Source: Prasinococcaceae sp. CCMP 1430 (Eukaryota > Plantae > Prasinodermophyta). Taken from it: a DNA stretch of 64,000 nucleotides. The notes beneath the pieces are model-generated. The model made no database searches. It saw only the letters and a list, made by a program, of their open reading frames with translations, and was not told the DNA's origin. Each line of letters opens with the position of its first letter. Positions within the stretch are counted from its first letter, which is position 1. Both the position numbers and the translations under genes were made by a program. The stretch spans positions 298,721 through 362,720 of the forward strand of contig RQSC01000011.1 in the NCBI GenBank assembly GCA_013416795.1. The letters run 5' to 3'. This document shows positions 1-64,000 of the stretch, one piece after another.

Positions 1-135
1 GGCCACGCGCTCACCGTCGAAGTTGACGACGGTGCCGCCCTTAATGAGCGTCGCCGCGTCGGCGCCCAGCGCATGCGCAGACACGCCGAGCAGCACCACG
101 GCAACGCAGCGGCGAAGTCCTCGCACTGGACCCAT
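1..135 (-). CDS. PYD2: Dihydropyrimidinase/amidohydrolase-family protein, N-terminus only (runs off window start)
   Basis: Not in ORF track. Manual translation from ATG at 135: MGPVRGLRRCVAVVLLGVSAHALGADAATLIKGGTVVNFDGERVA. Hydrophobic signal-like stretch followed by the LIKGGTVVN..G..AD first beta-strand motif of cyclic amidohydrolases. Confidence 0.65.
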   Translation of the reverse strand, partial: MGPVRGLRRCVAVVLLGVSAHALGADAATLIKGGTVVNFDGERVA

Positions 136-454
136 GACTCGGCCCGGACCGTCCACACCCGAGCGCACGGTGTGCGCGGGGGGACGAACGGGGGAGTGGG
201 TGGGTGGGGTGGGGGGAGTGGCAGAGCGTGTGGGCCTGAAGGTGTTGGTTGGTGGGGCGCCGGTGTGTGTGTGTGGAGGGGAGCAGGGGGGGACTTGCCC
301 GCACGCGTCCGCTGCTCTCGCGCGCGCGGCCGTTTCGCCGCGCACCGATTTTCGCGGAACGCATTTCGCCGCGCTGTACGCCGCGCTCGCGCTCCCCGCC
401 CCCATCGCCCGGCACCCGCCGCCCGGCCGCGCTCGCGGAAGGGGCGGCGCTCCC

Positions 455-603
455 NNNNNNNNNNNNNNNNNNNNNNNNNNNNNNNNNNNNNNNNNNNNNN
501 NNNNNNNNNNNNNNNNNNNNNNNNNNNNNNNNNNNNNNNNNNNNNNNNNNNNNNNNNNNNNNNNNNNNNNNNNNNNNNNNNNNNNNNNNNNNNNNNNNNN
601 NNN
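455..603. other. Assembly gap (N run)
   Basis: Run of N in sequence. Confidence 1.
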
Positions 604-681
604 NGAGGGGGCGTACCAGGGGAAGGGGTGAGGTGGAGTGGAGGTAAGACGAGCGGGGGAGGGGGGAAGGGAGTGGGGGGC

Positions 682-3600
682 ATGTCGCAGAGCGCGCATG
701 AGCGTTTCAAGCGCGCGGCAACTGCCGCGCGCGCGGCAGCCGCGCTCGGCGGCGCGCAGCGCTACATCGACATGGACGGCGGGGACGTAGCGGAGGTGCT
801 CGACGGCGCTCCCTTCGACGCAGACGCGACGCCTCGATCACTCAGGCAAAGGAGACCACCGCAGCTGGAGGGCGCGCCTGAGACCCGGACGGGCGTCGCT
901 CAGACGCACGCCAAGCTTCGGAGGATGGTGCGTGGCGCCCGCGCAGCCAGCGCCGGCGCGCCGCTGCACAGTGTGCAGCTCGGAGGGGCGCGGGCGCACG
1001 CGCGCTTCCGCCGCCAAGGTGGGCCCTGACGCGCGAGAGTCACCGCGCCATCGCCACTCCGACCAGGCCGACTTCCAGTGCCACGACTACGATCCCCCCG
1101 ACAACGACGTGCAGGCCGAGGTCCTGCGCGGGCGCACGCTCAACACGTACAAGACCATCGAGGGACTGAAGTGGGTGTACAGCGCGATCATCGGCGTGGT
1201 GATGGGCGTCATCGCTTTCTCGGTCGACAGCGTCATCGAGCACATCAACGAGGTCAAGTTTTCCACGCTGCGCAGCCTCGTGGAGCGTGGCGAGAACGCC
1301 GGCGCATTCATGACCTACCTCCTGATGTGCCTGGTCTTCGCCACGGTGGCGGGCAGCATGGTGAGCTACGTGGAGCCGCTGGCGGCGGGCTCGGGCATCC
1401 CCGAGCTCAAGACGTACCTCAACGGCGTGCACCTGCGCGGTCTGCTGCGCCTAAAAACGCTGCTCGCCAAGGTGGGTGGCATCGTGTTCTCCATCTCAGC
1501 AGGGCTGATCGCGGGCAAGGAGGGGCCCTTCGTGCACGGTGGCGGCCTGGTTGGGGGTGGCATCTCCGCGATGGGATCGCGCGCGCTCTCGTTCGCGCTG
1601 CCGTCGAAATTCGCCACCTACTTCCGCAACGACGCCGACAAGCGCGACTTCGTGGCCATTGGCACAGCCGCGGGCGTTGCGGTGGCCTTCAGCGCGCCAA
1701 TCGGCGGCATGCTTTTCACCATCGAGGAGGGCGCGAGCTTCTTCTCGCAGCGGCTGCTGTGGCGCTCGTTTCTGGCCACGTGCTCGGGCGTCTTCACCGT
1801 GCACTGGCTCAACCAGCTCAAGTGGGACGCGAGCGACTTCCTGCTGGCGCGCTTTGGCACGCACAGGGACTTCGGGCTCTTTACCGACGACCAGGCAGGC
1901 TACTCGGGGATCTTTTGGTGGTACGTGTGGGAGGTGCCCATCTTCGTGCTGATGGGGGCGGCAGGCGGGCTGATGGGCGCAATGTTCATACGCGCCAACG
2001 TGCGCATCACCGTGTGGCGGCAGCGCTTCATTCCCGTCTCGTGCAGACACAGGCGGCTGCTCGAGGTGCTCGTGGTGGCTGGAGTTACCGCGCTGGTGGC
2101 CTTCAGCGCGATGGCGATCAGCCCGTGCGCTCCGTTGCCGCCCGCCATCGCGCGCTTCATGGCGGACCCGAACGCGACGGCGTCTGTCATCGGCGCGGGC
2201 AACCGCTACGAGTACGACGAGAAGACCCTCGCGGACATCGAGGCATTCTACCAGCCGTGGATGTGTCCCGAGGGCACGTACTCGACCAACGGGCAGCTCT
2301 TCGCCTCGCCGCTGAGCCACTCGCTCAAGTACCTCATCCACCTGGGCGAGGTCGCCAAGACCTCGGAAGACGAGGGCGTGCACACCTTCCACGTGGGCTC
2401 GCTGTTCACCTTCTTTGTGCTGATGTTCTTGCTCATGACGTGGACGTACGGCATCGGTGCGCCCGCGGGGCTCTTCGTGCCCTCGCTTGCGGTCGGCGCC
2501 GCCTTCGGCCAGCTGGTTGGGCGGGGCGTCATGTATGCGGCCGAAGCCGACCACCTGAGCGAGAACATCGATCTACACACGTATGCGGTGGTGGGTGCGG
2601 CGGCCATGCTCGGCGGCGCCACGCGCATGACCATATCCATCACGCTGCTGGTCATGGAGACGACCGGCGCTATGGAGCTGATCATCCCGCTCATGCTCTC
2701 CATCTTCACTGCCAAGTGGGTGGGCGACCGCTTCGGCCATGGCATTTACGACGCCCACATTCACATCCGGGGAGCGCCCTTCCTCGAGGAGCACGACGAG
2801 ACAGGCTTCCCCATCGCCGACAAGCTCAGCGCCGGGGAGGTGATGGCGCAGAAGATGATCACCGTGCGCCCCGTCATGCAGGTAGGCGACCTCGTTGAGA
2901 TCCTGCGGACGTGCCAGCACTCGGCCTTCCCGGTGACGGAGCGCCCGCAGGAGAGGGCCGGCGAAGAGGTGGAGCTGCTGGGGCTCGTCATCAGACCCAT
3001 GCTTCTCAACATCCTGCACCGTAGGATAGCCTTCGACGCGCCGGACGTCGGGACGGGCAGGCCCGGCGCGTCGGACGCGGAGGCGTCGCAGAGCCCGGGA
3101 GCTGGCCGCCGCGCCGGCAGGCGCGCCTCGCTGTTCAGCTCCAATGACGAAAGGGACAGGCTGCTCGAAGCGCTCAAGTCCATCCCTTTCAAGCCCCCGC
3201 ACGCGGAGGACCTGGTCCTTCAGGGCCACGAGCTGGAGTGCACCATCGACCTGCGCCCTTTCATGCAGCGCCACCCCTTCGTGGTGCCTGCCGACGCGCG
3301 GCTGTCGCGCGCCTACCGCCAGTTTCGCACGCTGGGCCTGCGGCACATGTTCGTGGCGCCCGAGCGCCCGCGCATCGTGGGCATGCTCACGCGCAAGGAC
3401 CTCATCCTCGAAAACGCGCAACTCACGCTGCTGGAGAAGGCCGCCGATAGCGCCAAGTCGGGTGTATCGTCGAGCTACGACCTGCCCTTCGTGCCGTACT
3501 ACCAAAACACGGAAGGCGACAGACACAGGAGCCGCTCGTACGGCGGAGAGGACGACACGGAGGGCTTCGGGGGGCTGAGCGGGGCGCGCGCGCGCTCGCG

Positions 3601-3709
3601 AGGCGGCGGCGGCGGCGGGAACAGGCGCGGGAGCGGGGAAGTCGAGGGCATCAGGCTTCAGGAGTTCTCCGACGTCGGGGCATCGTCGCTCGCCAACGTC
3701 GACCTCTAG
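682..3709 (+). CDS. CLC: CLC family chloride/H+ antiporter with C-terminal CBS pair (exons 682-927, 1019-3709)
   Basis: GSGIPE, GKEGP (gating Glu), LFTIEE (proton Glu), GLFVP, GIYD motifs; CBS-like C-terminus. GTGCGT...CAAG intron 928-1018 joins ATG 682 in frame. Confidence 0.95.
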
Positions 3710-3979
3710 ACCGTTAAACGTCCTGTAACGTGCATGCGCCTACTCACGGCGTGGCGTGGGGTGGGGTGGGGTGGGGGGCAAGTCCACAGCGAGTCGCGAG
3801 CAGCGCCCGTGCTGGACGGGCGCGCGCGCTTTGGGCCCCGCGCCTTGCCATCGATTGCATGCCCAAATTACACGGCAGCGAGCGAACACATTTCTACGCG
3901 CGCAGAACGCCGGCGACTGAGGTGCTATCCATCAGAAGGCAGCTGCGCGAGGAGTGGTGCACATGGCGCGGGCCGCGCG

Positions 3980-5029
3980 TTACCGGTTGTTGTTGTTCAG
4001 AAGCACGCTGGTGTGGATGCTCCTCATGGCCTGCGGCTGCGTCGGAGCTACCCCAACGCCCCTGCTGATTGGCACCCTGCCGCCGTGCTGCTGCTGCGCG
4101 TGGTGCTGGGCAATCAGCACCCTCTCCTCCTCGCGGTGGCGGTAGATCGCCGCCGTGCGGCGCAGCTCCTCGTTCTCGCGGCGCAACATCGCGTTCTCGC
4201 TCTCCTTCAGCGCCAGCTGCGTCGCGAGCTTCTGCGCCTGGGAGACGGCGGCCGATTGCTTTTGGCGCGCGCGCCTGTTCTGAAACCAGGTAGACAGCTT
4301 GCTCTCGCTGAGGCCGAGGGTCTCGGAGAGCAGAACCCTGTCGGCGGGAGAGGGCCGCGGGCTCACCTCGAAGGCGGCTTCGAGTCCCTTCACTTGCGCG
4401 TATTCAAACTTGGTGCGGTGGTTCTTGCGCGCCTTGCCGCCCCTGCCCTTCTTAGCACCCTCGTGGTTCTCGGCCGTGCCTGCCGTGGCAGTGCCGCCGT
4501 CGCTCGTCGCTGAGCCACCGTCCTTACTGTTGGTGTCCTGCTTGGTGCTGGCTGCGGCATTGCCCCCGCTGTTTTTGACGGCCTTGGCCTCCGAGTGCGC
4601 CAGCTCGTTGCCGCCGCCGGCCGCTGTCTGCCTGCCGGTGACGGGCTTGTCGCGCCTTGGATCGCGTCTGCTGGAGGCCCTCTTCGGGGTCGGCGGGGAA
4701 TTCTCGGCGTTGATGATCGCCTGTTGCGCGGCGCGCGCGGCGGCGTGCGCAAGCTCGCTCGGGACGCCAGCATCATGATGTACGGCGGCCGTAGTCTGGA
4801 ACGCCCGCGGTAACGCAAAACCCCCGTTTCCCATGTTGGCCGGCGAGAATCGACCGGGTGGCACAGCAAAGTGGGGTGGGGGCGGGGGCGGCAGCACCGA
4901 CGCGCCTGCGGCGGGTGCCTCGCTGGCGTAGGGGACGTGGTCTGGCGCGGCACCCTCTCCCGCCGTCCCCGCGTCTGGGTCGGTCTCGCCCTTCCCTTGG
5001 TTGCGAGTGACGGGTGCGTTGGTGTCCAT
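3980..5029 (-). CDS. Homeodomain protein with adjacent leucine-zipper-like coiled coil (HD-Zip-like)
   Basis: RKNHRTKF...LEAAFEVSPRPS...L...LGLSESKLSTWFQNRRARQKQ homeodomain (~4253-4429), then KLATQLALKESENAMLRRENEEL. Start at ATG 5029 is the most plausible, not certain. Confidence 0.85.
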   Translation of the reverse strand: MDTNAPVTRNQGKGETDPDAGTAGEGAAPDHVPYASEAPAAGASVLPPPPPPHFAVPPGRFSPANMGNGGFALPRAFQTTAAVHHDAGVPSELAHAAARAAQQAIINAENSPPTPKRASSRRDPRRDKPVTGRQTAAGGGNELAHSEAKAVKNSGGNAAASTKQDTNSKDGGSATSDGGTATAGTAENHEGAKKGRGGKARKNHRTKFEYAQVKGLEAAFEVSPRPSPADRVLLSETLGLSESKLSTWFQNRRARQKQSAAVSQAQKLATQLALKESENAMLRRENEELRRTAAIYRHREEERVLIAQHHAQQQHGGRVPISRGVGVAPTQPQAMRSIHTSVLLNNNNR

Positions 5030-6255
5030 CAGGCACATGCACCCGTACGCTGTGACCCAATAGTCACGCCCGTGCGTTCGCGCGCGCGTGTGAAGGGGGT
5101 GATGTGCACAGCAAGTTAGAGCGGGCCACCCCCGACACATTAGGGTGCCAAAAAACGCGGCGATTCTCGAGCCGCCCACGCGCGCTGCGATGCTCCCGTG
5201 CGGGATGGCACAGCCGAGCGGGCAAAGACGGGCGGAGCGCTCGCCAGATGACGCATGACGCTCTGGGCGCGCTCGCGGTGGCACTGCCGGAGCTCTGGCA
5301 GCACGCTCAAGGTGCTTTGCGCGCTCGCGCGCGCCCGCCGGCCCGCGCGCCAGTGCGGCCGCGCAAAAAATGGCAGCGCGCGCGCGTGGCCGAGCTCTTG
5401 CGGCTGCACAACGCAGATGGGTGCGGCGCGCCTGAAGGGCTGCGGCGCATGCAGGCGCTTTCCCCCCTTCCCCTCGTTTCTCCCCCCGCCCGCCCGCGCG
5501 CGTCCTCACCTCTGCGCCCGTCTTAGCGCGTCCTGCCGCGGCAGGGGTCACAGCGTCGGGGGATGTGCGGTGGGGGGAGGCCCGCGAGGCGCGCGGTGTG
5601 GCCCGCGCCGCCCAATCGGCGCGAAGTTGTAACATGCGCGCGCGCGCCCGCGCGCCGGCGGACCTTCTTGCCCGAAGGATTCGGCAACGAGGCACCCGCG
5701 CGCCGGCGCGAGCGCGCGCCCCCGGCGGCGCCGCGGATCGCGCTCACGGCCGCGTGATCTCTCCGATTTTTCTGGCGCCGAAAATGATTGAAAAGATCAT
5801 CATCGTGCGGCGCATGGCGGGCGTGTGCGAAATGCACGCCGGAATTCCGCGGATTTCACACGTGCGGACGAGGGTTCGTTCTGTGGGCGCATCGTCGACT
5901 CTTTGACGACCGCGGGCAGCTGCGACGCGGTTTGCACGAGGCACGGTTGCGAAGCGCTCCGAAGTGCTCTGTGGGGGACCACTAAGGCGCACTCATTGCG
6001 TGCGCGCACTGAGTGGCGCGGCGCCCCGTTTTGCCGGCGCGTGGCCCCGGCCGGGGGGGCGCGTATGCGCGTCTGGGCGCGCGGCGCGCGCNCACTCCGT
6101 GTGCGTCGCGGCGCGCTCTCGGCAACCGCCTCGCCGTCCTTGCCGCCCACCCCCTACCTCCGGTCGGTGCAGCGACGCGCCGGGGCTCACCGCGGGCGGC
6201 CGCGTCTCTCGGCGCGCGCGCCCCTCGGCACGCGCGTGCGTACCGCCGCGTCGCC

Positions 6256-7126
6256 ATGTCCGACGATGGCGACAAGAAGATAGATATGGCCGACATCTTC
6301 GGCGACTCGGACTCGGACGACGACGGAGCCGCGGCGCCAGACCTGGGGGCGGATGGCGGGGAGGACGCCGAGCAAGTGTTGGCTGAGCTCGCGGACTCCG
6401 ACGACGATGGTGCCGGCGCCGCTGGCGCCGGCGCGGGCGCTGCACCGCGCGCCGCGGCGCCGCCCATCGAGTTTGACGCGCCATACGAGCCCAACCCTAG
6501 CGCGGACGAACCCGGTGGCGGCGACCTCTCGCTCGCGCGCCTCACGAACGTGATCGCGTTCGAGGAGAACCCGTTCGATGCGGACACCTTCGAGAAGGAG
6601 GAGGAGGTCGTCATCGACCCCGAGACTGGCGCGCAGCGCATGCGCCTGCGCTCGACGAACGTGGTGCGGTGGAGGGTGAAGGTGCGTGCGCCGCGCCGCC
6701 CACGCTCCTGTGCCCAACCTCGTGAGAGGAGGATGCTTGGCCGCTGAAGCCACAGCGTGACTGCGCGTGCGTGTGTGTGCGTCACGAACCTGGATCGATC
6801 GCGTACTTACGCTCTTGGCGCATGCGCCCTGCCGCCGTGCCTCGCAGCCGGGCGAGAAGCCGGGCGAGAAGCCGAGTATCGAAAGCAACGCGCGGATGGT
6901 GCGCTGGTCCGACGGGACCACACAGCTGCTGGTGGGCGATGAGGCGTTCAACGTGACCACCAATAGCATCGTTGGCGAGCACAACCACCTGTTCTTGCGC
7001 ACGGCCACCGTGCTCACCGCGCGCCCGCCGCTCGCCGCCGCCCGCGCCTCGGTGGCACAGCGTGTCGATGCCGAGAGCGTGGCTGTGTCGATGAAGTACA
7101 GTACAAAGTCTGATCGCACACAGTAG
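6256..7126 (+). CDS. LEO1: LEO1-like PAF1 complex subunit (exons 6256-6681, 6848-7126); C-terminus looks short
   Basis: Acidic N-terminus MADIFGDSDSDDD; Leo1-domain motifs NPFDADTF, NVVRWR, SNARMVRWSDGTTQLLVGDE, HNHLFLR; GTGCGT/GCAG intron in phase 0. Confidence 0.85.
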
Positions 7127-7415
7127 CTATATCCATAAGAAGGAAGCGCCGCCAGCCGGGCGGCACTGCGCGCCCGGCGCGCGCAAGGGCGGGGAAAGGG
7201 AGGGAAAGGGGGCCGTGACCGACCGGGACGAAAGAAAGCCGACCCGCGCGCGGCAAGGCCCTCCGTGGCCTCCAGCTCGCCCGCCTGGGCGGGCGCCCAG
7301 CCGGCCGGCCGGCCGCCAGCCAGTGCCTGCGCCTGGCCGCCTCAGCGCGCGCGGCGTTCACAGCTCCGCGGCGATTCTGCGCACGCCTCTTTTTCCCCCG
7401 GCATTGCGCAAAACG

Positions 7416-8112
7416 ATGAGCTGGCAGGCTTACATGTGCGTGGCCTAGAGGGTGGGGCGGGCGCCGCGCTCCCCCCCCGCTCTCTCGTTCTCTCTCTCTC
7501 TCGCTCGCTCGCAGAGAGCGCTCGCCTGCGCGGTGCTGACGCGCCGTCGTCGCCGTCGAATCGCAGCGACCAGCTCCTGGAGGGAGGGAACGTGAGGCGC
7601 GCGTGCATCTGCGGCCTCGGCGACGGGCAGCCATGGGCGACCAGCGCGGGGGTCGGCGTCACCCCGGATGAAGCGAAGGACCTCGTGAAGGGCCTGGGTG
7701 CGTAGCGGCGTGGCTCTGGCGGCAACACTGGGTGCCCTGCGGTCGCAGCGCTGCGTGTCACTCCGGTCATGCGTCTCTGCTGCGCGATGGCGCCGGCGCT
7801 GACGTCCTGCGACTCGCAATCAACGTCGCGCGCGCGGGCGCCCCACCGACGCCCGGGCGTGGACCACCTCCGCCTCGTGCAGACGACCACGCGCTGGTGT
7901 ACGCGAACGGGGTGCACGTTGAGGGCAAGCGCTACACAGTCGTCAGCGCGGGCGACCACGAGCTCCACGCCAAGTCGGGCGCGGCGGGCGTGCTGGTGGC
8001 TCGCACGTGCCTGGCGCTCGTGATAGCGTTCTACGACGCCGAGCAGCGCGCCGAGAGCTGCAACGCCACCCTCTTGGCGCTCACCGACTACCTGCGGTCG
8101 TGCAGCTACTAG
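7416..8112 (+). CDS. PRF: Profilin (exons 7416-7435, 7567-7697, 7883-8112)
   Basis: Spliced product MSWQAYIDQLLEGGNVRRACICGLGDGQPWATS...GVHVEGKRYTVV...GVLVARTCLALVIAFYD...LTDYLRSCSY; both introns are GTGCGT...CAG with matching phases. Confidence 0.92.
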
Positions 8113-8809
8113 AGGAGAGAGGACGGACGCACTGCGCGTACAACGAGGGGGGTGACTCTCGTCCCTCCTCGCCCCTCCGTGTCGACGTTGGTACCCTGGA
8201 TCTCGTGGATGTGTCGCACACCCCCGAGGCTGGAGAGCGAGCTGCTCCAGCGAGCGCCTTCTCTCTCGCGCGAGAGAGGGCAAGCGAGCGCGAGCGCGAG
8301 CGCCTCCGCCTGAGCCCGCGCCGTTCTCCCGAGCACACACCGTCATGATGGTTGTCTACTAGCTAGTACTACTGTATTTGTACTGCGGACAATCAAAATG
8401 CGTGCGCGCGCGCCGCGCCCCCCCTCGAATCCCTCCTTCCTCAGCTTTGGCTCTGGGTCGCATCCGCATCCGCCGCATCCGCCGCCCTCCCCAACCGCTC
8501 GACCCACTCGTCTCGCAGACCCTCTCAAGCAATCAATACCATCCGCATGGTATCATCGATCGATGGTACCGTATCGCCCTCTTCTCGCGCTCGCTGCTGC
8601 GCTGCTGCGCGCTGCGCCCGCCCGCCCGCGCGGCGGCGGCCAAGCGGCTGTTGCTGTTGCGTTGGGGCAGGCGCGGCGCGGCNAAGGGCACGCGGAAGTG
8701 CGGCGGTGCCGTCGCCGCGGCGTCGCCTAAACCCTAACGCGCCGCGCCGCGCAGCCCCCCTCCCCCCCCCTTTCCTCTCCCCCGTCCACCCACCCTCCCT
8801 CCGCCGGCG

Positions 8810-10537
8810 ATGGGCGCGCTGCGCGACTTCGCCGTGTCGTGGGCGCGCGCGCGCCGCGACGACCTCGAGCGGCGCCTGCAGCAGCACGCCCACGACGCCG
8901 CACGCACGCGCGTGCCGTTCGGCGCGCCGAGGCTCGTCAAGGGATCACACAGGGTCGCGAAGATCATCTCCGCGCTCGCACCCGAGCACCACGCGCGCAA
9001 GACGACCGCCGCAGCGGCCGCGGTGACGGCGCGAGCGGTGGCGCAGAAGCGCCGCGCCGCCTCTGGGACCGCCTCGGGGGGCGCCGCGGCGGCTGCGAGC
9101 GGCGCTGGCCGCGGCGGCGCGGCGGACGCGGGGCCCGCGTTCGTAGCCTCGGGCGACGGGGAAAAAGGCGAGGACGAGCCGCTGTACGCGAGCCAGCTCG
9201 CGCGCTGGCTCCGCCCGCTGGTGATTGGCGCCGTGGGCTTCTCCGGCCGGGCGTGGCTCACCGTTTTCAACCGCTTCGAGGCACACGGCACCGAGCACCT
9301 CCTGAGGGCCCTGCACGAGCGACCCGCCGGGACTCCGCTCATGACGGTTAGCAATCACGTGGCTGCCCTGGACGACCCCTTCATCCCGTCGACGCTGGTG
9401 CCCGCAGAGCGGCTGCTCACCGCCGACCGGATGCGCTGGACGCTGTGCGCCGCCGAGAACTGCTTCCGTACCGACTTCACGCGCTGCTTCTTTGCGGCGG
9501 GCAAGGCCGTGCCCGTCGAGCGCGGCGCGGGCGCCGACCAGGCCGGCATGCGCGAGATGCGCGACCGCCTCGCGGACGGGGAGTGGGTGCACATCTTCCC
9601 GGAGGGGACTCGATCGCGGGACGGCGGCGCCACTCTCACGCGCGCCAAGCGCGGCGTGGGCTGGCTCGCGGACGCCGCCGAGCGCAAGGGCGGCGTGGCG
9701 CCGCTGATCGTGCCGTACGTGCACGACGGCATGCAGCACGTGCAACCGCGGCGTACAAAGGTGCCGCGCGTGGGCAACACGGTGAGGGTGCTCATGGGGG
9801 AGCCGATCGACGTGTCCGACCTATTCGAGGAGAGGAGGGAGAGGGAGCGAGCGGCCGCCAGGGCGAGCGAGGCGGCACGCGCAGGAATGAGTCGCGCCGG
9901 CACACAAAGGAGCGGCCTCGGCGAGGGTGGCGACGACGGCGCGACGGCGGCGGCCGCCGCACTGAGCGCTGAGGCGATGCGCGCGGCCGACCTCGCGCTG
10001 CAAGATGCCATCGCCACGCGCTGCGACGCGGCGATGCGCGTGCTGCACGAGCGGCTGCACTGTGGACTCGAGGCTGAGGCAGGGGCGTCGGCCTGGCGCA
10101 CGGCCGTGCCCGAGGGGGTATGGGAGCGCACACTGCCTGATCAGGCGGGGGCGGCCGCATGGGCGGGGGCGGCAGCCGCCGCGCCCGCGCGCACGCAGTC
10201 GCACGCGCAGCAGCGACGCCGCCTGGTGCAATGGCAGTGGCAGCAGGACATCAAACACCTCGTGCAGCGCCAGAGCATGCACCTGGACAACTACGCGGAG
10301 TCACCATGGACACACGCCCGCTCGCTGCTCGCCTGGGGAGCACCCACGCCGTTCGCGGCGACGGCGCTCTCAATGGGCGGGGCGCACGCGCGGCCGCGGC
10401 TGTCGCTCTGGCGGGCGCTCCTCGAGGAAGGGGTGCTGCCTGAGGGCGGCAGGACACTCGCGTCCCTGCTCGACGCGCCTGGGGCGACCGACGCGGGAGC
10501 CACCATCGCACTCGCACCGCCAAGCGCCGCCATGTAA
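8810..10537 (+). CDS. TAZ: Tafazzin-like lysophospholipid acyltransferase
   Basis: TVSNHVAALDDP (HX4D), RWTLCAAENCF, WVHIFPEG motifs. Confidence 0.9.
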   Translation: MGALRDFAVSWARARRDDLERRLQQHAHDAARTRVPFGAPRLVKGSHRVAKIISALAPEHHARKTTAAAAAVTARAVAQKRRAASGTASGGAAAAASGAGRGGAADAGPAFVASGDGEKGEDEPLYASQLARWLRPLVIGAVGFSGRAWLTVFNRFEAHGTEHLLRALHERPAGTPLMTVSNHVAALDDPFIPSTLVPAERLLTADRMRWTLCAAENCFRTDFTRCFFAAGKAVPVERGAGADQAGMREMRDRLADGEWVHIFPEGTRSRDGGATLTRAKRGVGWLADAAERKGGVAPLIVPYVHDGMQHVQPRRTKVPRVGNTVRVLMGEPIDVSDLFEERRERERAAARASEAARAGMSRAGTQRSGLGEGGDDGATAAAAALSAEAMRAADLALQDAIATRCDAAMRVLHERLHCGLEAEAGASAWRTAVPEGVWERTLPDQAGAAAWAGAAAAAPARTQSHAQQRRRLVQWQWQQDIKHLVQRQSMHLDNYAESPWTHARSLLAWGAPTPFAATALSMGGAHARPRLSLWRALLEEGVLPEGGRTLASLLDAPGATDAGATIALAPPSAAM

Positions 10538-10692
10538 AGTATCACTTTTGAACGCTCCATGCCGCTTTGAGAGCTCTGTCCTCGGGACACGCCGTCGGCC
10601 CACGCGAGCGCTCCGCCAGAGCGCGCGCTGCCGCGCGCCGCGCGCGCGACGCGCGCGAGCGCGCGCGCTGCGTGGCGCGTCACCGGCCAACG

Positions 10693-11975
10693 ATGCCGTC
10701 GTGCCCCACCCAGCCGCGGCCGCAGCCGCAATGCAAACGGCACCTGCTTGGTCGCGGTGGTGGCTCTTCGAGGGGCGCAAGCGCCGTTCTCGACGCAAGC
10801 GAGGCTTGCGTTGGCGGCGCCCTGCACGTGCTTGGCCCCGTGCTCGCGTTGGTCGTCGCGTGCATAGCAACGGGCGCCGCGCTCACCTGGGCGACGGACG
10901 TGCTACCGTGGTATGCGTCCAACCGTGGCACCCTTGCGGCGAGCGTGCAAGCCGTGGTGGCGCTCATGATGCTCGCTGGCACGCTCACGAGCTACGCGAC
11001 GGTCTCGCGGACGCCCGCGGGTGTCGTGCCTGAAACGTACCGTCCTCCGCTGCGGGTGCGCCTCGCGGCGCAGAACGATGGGAGGGAGGCGTACGCGCCG
11101 TACTGGTGCCACGAATGCGAGCGGTTCCGTCCCAAGGCCGCTGCGCACTGCGGTGCGTGCGGCGTATGCGTCGCGCGCCACGACCACCACTGCCCGTGGA
11201 TCAACAACTGCGTGGGTGCGCGCAACCACGCGGCCTTTCTGCGCTTCCTGCTCTGGACTCAAGCGAGCGCTCTCTACGTCACCGCCGCCACGACGCCAAT
11301 AGTGGAGCACAGCGTTCGCGGTGGGGTGGCTGCAATCGCGCGCGCTGCGATCACCTTTGGCGGGCCCGGCGTCCACGTTCGACGCAGCGCAGCGACGGCG
11401 CCCCTCGGCGCGTTCGTGCTCGCGTGCGCGCTCGGCGCTGCGCTCGCGCTCTTCATTTCGGTGCACCTGTTCCTGGCGTGCACAAATCAGACGAGCGCGG
11501 AGTTCTCTGACAACAAGGAGGAACGGCGGAGAGCCAAGGTGAGACTGGGGACGGAGCGCCAGAGGCCGTGCGCTTCGATGCGTGCGCGTGCGCGCGGGTG
11601 AGCGCGCGCACCTTGCCACCCATCGCTCGTTTGCGAGGCCACGATCGTCGCCCCACAGCCGTCTGGCTGCGCTGACCCCCTGCGCGCCGTGCGGGGCGTG
11701 CGCCTGCCTGTGCGCGCTTGTCCCCATGGCCCTCACACCCACGCCCGCAGCTGAAGGGTGAGGACGCATGGGTGAATCCCCACGATCTCGGCAGCGTCTG
11801 GAAGAACCTGGCGTCGACGCTCGGCGTGGACCCGCGGGCTGCGACGGTGGCGGCGGTCGCATGGGCAGCGGTCTGGCCGCTAGCTGAGCCGGGCAGGCAC
11901 GGGGAGGCGGATCGCGCCGTGGCAGAGGACGCACGCACACACGACGGTGTGGCCGCCCTCGACGCGGTCGTTTAA
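10693..11975 (+). CDS. DHHC protein S-acyltransferase (exons 10693-11538, 11751-11975)
   Basis: CHECERFRPKAAAHCGACGVCVARHDHHCPWINNCVG, TM segments, NQTSAE (TTxE-like), spliced NPHDLG motif. Confidence 0.92.
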
Positions 11976-12106
11976 TACATGCATCTAATGACCTCGCTGC
12001 GCGTCCGCCCCGCCATTGCAGTGGCCGGTGCAGGTGTGTCACTGTGTCATATCGTGCGATTACGTTGGCGAGTCGCAAGCACAGCGCAGCTGAGCCGCAT
12101 GGTCGT

Positions 12107-15100
12107 TCACTCCTCACAGGCGGCGTCTACGTTCGCATCGCCATCTGTGGCACCGCCAGCCGCCGCAGCTGCGGCTGCGGCGAGGGCATCAATGATGCCC
12201 GGCGGCACCGGCAGCGCGGGTGATGCGGCCGCGGCCGCAGCCGCTGCACCTTCACCGCTGCGCGCGCGCACGAGCGCGATGGCCTCCTCTCTCGCACGCG
12301 CCTCGAGCCGTGCCCTGCGCGCCTCACGCGACCGTGCCATCGCGGCGGCCTCTGCCTCGGCCTCCGCGCGCTCAGCGGCTGCGAGAGCGCTTTCGCAGCC
12401 GCTGAGCGCCGCGACAGCGGCTGCGATAGCGCGCGCATCCTCTGCCTCGGCCCCAGCAGCTGCGAAGGCGCGGTCCTGCGACTCTGACGCATGCTCAGCT
12501 TCCTCTGAGCAGGAGCGGCGCGCTTCTTCGCTGTCACCCGCAGCCACCTCGTCCAGAGGAATGCCATCGTCGACTTCCACATCGGAGTCAGCTGGCGGGG
12601 ATTGTGCCGACTCCGCGGTGGACAGGTCCTCATTCGGCACGGCCGCCTCTACCCCAGCAACGTCAGTTGCGTCATCTACCTGCACATCTTGCGAGCACCG
12701 CTGGCCTGCAGACTCGTGCTCGTGCTGGCCCCTTGAGACCCTGCTAACGAGCAATTCGAGCTCGCCGAGCGTCTCGCGCAGCGTAGCGGTGGTGTCGAAG
12801 ACGGACGCTTCTCCGTCCGAGACGTAGCTCGCCACCGGCTCCTCGGCGCGCGACGGCTCTTCGGGCACCGTACCAGACGCAGCCGGCGCCTCCTGGCCGA
12901 CACACATCTCGGCGTCCGGGGGAATGTCAATTGCGGGCGCCTCATCGTCCTCGCCGCCGTGAGCAGGATTGGCCACCTTGTCAACGAGTAGCTCGAGCTC
13001 GCCCAACGTGCTCTTGAGACGATCGAGATCGAAAGAGTCATCGACGTCGGCGGACGTGACCGCCAAGACGTGCTGGCCCTCGCCCCCACGTTCTTCCCGC
13101 TCCTGTTGTTGCCTGTACGCCGCCAGGCGCTCCACTCGCTCCTCCGCCTCAGACAGCACACGCGGGGCTGGCAGCGCATCGCATGGGACCTCAGCCGGCC
13201 CGTGCGCCTCCCCGTGCGCCTCCGCGGGCTGGCTGGCGCTCCTTGCCGCATCGTCCTGCCGCTCTTCCAAGTCCCCACGCGCAGCGCCACCGTCCGGCAG
13301 TGGCTGCTGCGCGTGCTCCTGGCCGCCCTCAGCATGGCTTTCGTCCGCACGAACATCGAGCCCAGCGGCGCCTCCAGTTCTGTCGATGGCGCCGCCTTCC
13401 ATCTGAGCGTTGTTACTCTCTTCCGCGCTGGGTCCATCCTTTGCTTCGAGTTGCAGCTCCACACGCGCCTGGCCGACGTTCACGCCCCTCCGTGAGACGA
13501 CGTCGTACCACGCAGCGTGCGCGCCGGGCGCAGCCACGGTACGTAGCGGCACCGCCGCCGTGCCGAGCCACATGTCTGTGGCGTCGTCTGACTCGCGGAT
13601 GCCCTCGGTTGCCCAAAGCTCGAGCAGCGCGCAGTGGCCCTCAATGGCCGTGCGCAGGCCAGCCTCCTCGGAAAGGCACAGAACCTCCTCGTGCGCTACG
13701 TCCACATCACCCTCGCAAGCCTCGGCGGTGCGCGTGGTGAAGGGCGCAAAGCGGCCCTCGAGCGACGCGTCATGCGCGAAAGCACTTCCACGCACGCGCA
13801 CGCGCGAGCGCGGTCGTCCCGCAGCGGAGCGGCACAGCGACTCAGGCAGCCCGCGCAGCGAGAGCACACGCAATCGCAGCGTGGCGCCCTCGAGGCACGG
13901 CAGCGGGCCGCGGGCGCAGCGCGCCGCCTCGGCCTCGGCACGGAACCGGCGGTGAGCGAGCAGTTGCGCGGGCGTGGGCCGGTACGCCACGCGCACGTGC
14001 AGGCTCGCCACATCCCAGTCGATGCCCGACGCGCCCTCGTCGGTGCCCGCCGAAACGAGCGGCAGCGCGTACGACGCGGGGCCCAGCGCGGCTTCGGCCG
14101 GTGCGAGTTTGGTGACAGTGCTCTCACTCCCTTGCGCGTCACCCCCACCCTCGCCGTCCTCCGCGCACGGACCATCCAAAATGGAAGAGCGCGTTGAGCG
14201 CCTGCCCGCCACTCCCACCGTTTCGAGACGACCGAGCGTGAGGCGCTCGAGCTCGGCCGTGAGCAGTGCTGCGGTGGCGACGATGTAGTCGCCGAAAGGC
14301 GCCTTGCGCCACACCTCGAAACGCACGTGGCCGGCAACCGCAGCGCGAGCGGCGTGCACCGCCGCCTGCAGCTCGCCACCGTCGTCGAAGGGATCGCGAC
14401 CTTCATCGGCACGCGCCGTATGCCTGCCCGCCACCTCGGCCGCGCGCCTCTCGATCCTGGCCCCAAAGCCGTCAAGCACGTCCTCGCCGTGCGCCACCTC
14501 GAGCGCATGGGCTGCAAACGCATTGAAGCGAGCGGCTGCGCCGTGCCTAGCGATGACCGCCTGCGAGTACATCGGGACGTCTTCGCCGGGGAAGACGTAT
14601 GCGACGTAGTACTCCTCGCCGCCACGCCACGACGCTCCCTGAAGCGACCACACAGTGAGCTCGTACACGTGATCGTCGACGCGCGGTGGCTCCTGGTCTG
14701 GGCCGTCGGCGCTGGCACCTGCGTCTACGTCATTGCCTTCCTCGCCGCTCGTCGTGCACCCAGCCGCGAGGCCGAGCAGCGCAGCCACGTCGCCGCACGC
14801 AACCTCGACGTCCACTGTGCCGACCGCTGCGCCGGCATACACGTCATACACATCGCACGCCACCTCAGACAAAGGAGAGACGTCGTCCTCCGGCCACGCC
14901 GGTAGCGGCACGCGCACGATGCCCACGAGGCGTGGAGCGACGCTGCCGCCCTGCTGCTCCCACAGCTCAAGCACGAGAAGCTTCGGCGGTGTCACCAGCG
15001 ACGCCCCTGGAGGGCGCACGAGAACAGCAAAGGGCACCGCGCTTTCAGGAGGCGCCGCTCCGGGGACGCAAAGCGCGATATCGAGGCCGCCGCCACGAGC

Positions 15101-17358
15101 CTTGCCGCTGCCGCCGCCGAGCGGCTTCGCGACGGCCCACACGCGCGGCTCTCCGCCGACGTCGGAGGTGTCCTCGTCGCCACGCGCACGCGCGGCGGTC
15201 GGCTCCCACTTGGCGATGCGCGCAAAAACGCCCGCAGTAGGCGACTTTGCTTCCGTACTCGCGGCGCCTCGCGCCGCGGCGTCCACGGCCTCGACCATTT
15301 CGTCCCTGCGGCGCATCGCTGCGAGCGTCGACACGTCTGCCGCGGAAACCACTGCATCCACAGTCGCCATGAGCGCGTCCCCGTCGGGGCGGGCGGCGTC
15401 GCCGCCGCCCATCGCGGCGTCTGCCCCAGTGCCACCACAGCAGAGCATCGCGCTCACCACCAACGCGCTGCCCGCACAGGGCACGTCCACGGTTCCCTCG
15501 AGCACCTCGCGCTGCCCTGCGACGCTCACGCGAGAGCCTGTGAGGCGGATGGTCGCGCGCTCGGGTAGCCGCGCGCAGCGCAACGCCACCTCCTGGTTGA
15601 ACACCGCCTCCCTGCCTCCGACCAGCGATGGGCGCAGCGTCTTGACGGTCTCGGCATCGGCACCGCCCTCCGCCTCGCCGCAGTCACCGCGCGGTACCGC
15701 GATCTCCATGCGCACGTCCGCGAGAGCGCCGTTGGCGACCAACACTTTCCCGATGGACAGCTTGACCTCGCAGTGCAGCACGGCGTCGTATTCATCTCCC
15801 TCGTCGCCGACGTCATCGCCCCCGACGCCGCCGTTCGCCTCGCCATAGTCCCCGTGAATCACCTCATGATACTCGCGCAGAGAGAGCTCCGACGAACCAT
15901 CGGAGCGAGCGTCGCGCTCGTCGTCCATCTCGTCGTCGCTCTCGATGCCCACGCCGTTCAGTGCGAGCACCAGCGAGGCGTCGATCTCGGTGCCAGCGCT
16001 GTCGAGCATGCGCCAGGGGTGCCCGCCGGCCTCGGCGGCGGAGAGCGCTTCGCGCAGGCCGTCGTCGCCGGCGGCGGCGGCACCTTCGTCGTCCTGCGGC
16101 GGTGTGCGGCCCGCGTCTGCCTCGGGCGCGCCTCCCTCGGCGCGAGCGCTGCCTCCCAGGGTTTGCGCCGTTTCTCCGTCGCCGCCGGCGCCGGCGCCAA
16201 CGACATCGAATGAGAAGGCGAGATCGAGGGGGTCAGGCAGGTCGGACGCCGCGGCGGGGCCGTCGGGCGCAGCGCTGCTCGCGGGCGCGGCGCCACGCTC
16301 GCGCTCGACCGGTGGCGAGTCAGGCGCGTCCCGCATGGCCGCGGTCGCCCTCGCGACGATGCCCCCCGGACCTGCGTCGACGCCCGGGTCGTCGTCGCCG
16401 GCGGCCACCGCCGCCATTCGCGAGCGCAGCTGCCTGCCGCGGCCGATCAGCTGCGTGAGGACATCAGCCGGCGTGCGGACGTGCGCGGACGTCGGCGTGC
16501 GGGGCGGCGCGGCCCAAGTCGCGGGTGTGCCACCCTCGCCGTAGCGGCGCTGGGACCGCGCGCGCGGCGGCGTCAGCGCCGCGGCGCCGGCGGAGGTACG
16601 GGACGGCTGCGCCGACCGACGCGGGCGTCGACTTGGCCGCGCTGCGCTGCCCCCCCGAGCGCTGGCTCTGCCGCCGCTTGAGTGCGGTGAGCGAGGCGCT
16701 CGGCGGCGCCGCCTTCCGCGTGCTCGGCCTGCTCGCGGCGGGCGTGCGCTCGCGGAGCTCCGCCGCCTCCTCGGTGCCGGCTTCCGAGGCGGCGCCGAAG
16801 GCGCGCATGGCCGCGTGCTTCGCCTCCTGTGTGCTCTCCGGCAGCAGCGGCAGGGTGATGTCGCTGGCGGCCATGTGCTCGTTGAGCTCGAAGCTCGAGA
16901 CAGACGCGAAGTCGAGCTCGAGGCTCAGCTCGACCTCGCCGAGATGCCGCTTGGCGCGCGTTGCGATGGCGTGCGCGCCTCGCAGCGGGCGGTGCGAGTC
17001 GAGGCCCGCGAGCGGCACGCGCACGGCGCCCACCACGCGCGGGCCGGAGGGGTCCAGCACGTGGAGCGTGAGCGCGTTCGCGTCGCGCAGGTAGCGCGAC
17101 ATGCTGCGCGGGCCCGCCGTGACGGGGAAGTCGATGTGCAGCAGCGCGCCGCCGCGGGCCTCGGCCTCGGCCGCGCAGAGCGCCTCGGTGCCGCCGCCAC
17201 CGGCCTCCTCGCCCCACCACACGGCGCGCACCGCCATGGGCTCCGGAGCGCCGCGCAGCAGCCATTCCACGCGCCACAGGCTCAGCCGCAGGTGGCCGCG
17301 CGCCGCGCCGCCAACGCGCGGCGGCAGCGCCGCGCCCTCGATGGGCGGCGGGAAACAC
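12107..17358 (-). CDS. C2CD3: C2CD3-like multi-C2-domain centriolar protein (5' end in N gap; last exon starts 16450)
   Basis: N-terminal LPPRVGGAARGHLRLSLWRVEW...VRAVWWGE...GPRSMSRYLRDA..L.L.V...VG.V.V...HLGEVELSL matches the C2CD3 N-terminal C2 domain as I recall it; spliced LIGRGRQLRSRM helix; several further C2-like segments in the 1436-aa ORF. Donor of the intron ending 16451 not resolved. Confidence 0.75.
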
Positions 17359-17947
17359 NNNNNNNNNNNNNNNNNNNNNNNNNNNNNNNNNNNNNNNNNN
17401 NNNNNNNNNNNNNNNNNNNNNNNNNNNNNNNNNNNNNNNNNNNNNNNNNNNNNNNNNNNNNNNNNNNNNNNNNNNNNNNNNNNNNNNNNNNNNNNNNNNN
17501 NNNNNNNNNNNNNNNNNNNNNNNNNNNNNNNNNNNNNNNNNNNNNNNNNNNNNNNNNNNNNNNNNNNNNNNNNNNNNNNNNNNNNNNNNNNNNNNNNNNN
17601 NNNNNNNNNNNNNNNNNNNNNNNNNNNNNNNNNNNNNNNNNNNNNNNNNNNNNNNNNNNNNNNNNNNNNNNNNNNNNNNNNNNNNNNNNNNNNNNNNNNN
17701 NNNNNNNNNNNNNNNNNNNNNNNNNNNNNNNNNNNNNNNNNNNNNNNNNNNNNNNNNNNNNNNNNNNNNNNNNNNNNNNNNNNNNNNNNNNNNNNNNNNN
17801 NNNNNNNNNNNNNNNNNNNNNNNNNNNNNNNNNNNNNNNNNNNNNNNNNNNNNNNNNNNNNNNNNNNNNNNNNNNNNNNNNNNNNNNNNNNNNNNNNNNN
17901 NNNNNNNNNNNNNNNNNNNNNNNNNNNNNNNNNNNNNNNNNNNNNNN
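17359..17947. other. Assembly gap (N run)
   Basis: Run of N in sequence. Confidence 1.
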
Positions 17948-18680
17948 CGGCGCGCGGGCGCGGCCGCGGCGGCGCGTCCGGCGGCTCGGCACTCCATCAA
18001 TTCTGGTGCGGCCTACCCCGCTCCTCCACGAAGGGGCACACCGCCGGCGGGGGACACCGCCGGCGGGGGATCTTTTTCTGGCACGAAGGAGCACCCATCC
18101 GACGCGGACATGCGAAACAGAGCGGGCCAGCCGGGGACTCTCGGCCGGTCCCTTTAGATCAAATCCCAGGGGTGCGATACACGCGTGTGTGGCGGCCGCC
18201 GCGCCACCATGGCGCCCCATGATTCGAGCGAGATCCGTACGGATCGAACGGGCGCGGGCGCACCGCGAGCGCATCGCTGGCGGGGCGGGGGACGAGAGAG
18301 GAGGGACAGGGGGGACGCGGGCGGGCGGGAAGGGGGGGGGGGAGGCTCGGCGCGGCGGCCGGGCGCAGGGCATCGCAAGACCATGTTGGCGGGATTGGCG
18401 ATTGCCCGGCACCACAGCGCCGCGCGGCGCAGCGCCGGCGCACGGCGCGGCGGCCCAGCGGCGGCGGCCGCGCGTCCTCTCCCGCGCGCCAAACGCGCGC
18501 ACCCGCCCGCACCACGCGCGCACCCGCCTGTGCTCCCCCTCCCCCCTCTATCCCCCCCAACCCGCTCTCTCTCGCGCCCGCACCTTGCGTTGCTCGAGAC
18601 GGGGGGAGCAAGCTAGCGCGCGGACGGCGTGCGTGTCAGCAGGCCGCGCGCGCTCGCACCCAGCTCCGACCGGGCTCGCC

Positions 18681-20104
18681 ATGTCCTTCGACGACGAGTA
18701 TGAGAACGCGTGCACCCACCGGTGCGTCCCGCAGCCGCTCGCCGCGCCGCCCACGCCTGCCAGACGCTCGCGCGCCGCACGCTCCTCGCAATCAGGACGA
18801 CCGCGCGCGTCGTGCGACCAACGGGAGGAGCGAATCGCTTACGCTCGGATGCCCCCGCCCCTCCCTTCCATCCCATCACACCCTCCCCCCCCTCGCCGCA
18901 CACACCCATCCGCCCGCCCCCCGCGCCCTCACGCCCGCGCGCGCCTGCGCGCGCCTGCGCGCACGCTCTCCTGCGCTCCTTCGCCCAATCCAGATCGTGC
19001 TCGTGCGCCATGCCGTGCCACACGAGCGTGTTCTTCTCGTGGTTGTGGGTCGGTTCGCTGGTGGTCTTTGGCGGGCTGGAGCTGTGGCAGGCGCTGTGGT
19101 GGGGACACACGTTCGGCGTGGTGGTGGGTGCAGCAACGCTCGCATGCGGCGCCGTGCAATTGCACGACCACGCCAAGAAGCCGCGGGCGGGCGCGGCGCG
19201 AGCACCCGGCGACGCAGGGGGCAACGGCGGCTTTTCGTCCACCGACGCACCCCACCAGCAGAGCGCGCCCTCCGTCGACATCGAGCGGGCGCAGTCCTCG
19301 CCGCCGGCCGCTGCCGACAACGCCGCGGCCGAGTCGTCGCGCGAGGCGAGCGTCTCTGCCAAGACCTGCGCGTTCGAGGCCATCCGCGCCGGCCAATGGT
19401 GCGAGAAGGTCTTTGTGCGCGTGGCCATGCTGCTGCTGCTCTTCATGAGCATTGCGCTGCTGATGGTGCGCGTGTCGAGCCTCGACCGCGCGGGGCACGA
19501 CACCTTCCCCGCGGCCTGCCCGCCGGAGCTTCTGCCAAATGCGTGCGTGCGCGTAGCGTACACATCGCCGAACTTAAGCGGCGGCGCGGCGCCTCCGACG
19601 CTGCTGCACGCATCGCCACACATGGCGGCGCACTCGCTGCAGGCGTGGACGAAACGGAAACGCGGCGTGACTCTGCTCGACGTCCGGGAGGACCCGCTGG
19701 CGCCCGCGGCGGAGCACGGCTCCGTGAGTGGGAATACCAGCCTGCTCGTGCGCCTTCGCTTCATTGACCCCGTTCTCGCGACGGCCGATGACGGGTACGT
19801 GGCCTTGTGGCGCGTAGATGACCCGACGGGCGAGGTTGGCTGCACGCGCACGGCCGTCCAGGTGCAGCTCGAAGCGCGCATTGGCATCGAGCGCAGTGCC
19901 AACCTCAAGAGGTACGAGAAGCAGACCCGGAACATGCTCATCGACGAGTATGGCCAAGCCGCGGGCGGAAATACGTGCGAACGGCAGCAGGAGCTGAAGG
20001 AGGAGGAGGAGGAGGACTACGAGGATGGGGAGGACGAGCAGGAGAGGAGCGGAATGACACACAAGCGCCAAGCGGGCTGGAGGCGCAGTTGGGGGGTAGG
20101 GTGA
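18681..20104 (+). CDS. Membrane protein with DUF1499-like domain (exons 18681-18721, 18994-20104)
   Basis: Three hydrophobic segments, then CPPELLPNACV...LRFIDPVLATADDG...VQLEARIG...ANLKR resembling the DUF1499 pattern (CP..PNCV...F.DD....SR.G...N..R); phase-2 intron GTGCGT...CCAG. Confidence 0.55.
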
Positions 20105-20225
20105 AGTGCGCGCGAAAAGCGGCACAGCACCGCAGCGCGGGCGCACTGAGCCCTCGCGCGCCCCGCCCATTTCAGCCGCGAGGGCGTTCGACCGGAGTAA
20201 TATTGTTCAAATGCATTCGTGCGCG

Positions 20226-23200
20226 TCATATTCGCAGCAGCCTGCACGCAGGCCTCCTGGGCGCGTCTTCGAGCTTTCCTCTCCTGACGAGCGCGGGCCC
20301 CGCCGGCAAGGCGAGCGGGTGCTCGGCGCTCTGGTCCGGAGCTCGCGAGCGCCTGCGCGAAGCGGGCGTGCTCGGAGGACCGTCGGCACGCTCGCGGCGC
20401 ATCAGGCGTGGGAGCGATGCGTCCTGGCGGCCCGGCGACGCCGCGGCACCAGCATGGAGCGACGCGGCCGAGGCCGCGTTGGTGTCGCCTATCGCGAGGG
20501 GCTCCCTCACGCGCGTGAGCAGCATGAGGCCGTGCTCCTCGTCGTGCCCAAAATCGTGCTGCGGGCGACCGCGCCAGCGCACGTGCCTGCCTGGCAGGAG
20601 AATGTCGCACTGCGCAGAGCCGTCGATCACTTGCGTTGGGGTGGTCGACGGCGGGTCCCGCTCGCTGTGCTCCGCGAGGTCCACCGGCGGCTGCCCCTTC
20701 ACAAACGCGGAGGCGGGCGGTGCCCTGGGCTCATCCTGATGCATCTGCGGAGGTGCCTGCATCGCGGCTTCCTTGGCCGCCTCTGCAGCTGCAGCGGCAA
20801 ACCCGCGGATGGCAGCGAGCTCCACGCCAACCTCTCTCGCTGCCGCGGCCATGGCCGCCGCGGACGCGCGGAGTGAGGAAATCTCGGCATCGAGCACAGA
20901 CGCGGCGCCCCCACCAGCGCCTGAGTCCGAGGTGACCCGACCGGCGGCAGGGAGGTCCAGCTCGGCGGTGCCGCCACTCTCGTCGCGAGCTTCGTTGCTG
21001 ACCTCCTCGACGGAGCCCTGCACCGGCTCATCGCCCGACCCGGCGGTCTCCGCGCTGTCGCTCGGGGCCGCCGTGATGACGGGCGAGAACTGCGCGAGAG
21101 GCTGAGCTCCCAGCCCCGGGACGCCCCGCGCCGCCTCGGCCGCGGTCGCCGCGCCCGATGAGGCGACCCTCATCTGAACGTTGGGCGTCGACACGACGCC
21201 TGCGGTGCGAACAAAGGTGAGCTTCCTCACGGTCGCATCAGCCTGATCTGCGAGCGCCGGCGCCGACGCTGGTGCCACGCTCGCAGGCGTGTGGAGTGCG
21301 GCGTCGCTCGGCTCGTCGCGCGAATGGAGCCCCGGCAGCGGTGGCGGCATCTGCGACGCCTCCTCCACGATCGCGTCCGAGATCGCGTCCACGACTGCTC
21401 CTGTGTCGACCGAAGCCTCGGATGCGCCGGACGCCCCCGAGGCGCCCGACCTTGCCGATGCGCCTGAGTCAGCAGGGGAGTGCAGGGCGCTCTCAAAGCC
21501 GTCCGATACGCTCGCTGCGCCCGCGGCATCCGCGCGAGCTCCCGCGGCATCCGCGCGAACTGCCGCGAGCTCAGAGGGGGCGCTTGGACCAGCGTCGGGC
21601 GACGCCGTGTTTGCTGGCGAGTTCGAGGCACCGTCGGAGCCGTGTTCACCAGGCGATCCTCCCACACTGCCAGCCTCGCCATCGGGCGCGGCTGCAGTGC
21701 GCTCGCGCGCGTTTCTCTGTCGCTCGGCTCGACCGGATGTCGCCGACCTTGGGAGGCGCTTGATGCCCAGCATGCGGGCCCCTGCCACGGACATGCTTGG
21801 GGACATGTTGACGGCGCGCGCATCCGCGACCTGCAAGGCGGACGACGGCGAGGCGGCAACGGCGGGCGCAGGCGTGGCGGGCTCTGTGGACGCGCCAGCG
21901 AGCGTCGCGAGCGATGCGAGCGTGCTGGCGCGCAGGTCGACCGCCACAGCCACCGGGCTCGGGGCCTCTCGCTGCAGGCGCTGCAGGCGCTGCAGGCGCT
22001 CCTGCCGCGTCCGCGCGACGGGCGTGTGGTCCTCGTCGGGCGTCGCTGCGGCCGCTGCGGCTGTCGCTGCCGCGGCGTCGGCTTCGAGCTCCGACCTGTC
22101 TGCATCGACGACCATGTCACGCGCAACGGCGTCGGCCTCCGATGCGCCGCCGGGCGCGTCGTTGCGAACGCGGCGCAACGTGGGGACATCAAACAGGCCA
22201 CGACGAGCACCGCCCTTGCGCGCCTCGAGGCGCTCTACCTCGGCGCGCGCCGTCGCCGCCAAGTCGTCGAAGCCCAGCTCGACCGCCGCCACATACACCT
22301 CCGAGAGCGCCGCCACCGAGCAGTTCGAGGCAGCGAGCTCCAGCGCGGGTTGCAGCAGGGGCGGATCCAACGAGAGCAACGCATCGATCAGCTGTCGAAG
22401 CACGTGCGCGCCAAAGCTCAACGCGTCGCCACCCGCATCCTCCAGCGCGCCGGCGAGCGCATTGGCCACACGCACGAGATCGACGACCCCAACGAGCGCG
22501 TCTTCGTCGCCGTCCCCATCGGCAGTGCCGACGTCGCCTCCGACGGCGATGTGGTAGCCGGCTTCCTCAAGATCGCGCAAAAGCAAGCTCGAGAGAGATG
22601 CCAGCGCAAAGGCGCGCCTGTTCGCGCTGGCAATGGCAACGCACACGTCAACTGCCTCGCTGATTGCGCCGGCACTCGCATAGTGCTCTGCGAGCGCCTC
22701 GGGCGTCGTCGGGCCCACGAAGTGGACCAGCGCAGGCGGACCAGCCGACGGCGACACCAGGGCGAGCTCGGCGGTGTCGGTGCCCTCCCAACACGCCAGG
22801 CCGCGCGCCGGGCGGTCGCCATCGCCATCGCCGCCACCGCCATCGCCTGCGTGAGGGCGTGCATCGCCTTCGAGCCCTCCGGCGTCGACCAGCACCGACG
22901 CCGCCGGTACTCGGCTCTGGTTGAGAGCGAGCAGCGGGACGAGGCACGCGTCCAGCACGCACACCTCGCCAGTGGCCGCCAGGGCCAGAAGGACGCCCCC
23001 GTCCGGGTGCCAGCAGAGCGCTTCCACGCTGCCGCCTAGGGGCATTTGGCCGTGGGAGCGCGCGCGCCCGCGCTCCCTCTCTGGGTGCGCGCCCGAGTCC
23101 GCCGTCGCGCTACGCCCGTCGACGGTGGCGAGCCCGCCGCGGGCGCCGCCGAGCGCGAGGATGTGCAGCGAAGGGCTCCATGCAGCCGCGCCGGCGGGCC

Positions 23201-24440
23201 AGCCCAGGTGCACGCCCGACGCGCCCGTCTCCCACGCCGCAACCGAGCACTGCATCGACAGCGCGGGGCCGGCCGCGCCCTCGGCCTCGCCCGCGTCCGC
23301 GAGCGACGCGACGCCCGCGCGGACGCCGCCATCGGCGGAGGAGAGGACGTACCCGACCGCCGTCGTCGCTGCAGCGGGGGTGGAGGCGGAAGGGGTATTC
23401 GCGAGCGCCTCGCACGCCGCGATCGCGCAGACGCCTTCGAAGACCTTCCCCCCGCAAAGCTCTGTGCGCTCTGCTCCGACGCGCAGGGCGCTCAGCCGCC
23501 CCTCAGCGTCGCGGAGCACCGCCGCCGCGAGGAGGGCGTACGAGCCCGTCGCGGCGCCCGCGCCTTGGCGGACGAGCGCGAAGAGGCGTTCGCCGTCAGC
23601 GCTCACGCTCACGTCAAGCACCTCCTCACTCACACGCGCGGTCACCGCACTCGCGCCGTCGCGCTCGACGGCCTCGGATGCTCCGGAGGCCGCGCAGCGC
23701 GTCCGCGCCTCCGAGAGCGCTCGCATTGCGGCGTCCCAGCCCGCGCCTGCGGCCTGTCGCCGCGCGAGACCGACCACGCAGCTCCCGCGGGCCTCGGCGC
23801 CGTCGCCGCCAGCCCCCGCGCGCTCGGGCAGGAAGCCGATTGCGACCGCGTCGGCCGACGCGCAGAAGGCCGCCGCTCGCGCGCCGCCCGTTGGCTGCCG
23901 CGCGCGCTGCTCTTGCTGCGGCCGTCGCTCCTCTTGCGAAGCGAGGGCTGCGTGCGCGACGACCGCATCGGCGGCGCTGTCGAGGCGCGCCCCGCCGCTC
24001 CCCTTGGCGAAGAGCAGCGTGGCCACGCGCGCGTCGCCGAGCGCAACCTCGACGCCGCCGCGGAGGGACGCGTTGGTCGAGCGCACGGGCCACGTGGCGA
24101 GGGCCCCCGCGCCCCCGGCCGCGAGGGCCGAGCGCAGCGCGCAGCCGTTGCGGAGACCGTGACGGCCGCCCCTGCTCCACGCGCGCGCCGCGGCCGCCGC
24201 GCGTTCCCGAAAGGGGAACGGCCCAAACGGAATCCCAATCTTACCCAAATCTGTATGCGAATCCCCACGTGGCTCACACAAACTAGCAGCAGTTGAATCT
24301 CGACGTTTGGATTCGCACTGTTTGCGGATGCAATCGAGGCGACCCGCAGGCAGCTCTGTCTCCGTCGTCGCGCCCCGTCGCCAGTCGCTGCTCGCAGCTG
24401 CTGCGATTGGATCGGTTCCGAACTTCGGATGCTCCCGTGT
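20226..24440 (-). CDS. WDPCP: WDPCP/Fritz-like WD-repeat CPLANE ciliogenesis protein (5' end unresolved)
   Basis: LCWHPDGGVLLALAATGEVCVLDACLVP matches WDPCP W-H-P...G-E...D-.-.-L-.-P; downstream helical segment (ALELAA...LSEVYVAAVELGFDDLAATARA) matches the WDPCP C-terminal helices; long low-complexity tail. Frame is open to the TAA at 24441-24443, with no ATG in that stretch. Confidence 0.72.
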   Translation of the reverse strand, partial: TREHPKFGTDPIAAAASSDWRRGATTETELPAGRLDCIRKQCESKRRDSTAASLCEPRGDSHTDLGKIGIPFGPFPFRERAAAAARAWSRGGRHGLRNGCALRSALAAGGAGALATWPVRSTNASLRGGVEVALGDARVATLLFAKGSGGARLDSAADAVVAHAALASQEERRPQQEQRARQPTGGARAAAFCASADAVAIGFLPERAGAGGDGAEARGSCVVGLARRQAAGAGWDAAMRALSEARTRCAASGASEAVERDGASAVTARVSEEVLDVSVSADGERLFALVRQGAGAATGSYALLAAAVLRDAEGRLSALRVGAERTELCGGKVFEGVCAIAACEALANTPSASTPAAATTAVGYVLSSADGGVRAGVASLADAGEAEGAAGPALSMQCSVAAWETGASGVHLGWPAGAAAWSPSLHILALGGARGGLATVDGRSATADSGAHPERERGRARSHGQMPLGGSVEALCWHPDGGVLLALAATGEVCVLDACLVPLLALNQSRVPAASVLVDAGGLEGDARPHAGDGGGGDGDGDRPARGLACWEGTDTAELALVSPSAGPPALVHFVGPTTPEALAEHYASAGAISEAVDVCVAIASANRRAFALASLSSLLLRDLEEAGYHIAVGGDVGTADGDGDEDALVGVVDLVRVANALAGALEDAGGDALSFGAHVLRQLIDALLSLDPPLLQPALELAASNCSVAALSEVYVAAVELGFDDLAATARAEVERLEARKGGARRGLFDVPTLRRVRNDAPGGASEADAVARDMVVDADRSELEADAAAATAAAAAATPDEDHTPVARTRQERLQRLQRLQREAPSPVAVAVDLRASTLASLATLAGASTEPATPAPAVAASPSSALQVADARAVNMSPSMSVAGARMLGIKRLPRSATSGRAERQRNARERTAAAPDGEAGSVGGSPGEHGSDGASNSPANTASPDAGPSAPSELAAVRADAAGARADAAGAASVSDGFESALHSPADSGASARSGASGASGASEASVDTGAVVDAISDAIVEEASQMPPPLPGLHSRDEPSDAALHTPASVAPASAPALADQADATVRKLTFVRTAGVVSTPNVQMRVASSGAATAAEAARGVPGLGAQPLAQFSPVITAAPSDSAETAGSGDEPVQGSVEEVSNEARDESGGTAELDLPAAGRVTSDSGAGGGAASVLDAEISSLRASAAAMAAAAREVGVELAAIRGFAAAAAEAAKEAAMQAPPQMHQDEPRAPPASAFVKGQPPVDLAEHSERDPPSTTPTQVIDGSAQCDILLPGRHVRWRGRPQHDFGHDEEHGLMLLTRVREPLAIGDTNAASAASLHAGAAASPGRQDASLPRLMRRERADGPPSTPASRRRSRAPDQSAEHPLALPAGPALVRRGKLEDAPRRPACRLLRI

Positions 24441-25625
24441 TTAGGTTACACAGGATCGGGGTTTTAGGTTTATGCACTCTTCGAAAAAGGGTTCGCTGGA
24501 GCTGCACGCGATGGCGAGCTGGTCGAGCTGGATCTGGCGGTGGTGGTCGAAGGGCACTCCGACCTCGTCATGCTCGGCACATTGGTTGGTTGGTTGGCGC
24601 CACGGAGTGCTCATCACGGCGTGGTGCGTGCGGGCGGCGACATCGACAAAACGTGCGCGCGTGCGCGCGCCACCTGCGTCGATGGATGGCGGGTCGGCGC
24701 GTCCGTCTGCAGCGCGCGCGGCTCTTCCGCGCCCCTCTTCTCTTCTCCCCTCTCCCCACCCCACCACCACCACCACCCGCTTGCCTGCCTCTCCCTGCCC
24801 CCCGCCTGCGCACGCGCGTCCCCGCCCCCCCCGTCAGCTCCGCGGTCCGTCCCTCGCCGCCCGGCGCGGGGGGGCGCGCACGCGCTTTTCAAACGCCGGG
24901 CCGGCGGCCGCGGGGGAACGGCTACGCGGAACGGCTACGCTGAATGGGCTGCATGGGGAACGGCGAGCCGCGGTGGGGCGGCGCGCCCAACACCGACCCA
25001 ACAACAGCAGCGCGCGCGCGCTCGGCCGGCGCGCGCCAATCGAAACCCAATCCCTCCGCTCGCGCTTTCAGGTCGTCCAAGTATTAGGGTTCGTCCGTGC
25101 GCTCGATCGATCGCGATCGACCCCCTCTCGCTCCCCCCGACCGACTCCGCGCCCACCCTCCCTCCTCCCTCTTGCTCCATCCATGCATGCCCCCCCTCCC
25201 ACCCCCGCACCCCCCCGCCTGCTCCTGCCTGCCTGCGCCCGCCACCTCGCAACCCCCTCCCGCCCTCTCCTGGCTGACCCCCTCGTCACGCTCACTCATC
25301 GACCCATCCACCCAACGCCCGCGCCCAACAGCGCCAACGCCCGCGCCCGCGGCGCCAGGCGAATCGCCCACTCGCCCAATCGCCCAATCGCCCAATCGCC
25401 GCTTCGCCGCCGCCTCCTCCGCGCGTGTGTCGTTTTGCCCATCCAATTGTGTGGCGCAGATTTGCCGAGGCGGGCGCCACACAGCAGCGGCGCCGTCCAT
25501 CGGCGGCGGCGCGGCCCCGGCCCCGTCCCGGGAGGCGCTCGCGTTCAGATCACCAGGATTCGATCCAGAATTGGCCGCGGGCGAGCGAGCGCGGCGGCCG
25601 CGCGCGCGCGCGCGAGCCGAGAAAA

Positions 25626-25746
25626 NNNNNNNNNNNNNNNNNNNNNNNNNNNNNNNNNNNNNNNNNNNNNNNNNNNNNNNNNNNNNNNNNNNNNNNNNNN
25701 NNNNNNNNNNNNNNNNNNNNNNNNNNNNNNNNNNNNNNNNNNNNNN
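25626..25746. other. Assembly gap (N run)
   Basis: Run of N in sequence. Confidence 1.
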
Positions 25747-25747
25747 C

Positions 25748-27090
25748 CGCTCGGCCGCCGCGCCCACGCGCCGCGTGGCCGCCAAGGCCGCCGAGGGCGC
25801 GGAGCTCCTCCAGCAGATGGGCCTCGGCCCCTGCCTCAAGGGGAAGCGCGCCTTCGTCGCTGGCGTCGCCGATGACCAGGGTTTCGGGTGGGCGGTGCGT
25901 CGCGCGCGCCCCCGCCGCGAGCGCCGCCGCCGCAGCACGGGAGGCTGGCGGGCGGGCCGATGGGCGATGCCCCCCTCTTTCCAACCCCTCACCCCACCCC
26001 CCACCGCGACCCCAGCCCCAGCCCCACGCCCACCCCTCCCCTGGCGTCACTGCCCTTGCTTTCAAGCGCCGCCGCAGCGCCTCGCGGCCGAGCCGATCGC
26101 CCCCCCCCCCTGCGCTTGCTCATGCTGACGCGCGGCGCCCGCTCCCTCTCCGGCGTTTCCCGCGCCTCGCGCCGCGGTCCGCTCCCCCAACCCACCCCTT
26201 CGTCTTTCCCGCGACAGATCTCCAAGGCGCTCGCCGACGCCGGCGCCGAGATCATCCTCGGCACGTGGGTGCCCGCGCTGAACATCTTCGAGACGTCGAT
26301 GCGCCGCGGCAAGTTCGATGAGAACCGCAAGCTGTCCGACGGCTCGATGCTCGAATTCGCCAAGGTGTACGGCCTCGACGCCGTGTACGACACCCCCGAG
26401 GACGTCCCCGAGGACGTCGCCACCAACAAGCGCTACGCCGCAGCCCCCAACTTCACCGTGAGCGAGGTCGCCGAGCAGGTCAAGGAGGACTTCGGCTCCA
26501 TCGACATCGTGGTGCACTCGCTCGCCAACGGCCCGGAGGTGGCCAAGCCGCTCCTCGAGACGTCGCGCGCGGGCTACCTGGCGGCCGTGTCGGCCTCGTC
26601 CTTCTCGATGGTGTCGCTCGTGCAGCGCTTCGGCCCCATCATGAACCCGGGCGGCGCGGTGATCTCGCTCACCTACCTCGCCTCGGAGGCCGTCATCCCG
26701 GGCTACGGCGGCGGCATGAGCAGCGCCAAGGCCGCCCTCGAGAGCGACACCAAGGTCCTCGCCTACGAGGCCGGCCGCAAGTTCGGCGTGCGCGTCAACA
26801 CCATCTCGGCGGGGCCGCTGGGCAGCCGCGCGGCGAGGGCCATCGGCTTCATCGACTCGATGATCGCCTACAGCTACGAGAACGCGCCGCTCAACGAGAA
26901 GCCGCTCTACGCGCAGGAGGTCGGCAACGTGGCGGCCTTCCTGTGTTCGCCGATGGCCAGCGCCGTCACGGGCACGTGCGTCTACGTCGACAACGGGCTG
27001 CACGCCATGGGTCTCGCCGGCGACTCGCAGGCGCTCAACGAGGCCGTCGAGGCCGAGAAGGAGAAGAAGCTCGCCAAGGCGACCAAGTAA
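25748..27090 (+). CDS. ENR1: Plastid enoyl-ACP reductase (FabI/MOD1); 5' end in or before gap; intron 25895-26217
   Basis: [20 protein letters not shown]|ISKALA...[49 protein letters not shown]. Confidence 0.96.
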
Positions 27091-27476
27091 TGTGACTGAA
27101 AGTACTGTACATGAGGGTGGGGGGCAGGGTGCCGGGTCGCAAATGGAGACGGATGTTCTGAAGAAGCTTCTCGCGGCGCGCAGGGGGGGGCAGACGCAGC
27201 AGCCGGGCAGCCGGCCGGCCAGAGCCGCACCACCGACGCCCAGCCACGGAAGTGATGCCCGTGCGCCCTGGGGCGCGCGCACACACACACGCAGCCCGTT
27301 TGGCGGGAGCGCGCCCGCGCCGCCTCAGCGCGGCGCTGTCGTGGCTGCGCTGGGCGAACACACGCACAATTAAGACCGGCGAAGCACGCGAGCAGCGCAG
27401 CCGCGCGACCGCAAGAGGGCAGGCCGGAGCGGCGCGCGCGCGCCCGTGCACGGGCGCGCTGGTGCCTCTGGCCGCC

Positions 27477-27851
27477 TCAGTCCTGCTTGGCCCGCTTGTT
27501 GTCCGAAGCATAGAGAGCGAGCACTGGCGCGCCGGCTGCTCGCCTCGCGGCCGCCCACGCCGCCAGCGGCACGAAGGGCGCGAATGCGATCCACAGACCC
27601 TCGCCCGTGCCCGCCGCGGGAAAAGCTCGCTCGACGGCGTAGCTGACGGCGCACAGGGCGGCGCCGGCCGCCCAGATCCACGACACCACACGCTCATCCA
27701 AGGGCTCGACTGGGATGGCGCCCTCCGGTCCGCCGGCGGCTCTGTCCGGCGGAGGGGCGGGGGTGGTTGCTGCCGCTGCGCTCGCGGCGGTTGCAGTGGT
27801 TACGACCGCACCGCGCTCGCGCCCGCGCTCGCGCGCCTCCTCGGTCGGCAT
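27477..27851 (-). CDS. Small hypothetical protein with two predicted TM segments
   Basis: ATG 27851; VVSWIWAAGAALCAVSYAV and GLWIAFAPFVPLAAWAAA hydrophobic segments; no family recognised. Confidence 0.4.
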   Translation of the reverse strand: MPTEEARERGRERGAVVTTATAASAAAATTPAPPPDRAAGGPEGAIPVEPLDERVVSWIWAAGAALCAVSYAVERAFPAAGTGEGLWIAFAPFVPLAAWAAARRAAGAPVLALYASDNKRAKQD

Positions 27852-27922
27852 CCGCCCGTACCCGCGAACTGTGCCGCACCCCCGCGTCGCGCGGGGCGCG
27901 CGGCGCGCGACCTGCTGCCGCG

Positions 27923-28285
27923 TCAGAAGATGACGGGCTTGTCCTCGTTGCCCTTCTTCCAAAGCCAGGCGTTCTCGAGGCCCGCGCCCTTGCAGCGCGC
28001 GCAACGCAGCTTGCCTCTGCCGCCGCACGCCCCGCAGGTCTCGAGCGGCTTCGCACTGCCCACGACGCCCCCCCCGACCTTGCCCCTGCCCTTGCAGCGC
28101 TCGCACACGGTCGTGGTGGCGCCGTCGCACCGCTTGCACTTGGCGGGCGCGAACGCCTGCTGGAGCTCGGCGCGCGCGGAAGCGGCGGCGACTGCGGCGA
28201 GTGCCGCGGCGAGGGCGGCGTCGGCGATCACCGCCGCCGCGGAGGGCATCTGGGTTTGTGCGCGCGCTTTGGCGCGCGCCCGCAT
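27923..28285 (-). CDS. DnaJ-like zinc-finger protein (four CxxCxGxG-type repeats), probably plastid
   Basis: CKRCDG, CERCKGRG, CGACGGRG, CARCKGAG; no J domain; start may lie in the adjacent gap. Confidence 0.8.
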   Translation of the reverse strand: MRARAKARAQTQMPSAAAVIADAALAAALAAVAAASARAELQQAFAPAKCKRCDGATTTVCERCKGRGKVGGGVVGSAKPLETCGACGGRGKLRCARCKGAGLENAWLWKKGNEDKPVIF

Positions 28286-28292
28286 CGGGGGG

Positions 28293-28470
28293 NNNNNNNN
28301 NNNNNNNNNNNNNNNNNNNNNNNNNNNNNNNNNNNNNNNNNNNNNNNNNNNNNNNNNNNNNNNNNNNNNNNNNNNNNNNNNNNNNNNNNNNNNNNNNNNN
28401 NNNNNNNNNNNNNNNNNNNNNNNNNNNNNNNNNNNNNNNNNNNNNNNNNNNNNNNNNNNNNNNNNNNNNN
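28293..28470. other. Assembly gap (N run) holding the divergent starts of the DnaJ-ZnF and SET genes
   Basis: Run of N in sequence. Confidence 1.
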
Positions 28471-28994
28471 CGGCGTACTTCGCCGGAGTGCGCGCCCGCG
28501 CCGCTGATGGCGGCGCCGCGGCGCGCGCGCTCGTCGACGTGCGCGAGGCCGCGGGCAAGGGCTACGGCGCGTTCGCGCGGCGCGCGATGGCCCGCCACAC
28601 GTACCTGGGCGACTACGCGGGCGAGCTTATTTCCAACGAGGAGCTGCGCGAGCGCACCGCCCGCGGCGCCGGCGACTACGTCGTATGCAGCGGGGACGGC
28701 GCCGCGCTCGACGGGTACGCCGACGCGCAGGACCGGAGCAGGTTCACGCTCGCGCACACCAACCACGCGCCGCGGGGCTCGCGCGAGGCGAACCTCTTCC
28801 GCGTCAAAATGTCCGGCGGGACGGGGGTGGGGATTGCGGAAGGGCGGGGCGATCGGGCCGACGGGGCCGACCGCGAGGACGCCGGCCGCCCGCGCTGGGC
28901 CTTCTTCACCAACAGGGACGTCGCCGCCGGCGAGGAGCTGCAGTGGACGTACTCGGACGGGTACTGGGAGGGGAGGGAGGGGGAGATCGTGTAG
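28471..28994 (+). CDS. Small SET-domain methyltransferase (5' end in gap)
   Basis: GKGYGAFARR..YLGDYAGELI, HTNHA, FTNRDVAAGEELQWTY SET motifs. Confidence 0.85.
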
Positions 28995-29261
28995 TGGAGT
29001 GCTGTTGCGTTGTGTAGCGTTACTTTCTTTCTGGCCAGGTAGCTGGCGAAAGCCGTGCCACTGGCGTCGCTCACCAAGTCCTCGCGAGCGGAGCTGCAGC
29101 GCGGACGAGGGAGCGCGGGGCAGTCGCTTCGTCGTCCTCGTCGCCCCCGCGCCAAGAGCGGAGCGCGGTCGCGAGCGAAGCGCCGTCGCGAGCGAAGCGC
29201 GGTCGCGCCCCCGCTCCCCGGGCGTCGGGCGGCCCTCCGCGAATCGGCGCCAGCGCGCCCG

Positions 29262-30267
29262 TCAGTCCTCCTCATCGTCCTGCTCCCTCTCCCGCGCGAA
29301 TCGCGCGTTCTCCTCGCCGCGCGCGCGCTTGGCGTCCCCCCCCTCGTCGCTGGGGCGCGAGCGCTTCTGCGGTCGCACGGGCTGCTGCTGCTGCTGCGGC
29401 TGCCGCCGCGGGCCGGGTGGCGGCACTCCGCCTCCCCTGAAGCCCGGACTGCCGCCGAAGCCCGGGCTACCGAAGCCTGCCCCTCCCCCGCCCCGCAGCT
29501 CGGCCTCCATGACCTTGCCGTACCCGCCGCGCTCCTGGTCGTACTCCGTGCGGTACTCGTCGCGCATCTGTCCCCCCGACTTGCCGCGGCCGAACTGGCG
29601 GCCATCCTCGAAGCCCCAGTCGAAGTCGGCACGGATCTCGCGCTCGTCGAGCATCGTGCCGTTGAGGTACGCCACCGCGCGCTCCGCGCCCTGGCGCGTC
29701 TTGAAGATCACGAAGCAGAAGCCGCACGGCGTCTTGGTGTTGCGGTCGAGGCCCATCACCACGCGGTCGAGCTCACCCGCCTTGCCAAACACCTCGGCGA
29801 TCTGCTCCTCCTTGGTGAAGAAGGACAGGTTGCCGACGTACAGGCTTTCATCGGTTGGGGAGGGTTGTTGTCCGGCGGTCGGGGGCGGAGGGGGGGGAGG
29901 GGGCGCAGGCGCGTTGGGTGGGGCGCGTCAGCACATCGATGTCCCGGGAGGGGGGGGAGTCGCGCAGAGGGGAGAGAGGAGCGCGCGGAGGGAGGGACGG
30001 AGCGAATGCAGGAGGCGCGCGAGGGGACGGAGCGCGCGAAGGGAGGGAGCGCACGAAGGGAGCGCGCTGGGGATGGCCGCGGCGCGCAGGCGGCCGCGCG
30101 GCAGGCCCGCGCGCCCGCGCCCTGATTCCGAGAACAGCCCCGCGCAGCGCGCGCGCGCACCACGGGCTCTCGGCGATGGCCTTGTCGTACTCGGCCTTGG
30201 TGCCCTTGAACTTCCTGTCCATGTATTCGGACAGCGGCACGAGCGACTTGTAGATTTTGGACGCCAT
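29262..30267 (-). CDS. NCBP2: Nuclear cap-binding protein subunit 2 (CBP20); exons 30267-30161, 29844-29262
   Basis: LSEYMDRKF, spliced [57 protein letters not shown]. Confidence 0.96.
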
Positions 30268-30612
30268 GGCTCGGCCTGGGGGGCGCTAGGGCGAGGACCT
30301 GGTCGCGCGCTGCCGGGGCGCGCGCTGTGTGGGCGCGGCCGGCCCTCTCGCGCGCCACCCAGCTCTGTGCCCCCCCCTCCCGCCGACTTTTTGTTTTGGG
30401 TAATTGTTTGGTATTTCCCTGATACATCACTTTTATTTCTAAATCAAAATCGGAACAGGCACTCTAAGAACTTCTTAGTTAGCAAGGAAAAGGTGTGCGC
30501 GGGAGCCGATGGCAGAGTGGCGGCGATTCGAGTGTGGTGAGCTGTCAGCGCCAGTGCACGCTCGAGCGAGGCGTGGGTTCCGGCCGCCTTTCGGCGGCAT
30601 CTCCCCCCACGT

Positions 30613-32961
30613 TCACTTGGGCGTGCACACGTTCTTCTTGAATGCGCAGAGCTTCTTGGCGTCGCCCTGCTTGCACTCCTTCTTGTTCTTGGCGGCCTTG
30701 CAGAGCTTCTTGATGGCCTTTTTGGAGAGCTCGGACTGGTCGGTCTTCTTCGACTCCTTCTTCTTGTTCTTGTTCTTCTTCTTCTTGCCGGTGGGCTCGT
30801 CGCCCTCCTCGGGAGGAGGCGACGGGGTGCCGGAGAGCTTGTCGGACTTGCCGGCCTTCTTCTTGTTCTTCTTCTTGTCCTTGCCGGTGGGCGACGACGC
30901 GCCTGGCAGAGTGATGTCGAGGGCTGGCGCTGTTGCGTCGTCGAACAGGCCCTCCGCATCTTCGGCGGACTGGGCGGACGTCGAGGACTCGCCGCCCTCG
31001 AACGCGCCCGGCACGTCCGTCTGGCCGTGGTCGTCACGACCCCAGCAGTAGATCGCGCCGTCGTCCCGGGCGACGCCGCACGTGTGAGCCGCTCCGGCGC
31101 TCACGGACGCCCACGCGCCCACGCCGCTCGGCACGTCCAGCTGGCCGTCGGCGTTGTGCCCCCAGCAGTGCATCGAGCCGTCGTCCTGGGCGACGCCGCA
31201 CGTGTGCCAGTCTCCTGCGCTCACTGAGGACCACGCGCCCGCGCCGCTCGGCGCGTCCGCCTCGCCGGCGGCGTTGCTTCCCCAGCAGTGAATCGCGCCG
31301 TCGGCCTGCGCGACGCCGCACGTGTGAAAGTATCCTGCGCTCACCGAGGACCACGCGCCCACCTCGCTCGGCACGTCCGCCTGGCCGTAGGAGCTCCGTC
31401 CCCAGCAGTGCAGCGCGCCGTCGGCCAGCGCGACGCCGCACGTGTGGAAGGTTCCGGCGCTCACGGAGGACCACGCGCTCACAGTGCTGGGCACGTCGCT
31501 CTGGCCGAAGAGGTTCCACCCCCAGCAGCGGAGCGCGCCGTCGGCCCGCGCGACGCCGCACGTGTGGGCCCCTCCGGCGCTCACGGAGGACCACGCGCGG
31601 ACGGCGCTCGGCACGTCCGCCTGGCCCGCGTAGTTGGACCCCCAGCACTGGAGCGCGCCGTCGGCCCGCGCGACGCCGCACGTGTGGGAGAGTCCGGCGC
31701 TCACGGAGGACCACGCGTTGTCGCGCCCCGCATCGTGCGGCACGTGCACGTAGCCGTCGCCCGGGGTCGTCGCGTCGAGCGGCAGCCGCACGCGCTCCGG
31801 CGTGCACACGCTCGCGGGCCGCGAGTGCCTTCGCGACGAGTCGTCCACAGCGAGGGGCGGCGGAGATTGGGGGTTGTTGGGCGGCGGGCTCGATGGCGAG
31901 CTCGAAGGAAGGCTCGGCGGAGGCGGGCTCTCTGGCGGAGCATTAGCCGGGACGGGGCTGGGCGACGGGCTCGACGGCGGGCTGGCCGCCGGCGGAGGAC
32001 TCGTCGGGCTCGCCACGTCAGATGTGCTCGGCACGTCCGTCTGGCCATTTGTGTTTCTCCCCCAGCAGTAGATCGCGCCGTCGGCCACGCCGCACGTGTG
32101 GTGGATTCCGGCGCTCACGGTGGACCACGCGCCCACGCCGCTGGGCACGTCCGTCTGGCCATAGTCGTTGGTGCCCCAGCAGAGCAACGTGCCGTTGGCC
32201 TGCAAGATGCCGCATGTGTGCCACCCTCCGGCGCTCACGGTGGACCACGCGCCCGCGCCGCTCGGCACGTCGGTCTGGTTCCAGACGTCCTGTCCCCAGC
32301 AGCGCAGCGCGCCGTCCGCCAGCGCGATGCCGCACGTGTGGTAGTTTCCGGCGCTCACGGAGGACCAAGCGCTCACGTCGCTCGGCACGTCCGACTGGTT
32401 GTAGTAGCTGTTGGATCCCCAGCATTGCAGCGCGGAGTCCGCCTGCGCGATGCCGCACGTGTGGTCGTATCCGAGGCTCGCGGAGGACCACGCAGTCACG
32501 TCGCTCGGCATGGCGGTCTGGCCCGCGTAGCTCAATCCCCAGCAGTGGAGCGCGCCGTCCGCCCGCGCGATGCCGCACGTGTGAGTCGCTCCGGCGCTCA
32601 CGGAGGACCACGCGCTCACGTTGCTGGGCACGTCCATCTGGCTGTCGACGTCGCGCCCCCAGCAGTGCATAGCGCCGTCGTCCCGCGCGACGCCGCACGT
32701 GTGCGCGTCTCCTGCGCTCACCGAGGACCACGCGCTCACGTTGCTCGGCACGTCCACTAGCGCGCCGAGGTAGTCTTCGTCGTACATCATGGCATTTTCG
32801 GACGGTGCTTCGCCTCCCCAACAGCGCAGCTCGCCGTCGGCGAGCGAGAGGGCGCACGTGGCCCTGTATCCGGCGCTCAGGGAGTACGATTCGCGGTGCG
32901 AGTCGGGAGCGGCGGCCGCACCGCGCGGTGCGAGCAGCGCCACCGCCGCCCATGCCGCGCT
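30613..32961 (-). CDS. Secreted RCC1/BLIP-II-like repeat protein, copy A: two repeat blocks, Ser/Pro linker, Lys-rich 4-Cys tail; no in-frame ATG before the signal-like segment
   Basis: Repeated WSSVSAGxxHTCG...DG.L.CWG.N..GQ.DVP unit; hydrophobic N-terminus AWAAVALLAPRGAAAA; tail LCKAAKNKKECKQGDAKKLCAFKKNVC; in-frame TAG at 32962-32964. Confidence 0.85.
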   Translation of the reverse strand, partial: SAAWAAVALLAPRGAAAAPDSHRESYSLSAGYRATCALSLADGELRCWGGEAPSENAMMYDEDYLGALVDVPSNVSAWSSVSAGDAHTCGVARDDGAMHCWGRDVDSQMDVPSNVSAWSSVSAGATHTCGIARADGALHCWGLSYAGQTAMPSDVTAWSSASLGYDHTCGIAQADSALQCWGSNSYYNQSDVPSDVSAWSSVSAGNYHTCGIALADGALRCWGQDVWNQTDVPSGAGAWSTVSAGGWHTCGILQANGTLLCWGTNDYGQTDVPSGVGAWSTVSAGIHHTCGVADGAIYCWGRNTNGQTDVPSTSDVASPTSPPPAASPPSSPSPSPVPANAPPESPPPPSLPSSSPSSPPPNNPQSPPPLAVDDSSRRHSRPASVCTPERVRLPLDATTPGDGYVHVPHDAGRDNAWSSVSAGLSHTCGVARADGALQCWGSNYAGQADVPSAVRAWSSVSAGGAHTCGVARADGALRCWGWNLFGQSDVPSTVSAWSSVSAGTFHTCGVALADGALHCWGRSSYGQADVPSEVGAWSSVSAGYFHTCGVAQADGAIHCWGSNAAGEADAPSGAGAWSSVSAGDWHTCGVAQDDGSMHCWGHNADGQLDVPSGVGAWASVSAGAAHTCGVARDDGAIYCWGRDDHGQTDVPGAFEGGESSTSAQSAEDAEGLFDDATAPALDITLPGASSPTGKDKKKNKKKAGKSDKLSGTPSPPPEEGDEPTGKKKKNKNKKKESKKTDQSELSKKAIKKLCKAAKNKKECKQGDAKKLCAFKKNVCTPK
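31761..31830. other. Complemented-but-not-reversed block 1 (may extend to ~31839)
   Basis: Base-by-base complement equals 60775-60844 of paralog B at 70/70 positions (hand alignment); restores SVSAGRSHTCGLAHADGELRCWG in place of RHSRPASVCTPERVRLPLDATTP. Confidence 0.97.
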
Positions 32962-33066
32962 CTATTTCACCGTCAGAGCAATCAGCCAGGTACGCGCGCG
33001 GGGGCGCGTGCAGGGGCGCGCGCGGAGGGCGGGGCCGCCCTTCGCCGCCCTTCTCCGACGGCCGCG

Positions 33067-35302
33067 ATGGGCGCCAAAGAGACCCGCGGCGTCCCGGTCG
33101 AGTACTGCGGCGTGCCCGTGACTTCCTTTCCCGCCCCGGCGCGTGAGTTCCTCGGCGCCTTCGACGCGAATGGCGACGGCGTCATCGACCTGAGCGAGCT
33201 CGAGTCGGCCGCGCGCATGCTCGAACACGCGCGCAAGGGCAGCCTCACGGTTGACATGTTCCCCGAGCGCCTGCAAGACACCGTGCGTGCTCTCGACGAT
33301 GAGGGCGACGGCGTGCTGGAGCTCGACGAGATCACCGAAATGGTCGAGACGTACGCCGCTCTGAAGGAGCAGAACAAGACGGGCGAGATCAACATATCCA
33401 CCCTGCCCAAGGAGATCCAGCCATCGCTGAAGGTGTTTGACGTCGACGGAGATGGAACCGTAGCGCCCATGGAGCTCGCACGCGGCGCCGAGCTGTACAT
33501 CGAGTCCAAGAAGACGGTCAAGAAGCTCACCAGGCTCTCGGTTGCGCTGCTCTTGTTGATGGGCGTCATGCTCGCCGCTATCACGGGCCTCGTCTTCGCC
33601 GTGGTCGAACTGTCCAAAGAGACCAGCACCGGCTCGGGCGGCGTGCAGACCGTGAAGGGCGGGGATGCGCCCGTGGCGACCGCCAAGGTGGAGGAGCGCG
33701 GAAAACTCTTTGATCTGGCAAAGGCCAAGGACAGCACGCTGCTCGCCGTTACCAAGCTCGGCCCCCTCTTTTCGGGGGAGGACAGCCACGCCTTCAGCGT
33801 CACCGGCTACTCGCGCATGGGCGGCGAGGTGCGTTTCTACACCTCGAGCGGCAGCATCGTGTACGTGCGCGAAAACGAGTACCATGTCGCCTCGGCCCAG
33901 GGCGAGACGATCATCCCCGTCACGACCAGGGCCGATGCGAACCAGCGGCGGCGGCTGATGTCGGACACGAGCGAGGAGAGCTTCACCCAGGACGTGGGCG
34001 CGAGCATCGTGGATAACAACAAGCCCACGCCCCCCAAGGAGTGGACCTGCGATCCCGGCTATTACGCCGTGGGCGACGGCTGCGACTGCAACTGCGGCGC
34101 GCCCGACCCGGACTGCCTGACCTGCGAGGACGACGGGACGTACCAGCAAGGTGTGTTTGGCTGCAACAACACTCTGGACCGGTGCGCCGCCGACGCGACG
34201 TGCACATCGGGGCCGCACCACTGCGCGGATGGCAAGACGATGAGCGAGGAGGAGCACAGCGCGTGGCTGTTAACAGCCACCGACAGCTACAGCGACGACT
34301 ACGCAGACAACCACACCGACTACGACTACGACTACGACTACGACGACTACGGCTGCGGCTACGGCTACCACGAGGACTTTGGCTACGGCTACGGCTGCCA
34401 CAACTACGACTACGACGACCCGACGCGCCGCCACCCTACGACTCCTTCTACCCGCCGTCACCGGATGCGCCCCCACCGTTCTACTCGCCGCCGTCACCGG
34501 ATGTGCCCTGGCCGAACGCGCCCCCACCGAACGCGCCGCCACCGGACGCGCCCCCACCGGACTACTCCTATGACTACTCCTACGCGCCCCCACCGGACGC
34601 GCCCCCACCGGACGCGCCCCCACCGGACGCGCCCCCACCGGACGCGCCGCCACCGGACGCGCCTCCACCGAACGCGCCACCACCGTACGCGCCGCCGCCG
34701 AACGGTGACGACTACGAGGACGATCCTCCCATCGAGATCCTCCGGACGTTGCCGGAAGAAGAGCTTGACTACGCGGAGACGGAATTCGCTGTTGACCTTT
34801 TCGACAGAAGTTATGGGTACGATGGGCAGACTGCTATGATGGATATTGGAGAAGTGTATCACCCCCTGTGGCTCGTGTGGCGCTATTTTGCCAAGGTGCG
34901 GCGCGCAGACGACCGCTTAGGCCGGCGCAAGGGGGGGCGACGCGCGCCGACTTCAAGTGGGCGGCCTTTTCGAGAGCCATCGCCAGAGACCGCTTTGACA
35001 TCCGCAGGCACTCCGACATCGACTTCGCGGCGACGGATGACGACGGCCACCTCTATCGCGAGGAGGGATTCGATGAAATGTTCCCCAAGTCACGGGAATG
35101 GAGGGAATTCGCGGACCTCTTCTATGGCGCGGATTACGATTACAGTGGTACTCTGCCGTCGCTCGAGTGCAAGCTGGACGACGTGGGCGTCGTGACAGGT
35201 GCTGTGTACGCCGATGCCGAGGTTTCCTTTGTCATGGATGGCGACGAGACGTCAGCATTGCGTTTCCGATCGTTTTCCACAACGATCGAAAGGAACAACT
35301 GA
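33067..35302 (+). CDS. Type II membrane protein: three EF-hands, one TM, Cys-rich module, Tyr/Asp and Pro-rich repeats; frameshift near 34420; intron 34896-34957
   Basis: EF loops DANGDGVIDLSE, DDEGDGVLELDE, DVDGDGTVAPME; TM LSVALLLLMGVMLAAITGLVFAVV; WTCDPGYYAVGDGCDCNCGAPDPDC; (YD)n; PDAPPP repeats continue only in the shifted frame. Confidence 0.75.
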
Positions 35303-36181
35303 AGCCAAGACTATCGAGCCGGCACCGCTGGCCGCGTTGCTGACCGTCGCTGAGCGCCTCGACAAAACGTAGGCACTCCCCAGTTGAACTTCGCCCACGA
35401 GGACGGCGAGTTGCAAGGTGCGGTCACGCATCTTTGAGGGCGACAAGCTCAACAACCTTCGAGCCACCTGGGGTTCGAGCACGCAAATGTCAGACGCTGC
35501 ACGATTGCGACCACAGCAGATAGAGCTATCGACGTCGCATCGCCCACTCCTAGTTTCCTGCGCCCGCCATCCCAATGTGTATGAGACATGGCGTGTGTGG
35601 ATCCAGTCGCTCGCCCCGCCTGCTCCGCCCCGCGCGCGCGGGGTGGCGGGCACGCCGCCGGCGCCGTTCCCCGGCAGCCGCGTACCAGGACTGTACTGTG
35701 GTCCAGCTAGACTCTCGAGGCAGCCGGCCGACAGCGCCGGGTCGCCAGGGTTCTCTAGCTAGCTAGAGACTACTCCTACAGTCGTCGTACTGTAGAACGC
35801 AGCGTGACGCCGTGTCTGGCCGCACCAACGGGCGGTGAGACCGGGGATGACATCCTCTGACCGAGGCAGGAAGGCGGGGTCACCCGGGTGAGCGCGAAGG
35901 ACAGTACATGTACATACAGTAGTCACTAGTGCAGTACTAGTACTACTGTACTGTAACTGCCCTCGAGCTGTACGAGCGAGCGTGTGTGGGGTGAGGGGGG
36001 TGGGTGGGGGCGGTAGCAGGAGCCACTCGAGGGCGCCCCAGCAGGCGCCCACCGCCGCGCCGCCTTGACCCCTCCCTGTTTCCCACGCGCGTGCCCCCTG
36101 TGGTGGTGTGTGTTGGGGGGGGGGGGGAGTGCGGCGCGGCGTGGGCGCGCGCTTTGCCGCCGCGGCGTCCCGAAGGCGACG

Positions 36182-38318
36182 ATGTCCATCTGGGAGGGCG
36201 TGGCGCCGCGTGCCGGGCTGCGCGAGCCGCTGCTCGCGCCGTCCGACGCGCACCGCCGCGCTGCTGGCGCTCGGTGCGCGCGAGGCCGCCTGGGTGGGCG
36301 CCGGCGTCGCGGCCCTGCTTGTGAGGCTGCCCTTCTCGCTGTCGATGCCGCTGTGGACCGCGCGTGCCGTGGACGAGCTCTATGGCTCCGACGAAGCGCG
36401 TGACATGGCGGCGGTGCGGCGCACGCTGCTGTACATGGCCGCCGCGGGCACCATCGATGCCGCGCTCGACTTTTGGTGTGTGTTCCTCTTCGGCTATGCG
36501 CAGCAGCGCCTCGTGCGGCAGCTGCGGCTCGACACGATGGCGGCCATCCTGCGGCAGGAGGTGGCGTATTTCGACGCAACGACCAGCGGTGAGCTGCTGA
36601 GCCGGCTGACGGCGGACTGCGAGGCGATGGCGGGCGACCTCACCAACGTGCTGCGCTCGGTGGTGGAGGCCGTTGTGCGCATCGGCTGGATTGCCGCGTA
36701 CATGCTCTACTCGTCGCCGCGGTTGGGCGGGGTTGCGTGCTGCGTGGTGCCGCTCACCGCCGCAGTGACGCGCTGCTACGCGCGCTGGCTGCATGCCAAC
36801 GCCACGCGCGTGCAGGCGGCGCTCGCGCGCGCCAACGCCTCCGCTGCCGAGGCGCTCGCCGGCCTGCGGACGGTGCTCGCCTTCGCCGCGGAGCGCGCCG
36901 AGCTCGCGCGCTTCGGCGCGGCCGTCGAGGAGCACCACTGGCTCAACGTGCGTCAGCTGGTCATAACGGGCGCGTACTACGCCGTGGCCGCCACCCTGCT
37001 CTCTAACACCGCCGTGGCGGTGGCGCTGCTAGCATACGGCGCCGTGCTTGTCGCGGAAGGCTCCATCTCCCCCGCCACGCTGCTGGGATTCATGCTGTAC
37101 CAGGCGCAGCTGCAGGAGTATTGGAACAACCTTCTGAACGCGCTCACCGGCTTGGTGCGCTCGTCGGGCGCGGGCGCCAAGGTTTTCGAGCTGCTCGGTA
37201 GGCAGCCCAAGTGCGTGCGCCTCGACGGGGGCGGGCTCGGCGACGCGTGTGGTTGGCTCGGCGACGGACTACGCGACAACACGGCGCCGGGGCGGACTGG
37301 TGGAGGCGGACGCGTGGGTGCTGACGCCGATGCGAGCACGCGCGCCAAGGCACGGGCGCATTTGCTGGGCGTCGACGTGCGCGACGTGTCCTTCGCGTAC
37401 CCCACGCGGCCATCCGTGCGCGTGCTCGACGGCGTGGGCCTGCGCGCGGAGGCCGGCGAGACGGTGGCGCTGTGCGGGGCGAGCGGCAGCGGCAAGAGCA
37501 CGCTTTTTCACATGCTTCAGGGGTTCTACGAGCCCGACGCGGGAGGCGTGTTCCTCTTGGGCGATGTGGTTGGTGGCGAGGCCGCTGTGTGTGCCATCCC
37601 ACACCGTGCTCTGCATCGGCTGGTGGCGCTGGTTGGCCAGGAGCCGGTGCTCTTTTCCGGGTCCGTGGAGTATAACATCCTGTACGGCGCGCTCGCCGAC
37701 CTGGTGGCGGAGCGTGAAGTAGCCGACGTCGCGCGCCCGCGCATGCGCGCTCGCGAGCGCACGCGAGCGGGGCTCGCGGGGGCGTTTGGGCTGCGCGGGC
37801 GCGTAGGCGCGGACTCGGATGTGAGGGCGAGCGGCTGGGAGGACCTCGTCGGCTCGCCCGCGGCCCTGGTAGACCTGCGCGCGCGCGCGCGCGCCGCTGC
37901 GGCCCTCGCGAACGCCGCGGGCTTCATCGATGCGCTGCCCGAGGGCTACGCTACGCAGGTGGGCGAGGGTGGCGCGGCGCTGAGCGGCGGGCAGAAGCAA
38001 CGTGTGGCCATCGCGCGGGCGCTGCTCCGCGACCCGGCGCTGCTGCTGCTCGACGAGGCCACCAGCGCACTCGACTCGGAGAGCGAGGCGGCCGTGCAGG
38101 AGGCGCTCGAGTCCGCTGCCGCCGGCCGCACCACTATGGTCATCGCGCACCGCCTGTCGACCATCCGCCGCGCGGACGCCATCCACGTGCTGCGCGCGGG
38201 CCGCGTCGTGCAGAGCGGCACGCACGCCGCGCTTCGCGCCGACGCGCGCGGCGCGTACGCGGCGCTCGCGCACGCGCAGGAGCTGCGCGACGACGCGGGG
38301 ACAGATGAGGACTCGTGA
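36182..38318 (+). CDS. ABCB (TAP-like) half-transporter; likely start ATG 36182 is out of frame with the main ORF
   Basis: TMD followed by Walker A GASGSGKS, Q-loop VGQEP, LSGGQKQRVAIARAL, LLLDEATSALD, IAHRLST. Confidence 0.92.
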
Positions 38319-38493
38319 CGCGCGGCACGGACAGGGCGTCGCGCACCACCGCGAGGGACGCCACCCCAAGCCACCCTCCGCCACCCTCAGCCCCGTTGCG
38401 CGCGAGCCAGCTCCAGCCTGCTCCAGCCATGCCTTGCCGAGCTTCACATCCCGGTCGGGAAGCACCTTGTAATAATTTTTAATGTATACAAAA

Positions 38494-38620
38494 CCCACGG
38501 GAGATCATTCTGGGCCCTAGACTAGACTAGTACTAATATTTGTGCATTATATACCCACGGGAGACTCATTTCCGTGCGCGTGCCCTTAAAAGCCCGATAC
38601 GTTTCAAGACCCCACGGGAG
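38494..38620 (+). repeat. Three spaced copies of CCCACGGGAG in an AT-rich intergenic island
   Basis: Exact 10-mer at 38494, 38554 and 38611, each followed by A. Confidence 0.85.
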
Positions 38621-38814
38621 AGTTACTGTACATTCACGCGAGCCTTTCGTTTTGACCTCGCGTCGCCGGCCGCGTTCCCCCGGGCGCGGCCGCGGCGAAA
38701 AGCGCGCCGGCGGCGCGCCACGCGTGCGCGCCCCGCCGCAGGCGCGTACCCGCGGACGCGCGCGCGCAAGGGAGCGAGAAAAGCGGCGTCGGGTACAGGC
38801 GGGAGGCTGTGCAC

Positions 38815-39840
38815 ATGGAGCTTCTGCAGCTGGACTTCGCGCGCGCCAAGGCTGCGCGCGGGCTCACAGCGAGCGAGGCGCGGTCGGTGCTGCGGCTGCT
38901 CGTGCGCACCGACGACGAGCAGGCTGCCGGGGAGCGCCTCCCCGCGGCCGACGCGTATGGCAGTGAGGCAGGCGCGGGCTACGAGCAGGAGGCGCCCTCT
39001 TCGGCGCTGCGCGCGCTGATGGCACTCGCCGCGGAGGCTGCACGCACACTGGCGGCGGAAGGCGAGCTCTGTTTCGACGACGAAGGCCCCGCACTTGCCG
39101 CCGAGCGTGCCCAGCGTGCCAGGAACGCGCTCGCGCTCGCGCTGCGCGCCAACGAGCAGATGGAACAGGCCGCCCGCGATGCTAAACGCCGCGCGGCGCG
39201 TGCGCGCGCCGAATCCCAGGCTCTGCGCACGGCGCTGGTGCGCGCCGAGCGCGCGTGCGCCTCAGCCGAATCGCTGCCGCTCGCGCGGCTGCCAGCCATG
39301 GGTGCGGCGGCCACGCGCATACAGGCGGCCTACAGGGGAGTGAAGGGGAGGCGGAGCGCGCGCGCTTTGGCCATGGCCATCCTGCGCGGCGAGGACTTGG
39401 CGGACGGCCTCGAGCGCTCAGAGCAGCGCTCTCGCGAGGTGGCGACAGCTGCCTACTCGAAGGATTTGCAGGTCCCACAAACCGCGAGCTACCGCCAGCC
39501 CCCTCTGAGCGTCGTGTCGGCTGCGCGCAGGCGCGCCCGTGAGCTGGAGGCGGAATGCGAGCGTCAAGGTGCCAGGGCGCAGGCGCTCGAAGCGCAGCTC
39601 GAGAGCGCTCGCGCGATCGGAGGCGATGGCGCGTCGCAAACGCTGGCGCCGGGGGCGCTCGACGGCGAGGGGAACGTGGAAAAGGCGGACGCTGGCGAAA
39701 GTGCGGTACTGCTGCGCGCGCGCGTCACACAGCTTGAGCGTGCGTTGATAGCAACGGGGACGACACTGCCGCCGACGCCCGTCGAGGCCGACGGGCGCGT
39801 GCATGCGCGCGGCACGACCGTAGAGCTTATTGAAAGCTAA
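38815..39840 (+). CDS. IQ-motif coiled-coil protein
   Basis: AATRIQAAYRGVKGRR IQ motif between Ala/Glu/Arg-rich coiled-coil segments. Confidence 0.65.
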   Translation: MELLQLDFARAKAARGLTASEARSVLRLLVRTDDEQAAGERLPAADAYGSEAGAGYEQEAPSSALRALMALAAEAARTLAAEGELCFDDEGPALAAERAQRARNALALALRANEQMEQAARDAKRRAARARAESQALRTALVRAERACASAESLPLARLPAMGAAATRIQAAYRGVKGRRSARALAMAILRGEDLADGLERSEQRSREVATAAYSKDLQVPQTASYRQPPLSVVSAARRRARELEAECERQGARAQALEAQLESARAIGGDGASQTLAPGALDGEGNVEKADAGESAVLLRARVTQLERALIATGTTLPPTPVEADGRVHARGTTVELIES

Positions 39841-40200
39841 TCGGGAGGTGCACGAGCGAAGAAGGATCGCACCTGTCGTGCCCCACGCACATCTGTTCAC
39901 TGTACCAGCGGCGAAAGGCGCAAGCACGCGGGCGACCCGGCGAGCGCCTTGTCGGGGGATGCGTAAGGATAAGTGCATGCCCTCGCAAAAGCTCCAGACT
40001 GACTTGTACTCTCCTGGCGAGCTTGCTGGAGCTACATGGCAAGAAGTCGCGCACGAGCTACACGCCACGTCCATCTAGAGCATGTCTATACACCAAAACG
40101 CCGGACGCGTGCGACACGTCTGAGTGGCGACGGGATACCGACAGCTAATTACGGCGAGAGCAGCAGCCGCCCAACGACAACGGCTTTCTCCGTGTGTCGA

Positions 40201-41680
40201 CTACGCATCGTCTGAGTCCGACTCGTCGTCGCTGCCGTCATCGCTGTCATCACTGTCGCTGTCGCTGTCCGCGAGGAGAGCCGCCTGCTGGCGGAGCAAT
40301 TCGGCCTCCTGGTCCAGCGCCGCTTCGTCCAGCGGCAGCGGCGCCAAAGGCATCGGCAGCGTGGTGCCTGTTGCAGCCGGAGTGTTGCCGACGGCCTTCG
40401 TGACATCGATCTTGGCCTTGGGCAGAAGTTTGGCGTAGCCCTGCGCAAAGGCACGAACGGACGCGCGCACGTTGACAAGCACGACAGCGAGCGTGCATGC
40501 GGTCGGGGAGGGCAGCCGTCAGCACACGCCCGCACGAGGGGACAACACTCCCCGCAAAGGCGGAGGCTGGCACATCAGTGGAGAATTAGGTTGTGTTTGT
40601 AAGGTTGTCGTCACGCTGCGCTCCGATCATTCGATGTCATCACCGTGCCAACTTGGCGACAGGCGCGCCCACTTGCCCTTGCGCTCGCGCAGAACGAAGC
40701 CGCAGGATCTCGTTCAAGTGCGCCTTCGCGCGCGCGCGCGCGCACCTTCTTGTGCAGGTTGTGTAGGTTGTCGTAGTTGAAGCTCTCGTCCTTGGTGTTG
40801 AAGTTGTACGTCACGCAATGCGTCTTCTCCAGGGCATTGTAGTCTGTGACGACGCCCTCAGCCCACCCCTCCTCGAGCCAGTACACCAGTAGCGACTTCC
40901 CCATGAGCTGGAGCGGGTCGCCACGCAGGGCCGCGCCGAGCTCCTCCTCGCTGCCCATCATGAGCCCGGCGCTGTCAATGCGCCCCCGCTTCGCGCCAGC
41001 GCCGGTCTTTTGCTTCTTCGCAGCACCCCCGAGCTTGGCGCTCGCCGCGCGCTTGGCACCCTTCCGCAGCGTCGCAATCTGGCGCGAGCGCGCGGCGTCA
41101 GCGCCCACCGTGCGCACACCAGGCGGCGCGCTTTGCGGGATGACGCTGCGCCGCGTCGCAGAACAGCGCGGAACAGCTCGGCGCAGGGCGGTCCCGGGCG
41201 GCACGCGAGCAATGACCCGCACCTTCTTATCATCCTTCACCCGCAGCTTCTCCGACTCGCACCAGCCCATCTCCAGGTGCTCGCACAGCCCACGCAGCAT
41301 GCCGAGCACCTCGCCACCCTTGACGCTGCCCTCATCCATTGCGTACATCGCCTTGCACACAGCCTTCACAAGACATGCGAGCACCGGCCGCGGTGGTGTG
41401 AGCGCACGCGCGCGCGCGGCCGCCGCGGCAGAAGCAGAGCGGTGATCGGCACGCGCACGCGCCGCGCAGTGGGCGGCAGCGCCGACGGCGCGGTCAGCAA
41501 CGATCGCGCTTGATCAGGCCCGTCCCTCCCTCCTCTCCGGTGCCATCCCACCCCACCCCTGGCGCTTATGAGCTGTGTGGGCGCCGCAGCTCGCGCTCGC
41601 TGCGCGCGCGCCTGCGGCCGCGTGCGCACCGTGTAGGCGTCCATCTGCAACTTGACGCGCATTTCGTCCTGGGTCGGCAT
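40201..41680 (-). CDS. EML: EMSY-like protein (ENT + Agenet/Tudor); exons 41680-41630, 41363-41223, 41078-40746, 40440-40201
   Basis: Spliced KLQMDAYT|AVCKAM resembles the ENT helix; DPLQLMGKSLLVYWLEEGWAEGVVTDYNALEKTHCVTYNFNTKDE resembles the plant EML Tudor; acidic tail. Confidence 0.72.
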
Positions 41681-42748
41681 GGCACCGACCGCCGTCGCCC
41701 ACGCCCTTCCTCACAGCCCCCCTCCCTTTGCCTCCCTGCCCTTGTCCCCCACGCGGTGCGCTGGCGCCGCCGCCGCCGCTCGCCGCCGCCGCGGCGGCCG
41801 CCACACCAGGCCCGCCTCTCACCCCCCCACCCACTCTCCCACCGCCGCACGCAGCTGCTCGCGCGCAGCAACGCCCTTGGCCACTTCGCTCAGGGCTGGC
41901 AAGCGCCCCGGCGGCGGGCGCCCCGCGAAACGCGCGCGAATTCGGCCGAAAGCAAAAGAGCTGGAAAACCAAAACCAAAACCAAAACCACAACCACAGCC
42001 CCGGTTGGGACCTCCCGGATGTGTTGGGGCTGACTGCATTGTACCAGGTACACACTAATATTCTATTCCTAACCACAACCAAAAACCAACCAAAACCAAA
42101 ACTGGGAGTCCCGACCGACCGTTGGTGGCGGTGCCACCCCGACCTCGACCTCGGCACGCGTGCGCATCGTTGGCGGAGGTGCGGAGCGGAGCCCGGACCG
42201 AATGGAGCGTCGACGCGCGCGCGTGCCCCGCCCCCAATCCGACTGAGGGGCCTCGATCGGATCAAACCTCCCATCAACACGGCGGCGCCCGTCCGCCTCC
42301 AGCCCGGGCCGAACCGCAACGGATCCAACGAAACTCGCGGAATGAAACTTCATAAGTGTGCGAATCCATGCGGAACCCACACGCGGGGACTCTACCGACC
42401 GCGCGCCCGCCTTTTTTTTTTTTTTGAAATGGGGGAGGGGAGGAAAGAATGCAGGCGACGAGAGGCCATGATCTCAGCCCTTTGTAAAAGGATCTAAATC
42501 AAAAATTTGAATTTTTCGCGCGCGTGGCTGAGAGCGGGGTGCATGGGCGGGCGAGGCGCGGCGGGAGGGGACGCCACACCTCGCGCTCGGGGCGGGCGGA
42601 CGGGAGGGGGGGGGGGACCAGGTGGGTTGAGGAGGGCGAGGAGGAGGGGAGGAGAGAGCTGGTCGGAGGGCTGCGCGCCGGTGCGCGCCGCTGCGCGCCG
42701 CTGCGCGCCGCTGCGCCGGGATGGCGCTACGGCGCGGGCGATGACGCC

Positions 42749-45700
42749 ATGGACGTGGACGCCGACGCCGGCGCCGAAAGCGACGCGGGCGCCAGCCTCG
42801 CCTCGCCCGAGTCCCTGGCGCGCGCGCTGCGCGCCATCACCACGCGCCACGGCAAGCTGCTCTCGACGCGCAGCGAGGCCGTGCGCGCGGCGGCCGCGCT
42901 TTGCGGCGACGTGCTCGCGTGCGAGCGGTCGCCGGCGCAGGCCGTGGAAGACGCATGCGAGGCGCTGCGTGCGCTCTGTGTTGGCGGTGGCTTCGTCACC
43001 GTGGCGCTCGCCGCGTGCGTGCTCAAGGAGCTGCTGCCATGCCTGCTCTACGGCGCTCCGCCCGCGGCCGCGAGCGTCAACCGCTCGCAGCCCACCATGA
43101 GCCGCGCCCAGAAGGCGTGCCGCGCCGCGGCGCTCGAGGTGGCGTTGTGTGTTGCCGACTCGACCACCAGCGCGGCGGCGGCGGCGCTCTCTCGCCAGCT
43201 CTGCCTTCGCGCCCCCGAGCGCGCCGACCTGCACAACCTGGCCATCGAGGCCGCGCGCGACCTCGTGCACACGCTGCCGCTCGCGGAGCGCCATCGCATG
43301 GGCCGCTTCCTCGCCAAGCTCAGCAAGAACGGCAAGCCCGTGCGCCGCCAAGTCGCGGTCGAGCTCGCTGGCGAGCTGCTCGCCACCATGCCTGGTGCGC
43401 AGGACGAGATCCCGGCGGGCATGGAAATGGAGATCGTAACCCCCGGCTCCGTCGCCGGCACGCCGGGCTCAGTGTACGGCGGCACCCCCTCGGGCACGCC
43501 CGGTGGCGGTGGCGCGCGCTCGCCCTTCCCGGTCACACCCGGCGCTGCTGTTGGCACGCCGTACGCTTCCACACCAGCCAGTGCGACCGCCGGCACGCCG
43601 CAGCCGACCCCAGGCGCGTTTGGCCAGAGCGCCCCCCTCTCGTGGGGTGCGTCCTGCGCTGGCGTGGTGGTGGCGCGCGCGAGCGACCGCATGCCCGCCG
43701 TGCGTGCCAAGGCTTTGGCAGCGCTGGCGGTCGCACTGCGCGCACTCACCGCCGAGGGCTTCCACGGCCTCGTGGCGCGCGCAGCGAGCGCGTCGCCCGG
43801 AAGCACGCTCCTTACCACCGGTGCGCACACCGATGCACTTCTGGGCTTTACGGCCCCCACAGATGCTGGCACGAAGGCCACCGCGTCGACGCCGGTTGGA
43901 CCGACGCCCATGGACGACACCGCGGGCAGGGAGGGCATCAACGCCGCTGCGCGTGCGTCCGCACGCGCAATGGCGCCCCTGCTCTACCGCCGCGTGACGG
44001 ACGTCAAGCCTGCGGTGCGCAAGGCAGCGCTAGCCGCGCTCGAGTCCCTCTGCACGTCCGCTGGCCACGCCACCCGCGAGGATATTGCAGCACTGTCCGC
44101 GTGCTGCTCCGACAGCCTCGTGAGCGTGCGACGGCAGGCTGCGGCGTCTCTCGGTGCGATGTGCGCGTGCCTGCCGAATGACCCCGCGCTTGCCCGTGCG
44201 GTCGCAGAGACGGTGCTTCCCCTCGCCGCGGACCCGGAGGCGCAGGTCGCAGACAAGGCCGCGGACGTCTGCGAGCAGGTCTTCCTCGCGCCCCTCGTGA
44301 CCGGCGACGCATCAGCCGCCGAGGAGGTCGCGAGCACGCTGGGTGCGCTTGCAGATGCGCCGAGCGCGATGGCGGCCTTGCCCCGCGCTCTTGGCGCGCT
44401 GCACGCCCGCAAGGCGGTGAAACCCGCGCATGTACGCGCGCTGCAGGCCTGCTGCGCCAAGGGCACGCGCACGAGCGCGCGCGCGGGAGCGCTGGCACTC
44501 CTCGCGCAGCTCGCGGACTGCGCGCCGGGCGCAGTGTCGGCGGAATTCATCACCGCGCAGTGGAAGAGTCTGGACGCGTCCTCTTCCGTCGAGGAGGACT
44601 CCTCCATGGCCGACGTGCTTCGCATCATTGCCAAATGTGGCGCCTCTGCGCTGAGTGCCGATGCGGGCGGACAGATGACTGCGACGCTGGCGGGTCGCCT
44701 GGCCGCGTGCGCCGCGTCGCCCGCGACCGTATCGGCGATGATGGGCGCTGCCATCGCCTTGGGCGGCACGCGCGTCCTGCCGCCACTCATGGAGTCTGCT
44801 GCCAAGCGCGTTGTGCGCGCGGTGACTGCCGGCGATCTCGGCACCGGCTTCGAGTCAGGCGTGCAGGACAGCGCGCAGAGCGCGACTCTCGTTGCTGCGC
44901 TGTTCATGCTCGGCGAGTCAGCGCTCATCTTGGAGCGCGAAGCGCCCGCCGAGGCCGTCACTATGACTCAGGCGCTGCTGGGCGCGTACCTTGAACGCTC
45001 CGGCGACGCCAGCAGCGTGCGCGTGCCCTCTGTTGTGCGCGCGCACGCGTGGTGTGCCCTGGGCAAGATGTGCGTCGCGTACGAGCCGCTCGCCAAGAAG
45101 TGTGCGGTGCTTTTCGTCGCCGAAGCCGAGTCCGGGGCCGAGGCCGCAAGCCGCAACAACGCGCTCGTGGCGCTGTCCGACCTCTGCGTGCGCTACACTG
45201 CGGTCGTCGACGGGCGCATGGAGAGGCTGGCGTCATGCCTGCGCGATCCCTGTGAGCTGGTGCGCCGCCAGGCGATGCTCCTGCTCGCGTCGCTGCTGCA
45301 GCGCGACTACCTGAAGTGGCGCGGCGCGGTCTTCCACCGCTTCTGCCTGGCTCTTGTGGACGAGAGCCCTGCCATCCGCGACCTCGCCACGCACCTACTG
45401 GGGAGCACACTTGCAGCTAAGGTGCCCATGCTCGCGCACAATCACTTCGTGGAGGCCTTCTTTGTGCTCAACGCGTGCACGATCGGTCCTGGCGCGGGCG
45501 CTGCCGTTCCTGAGGGCGCCAAGGCCCGCTCCCTGTTCTGCCTCGAGGGGACGCACATGCGCTCTCGCCGTCTGGCCGTCTACCGCCGCCTGCTTGCCAC
45601 CATGACGCCCGAGCAGCGCTTCGCCTCTACTGCCCGCCTCTGCAGCGAAGTGCTCGGCTGCGTCGCGGACGGCGGCCTGCCGGTGAACGAGTGCGAAGAA

Positions 45701-46666
45701 GTCATCGCAGACGTCCTCAGCGTGCTTGCCAGCAAAGAGGCGCAGACTGGCGGCGCGCTGTCGACGAGCGCCGGCGCATCGGAGCCTGAGAATGCCATGG
45801 AGGCCGTTGCGGCCGCCAAGGGCCGTGTGGTGTCGCAGCTCATGCGCAAGAATACGCTCGAGAATGTGGTGCCCGTGCTTGTCGAGCTGCGTGCGCTGCT
45901 GCAGCGGCTGCGCTCGCCGCTGCAGGGGCACATGCTGGGCTGCGCGTGCGACGTCCTGCGCCCGCACCGCAACGAGCTGCGCGACGCGCTGGCGGCGGAC
46001 CCGCTCTTTGCCGCGGAGGTGGCCGACGAGATGCGACGCAGAGATGCGACGCGCGCCGCTGGCATGCAGGCGCAGCAGCAGCAGCCGAGCGCGCAGAGCG
46101 CACAGCAGCCCGCGCCGCAGCAGCCTGCCGAGCAGGCTGCGGCCGCGCCTGCGAATCGGACTCCCGCGACGGCCAAGACCGTGCGCATCGCCACCGAGGC
46201 GACGCCGAACGCCGATGCAAATGCCTCGCCCATGTACGCTGCCACGGGGACCCCAGGCGCGGGCCTCTCGGGCGGCACCGCCACGCTGCGGGCGCTCGCA
46301 TCGGCCGGCACCCCGCGACACTCGGAGATGTCGGTGCCGCGGTTGCGCACAACGCGCGCGCGTACGCGCGCAGGCGCCGCTGCCGCGCTTGCGAGCGGCT
46401 CGCCGTCACCCGGTGGCGCGCGACGCGTGTCAGGCGTGGCCTTCGACGGTAGCGAGGGCGCGCAAGCGCGCGCAGCGGCGACCGTGTGCGCCATCCGCAC
46501 GCCGGGCTCGGCTGCCGCTGGTCAGGAGCCCCGCGAGCGTTGGAATGTCACACTGGCCGCGCCAACCACAGACGCGAACGCCGACGCCGAGGACCTCGCT
46601 GCAGATGCAGACGCTGCTGCTGCTGAGGAGCCCAAGGCTGGCATGAAGCGCGCGCGTGGCGAGTGA
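42749..46666 (+). CDS. NCAPD3: Condensin II HEAT subunit CAP-D3
   Basis: Cnd1 domain RNNALVALSDLCVRYTAVVD...LRDPCELVRRQ...LLQRDYLKWRG; the DY.KWRG form is CAP-D3-type. Confidence 0.88.
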   Translation: MDVDADAGAESDAGASLASPESLARALRAITTRHGKLLSTRSEAVRAAAALCGDVLACERSPAQAVEDACEALRALCVGGGFVTVALAACVLKELLPCLLYGAPPAAASVNRSQPTMSRAQKACRAAALEVALCVADSTTSAAAAALSRQLCLRAPERADLHNLAIEAARDLVHTLPLAERHRMGRFLAKLSKNGKPVRRQVAVELAGELLATMPGAQDEIPAGMEMEIVTPGSVAGTPGSVYGGTPSGTPGGGGARSPFPVTPGAAVGTPYASTPASATAGTPQPTPGAFGQSAPLSWGASCAGVVVARASDRMPAVRAKALAALAVALRALTAEGFHGLVARAASASPGSTLLTTGAHTDALLGFTAPTDAGTKATASTPVGPTPMDDTAGREGINAAARASARAMAPLLYRRVTDVKPAVRKAALAALESLCTSAGHATREDIAALSACCSDSLVSVRRQAAASLGAMCACLPNDPALARAVAETVLPLAADPEAQVADKAADVCEQVFLAPLVTGDASAAEEVASTLGALADAPSAMAALPRALGALHARKAVKPAHVRALQACCAKGTRTSARAGALALLAQLADCAPGAVSAEFITAQWKSLDASSSVEEDSSMADVLRIIAKCGASALSADAGGQMTATLAGRLAACAASPATVSAMMGAAIALGGTRVLPPLMESAAKRVVRAVTAGDLGTGFESGVQDSAQSATLVAALFMLGESALILEREAPAEAVTMTQALLGAYLERSGDASSVRVPSVVRAHAWCALGKMCVAYEPLAKKCAVLFVAEAESGAEAASRNNALVALSDLCVRYTAVVDGRMERLASCLRDPCELVRRQAMLLLASLLQRDYLKWRGAVFHRFCLALVDESPAIRDLATHLLGSTLAAKVPMLAHNHFVEAFFVLNACTIGPGAGAAVPEGAKARSLFCLEGTHMRSRRLAVYRRLLATMTPEQRFASTARLCSEVLGCVADGGLPVNECEEVIADVLSVLASKEAQTGGALSTSAGASEPENAMEAVAAAKGRVVSQLMRKNTLENVVPVLVELRALLQRLRSPLQGHMLGCACDVLRPHRNELRDALAADPLFAAEVADEMRRRDATRAAGMQAQQQQPSAQSAQQPAPQQPAEQAAAAPANRTPATAKTVRIATEATPNADANASPMYAATGTPGAGLSGGTATLRALASAGTPRHSEMSVPRLRTTRARTRAGAAAALASGSPSPGGARRVSGVAFDGSEGAQARAAATVCAIRTPGSAAAGQEPRERWNVTLAAPTTDANADAEDLAADADAAAAEEPKAGMKRARGE

Positions 46667-46886
46667 CGAGAGGAGACGGGCCATCGCTGCGCGTGGGCGT
46701 GCTGTTGCCGCGCGCAGTATTAGGGCGAGTATATACACATTTTGTGCTCCACGCGCGTCGGGGTGCACATCGGCGCAGGTGCGCGCGTGTGCCACGCGTG
46801 CGATGCGAGTTTACAAAATTCAGCCCTCGCGCCCGTTGAGTGTGTGTGTGTCTGTGTGTATTGGTTTGCTCCAGCGCACGCGACGC

Positions 46887-48122
46887 CTACGCCTGCGCGT
46901 CGATCTCCTTGAGCAGCGCCTCTCCCATGGCGTTGCAGCCGACCTGCGTCATGCCCTCCGACATCAGGTCCCCCGTGCGCAGGCCCTTGTCCAGCACGGC
47001 GTTCACGGCATCCTCTATCCTCTGCGCGGCCGCCGGCTCGTCGAGCGCGTAGCGGAGCATCATGGCAGCGCTAAGCACCATCGCCAGCGGGTTCGCCTTA
47101 TCCTCGCCCGCAATGTCCGGGGCCGAGCCATGCACGGGCTCGAAGACGCCGGGCCACTGCGATGGCGAGCGCCCGCGAGAACGGCGCCAGTGGATGCGTC
47201 AGTGGCCAAGTCGCTGACGTGTACATTCGCGCGCGCGTGCGCATGGAAGCACGCGCGCGAGCGCGCGCGCGAGCGTTCATGCGCCGCAGCTCACCTTGTC
47301 GCCAATGGAGGCGCTGGGAAGCATGCCGATGGAGCCGGTGAGCATGGAGGCACAGTCCGACAGAATGTCGCCGAAGATGTTGCCCGTGAGCATCGTGTCG
47401 AACTGCGTGGGAGCGCGCACCAGCTGCATGGCGGCATTGTCCACGTACATGTGCGAGAGCGACACGTCGGAGAACTCCTTGCCGACCTCGTCAACGCGCG
47501 CGCGCCACAGCTGCGAGACCTCCAGCACGTTGGACTTGTCCACCGAGACGAGCTCGCCGCCGCGCTTGCGCGCGAGATCGAAGGCCACGCGCGCGATGCG
47601 GTCCACCTCGGGCTCGGAGTAGATCATGGTGTTGAAGCCCGTGCGATCGCCGGCGTCGTTCTCCCCGAAGCCGCGCGGCTCACCGAAGTAGATGCCGCCC
47701 ACGAGCTCGCGCACGACCATGATGTCGGTGCCGCGCACGATGTCCTCCTTGAGGCTCGACGACGACACCAGCTGCGGCAGCACCACCGCGGGACGCAGGT
47801 TGGCGAAGGCGTCAAGGCCCGCGCGCAGCTTGAGCAGCCCGCGCTCGGGGCGCATCTCGGGAGGGTTGCTGTCCCACTTGTACCCGCCGATGGCCGACAG
47901 CAGCACCGCGTCACCCGCGCGGCACTTCTCGAGCGTCTCGTCGGGGCACGGCGAGCCCGCGGCGTCGATAGCGGCGCCACCGAGGTGCGCCTCGTCGAAG
48001 CTGAAGGAGATGTCCTCCTCCTTGCGCTCCACCGCCTTGAGCACGTCGAGCGCCACGCGCGTGATCTCCGGCCCGATGCCGTCGCCCGGCAGCACGGTGA
48101 TCTTGTGCGTGCGCGCGGCCAT
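46887..48122 (-). CDS. leuB: 3-isopropylmalate dehydrogenase (intron 47294-47157); transit peptide probably extends upstream of 48122
   Basis: [62 protein letters not shown]. Confidence 0.97.
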
Positions 48123-49724
48123 CGCCGCCGCCGCGCGGCGCGGCGCCAGGGGGGCGGGGAGCGGGGGAAGGGAGAAGGTGGGTGCGCTCGCGCGAGTGCG
48201 GCGTGTGCCGCCACCGCGCCGCCACCCGCGCCCACGAGCCGGCGGCTGGGAGGGTTTGATCTCGGATAAGGCTCCAATTTCATCGATGCGAACACAACAA
48301 GAGGAGGTCAAATCACACATGGAAAAACGCTTCGAGACACATTTCAATATCGTCTTTGAAACCTCGAGGTTCACCGCCTGCACGGCGGTACGCTATTGAG
48401 TACACAGACCCTCTTCCCAAACGTGTACATATATGTATACCCTAAAACCAAACCTTAACTACCGGCGGGCGGCGGCCCGCTTTTGATCCGGCGCGTCGCG
48501 CGCGAGGGCGGCCGGAGATCTGCCCGAGGGAGATGCGGGCGGGATCTCGAACGGGGGCCGCCGCCAACCCAATACAACAACAACGGACGGACGCAGCCAA
48601 CGCCTCATCAACAACACGTGCACCCGCGCTCATCATCATCACAAGCCACACCTACTACTTCTGTGTGTACCTGCACGCGGTAACGGACGGCGGACGGCCG
48701 CGTGGTGGGAGTGTGCTGGCCCTCCCGCCCGCCGAGCGACCCGCCAGGCGGACCCACACCTGGATACGATCGACGAGTTCGTCGTCGCACGCGCGAAGCC
48801 AGCGAGCGAAGCTCGCGAGAGCCCGGCGCCCACGCTGCTGGGCGCAGGCACAGGCAGGGCCTGCTCCTCCGCTGCTGCTGCGACGCGCCCAGGCAGCCAG
48901 CAGGTCAAACCACACGCGTCGATCGATCGGGCGGCGGGGCGGAGAGACAGACAGACAGGCGCATCAGACGCGCGACGCCAGCCGGGTGAGCGTGTGCCAT
49001 GCAAGTGCTGTCTGTACGTCGCTGTCAGGGAGAACCGTGGACGGCGAGTGCGGAGCTTCCCCAGCGGACCGACCGAGCCTTCGATCCGATCCGTCCGTCG
49101 ACGCCGCACCGCATCGACGGCGCGCGTTTCATCGAAAGCCTGGAGGAGATGCGGAGACGTTGACTTCCGGTCACCGAACCCTAACCTGAGCGGACTGCTG
49201 GAGTCGATTTGAATATGTATAAATGCACTCATCAACAAACCCTTGAACCCTAAACAGGGCCGCGATCTGGGATCTCCCTGCGTTTTTTTTTTTTGCGCGT
49301 TTTTTTTTTTTGCGCGGGCGAAGGCAGAATCTCCGCCCGGCCGCGCGGCGGGCGCGTCCGACTTTTCGGAGATGGTCGTGCGCGAAGAATTTGTTCATAA
49401 GGTGTGCATAATTCGCGGAATGGCGCATGGAATTGGGGGCAATTATGCGAAACTCACGCAGGCGCGCGTGCGCGCAGCGGGCGCCACAGCGCGCGCGCGG
49501 GGCGCGGCTGGGGGGGGGCGTGTGTGTGGCTGCGCCCGCCGCCATGACGCGCCACGCGCGGCTCGAACGCGAGCGGCAAAGCGGCGCGCAGTGGCGGTGA
49601 TCCGCGGCGCGGCGCTGCGCCGCCGCCAGCCGCGGCCGCCGTTGCACCCCTCGCACAGCAGTCCGGCGCCAATGCAAAGGTTGAGGCGCCGGCGCCGGCG
49701 GAGGCGCAGAAGCGGGAGGAGGAG

Positions 49725-50150
49725 ATGTGCGCGTGCCAGTTCTGCGGCCTGGTCGATCCCGCGTTCGGCGAAGACGAGGAAGGGTTAGCGCTCGACGAGC
49801 ACTACCTCTCCGCGTGCCCGATGCTCGTTGAGTGCCCCGGCTGCGCGCAGGTCATCGAAGTGATGACGCTCAACGAGCACCTCCTCGAGGAGTGCGAGGC
49901 GTGCGCCGCGTACGCGAGCTGCCTTGTGTGCGGGGAGGCGTTCCACGTCGACGAGCTCGACGGCGCGCAGACGTGCGGCGCAAACTGCGTTACGATGAAG
50001 TCGGCCGACTTCGCCGGGCGATGCCCGCTGTGTCACTGCGACATCGGCCCGGGCGAGGAGGGCTTCAGGGAGCACCTGCTCACCGATCTCGGCTGCCCGC
50101 AGAATCCGCGCGCGCTGCCGCGCGCGCCGCCGCGGGCGCGCCGGCGGTGA
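49725..50150 (+). CDS. Stand-alone CEP104-type C-terminal zinc-finger array
   Basis: CQFCG...[38 protein letters not shown]...CLVCGEA...RCPLCH...[10 protein letters not shown]...GCPQNPR matches the Cys/His spacing of the CEP104 C-terminus; frame opens only after TGA at 49545-49547. Confidence 0.75.
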
Positions 50151-50415
50151 GTGGGGGAGGGATGGCCCTGGGGGATGGGATGTCGGGTGGGTGCGCGAGT
50201 TGGGAGCGGCGTCTCGCACTCGCGTGCATGCACCACAAACACGCACGCGCGACTCAGTATAATACACAAACACACATGCACACACGCACAACCACGCGCA
50301 GCACACGTTCGCGGCGCGCCACATCGCCATCGAAGTGCGTTCGGAGTGCGCGCTGCCACGGCCGATTGCATTACCCGGCGGGGCGCGCGCGCCGCCCCCA
50401 GCCCGCGTCGAAACG

Positions 50416-52131
50416 CTACATCCCCGCGTCCCCGTCCTCGCCCGCGCCTCCCCCTGGCGCCCCCGCGCCCGACCTCTCCTGCATCGCCGCCACCCTCTCG
50501 AGGAATTCCTGAACCTCGTCCGGGTCGCGCAAGCGAAAGTCGGCCGCGGTGCGCTTGGTGATCGACGCGACAATGACGCCCGCACCGCCGGCCTGCGTCG
50601 ACGCGCGCGCCGAGGGAAGCGGGGCGGCAGACCGTGTCAGCGCGGCGCGCGCGGACGCGCGCGCGCATTGCGTGGGAGGGAGGTGGCGCTCCGCATGACA
50701 GATAGAGTGGGAAGTGGCGCGGCGCCAACGATCCGCGGCAGCTCGGCTGGCGTACCTCGCGTTCGCGTAAGCAGCGGAAGGCATCCTCGTCGGTGGTGTC
50801 GTCCCCGAGGTAGATAGGCAGACACCCGGGGTCCGACGCGAGCCCCAGCGCCTCCAGCAGGTACGCCACCGCGCGCCCCTTATCCCAATCAATGCGAGGC
50901 TTGATCTCCATCACCTTGCGCCCCGAGCTTAGACGGAGGCGCTCCGAGTTCGCGGCGGCGACCTGTGTGGGCAAGCACGTGCGCGCGTGCGCGCGTGCCA
51001 AAGCACGCATTGGAACAGGCGTACGCGCGTCAGCGAGTGTCGGCTCGCGCGTGCGGACGCGCATCCGCGCATCCGCGCGCGCGCGCGCGCGCGCGCACCT
51101 CCTCGACCGTCTTCCACACCCTGGGCCAGTCCGACTCCTCGACGCGGCGGTAGTGCACGCTGAGACAGTATTTGTTGTGCTCCACCTCCGCACCGCCGAT
51201 GCCCGACAGCCGCCGCTTCAGCTCTGCGCATACCGCGTCGAGGAGCTCCACGTAGCCCTCCGCCGGCTGCAGATCGATGCAGCCATTAGCTGCGACGCTG
51301 TTGGCGCCGTTCGGGCGGCTGTCAGGAGCGTCCTGCCGGCTCTGACCGCCGGCGCCCGAGCCGCCCGCAGAGGACGCCTGCGCAGCACAGCGGCCGCCGT
51401 TGGCGCCCACGCCCGCGGGGCCGGCGCCGGCGCCCGCGCCCGTAGTGCTGATGCGCGGTCCGCAGATGTCGAGGCCGTGGCTTCCAGCGTAGTAGAGCTC
51501 GTCAATACGCACGAAGTCGAAGACCTTGTCGCGGCCACGGCCGCTGATGATGGCGCACGGGCACGTCGCGGCAACGCGGCGCACGGCCGACCGCATTGCG
51601 TCCGTCATGAACGCCTGCGCGAGCGAGGAGAACGACGCACATCAGCGCGGGAGGGGCAGGGTGCGAAGAAAACGTCCCATCCAGCAGACGGGCGTGTGTC
51701 AGCGCGCGCGCGTGGCGTCAGCGGCGTCGTTGGTGTCTGCGTGAGCGCCCTCATGCTTGGCCATGGGGCATGCACATGCGCTAGCGAGCGCACGGGCGCG
51801 GATGCGCGTGCTCTCTCTCTCCCCCGCGCATCCTGCACACGCGCTTGCGCGCTCGCGCGCTTGTGCGCTTGCTCGAGCGCGCGCCGTCGCCTGCACGCTC
51901 GTGCTCGCGCGTGCGCCCGCGCGAGGGCCGGTGTCGGGCGCGCACCTTCTCAGGCTCGGCGACGATGTGCGAGAGCGTGCCGTCGTAGTCGAGGAAGACG
52001 GCCAGCCGCTCGTAGCTGCGCGCGAGCGCCTCGAAGGCCGCCCAGTCGGCGAGCGCCGAGGGCAGCTCGGTTGACCGCCGGTCGCCCGTGCCCACATCCT
52101 CACCCGCTGCCGCCCGCGCCGCATCCGCCAT
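50416..52131 (-). CDS. TPP: Trehalose-6-phosphate phosphatase (exons 52131-51946, 51614-51099, 50962-50756, 50592-50416)
   Basis: [44 protein letters not shown]...[17 protein letters not shown]; all three introns are GT-AG, phase 0. Confidence 0.96.
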
Positions 52132-52169
52132 CCGCGGCTTCACAGCACGCTCGGCAGACTTCTCCGACC

Positions 52170-53000
52170 TGAAAAAAAAAAACAAAAATAAAACAGGACG
52201 AAAAATAATGAAAATGAAAATGACACTCAACAGAAACGGCGACCGAGACAGGAACAGAAACAAAAAACTTTTAAAAGATACAGTTTTATTCTAAATTATG
52301 AAAATTTTAGAACGAAGTTTCGCAGCAAAGAAAAAGTTTCGCAACTACGAACTGAAGTCAAAACGAACTGAAGAAAATAAAAGAGAGAAAAGAACAAATA
52401 AAATAAAATAGAAACGAAATAATAAAATAAAATAATAAAATAAAACAGCTTCGCCTAAAAAAGAACCGAACCGACAGACAGAGCGGGAAGCCAAGCAAAA
52501 GCCACCCCAAACGACGGCGTTCGCGCGGCGCCTTTTCCCTTTTTTGTTTGTGTGTGTTTTTTTGTGGGGTCCGCAGCCCAATCAAAAACGGACGCCTGGT
52601 TGTTTGTTGAAGGTTTTTTTTTTTTTCGCGTCGCTGCGCTCAGTCGCGCGCGCGTGTGCGCGCGCGCGCGCGCGCGGCCTCTGGCCGGCGGCGGGGGCCT
52701 GGCTGGACCCAGAAAAGACTGGAGACTTTGGGTCCGGAGCTGCGCGGACCGAACGAAGGGCGTCGCGACGCGCCCCTGGGCCGAACCGGGGTGGGCGAGC
52801 GAGCTTCGTCGTCGGTCGGTCGGCGCCCCGTTTGCTTTCACTTCCGTTTTTATTTCATTTTCGTTTTTTTTGTTTTCCCACCTTTCCTCGTCCACTTCGC
52901 GTGTGCGCAAAGCAAAGAACACCCACCGACCGACCGAACGACGCGGCAAAAAAAAAAACGGACGCGACGTTCGGTCGGCAGTCGCAGCGCATGGAAAAAA
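52170..53000. promoter_or_regulatory. AT-rich poly(dA:dT) island between divergent TPP and MO25 genes; putative bidirectional promoter
   Basis: Long A and T homopolymer tracts against a GC-rich background, between head-to-head genes. Confidence 0.45.
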
Positions 53001-53549
53001 AAAAAGCTCGAATTTGGGTTCGGCTGGCGCCGGAGCGGTTTCGCGGCAGAGCGATACGAAAAGCATAGAATTGCGCGCAATTCGATCGTGCGGGATCGAG
53101 CGACGTCGCGAAGCCGCGCTTTTTTTCGACGGTAGGTTTTTCGCACCCAAAAGGCTTTTTGCGTTTGCGCGCGCTCTGTGCGCGGGGCGCCACAGCGCGC
53201 GCGCGGAGCAGGCGGCAGCGGGCTCGACGCCGGCGGCGGCGGCCGGTCCCCTCCTCGCCCCTCGCGGCGGCACGGGGGGTGGGGAGGGGCCGATCCGAGG
53301 GACAGGGAAACGAGGGGTGGGAGGTTGGGGGTCGGATCGGGAAGGGGCGGCGCACAGTGCGCGAGACCAGACGCAAAGCGGCGCCGCGCCGCCGCTGGGC
53401 TGGGCGCTCCCGTCTTTTTTGTGCGCCGGCGGCGGCGGGGCCGTCGCCGGCACGCCGGGCTGCGTTGCCGGCGCGGCGGAAGGTGTCGCCAGCGCGGCAG
53501 CGGGCGTGACGGAGGCTGCGACGCGGCAGCCACTGCCGGCACGATCGAG

Positions 53550-54733
53550 ATGTTCAACTTCGGGAAGGACAAGAAGCGCACCCCGGCTGAGCAGTGCGCC
53601 AAGCTCGCGGCGGACTTCCGTAAGCGCGAGGCGCTTGCACCGGGTGCGGCCGCGCCGGCATCGCTCGTCGAGGACACGTCGCGCCACCTGCGGCAGCTCG
53701 GCGAGATCGTCGGTCGCGATGCGGCAGCCGCGGCGCCGGCGATCCTCTCGGCGGGCCTGCCTGCTGCGCTCGTCGCCCACGTGGGCGATCTCGGCGCCGC
53801 CGAGCGCCGTGATGCCGACGATGTCTTCATCGCGGCCATGAAGAGCGAGGGCGCCGACGCCTACCTCGAGGCCAACAAGGTGCGCGGCCGTCGCCACGCG
53901 CGCGCACGTGGCCGGGCAGCGCGCGCGAGCCGGCAGCCTCGCTTGAAGCATGCGTCCGCTTGCTTCGCGCACGCAACTCACACGCGCGCGCGCCCACGTG
54001 CGTGCCCTCGTGTACTTTCGCGCTGTCGCGGCAGGCGATGGTTGCGGCACTGTGCGCCGACTACGCGTCGCAGGCAGGCGCAGCTGCGGGCACCAACGCC
54101 GAGCTGCACCGAGGCATCATGCTGCGCGAATGCATCCGCCACGAGTCGGGCGCGCGCGCGGCGCTGTTCGCCGCAAACGGCGACGCGCAGGCCGCGCCGC
54201 CGCTGCTCGCCCTCTTCGAGGTGGCGGCCGCAGACAGCTTCGACCTGGCGAGCGACGCCCTCGAGACGCTGCGCGAGGCGCTCACGACGCACCGCTCCGC
54301 GGCCTCCACCGCGGTGCTGGAGTCGTACACCCTATTCTTCGGCGACTTTCACAAGCTACTGGAGCGCGGCTCGTACGTCGCCACGCGCCAGGGCCTCAAG
54401 TTGCTCGCCGACATGCTGCTCGACGAGGAGTACATCCGTGTGATGATGCGCTACATCGCCGAGCCGGCCAACCTCATGCGCACCATGACACTCCTCCGCA
54501 ACGACTCGGACTCAATCGCCTACGAGGCCTTCCACATCTTCAAGATCTTCGTGGCCAACCCCTCCAAGCCCGCGGCCATCGCCGCGATCCTCGCGCAGAA
54601 CAGGGACAAGCTGCTGGCCTTCCTGGGGCGCTTTCAGGCCAAGCGCGAAGAGGAGGACGAGGACTTCGCGGCGGAGAAGGCGCTCATGCTCGAGACCATC
54701 GGGGCGCTCGTAGTGCCTGGAGCTGCGCAGTAG
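53550..54733 (+). CDS. MO25: MO25/CAB39-like armadillo scaffold (exons 53550-53879, 54035-54733)
   Basis: GIMLRECIRHE, YVATRQGLKLLADMLLD, YEAFHIFKIFVANPSKP, F.AEK..ML..I. Confidence 0.93.
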
Positions 54734-54966
54734 TGCGCGCGCGCGCGCGCGCGCGCGCCAATAATATGCTATCGCGCCCTGGGAAGTGTGGGCGCGCGTT
54801 CGCGCTTGCGCTTGCGCTTGCGCGCACGCTGGTGGCCATGCGCACACACGTGCGCAGAGGGGCGTGCTCGCGAGCTCGCGCGCGGAGCGCACGGGGCGAG
54901 CGCGCCTCGCACGAGCGCGCACAGCAGTGTAAACGTGCCTCGAAGCTGCGCTCTTACGCGCGGCGC

Positions 54967-55405
54967 CTACAGGCTGCTTGAGGAGAGCACGGCGCACGAC
55001 CTGCGGGCGGGCGGCCAGGGCGCACGGGAGGGCGCAGGCGAGCGCGTCAGCGTCCTCGCGAATCGCTCGGTGTGCGTGCGTGTCTATGCGCGTGCGCGCG
55101 CGCGCGCGGGCTCGCACGTACACGATGTACACCGCGATGAGGCCAGCGGTGAGGTACGTCAGGAAGTCCGCGCCCTTGGCGCTCGAGCGAAAGAGGCCAC
55201 TCTTGGAGAGCGCGCCGCTCGCGCTCGTGTCGTTGGGGTTCTGCAGAAGTACGAGGCCGATGATGCCCGCGCTCGTGGCGGCGACGACCGCGCCGCCCGC
55301 GCCGCCGGCCTCGCGCGGCTCATCCTTGGCATCCGCAACGCCCATCGCGCCCCCCATTCCGCGCGCCCCCGTCACCTCGTTGGGTCTCGCGACCACCGCC
55401 GCCAT
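54967..55405 (-). CDS. secG: Nuclear-encoded cyanobacterial/plastid-type SecG (ycf47-like); exons 55405-55122, 55000-54967
   Basis: IIGLVLLQNPNDTSASGALSKSGLFRSSAKGADFLTYLTAGLIAVYIV|SCAVLSSSSL*: two TMs with the LVLL..P...LF.S......L...T..L.........VLS SecG pattern; GTACGT...GCAG intron gives a clean 105-aa product. Confidence 0.72.
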
Positions 55406-55911
55406 GCCTCACACGCCCCCGCAGGTGACTGCGCGCCGTCTGGCACACCCCGCCGCACCCAGCCCCCGCACCCGCGCACGCGCCCGGAAGCCCGCGGCGG
55501 CAGGCGGCGGCGGCGCCGCAAATCCGCACCAAATCCGAACGATTGCATCCCGCACACACACGCACGAGCAATCAACATACTTCGACCTCGCGACGAATGT
55601 TTCTGAGCGTCTCCCCAACAGATCTTTCCTCTGCCTCGCTCTCTCTTGCGGAGATCGGTGCCTCCAGGGTGCTGACCCTTCCCGCAAGTATCTTCTTTCG
55701 ACGGGTGCCGTTTCGGGCAAGAGTTGAAGCAGTCGTCTCCATTCACTTTGACGTGACATTGAGTGTTTCTGAGCGTACCACGTGTCGCTTGTGTTATTGA
55801 TCGTGTGCGTGTGTGGTGTCGGTGCGGCGAAAACCCCGATCCGATCTGACGGTGCGCCACAGCGCGCGCGAGCGCGTGCTGTGTTCCGCCCGTCGCAGCC
55901 GGGGGGGCGCG

Positions 55912-57487
<1,576 letters not shown>

Positions 57488-57749
57488 TGATGCGACGCGA
57501 CGCGGCGCCGCGATGGATGCGGCACGATGCGGCGCGACGTGACGTGCCACGCCGTGGCGCGGCGACGCGACAGGATGTGACGCTTCATGCTCGCGCCCCT
57601 CGCTCGACCGACCTGTAATTGTAATCGATATCGTACATGGAACAGCCGCCGGGCGTCGCGTGCGCGCGCGAGAGCACATCGAGTGCCCCTCGGAGCGAGT
57701 GCCCTCGGAGCGAGGCGCCCTCACGCCCTCGGAGCGGCAGCTCGATGCC

Positions 57750-58520
57750 TCAGAGCTCGCCGCGGCGCGCCTCGCCCGCCGGCGCTCTCGCGGCGGAGGT
57801 GCGCCTCCACTCGACGAACGCTTCCCAGCCCTCCGCGTGCTCCTCCCTCTCCCAGTCGGCGGCTTGCGCACCCGCCTCGACGAGCAGGCGCAGCGCCTCC
57901 CAGTTGCGCGTGCGCAGGGCGAGGTGCACCGGGGTCCAGCCCTTGCTGGAGTCCCTGTCCGCCAGGTTTACGTCCACGCCCGCCTCGATCATAATCGCGA
58001 GCGTCTCGACGTGTCCCCTCGTGCCCTTCCACAGCGCGCGGTGGAGCGGCGCGTACCCGTCCGGGTGGAACGACTGCCAGTCGAGCCCCCCCTCGATGGC
58101 AGCCCTCATGGCGGCAGGCCTGCCCTGGAAGGCCGCGCCGTGCGCGCACGTATACCCGTCCCGCTCGCCGGCCAGCGGGTCCGCGCCCGCGTCGAGGAGC
58201 GCCCCGAGCATGTCTGCGTGGCCGTACAGGCAGCTCGCCATCAGCGCGGTCTGGCCATCGCTCGGATCCCGGTAGTCAAGGTCGTCCTCGGGGCGGCGCT
58301 CATCGAGCAGCGCGAGGAGCTCCTCCGTCGCGCCCGCCCTGACGGCTCGGAGGATCCTCGGGCCCAGGGGGGGTGGTTTGCGCCTTGTGGTGCCCGAGGC
58401 CGCAAGACTGCCAGCGGGCAGGTCGGTGGCGAGGACGAGCAGCGCTCCCAGGAGCGCCGCTCGGGTGAGCGGGGCTGCCGCGCGGCCGCTGGGGAGCCGG
58501 GCCGGCGGCGCGCGCGTCAT
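57750..58520 (-). CDS. Secreted or membrane-anchored ankyrin-repeat protein
   Basis: Signal-like ALLGALLVLA; GQTALMASC, GYTCAHGAA, GYAPLHRAL, GWTPVHLAL ankyrin repeats. Confidence 0.88.
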   Translation of the reverse strand: MTRAPPARLPSGRAAAPLTRAALLGALLVLATDLPAGSLAASGTTRRKPPPLGPRILRAVRAGATEELLALLDERRPEDDLDYRDPSDGQTALMASCLYGHADMLGALLDAGADPLAGERDGYTCAHGAAFQGRPAAMRAAIEGGLDWQSFHPDGYAPLHRALWKGTRGHVETLAIMIEAGVDVNLADRDSSKGWTPVHLALRTRNWEALRLLVEAGAQAADWEREEHAEGWEAFVEWRRTSAARAPAGEARRGEL

Positions 58521-58825
58521 CCCCGGGCGGCCCTGCAATGCAGATGGGCGCGGTCCGGGGTTGGACAGGCACCGGAGGCGCCGGCGGAAGCTGCCTAGCG
58601 TCGCTGAAGTCGGCTGGTGCGCGCGCTGTGGGGGGCGGCAGGTGCTGCCCGGACTGGTGGCACCTGGGAGGCGCGGCGCGTGGCTGCGGGCGGCAGTTGG
58701 ATGTCGTGTCGCGTCGAGTTGTGATGACTGGGAAGAGAAGAAGATTGACTGAATTCGTGTCAAAATGCGTGAGGGCAGCACATGAGGCGCGTGCGTCGAT
58801 CGCCTCTCGGCGTCTTCCCTCGCTT

Positions 58826-58969
58826 TCACTTGGGCGCGCACGCGTTCTTCTTGAACGTGCAGAGCGTCTTGGCGTCGCCCTGCTTGCACTCCTTCTTGTT
58901 CTTGGCGGCCTTGCACAGCTTCCTGACGGCCTTTTTGGAGAGCTCGGACTCGTCGGTCTTCTTCGACTT
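58826..58969 (-). pseudogene. Orphan third copy of the Lys-rich 4-Cys tail of the RCC1-repeat genes
   Basis: KSKKTDESELSKKAVRKLCKAAKNKKECKQGDAKTLCTFKKNACAPK* with no RCC1 repeats upstream. Confidence 0.75.
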
Positions 58970-59599
58970 AGGCCGAGCGTTGCGTTCGCGGCACGAGGGC
59001 GCGCTCCGGCCGCGCGCGCGCGAGCGAGGATCTCGGAACGTTCCCTTCCTTCCTTCTTTCCTTCCCTGGCTCGTCGCACCTCGCGCGATCCGCTCCGCCC
59101 GGACCGCGCGCGGGGAGGGGCCGGACCGCGCGCGCGGAGAGTGAACTGGTTGCGAACCACCGACCGAAGGGGGGAATCGCAGAAACGGGCGAGCGCGTCC
59201 AGGCCACCGCGCGGAAACCGCGGACCCTGGAAACGACCCACCGACGGGGGACTCGGCGCAGACGTATGGCCCCCGTCTGGCTGGCTGGACCGCGAAGCCC
59301 GGTCACAGTGGCGTCGTCAAGTTAAGGTCTGGACGATGAGAGGGTTTACGTACTGTATGCGACGGCGCGACGGCGACGGCCAATGCACAGCCTGCGCTTC
59401 GGCAGCGCGGAGCGGCGACTCGCTCTGCGCCCTTGGGCGCCTCTCCTCGCGCGCATCCTCGCGGTTTTACGAGGCAGGCGCGGGAGACTATGACTATAGC
59501 AGAGTGGAGGCGATTCGAGTGTGATGAGTTGTCAGCGCCAGTGCGCGCTCGAGCGAGGCGTGGGTGTCGACCGCCTTTCGGCGGCGTCTCCCCCCACGT

Positions 59600-62161
59600 T
59601 CACCTGGGCCTGCACGCGTTGTTCTTGAATGTGCAGAGCTTCTTGGCGTCGCCCTGCTTGCACTCCTTCTTGTTCCTGGCGGCCTTGCACAGCTTCTTGA
59701 TGGCCTTTGTGGAGAGCTCGGACTCGTCGGTCTTCTTCGACTTCTCCTTCTTCTTGTTCTTCTTCTTCTTGCCGGTGGGCTCCTCGTCCTCTTCGGGAGG
59801 AGGCGACGGCGAGCCGGAGGGCTTGGACTTGCCGGCCAAGAAGAACAAGAAGAAGAACGAGAAAAAGAACAGGAACGGCCCGGGCGACGACGCGCCTGGC
59901 AGAGTGATGTCGAGGGCCGGCGCTGTTGCGTCGTCGAACAGGCCATCCGCATCTTCGGCGGACTGGGCGGACGTCGAGGACTCGCTGCCCTCGAACCGCG
60001 GGCCGTGCAGGCAGACCGGCACCAGCAGTGCTGGGGTCGTCTAGATCGCGCCGTCCTCCCGGGCGACGCCGCACGTGTGAGCCGCTCCGGCGCTCACGGA
60101 GGACCACGCACCCGCGCCGCTCGGCACGTCCGTCTGGCCGTCGGCGTCGCGCCCCCAACAGCGCATCGCGCCGTCGTCCCGGCTGACGCCGCACGTGTGC
60201 CAGTCCCCTGCGCTCACCGAGGACCACGCGCCCGCGCCGCTCGGCGCGTCCGCCTGGCCGTCGTCGTTGGACCCCCAGCAGTGAATCGCGCCGTCGGCCT
60301 GCGCGACGCCGCACGTGTGAAAGTATCCTGCGCTCACCGAGGACCACGCGCCCACGCCGCTCGGCACCTCCGTCTTGCCAAAGCCGCTGCGTCCCCAGCA
60401 GTGCAGCGCGCCGTCGGCCAGCGCGACGCCGCAGGTGTGGAAGGTTCCGGCGCTCACGGAGGACCAAGAGGACCACGCGCTCACAGTGCTGGGCACGTCG
60501 CTCTGGCCGAAGAGATTCCACCCCCAGCAGCGGAGCGCGCCGTCGGCCCGCGCGACGCCGCACGTGTGGGCCCCTCCGGCGCTCACGGAGGACCACGCGC
60601 GGACGGCGCTCGGCACGTCCGCCTGGCCCGCGTAGTTGGACCCCCAGCACTGGAGCGCGCCGTCGGCCCGCGCGACGCCGCACGTGTGGGAGAGTCCGGC
60701 GCTCACGGAGGACCAGGTGTTGTCGCGCCCCGCATCGTGCGGCACGTGAACGTAGCCGTCGTGGCCCCAGCAGAGGCCCCAGCAGCGCAGCTCGCCGTCG
60801 GCGTGCGCGAGGCCGCACGTGTGCGAGCGCCCGGCGCTCACGGAGTGCGGTGTGGCATCCACAACGAGGGGCGGCGGAGAGTTCGGGTTGTTGGGCGGCG
60901 GGTTTTGAAGAGGCGGGCTCGACGGAGGCGGGCTCGACGGAGGCGGGCTCGACGGCGGCGGGCTCGACGGAGGCGGGCTCGACGGCGGCGGGCTCGACGG
61001 CGGGCTGGCCGCCGGCGGAGGACTCGTCGGCGGGCTCGGCGGCAGCCAGCTCGGCACGTCCGTCTGGCCGTATTCGCCGTCGCCCCAGCAGTAAATCGCG
61101 CCGTCGTCCCGGGAGACGCCGCACGTGAAGTACGACCCGACGCTCACGGAGGACCACGCGCTCACGTTGCTCGGCACGTCCGTCTGGCCGTTGCCATTGA
61201 GTCCCCAGCAGAGCAGCGCGCCGTCGGCCTGCGCGATGCCGCACGTGTGCCATTCCCTGGTGCTTACCGAGGACCACGCACTCACAACGACCGGCACGTC
61301 CGTCTGGCCCTCGCCGTTAGATCCCCAGCAGTGCAGCGCGCCGTCGTCCAGCGCGATGCCGCACGTGTGGTACATTCCGGCGCTCACGGACGACCACGCG
61401 CTCACGTCACTCGGCACGTCCGCCTGGCCGTAGTCGTCGTAGTCAGAGGGGGATCCCCAGCAGCGCATCGCGCCGTCAGCCTGCGCGATGCCGCAGGTGT
61501 GGTACATTCCGGTGCTCACGGACGACCACGCGCCCACGCCGCTCGGCACGTCCGTCTGCCCGTCGGTGTTCGATCCCAAGCAGTGCAGCGCGCCGTCGGC
61601 CTGCGCGATGCCGCACGAGTGGAACAGAGATGGGCTCACGGAGGACCACGCGCCCACGCCGCTCGGCACGACCCCTTCGCCGTACATGTTATACCTCCAG
61701 CAGTACAGCGCAGAGTCCGCCCGCGCGATGCCGCACGTGGCGTAGGCGCCGGCGCTGACGGAGGACCACGCGCTCACATTGCTCGGCATCGGAATGTGCT
61801 CGTACTCGGAGACGTAGTAGTAGGTGGAGTCGGACGGTTCAATTTCTGGCCAGCAGCGCAACTCCCCGTCGGCGTGCGCGAGGCCACACGCGTGGAACGA
61901 TCCGACGCTCACGGAGTACGGCGGCTCTGAGTCCGAGTCCGAGGCGGCGGTTAGCTCTGAGTCCGAGTCCGAGGCGGCGGTTAGCTCTGAGCCCGAGTCC
62001 GAGGCGGCGGTTAGCTCTGAGTCCGAGTCCGAGGCGGCGGTTAGCTCTGAGTCCGAGTCCGAGGCGGCGGCGGCGCCGTTGAGGCCCGGTGCGAGCGCCG
62101 CCGCGCATGTCGCGAGGAGCAGCAGCTTGTTGGTTGTTGCGAGGGGGGGTGGAGGGGGCAT
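59600..62161 (-). CDS. Secreted RCC1/BLIP-II-like repeat protein, copy B; premature TAG at 60041-60043 is produced by complemented block 2
   Basis: MPPPPPLATTNKLLLLATCAAALA signal; SD repeats; RCC1-like units; SPPP linker; tail 59600-60022 is in the same frame as the main ORF. Confidence 0.88.
59997..60041. other. Complemented-but-not-reversed block 2
   Basis: Base-by-base complement of 31004-31048 in copy A at 45/45 positions, with matching colinear flanks; restores YCWGRDDHGQTDVPGA. Confidence 0.97.
61925..62070 (-). repeat. 30-nt tandem repeat (about 5 units) encoding ASDSDSELTA
   Basis: GAGTCCGAGTCCGAGGCGGCGGTTAGCTCT repeated on the + strand. Confidence 0.92.
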
Positions 62162-62564
62162 GTTTTTGTTTCGCAGGACGCGACGAGGCCCTGGTCGGTT
62201 GGGCGGAGGATGAGGCGTGAGAGGGGGGGGAGGGCGGAGTGGGAAGGCGGTCAGGGGCAGCTCGACCGTGCAAGCTCTACGAGCGGCAGCGCTGCCTGAA
62301 ACCGAGCAGGCCGTAGGCGGCCTTGTACGATATGAATGCGGACACACACTAGCAAAAGCCAGCAAAAACATGTACACGAAAACTGATGTCACACTTGCCT
62401 CGAGCACATAGCCAGACCATGCGCGGCCGGCGCACCGCCCGCGACCCGCCTGCTGTAGGCGGCGAGGCGGGGGGAGGGACTCGCTGGCTCATCGCGAGCG
62501 CCACACGCGCTCTCGGTCGCGCCCTCGCGGCCGGGACGCGCGCGCGCACAGGGGCGGGGGGGCG

Positions 62565-62840
62565 ATGGCGCCAGCGGGGGGCGCTGCAACCCCCGCCGCG
62601 ACCCCGAAAGCGATCGCGATCGCGACCACGCCAGCGCCCGCGACGACGCCCGCCCCCGGCCTGGTGGACGCTCGTGCGGCGCAGCCGGGGGCTCCTCGGC
62701 TCGCGATTGGGGCCGCCGTCGTGGAGCTCAAGCTGTGGCTACACCGCTTCGTCAACGTGGACCTCTTCGAGCAAGGATGGTACGCCTTCCGCATCTCGGC
62801 GAGCGCGGATGCAGCGAATCACGCCACCGGTGGCAGCGGC
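62565..62840 (+). pseudogene. FAM135-like (putative lipase family) N-terminal fragment truncated at the single N (62841)
   Basis: VELKLWLHRFVNVDLFEQGWYAFRIS matches the FAM135 N-terminal motif (F.N.DLFQ.G.Y.I); nothing recognisable of the gene follows the N. Confidence 0.7.
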
Positions 62841-62841
62841 N

Positions 62842-64000
62842 GGCGGGCTCGGAGGCGGGCTCGAGGGGGTCAGATCAAAGACGTACGCGCTGCCGCTATC
62901 GTCGCCGCCGTCGTTGTCCTCCCTATCAGCGCCCACCAGCGCGTAGTAGCCCGAGAGCGCCACGCTGACGCCGAAGTAGTCATCCGCCGCGGCGTCGCTT
63001 GCCACCAGCTTGGCGTGCTGCGACCACGACGTCCCCGACCGCAGGAAGACGTACGCGCTGCCGCTGTCGTCGCCGCCGACGGCGTCGTAAGGAACGCCCA
63101 CCAGCGCGTAGTCGCCCGAGAGTGCCACGCTTGTGCCGAAGTTGTCATACTCCGCGCCGTCGCTGGCCAACAGCTTGGCCTGCTGCGACCACGAGGTCCC
63201 CGACCGCACGAAGACGTACGCGCTGCCGCTGGCGGAGCCGTCAAAAGGGGCGCCAACCAGCGCGTAGTCGCTAGAGAGCGCCACGCTGGTGCCGAACTCG
63301 TCATTCGCCGCGCCATCGCTGGCCACCAGCTTGGCCTGCTGCAACCACGACGTCCCATTGCGAACGAACACGTACGCGCTGCCGCTGTTGGAGCCACTGT
63401 CGTCGTCGTGGGGAGCGCCCACCAGCGCGTAGTCGCCCGAGAGCGCCACGCTGACGCCAAAGCGGTCGTCGTACGTGCCGTCGTCGGCCATAAGCTTGGC
63501 CTGCTGCGACCACGACGTCCCCGAACGCACGAACACGTACGCGCTGACAGGGTTGCCGTCGTTCCACCAAGCGCCAACCAGCGCGTAGTCGCCCGAGAGC
63601 GCCACGCTGGCGCCGAAGTTGTCAGATCGGCGCCGCAGCGACCGTTGGTCGAACCGGACGACGCTGGTGCTGCAGGGGCTGGGCACGAACACGTACGCGC
63701 TGCCGCTCTCGTCGCCGCCGTCGTCGTCATATAGAGCGCCCACCAGCGCGTGGTCGCCCGAGAGCGCCACGCTCCAGCCGAAGGCGTCACCCGCCGCGGC
63801 GTCGCTGGCCACCAGCTTGGCCTGCTGGGACCACGACGTCCCATTGCGCACGAACACGTACGCGCTGCCGCTGTAGGGGCCGCCGTCCTCGTCTGAATAA
63901 GCGCCCACCAGCGCGTAGTCGCCCGAGAGCGCCACGCTGGTGCCAAAGTAGTCAGCGTCCGTGGCGTCGTTGGCCACCAGCTTGAACTGGTTCGGCGGTC
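62842..64000 (-). CDS. FG-GAP repeat (7-blade propeller-like) extracellular protein, partial at both ends
   Basis: Seven KL.A.D....D.FG.SVALSGDYALVGA...GSAYVF units, then SSPPPSP up to the N; frame is open to the window end. Confidence 0.9.
63627..63682. other. Complemented-but-not-reversed block 3
   Basis: PSPCSTSVVRFDQRSLRRR replaces the repeat consensus; its complement reads RSGTSWSQQAKLVASDAAA and nearly matches the neighbouring repeat at ~62987-63040. Confidence 0.95.

Follow-up and report, generated by a model that had tools for sequence, protein, structure and literature searches.

The window analysed here is a stretch of 64,000 nucleotides from the draft genome of Prasinococcaceae sp. 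CCMP 1430 (contig RQSC01000011.1). It has a G+C content of ~69% and is interrupted by seven runs of N (150, 589, 121 and 178 nt, plus three single Ns), which marks it as a scaffolded draft. The single Ns, at positions 6092, 8683 and 62841, lie in otherwise continuous sequence, one of them inside an FG-GAP repeat gene, and resemble remnants of a consensus or gap-closing step. The genes of the window are eukaryotic, among them those for a condensin Cnd1 subunit, a CBP20-like RRM protein and an ABCB half-transporter whose closest named homologues are only 43-46% identical. A short-period tandem repeat occupies positions 34450-34710 and encodes RPHRT repeats in the frame of a long open reading frame (ORF 32896-34839) and PPPDA in another (ORF 34041-35195); the long ORF is probably out of frame there.

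The features described below lie in repeat-protein genes on the reverse strand (Table 1). Copy A of an RCC1-like gene consists of two blocks of ~40-residue RCC1_2 repeats with a Pro/Ser-rich linker between them, followed by a Lys-rich, Cys-containing C-terminal tail; the Pfam family RCC1_2 (PF13540) matches it in 11 stretches with E=7e-78 and 255 bits, compared with a cutoff of 22. Its paralogue, copy B, lies 29 kb away and is 83% identical overall, with exact shared stretches of 200 nt, and sequence of this type is the kind on which short-read assemblers break. The linker of copy B contains a 15-nt tandem repeat (60905-61000, PPPSS units) that is expanded compared with copy A. The Lys/Cys-rich C-terminal tail occurs a third time, on the reverse strand at 58808-58968 (SKKTDESELSKKAVRKLCKAAKNKKECKQGDAKTLCTFKKNACAPK, then a stop), immediately downstream of copy B and with no RCC1 repeats ahead of it. 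The long ORF of copy B (60041-62407) is ended by a stop at 60041-60043, and the C-terminal part of the gene continues in the same frame to a further stop at 59600-59602. The 146 in-frame codons downstream of the premature stop are conserved; thus, the sequence past the stop shows no decay, which is the opposite of the trace that an old inactivating mutation would leave.

Table 1. Positions of the complemented blocks and of their host genes in the window.
Feature	Positions	Strand	Description
RCC1-like repeat gene, copy A	30613..32943	-	776-aa ORF
Mirror block iii (main finding)	31761..31830	.	70 nt within RCC1-like copy A; true sequence complemented in place
RCC1-like copy B	59600..62407	-	Pfam RCC1_2, 9 stretches, E=2e-70
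Mirror block i	59838..59880	.	43 nt, Lys-rich tail of copy B, read as FLFFFSFFFLFFL
Mirror block ii	59997..60041	.	45 nt, copy B; complement of copy A 31004-31048 at 45/45 positions
Normal counterpart of block iii in copy B	60775..60844	-	encodes SVSAGRSHTCGLAHADGELRCWG
FG-GAP_2 repeat gene, host of block iv	62739..63977	-	Pfam PF14312, 7 stretches, E=3e-126; extends past the window end
Mirror block iv	63628..63682	.	55 nt, FG-GAP repeat gene, read as PSPCSTSVVRFDQRSLRR; left edge ±~3 nt

In-place complemented blocks in the repeat genes

Within copy A, one RCC1 repeat is replaced over 70 nt (block iii) by sequence that translates as RHSRPASVCTPERVRLPLDATTP, which corresponds to residues 372-394 of the ORF plus one further base; copy B encodes a normal repeat at the equivalent place. 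In a script comparison, complementing every base of block iii without reversing the order reproduced the copy B counterpart at 70/70 positions, with no extension of the match on either side (0 bases each). The other ungapped modes of comparison gave 0/70 identities for the direct sequence, 24/70 for the reverse complement and 22/70 for reversal only. After complementing, block iii also matched ~20 other RCC1 repeat units at 79-92% in blastn. A preliminary description of this DNA had claimed a 70-nt in-place complement of the paralogue; its coordinates, counts and peptides all proved correct.

Repeat arrays are known to be prone to inversions and foldback template switches between repeat units, and the blocks resemble the outcome of such events in that a short stretch within a repeat gene gives way to its own strand-related version. 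Inversion and foldback, however, yield the reverse complement, whereas the order of the bases is kept in the blocks. Because the reverse-complement identity of block iii is only 24/70, with a best local score of 19 compared with 70 for the plain complement, an ordinary inversion or template-switch rearrangement is excluded. The same value, together with the 22/70 for reversal only, indicates that block iii is neither an inversion nor a mirror palindrome.

The window was also transformed by each of the three non-identity pairwise base swaps, and the products were compared with the untransformed window by blastn (E<=1e-4), with plus/plus hits recorded for the complement. The complemented window returned 58 plus/plus hits, all from four loci, and the complement-class matches spanned 70, 55, 45 and 43 nt. 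By contrast, the control swaps A<->C/G<->T and A<->G/C<->T gave no exact match of at least 20 nt and no blastn hit within the window, so that the swap classes stand at 4:0:0. According to this sensitive scan, the number of in-place complemented blocks in the window is exactly four; each lies inside a repeat-protein gene, and together they fall within about 6 kb of such genes. The formal relation of two loci on one strand is that of the complement and reverse repeat classes of REPuter, and short repeats of both classes are routinely listed by such repeat finders; it could thus be asked whether a G+C-rich or internally symmetric sequence had produced the matches by chance. The REPuter classes, however, are short and without known biological meaning, whereas the blocks span 43-70 nt, reach 100% identity and are collinear with a paralogue and an orthologue. 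A chance origin is excluded by the absence of hits from the control swaps next to 58 hits from the complement. Moreover, the 70/70 match of block iii is collinear with the paralogue alignment, the expected count of such 70-mers is effectively zero, and internal symmetry of the block is not found.

All four blocks keep the length and the reading frame of their genes, with no insertion, deletion or duplication at the junctions. Complementing them back restores the repeat consensus, with identities to sister repeats of 79-100%. In the alignment of copies A and B, blocks i-iii fall in collinear positions, and the abnormal version is carried by copy A at block iii and by copy B at blocks i and ii. 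The complement of block i is 12 nt longer than the corresponding sequence of copy A, which indicates that copy B's own diverged sequence was complemented and that no piece of copy A was pasted in. The last base of block ii converts a Tyr codon into the premature stop of copy B. The possibility that each block represents a maximal exact repeat, common to copies A and B, that had been collapsed was considered and rejected: it fits block iii (flanking identical runs of 0 and 0) but fails for block ii (10 and 14).

Block iv, in the FG-GAP repeat gene, is 94.5% identical over 55 nt to the complement of a sister repeat (62986-63040) and 92-96% identical to those of three others, and it reads WSQQAKLVASDAAA once complemented. 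A homologue that is 64% identical aligns through block iv without gaps; it shares only 2 of 20 residues within the block and shows strong identity on both sides. This alignment was the only use made of a representative search with the FG-GAP protein, which was swamped by long repeat proteins; the search yielded no near-identical sequence for block iv, the best identity being 69%. Two further scans were aimed at mirrored blocks in unique DNA. A k-mer scan, based on the likelihood of forward compared with reversed sequence, was too weak, with the known blocks falling among the lowest 0.1-14% of windows. A scan of codons against complemented codons did pick up block iv, but low-complexity and out-of-frame stretches dominated its output.

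Matching contigs from a close relative

With the ABC transporter as query, a protein search led to a Tara Oceans metagenome scaffold (L001) that encodes a protein 99% identical to it; the scaffold itself aligns with window positions 34632-38448 at a nucleotide identity of 92-98%. This match shows that a very close relative exists in public assemblies. The 3.8 kb of unique DNA that could be compared with L001 contains no complement-only patch. The Tara relative carries ~560 nt of extra sequence (L001:297-857) relative to window positions 34925-34930, including a run of 36 C, and ~108 nt further at L001 2192-2299. In both sequences, the ATPase domain of the transporter contains an in-frame insertion of ~55 residues between the Walker A region and the signature motif (37692-37899) when compared with solved ABCB structures. 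The gene call of L001 reads through this insertion, which is either a stop-free unspliced intron or a lineage-specific loop. We considered it as a further mirrored block and rejected it, as its complement is nonsense and the insertion is conserved in L001.

For the orthologue of copy A, a 251-residue piece centred on block iii served as query and matched a protein (P0211) with 97% identity over the matched part. P0211 is encoded by L002 (ENA ERZ842040, NODE_184922), a SPAdes metagenome contig of 1285 bp with a coverage of 2.3. The flanks of the block site identify L002 as the orthologue of copy A rather than of copy B, since 206/210 and 247/250 positions agree, including the positions and the Pro/Ser linker that are specific to copy A. 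L002 and the window each contain 71 nt between the shared anchors. The last 70 of these in L002 are the exact complement of block iii, with a direct identity of 0/70, and P0211 reads DDSSR-SVSAGRSHTCGLAHADGELRCWG-HDGYVHVP at this place, a normal RCC1 repeat. The base immediately left of the block (31760) is C in the window, T in L002 and A in copy B; this three-way difference may be an ordinary polymorphism or a part of the junction. Next to the normal counterpart of block iii, copy B carries an in-frame 12-nt tandem duplication (60762-60786, CWG-LCWG) that is absent from both copy A and L002. Farther out, to the left of the equivalent of window position 31545, L002 diverges after the second repeat into unrelated coding-like sequence (L002:563-1285, VVVDGEDEEHILNISSDTDTT...). 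The relative may have its genes arranged differently here, or the contig, at a coverage of 2.3x, may be chimeric.

At the site of block ii, which is also normal in copy A, the normal sequence YCWGRDDHGQTDVPG is carried by another contig of that sample (L003, protein P0275). The tail encoded by L003 finds its best match, at 95.7%, in the third tail copy downstream of copy B. The complemented state is thus missing from independent assemblies at two of the four sites, in a relative that is ~98-99% identical and represents another strain. On these comparisons, the complemented state is private to the present sequence, L002 and L003 coming from a relative that differs from it by ~1-2%.

No carrier protein of the mirrored block iii peptide was found among 5.8 billion clusters in searches that draw their words from the peptide, and a W/S-degenerate pattern that fits either version of the junctions found nothing in metagenome contigs. 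A protein-based scan of metagenome contigs returned only distant relatives of 24-52% identity.

Origin of the blocks

Taken together, these results leave little doubt that the blocks are a sequence-construction artefact private to this draft assembly, in which a reverse complement was only half completed, and not a biological structure. Short pieces of 43-70 nt in repeat-rich genes would have entered the scaffold after one half of the operation. A piece held in the opposite orientation might have been reversed without being complemented, or a correctly oriented piece might have been complemented without being reversed; either half-operation would produce an in-place complement of unchanged length. 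The comparison at block iii bears the signature expected of an operation on a character string: 71 nt stand against 71 nt, 70/70 agree after complementing, the junctions are free of scars and the frame is kept. The window is also a gapped draft with repeats that are hard to resolve, and all four blocks lie in genes of RCC1_2 or FG-GAP_2 repeats. The distance from the blocks to the nearest remaining run of N is 0.8-3.3 kb, and none is adjacent to one. Candidate stages for the half-operation would be assembly, repeat resolution, gap closing, scaffolding, patching or file handling after assembly. We infer that software or data handling was the cause, with repeat resolution, gap closing, patching or file handling as the stage presumably responsible.

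The preliminary description had favoured a software error in a repeat as the most likely origin. This reading gains support from the normal repeat in L002, which has the same length and place and is framed by A-specific flanks, and further support from the normal sequence of L003 at block ii. In several respects, the blocks behave like the mis-joins of short-read draft assembly and gap closing, with a gapped scaffold, near-identical tandem and paralogous repeats, a false premature stop and absence from independent assemblies. They differ from described assembly errors, which comprise collapses, expansions, wrong fills and inversions, in being length-preserving complements in place. We found no published description of a complement-only bug in an assembler or gap closer in the literature.

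A more specific form of artefact would be an error in decoding colour-space (SOLiD-type) reads. In two-base encoding, complementation leaves every internal dinucleotide colour unchanged, and two erroneous colours at the junctions would therefore complement everything between them. Translated into colour code, the window and L002 indeed differ only at the two junctions of block iii, apart from one adjacent base difference, and the blocks, at 43-70 nt, are of a size similar to that of short reads. Although the junction colours are compatible with such errors, decoding errors should also generate the other two swap classes and mixed switches, whereas only one of the three classes was seen. If the classes were equally likely, a ratio of 4:0:0 would have a probability of about (1/3)^4, even before a clean return to the normal sequence is required. 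De novo assembly of a eukaryote with 70% G+C in colour space would also be unusual, as far as we know. We consider this specific route very improbable.

Still less probable, with barely any chance of being correct, is a real DNA change private to the strain, in which segments of the repeats were copied parallel to their template by some unknown mechanism. The complemented bases are present in the sequence as given, and each of the four blocks is situated in a tandem-repeat gene, a setting in which slippage during replication and template switching occur often. However, it is established that no known enzyme makes parallel copies; to our knowledge, every polymerase, recombination or template-switch route yields antiparallel, reverse-complement products. 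The relative is normal at two sites, and one of the blocks interrupts with a stop a gene that is otherwise intact. In addition, four independent events within 6 kb, all perfectly length-preserving and without any later divergence, would be unlike rearrangements.

Consequences for draft assemblies and for the repeat genes

The value of the finding lies in a quality-control warning on draft assemblies. An aligner that considers just the forward and reverse-complement orientations does not see blocks complemented in place. Each of them turns 15-23 residues into nonsense, and false pseudogenes may result, as in copy B. Where repeats exist, such blocks can be detected by comparing an assembly with a complement-only version of itself in a simple plus/plus blastn; blocks in unique DNA, with no paralogue for comparison, would escape notice.

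If the blocks were nevertheless present in the DNA of the strain, a stretch of 40-70 nt of repeat would have been copied parallel to its template. Parallel copying is unknown for any polymerase or recombination system, and a basic rule of nucleic-acid copying would be overturned. Almost certainly, however, the feature does not represent real biology, and the genes concerned, from a marine eukaryote rich in G+C, encode ordinary repeat proteins of the RCC1-like and FG-GAP types.

Follow-up and report, generated by a model that had tools for sequence, protein, structure and literature searches.

A premature stop in one of two paralogous RCC1-type genes of a prasinodermophyte alga lies at the edge of a 45-nt block written as complement without reversal

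Introduction

RCC1_2 (PF13540) propellers, as found in alpha-tubulin suppressor-like proteins, are built from blades of about 40 residues carrying the signature ...SAG..HTCG....DG...CWG.... Two RCC1-type genes described here (copies A and B) encode blades of this kind and have seven of them per propeller once the blocks discussed below are read correctly, as judged from motif counts. They differ from the known proteins in combining two propellers in one secreted-looking protein, with an SPPP-type linker and a Lys-rich tail containing four Cys. Their closest database relatives are only 39-47% identical.

Copy B, as written, is interrupted by a stop codon next to a short stretch that departs from its paralogue at every base. 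Micro-inversions and short template-switch mutations resemble this stretch in that they replace a short internal segment by sequence related through base pairing to local sequence, with clean boundaries and an unchanged length. They yield a reverse complement, however, while the stretch in copy B corresponds to the plain complement. Any product of inversion, template switching or gene conversion is a reverse complement, as the strands are antiparallel and extension proceeds 5' to 3'.

Strand-handling errors in sequence records are closer in kind: each base is exchanged for its Watson-Crick partner in the same order, while length, register and G+C content are kept, and the error can be detected only against a paralogue, a repeat unit or a relative. 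Such errors usually affect whole entries or primers, whereas here they take the form of internal patches of 43-70 nt, at least four within 64 kb, in repeat-family genes. A further likeness is to the gap-closing or mis-fill errors of short-read scaffolds, which are also local, flanked by colinear sequence and found mainly in paralogous or tandem-repeat genes; the DNA studied here has N gaps, a 102-nt segment in a KRR1 gene that looks wrongly filled and two abrupt junctions at members of the RCC1 family. Ordinary mis-fills introduce sequence of another locus or of the wrong length and never the exact complement of the right sequence, unlike the stretch in copy B.

Results

Gene content and irregularities of the window

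The window, that is, the whole stretch of 64,000 nt that was analyzed, has a G+C content of about 70% and encodes eukaryotic proteins in long uninterrupted open reading frames (ORFs). These include a condensin Cnd1 subunit, a CLC channel with CBS domains, an ABCB-type transporter, KRR1, and ankyrin, EF-hand and FG-GAP repeat proteins. No Rfam RNA families were detected in the window. The coordinates of the RCC1 copies, the FG-GAP repeat gene and the blocks discussed below are collected in Table 1. The published genome of Prasinoderma coloniale has a G+C content of 69.8%, and its assembly is described as 22 PacBio chromosomes (PMC7455551).

The KRR1 ORF of the window is 100% identical to the P. 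coloniale EukProt protein PRCOL_00006993-RA except for an upstream exon and one anomalous segment. Exon 1 of KRR1 lies upstream of the long ORF, indicating that the genome has introns. A Logan contig of run SRR29950796 matches the window at 57328-58896 with 99.94% identity over 1569 nt and contains no mirror block there. The identity of Tara Oceans contigs to the window is about 98% when indels are disregarded (94% in blastn with gaps counted). Together with the G+C content, these matches assign the window to P. coloniale or to a strain nearly identical with it. Exact-product look-ups with the annotated KRR1, its ORF part, the window KRR1 ORF and the EF-hand neighbor found none of these on record. 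The same look-up with the ankyrin neighbor returned a contig, which ends in a repeat before reaching copy B.

Several irregularities were observed apart from the RCC1 genes. Runs of N occupy positions 455-604, 17359-17947, 25626-25746 and 28293-28470, and single Ns stand at 6092, 8683 and 62841; such runs and isolated Ns are typical of a short-read scaffold or of masking. In the KRR1 tail, 102 nt on the plus strand (57224-57325) encode 34 residues, and nothing related to this segment occurs in the rest of the window, whatever the orientation. A Pfam search with the 34 residues gave no match; we see in them a likeness to a PdxT/SNO glutaminase N-terminus. In P0361, the annotated KRR1 of P. coloniale, and in a Tara contig (L001), a 36-nt version, AAAAASGRVAAG, takes its place, and the same-strain Logan contig (L005) starts exactly at this segment, its first 3 nt agreeing with the shorter version and not with the window. 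Relative to all solved ABCB structures, the nucleotide-binding domain of the ABC transporter has about 68 additional residues of low complexity (37692-37895), inserted between its NILYG motif and helical subdomain; the insert may be specific to the lineage, a retained intron or a mis-filled stretch. Finally, the intergenic positions 49280-49314 form a perfect 35-nt mirror repeat (T13-GCGCG-T14) within GC-rich DNA.

Table 1. Positions in the window of the two RCC1 copies, the FG-GAP repeat gene, the premature stop and the complement-only (mirror) blocks
Feature	Position	Strand	Remarks
RCC1 copy A	30613..32959	-	RCC1_2, 7.4e-78; ATG and signal peptide absent from the window
Normal counterpart of block 2, copy A	31004..31048	-	encodes YCWGRDDHGQTDVPGA
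Mirror block 1	31761..31830	.	70 nt; copy A, first blade of the C-terminal propeller; copy B normal at 60775-60844
RCC1 copy B	59600..62161	-	RCC1_2, 2.3e-70
Mirror block 3	59838..59880 (or 59881)	.	43-44 nt; copy B, Lys-rich tail
Mirror block 2	59997..60041	.	45 nt; expected sequence complemented in the same direction; copy B, last RCC1 blade
TAG stop, probably artefactual	60041..60043	-	T and A (60043, 60042) from the normal flank; G (60041) is the last block base
FG-GAP repeat gene	62739-63977 and beyond	-	holds block 4
Mirror block 4	~63625..63681	.	~54-57 nt; boundaries uncertain by a few bases; one FG-GAP repeat unit

Organization of the RCC1 copies

Copies A and B have a common architecture. 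From the N-terminus, copy B consists of a signal-peptide-like start, SDSDSELTAA repeats, seven RCC1 blades, a Pro/Ser linker, seven further blades, an acidic stretch and the Lys-rich four-Cys tail. The last blade of its C-terminal propeller is the one disrupted by block 2. A signal-peptide-like start is present in copy B and, for copy A, in the counterpart encoded on a Tara contig (L004; protein P0256). Both copies score far above the Pfam cut-off of 22 bits for RCC1_2 (PF13540), copy A with 255 bits over 11 stretches and copy B with 231 bits over nine. The number of blades with a CWG-type motif is 7 + 6 in both copies as written and rises to 7 + 7 when the blocks are complemented. No Pfam match was obtained for the Lys-rich four-Cys tail.

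The N-terminus of copy B holds five near-perfect 30-nt repeats encoding SDSDSELTAA (61924-62070), and the linker between the propellers (60912-61053) is an SPPP-type 15-nt repeat that recalls the hydroxyproline-rich wall proteins of algae. A third Lys/Cys tail of the family ('C') is located at 58808-58969, where only its last ~54 codons are left, cut at 58969/58970. On the Tara contig L001 this tail continues upstream as a normal gene end adjoining the ankyrin gene. Between the cut tail and the tail of copy B lie some 630 nt of unrelated sequence. At the other copy, the identity of A to the Tara contig L004 (98.4% over 728 nt) ends abruptly at 32959, and the L004 protein (P0256) begins with MSSARARATASAAW...; between 32959 and the ATG of the divergent EF-hand gene (33067) there are only about 108 nt, which are unrelated and contain a 30-mer unusually rich in A+T. 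The 32959/32960 junction may be a misjoin or a strain rearrangement.

Block 2 is the same-direction complement of copy A

A base-by-base comparison of block 2 with its counterpart in copy A confirmed the complement relation proposed in an earlier sequence-only reading, including the colinear flanks. All 45 bases are the same-direction complement of copy A (45/45), in register and with no indel. The bases bordering the block are the same in both copies (31003/59996 and 31049/60042), and the flanks are colinear at the single offset of 28993, for about 115 nt to one side of the block and for about 420 nt to the opposite side, and differ by scattered substitutions only. Read directly, the block agrees with the copy A segment at none of the 45 positions; as reverse complement it agrees at 15 and as plain reversal at 16. 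It matches its own reverse at 15/45 and is thus without mirror symmetry.

Given the base composition of the window, about 1e-15 complement matches of 45/45 are expected anywhere in it. A k-mer census of the window covered direct, complement-only, reverse-only and reverse-complement matches. Only three complement-only exact matches of at least 26 nt were found (70, 45 and 32 nt), all of them part of mirror blocks, and the window contains no donor for block 2, direct or reverse-complement, with up to three mismatches.

These figures bear on the reading that the stop is genuine and that an inversion, a template switch or a cluster of substitutions has made copy B a pseudogene, or a truncated gene followed by an orphan tail. 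An in-frame TAG is indeed present as written, and A and B are young paralogues, one of which could be decaying. The ratio pN/pS between them is near 1 (0.077 versus 0.093), which is uninformative and gives no argument for strong constraint. An inversion or a template switch would, however, give the reverse complement, to which the block conforms at one third of its positions only, and the block lacks mirror symmetry. Forty-five adjacent substitutions, all complementary and none in the flanks, would have a probability of about 1e-24. We regard a genuine stop as very unlikely, and the reading frame and the natural relative described below argue in the same direction.

Block 2 could alternatively be a real functional element, such as a tiny intron or a regulatory insert, that resembles the complement of the paralogue by chance. 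Its boundaries are discrete, and the genome does have introns, as seen for KRR1. The coding strand shows no GT...AG ends, though, and excision of the block would cost a conserved blade 15 codons. In length and register the block corresponds exactly to the piece of blade that it replaces (expected YCWGRDDHGQTDVP), and the Rfam search of the window gave no match to an RNA element. This reading has a negligible probability in our view.

The stop and the reading frame of copy B

Translation of both copies bears out a further proposal of the sequence-only reading, namely that a Tyr codon (TAC) is turned into TAG and that this separates the Lys/Cys tail from the body of the protein. Across the site, copy A is translated as ...DDGAIYCWGRDDHGQTDVPGAFEGGESS..., while copy B reads ...EDGAI, the stop and then TTPALLVPVCLHGPRFEGSESS..., after which the same frame remains open to the stop at 59600. 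As written, copy B therefore comprises 706 codons, a stop and 146 codons in the same frame. Complementing 59997-60041 in silico restores YCWGRDDHGQTDVPGAFEG and one ORF from 62161 to 59600 with 853 codons and no internal stop; the same ORF boundaries had been given in the sequence-only reading.

The 146-codon tail behind the TAG, whose open frame speaks against a genuine stop, shows no decay and is close to copy A and to the environmental relative described below, except in block 3. Copy B is the sole place in the window where a single stop cuts a frame whose third-position G+C is high to either side. A second candidate for a frame broken by a stop, at 9357, was rejected because it proved to run antisense to a gene on the plus strand.

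Independent predictors of the expected sequence

The other blades of copy B predict the sequence of block 2 without recourse to copy A. Tandem Repeats Finder places the start of a 120-nt array at 60047, just past the block. The complemented block agrees, with no shift, with the blades at +120, +240 and +360 nt in 38/45, 35/45 and 33/45 positions, respectively; the block as written does so in only 2/45, 3/45 and 4/45.

A second predictor comes from the environment. A search with the C-terminus of copy A retrieved a protein of 180 residues (P0244) encoded on a 1011-nt contig (L003) of the ENA assembly ERZ842040. L003 reads ...AREDGAIYCWGRDDHGQTDVPGAFEG... without interruption across the site of block 2, and the protein spans it as ...AREDGAIYCWGRDDHGQTDVPGAFEGGESSTSAQ... 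(with YCWGRDDHGQTDVPGAFEG and AREDGAIYCWGRDDHGQTDVPGAFEGGESS at the site). In a four-way DNA alignment, the 45 nt of L003 are identical to copy A and to the complement of copy B (45/45). At the position of the TAG of copy B, both copy A and L003 have TAC (Tyr). L003, the only independent sequence that crosses the site, thus lends the stop no support, which weighs further against its being genuine. With an identity of about 95%, L003 combines A-like and B-like positions in a mosaic; we regard it as belonging to the family in a related population rather than as a strict orthologue of copy B.

Beyond P0244 and P0256, word-indexed protein searches with the body of copy B and the C-terminus of copy A yielded only distant RCC1 proteins with at most 56% identity. 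An exhaustive search of representatives with the last 230 residues of copy A was dominated by giant multi-repeat RCC1 proteins, and the tail of the family was not found among them.

Further mirror blocks in the window

Block 2 is not isolated. The window contains at least four complement-only blocks (70, 45, 43-44 and about 55 nt), and each of the four regains a canonical motif when complemented by script. In addition to block 2, copy A carries block 1, which corresponds to the complement of copy B at 70/70 positions. The two copies thus each have a block where the other is normal, as the sequence-only reading had stated. Block 1 is translated as RHSRPASVCTPERVRLPLDATTP as written and as SVSAGRSHTCGLAHADGELRCWG once complemented.

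Block 3 was absent from the earlier observations. It gives GPFLFFFSFFFLFFL as written and (A/P)GKDKKKSKKKNKKK once complemented. The complemented block contains bases specific to copy B, including an extra KKKS, which agree with L003 rather than with copy A. This indicates that the operation acted in place on the sequence of copy B and did not involve copying from A.

Block 4 lies outside the RCC1 family. It encodes PCSTSVVRFDQRSLRRR as written, whereas its complement encodes GTSWSQQAKLVASDAAA, like the sister units. Compared in register with five sister FG-GAP units, the complement matches at 32-36 of 41 positions and the written block at 20-21 of 41. Block 4 makes no stop and would therefore escape notice in annotation. 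Two of the three blocks besides block 2 produce no stop, and the existence of these three, most of them silent in this respect, is a further point against a genuine stop in copy B.

The blocks appear to be concentrated in repeat-family genes, with the rate estimated where blocks are visible at all. The 3.07 kb that can be compared with contigs of the same species contain no mirror block, and three long unique ORFs (9.1 kb) contain no stop, where 37% of simulated blocks would generate one. At the block rate of the repeat genes, the joint probability of both absences is about 0.015. A codon-usage log-likelihood scan for blocks in unique genes, which set normal against complemented codons, was tried and discarded as underpowered: at about 0.4 bit per codon it missed the 70-nt block and flagged only the one in the FG-GAP gene.

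Discussion

We consider block 2 to be a non-biological error of the sequence record, with a probability of roughly 0.93 as judged from the comparisons above. A complement without reversal is not producible by any known DNA process, so that the stop is to be regarded as a record error and the gene as almost certainly intact. The polarity of DNA synthesis likewise excludes a plain complement as a biological product. For the written bases to be physically present, Prasinoderma would need a parallel-polarity copying of short stretches that acts repeatedly and prefers repeat-family genes, which seems to us exceedingly unlikely.

In the reading that we prefer, a short stretch of the true copy B sequence would have been written as its complement without reversal or, equivalently, a segment of a minus-strand read would have been reversed but not complemented. 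Such an error would change every base of the block while keeping length, register and G+C content, so that the last propeller blade would be lost on paper and a TAG would arise at the edge of the block. The same operation would have hit at least three other sites of the window, all in repeat-family genes. This recurrence suggests a fault of strand handling during the patching or filling of repeat regions, as we infer, or a later handling of the sequence. Badly patched repeat regions of a draft would fit the N runs, the 102-nt segment of KRR1, the loss of the start of copy A and the cut of the 'C' tail; later mishandling would fit them equally well. We know of no documented bug of an assembler or gap-closer that writes complement-only patches, and a literature phrase search on complement-without-reversal errors or patches returned nothing relevant.

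The later origin deserves separate mention, as it would still make block 2 an artefact but would leave the deposited genome normal. A script error, a deliberate perturbation or a spike-in would then have put the blocks into this copy of the sequence during its handling, once the assembly was complete. The four N runs and three single Ns of the window stand against the 22 PacBio chromosomes described for P. coloniale, and the 102-nt segment departs from the annotated KRR1 of that species and from the first bases of the Logan contig. The blocks are also reciprocal in the two paralogues, so that each is the control for the other. In addition, exact scans of the JGI metagenome and GTDB genome contigs, collections that are not expected to hold the alga, gave no match either to the written block or to its flanks with 45 free bases between them. 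On the other side, single Ns and N runs of variable length are typical of an ordinary short-read scaffold, and the window may come from a different draft assembly. The enrichment in repeat genes fits repeat-driven assembly trouble equally well, and the blocks are not directly tied to any later handling. We hold a post-assembly origin to be possible, but only tentatively so.

With either origin of the record error, the practical consequences lie in annotation and quality control. Complement-only patches keep length, G+C and third-position G+C and are therefore missed by ordinary checks. With four blocks in 64 kb, the source record merits a systematic screen, and the finding should be taken as a flag for annotation and quality control.

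The biological weight of the finding is small, since the gene is very probably intact and no new mechanism is involved. In the organism, copy B most likely is an intact 853-residue secreted protein, as predicted from the restored frame, whose two RCC1-like propellers have seven blades each and whose tail is rich in Lys and Cys; it is an ordinary algal repeat protein and neither a toxin nor an effector. The earlier suggestion that the gene is probably intact and prone to be mis-annotated as truncated finds support in the blade array, the environmental relative, the failure of the reverse complement and the restored blade. As written, copy B would be annotated as a truncated protein of 706 residues with an orphan tail, one blade would be garbled in each of copy A and the FG-GAP gene, and analyses of pseudogenization or selection in the family of the RCC1 copies would be misled.

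Follow-up and report, generated by a model that had tools for sequence, protein, structure and literature searches.

Errors made at repeats by assemblers, polishers and gap closers are short and local, are confined to the repeats and yield false peptides and pseudogenes. The known local assembly errors are wrong-copy consensus, indels and collapsed repeats. Small inversions and template-switch mutations at quasi-palindromes also replace a short segment with sharp edges and without change of length, and they leave the reverse complement of that segment. Indeed, templated DNA synthesis, replication, repair, recombination, inversion, gene conversion and template switching are all antiparallel and give a reverse complement. 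Decoding errors of SOLiD colour-space sequencing swap bases in place, again without length change, and can produce any of three base swaps; with two-base encoding, one and the same colour string stands for a sequence and for its complement. Finally, mirror repeats and H-DNA motifs, which involve reversed polarity on paper, are same-strand reversals and usually homopurine.

Here we analyse four blocks found in a 64-kb stretch of DNA, called the window below, in which the expected sequence is replaced, base for base and without reversal, by its complement. As with the repeat errors of assemblers, polishers and gap closers, the blocks are short, local and repeat-confined and give false peptides and pseudogenes, and the same window has other local mismatches to independent contigs (57227-57320 and 36246). 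Unlike the known local assembly errors, they are complement-only. They share the length-preserving, sharp-edged character of small inversions and template-switch mutations but match only as the non-reversed complement. They share with SOLiD errors the in-place base swap, but show just one of the three swaps. As for mirror repeats, a reverse-only control detected none in the repeat genes. A literature search by literal phrase found no description of a complement-without-reversal artefact or bug.

Complement-only blocks in the window

The window, here assigned to the green alga Prasinoderma coloniale, is eukaryotic nuclear DNA, dense in genes and with 69% GC. Its genes include KRR1, Mo25, condensin Cnd1, a CLC channel, a cap-binding protein with an RRM domain and IPMDH. 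Blocks were detected by a k-mer scan and by BLAST of the complemented window against the window itself. The whole-window scan gave four complement-only blocks (Table 1), and all of the 58 same-direction complement-only BLAST HSPs came from them. At chance level, as estimated from 20 Markov-5 simulations, the longest complement-only match that is not of low complexity measures 18-23 nt.

Table 1. Coordinates of the blocks, of the genes that carry them and of the undetermined bases in the window
Feature	Coordinates	Strand	Description
RCC1-like gene A	30613..32943	(-)	776-aa ORF; paralog of gene B, ~83% identical
Block 1	31761..31830	(-)	70 nt, in RCC1-like gene A; complement 100% identical (70/70) to gene B 60775-60844
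RCC1-like gene B	59603..62407	(-)	single ORF to 59603 only with blocks 2 and 4 complemented back
Block 4	59838..59880	(-)	43 nt, in the lysine-rich tail of gene B; complement matches the paralog, with an indel in the paralog
Block 2	59997..60041	(-)	45 nt, in RCC1-like gene B; complement 100% identical (45/45) to gene A 31004-31048
FG-GAP_2 repeat (beta-propeller-type) gene	62739..>64000	(-)	7 visible units of 49-56 aa; continues past the window end; single N at 62841
Block 3	63628..63682	(-)	55 nt, non-reversed complement in unit 3 of the FG-GAP array; apparently false peptide PSPCSTSVVRFDQRSLRRR
Four sized N runs (121-589 nt)	455-604, 17359-17947, 25626-25746, 28293-28470		
Three single Ns	6092, 8683, 62841		

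Several controls were performed. The reverse-only comparison gave 0 HSPs, with none in the repeat genes, so that the blocks could not be classed as mirror repeats. Two other base-swap maps (A<->C with G<->T, and A<->G with C<->T) gave 0 and 0 HSPs in the window. Reverse-complement (inverted) patches or HSPs were likewise absent within the repeat genes. When each block was compared with its own reverse, identity was 0.33-0.35, which is the chance level and shows that the blocks are not mirror-symmetric. In the window as a whole, the only reverse-only match of at least 30 nt is a low-complexity intergenic sequence at 49280-49316 (T12-GCGCG-T12-GCGCG).

Detection from composition was also tried. 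A strand-symmetric k-mer likelihood and codon log-odds were powerless, as the known blocks had z values of -0.9 to -1.7 in the k-mer score and were absent from the 25 windows with the lowest codon scores. Because such detectors have no power, hidden blocks in unique DNA are neither shown nor excluded by composition. The strongest outlier of the k-mer asymmetry scan was an unusually AT-rich intergenic region at 35730-35980, in which CTAG, GTAC and ACTAG words abound (TCTAGCTAGCTAGAG and ACTAGTGCAGTACTAGTACTACTGTAC among others).

The first-pass annotation of this DNA had counted three blocks of 45-80 nt, without length change and all in tandem-repeat coding regions. The window holds four, since block 4 was not in that count. 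Block 4 lies in a lysine-rich tail and not in a tandem repeat. With its 43 nt, block 4 also breaks a rule that had been considered, namely that block lengths are multiples of 5 (70/45/55). On the other hand, all the blocks are in register and length-preserving, as had been described. The same transformation is shared by two RCC1-like paralogs and by the FG-GAP gene, and its recurrence in an unrelated gene, which had also been put forward, is thereby confirmed.

Effects of the blocks on the FG-GAP and RCC1-like genes

The ORF carrying block 3 matches FG-GAP_2 (Pfam PF14312) over seven stretches with E=1.6e-129 and 422 bits; homologs of its product, 44-63% identical, number in the thousands. The pattern V/L-R-(S/N)-G-T-S-W-(S/L)-Q-(Q/H)-A-K-L-...-D-x-F-G is found in six of the seven visible units. 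The exception is unit 3, which as written is VPSPCSTSVVRFDQRSLRRRSDNFG where the sibling units have VRSGTSWSQQAKLVASDAAA.D.FG. Compared with the six sibling units, block 3 is identical at 1-3 of its 55 positions as written and at 45-52 of them, in register, after in-place complementing. At a per-site chance match of 0.29, the probability of a match as good as the best one (at least 52/55) is about 1e-24. Complementing in place turns the peptide PSPCSTSVVRFDQRSLRRR into RSGTSWSQQAKLVASDAAA, and peptide identity to the siblings rises from 2-4/19 to 14-18/19. In agreement, a profile HMM of the sibling units gave unit 3 a score of 41.7 bits as written and of 88.8 bits with the block complemented. 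The reading frame and the length are unchanged by the block; what it breaks is one propeller-blade junction.

These values bear out the earlier proposal that the in-place complement completes a regular 7-repeat array. The peptides then given were also right, and the coordinates (63627-63682) were right within one base, the block being 55 nt long. Base 63627 can be assigned neither to the block nor to its flank, and the left edge could be at this base.

Back-complementing, performed for analysis only, restores the consensus at all four blocks. In the RCC1-like genes, block 1 turns the peptide SVSAGRSHTCGLAHADGELRCWG into RRHSRPASVCTPERVRLPLDATTP. Block 4 turns a K/N-rich stretch into GPFLFFFSFFFLFFL (also given as FLFFFSFFFLFFL). 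The edges of block 2 are sharp: its flanks match the paralog at 58/60 and 59/60 positions in the normal sense, and only the 45 nt between them are complemented. This block makes a stop codon that ends the gene B ORF at 60041, with a loss of 146 residues from an otherwise intact gene. Altogether, the four blocks in 64 kb alter three genes, with three false peptides of ~14-24 residues and one false premature stop. Within the window, spurious peptides, which had been anticipated, are thus present together with the false stop.

The C-terminal tail of genes A and B, rich in lysine and containing cysteine, has a third copy (…KKECKQGDAKTLCTFKKNACAPK) on the minus strand at 58829-59302. This ORF has no ATG start, and every independent contig stops at its repeat. 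The copy may represent the remnant of a gene or else a terminal exon.

Repeats, independent contigs and other local discrepancies

Once back-complemented, each block overlaps an exact repeat of at least 31 nt common to a paralog or to a sibling unit. The restored blocks are 94-100% identical to their paralogs, which shows that no divergence has accumulated since the event. Block 1 corresponds, at both ends and to the nucleotide, to the maximal exact repeat between genes A and B (31761-31830 and 60775-60844); the other three blocks only overlap their repeats. This coincidence may reflect a mishandled repeat node, or chance.

Contigs of the same species from Tara Oceans and Logan are 96-99.6% identical to the window. 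One Logan contig, from run SRR29950796, matches it at 1568/1569 positions and must therefore come from the same strain; Illumina resequencing of CCMP1413 has been described (PMC11884799). Independent contigs at 95% identity or more covered 10,876 nt of unique window DNA, and no complement-only patch was found in them. At the density observed in the repeat genes (4 per 6.4 kb), 6.8 blocks would be expected in 10.9 kb, and the probability of finding none is ~0.001. Their distribution is thus uneven, with a concentration in repeat-rich genes. Part of the link between blocks and repeats is ascertainment, blocks being detectable here only where a paralog exists. The first-pass annotation had predicted more undetected blocks genome-wide; judging from the 10.9 kb of block-free unique sequence, the evidence at hand points to a restriction of the blocks to repeat-rich genes.

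Among Logan, ENA and JGI contigs, none crossed any of the blocks. This is explained by the affected genes being full of exact repeats of at least 31 nt, at which k=31 and metagenome assemblies break. Contigs reached through the IPMDH, ankyrin and ABC transporter matches indeed stop at a repeat boundary, 400-550 nt before gene B is reached. Homology searches with 370 aa of the FG-GAP protein, with the 776 aa of gene A and with 167 aa around block 3 returned only relatives of at most 63% identity; the length ranges covered contained no copy from the same species, and longer full-length copies would escape these queries. Scans of metagenomes for the exact flanks of block 3 with a free gap over the block, and for relatives of the tail of genes A and B, found nothing. 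Exact look-ups of 30 sequences, of which 23 were window ORFs, gave three matches, namely IPMDH, the ankyrin protein and the ABC transporter. Two of the three match EukProt entries exactly, and one clusters at 90% with entries from Prasinoderma coloniale. Block-shaped proteins, such as a gene B product ending at the block 2 stop, were absent from the protein collection when queried with guessed gene models.

The comparison with independent contigs also brought out local discrepancies of other kinds. At 57227-57320, the window has 94 nt where all environmental contigs have ~28 nt of GC-rich sequence. In the KRR1 frame, this segment encodes 33 residues resembling the N-terminus of an SNO/PdxT glutamine amidotransferase (Pfam PF01174, E=0.0013). 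At this site the same-strain Logan contig L014 breaks off, with bases of the environmental type (GGG, not GCT). The segment is possibly a chimeric local mis-assembly. Two Tara contigs (L015 and L016) have, near 36246, very GC-rich coding sequence of 107 nt that is missing from the window, and this loss frameshifts the N-terminus of the ABC transporter. The public EukProt model of the ABC transporter (657 aa) matches the window exactly and begins with the first Met past the break; the environmental protein has 747 aa.

Two environmental contigs, L001 and L002, are 99.5-99.6% identical to the window over 42730-48147. To the left of 42730, both diverge from the window at the same base and continue the condensin ORF. 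There the window (42461-42729) is AT-rich and G-rich, looks non-coding and has no AG splice acceptor. On the right side (48148-48392), the similarity of both contigs to the window ends near 48147. Elsewhere in the window, the divergent sequence of these contigs is absent in every orientation. The first 34 nt of L002 (L002:1-34) are a fold-back, that is the reverse complement, of its own adjoining sequence, and look like a contig-end artefact of the environmental assembly.

As for the undetermined bases, coding phase is kept across the N run at 28293-28470; this run could be a well-sized gap or a mask that preserved the length.

Origin of the blocks

At each block, the transformation is one that no template can produce; it is in register and without change of length, and the flanking sequence is in the normal sense. 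Since templated processes give the reverse complement and the blocks are the non-reversed complement, a biological origin is disfavoured. We conclude that the blocks are very probably an in-silico corruption of the sequence record and no part of the DNA of the alga.

The cause is most likely assembly-stage software, acting during assembly, polishing or gap filling. A short stretch would have been derived or handled on the opposite strand, for example as a locally rebuilt minus-strand segment. It would then have been put back into the plus strand reversed but not complemented or, equivalently, complemented and not reversed. The outcome would be an in-register, length-preserving, sharp-edged block, with at least four such events in the 64-kb window. 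The step at fault could be a local re-derivation where reads are ambiguous, as in repeat resolution, short-read polishing or gap filling. That all the events lie in genes with exact repeats of at least 31 nt points to such a step. The first-pass annotation had blamed a short-read gap filler with an orientation bug. Its non-biological in-place complement is retained here; the gap filler is one instance of the software that could be involved, and a polisher or a repeat-resolution step fits equally. N runs and single Ns do occur in the window, with distances of 787-3291 nt between a block and the nearest N. The published genome of Prasinoderma coloniale CCMP1413, with 69.8% GC, was assembled by NextDenovo from PacBio reads, Arrow and NextPolish being used for polishing; no gap filler is reported (PMC7455551).

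Alternatively, the blocks could have arisen after assembly, through hand editing, file conversion or some deliberate or accidental alteration of this copy, the public record being clean. In favour of this explanation, the sized N runs and single Ns are at odds with the published PacBio/NextDenovo assembly (PMC7455551), and the protein collection is devoid of any block-shaped protein. However, the negative protein look-ups are weak evidence because they rest on guessed gene models. In addition, random hits should strike unique DNA as often as repeats, whereas the 10.9 kb of covered unique DNA is without a block. Moreover, the window and the public annotation share an oddity, since the EukProt ABC transporter model starts just after the 107-nt deletion and frameshift. 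We therefore regard an alteration after assembly as unlikely.

Sequencing in colour space offers a known route to a sharp-edged complement without reversal and with unchanged length, because two matching colour errors leave a base-swapped block in place. Such errors, however, predict all three base-swap maps, and the HSP counts were 58/0/0 for the complement and the two other maps, on which ground a colour-space decoding error was rejected. Furthermore, no colour-space data are reported for the CCMP1413 genome (PMC7455551). This origin is accordingly highly improbable.

Repeat-rich genes favour recombination and template switching, and the 70 nt of block 1 are exactly those of a perfect paralogous repeat, but it is scarcely credible that a small inversion, template switching or gene conversion between repeats created the blocks as genuine DNA, given that such processes yield the reverse complement, that the matches to paralogs are same-direction complement only, that blocks without mirror symmetry cannot be mimicked by an inversion, and that a conserved propeller blade is broken and a stop codon introduced with no later divergence. 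Just as implausible is that they are real in the chromosomes of the alga through parallel-polarity template copying within repeat arrays by some new process.

Taken as an artefact of the record, the blocks have no biological significance in themselves. Their value is a data-quality warning for the repeat-rich genes of this alga, and possibly for the pipeline too. A paralog-based complement-only scan is a cheap screen for such blocks. If the public record carries them, the same software may also have affected other assemblies. The genome of Prasinoderma coloniale defines the phylum Prasinodermophyta and, on the same condition, its repeat-rich genes may hold spurious lineage-specific peptides and pseudogenes genome-wide.
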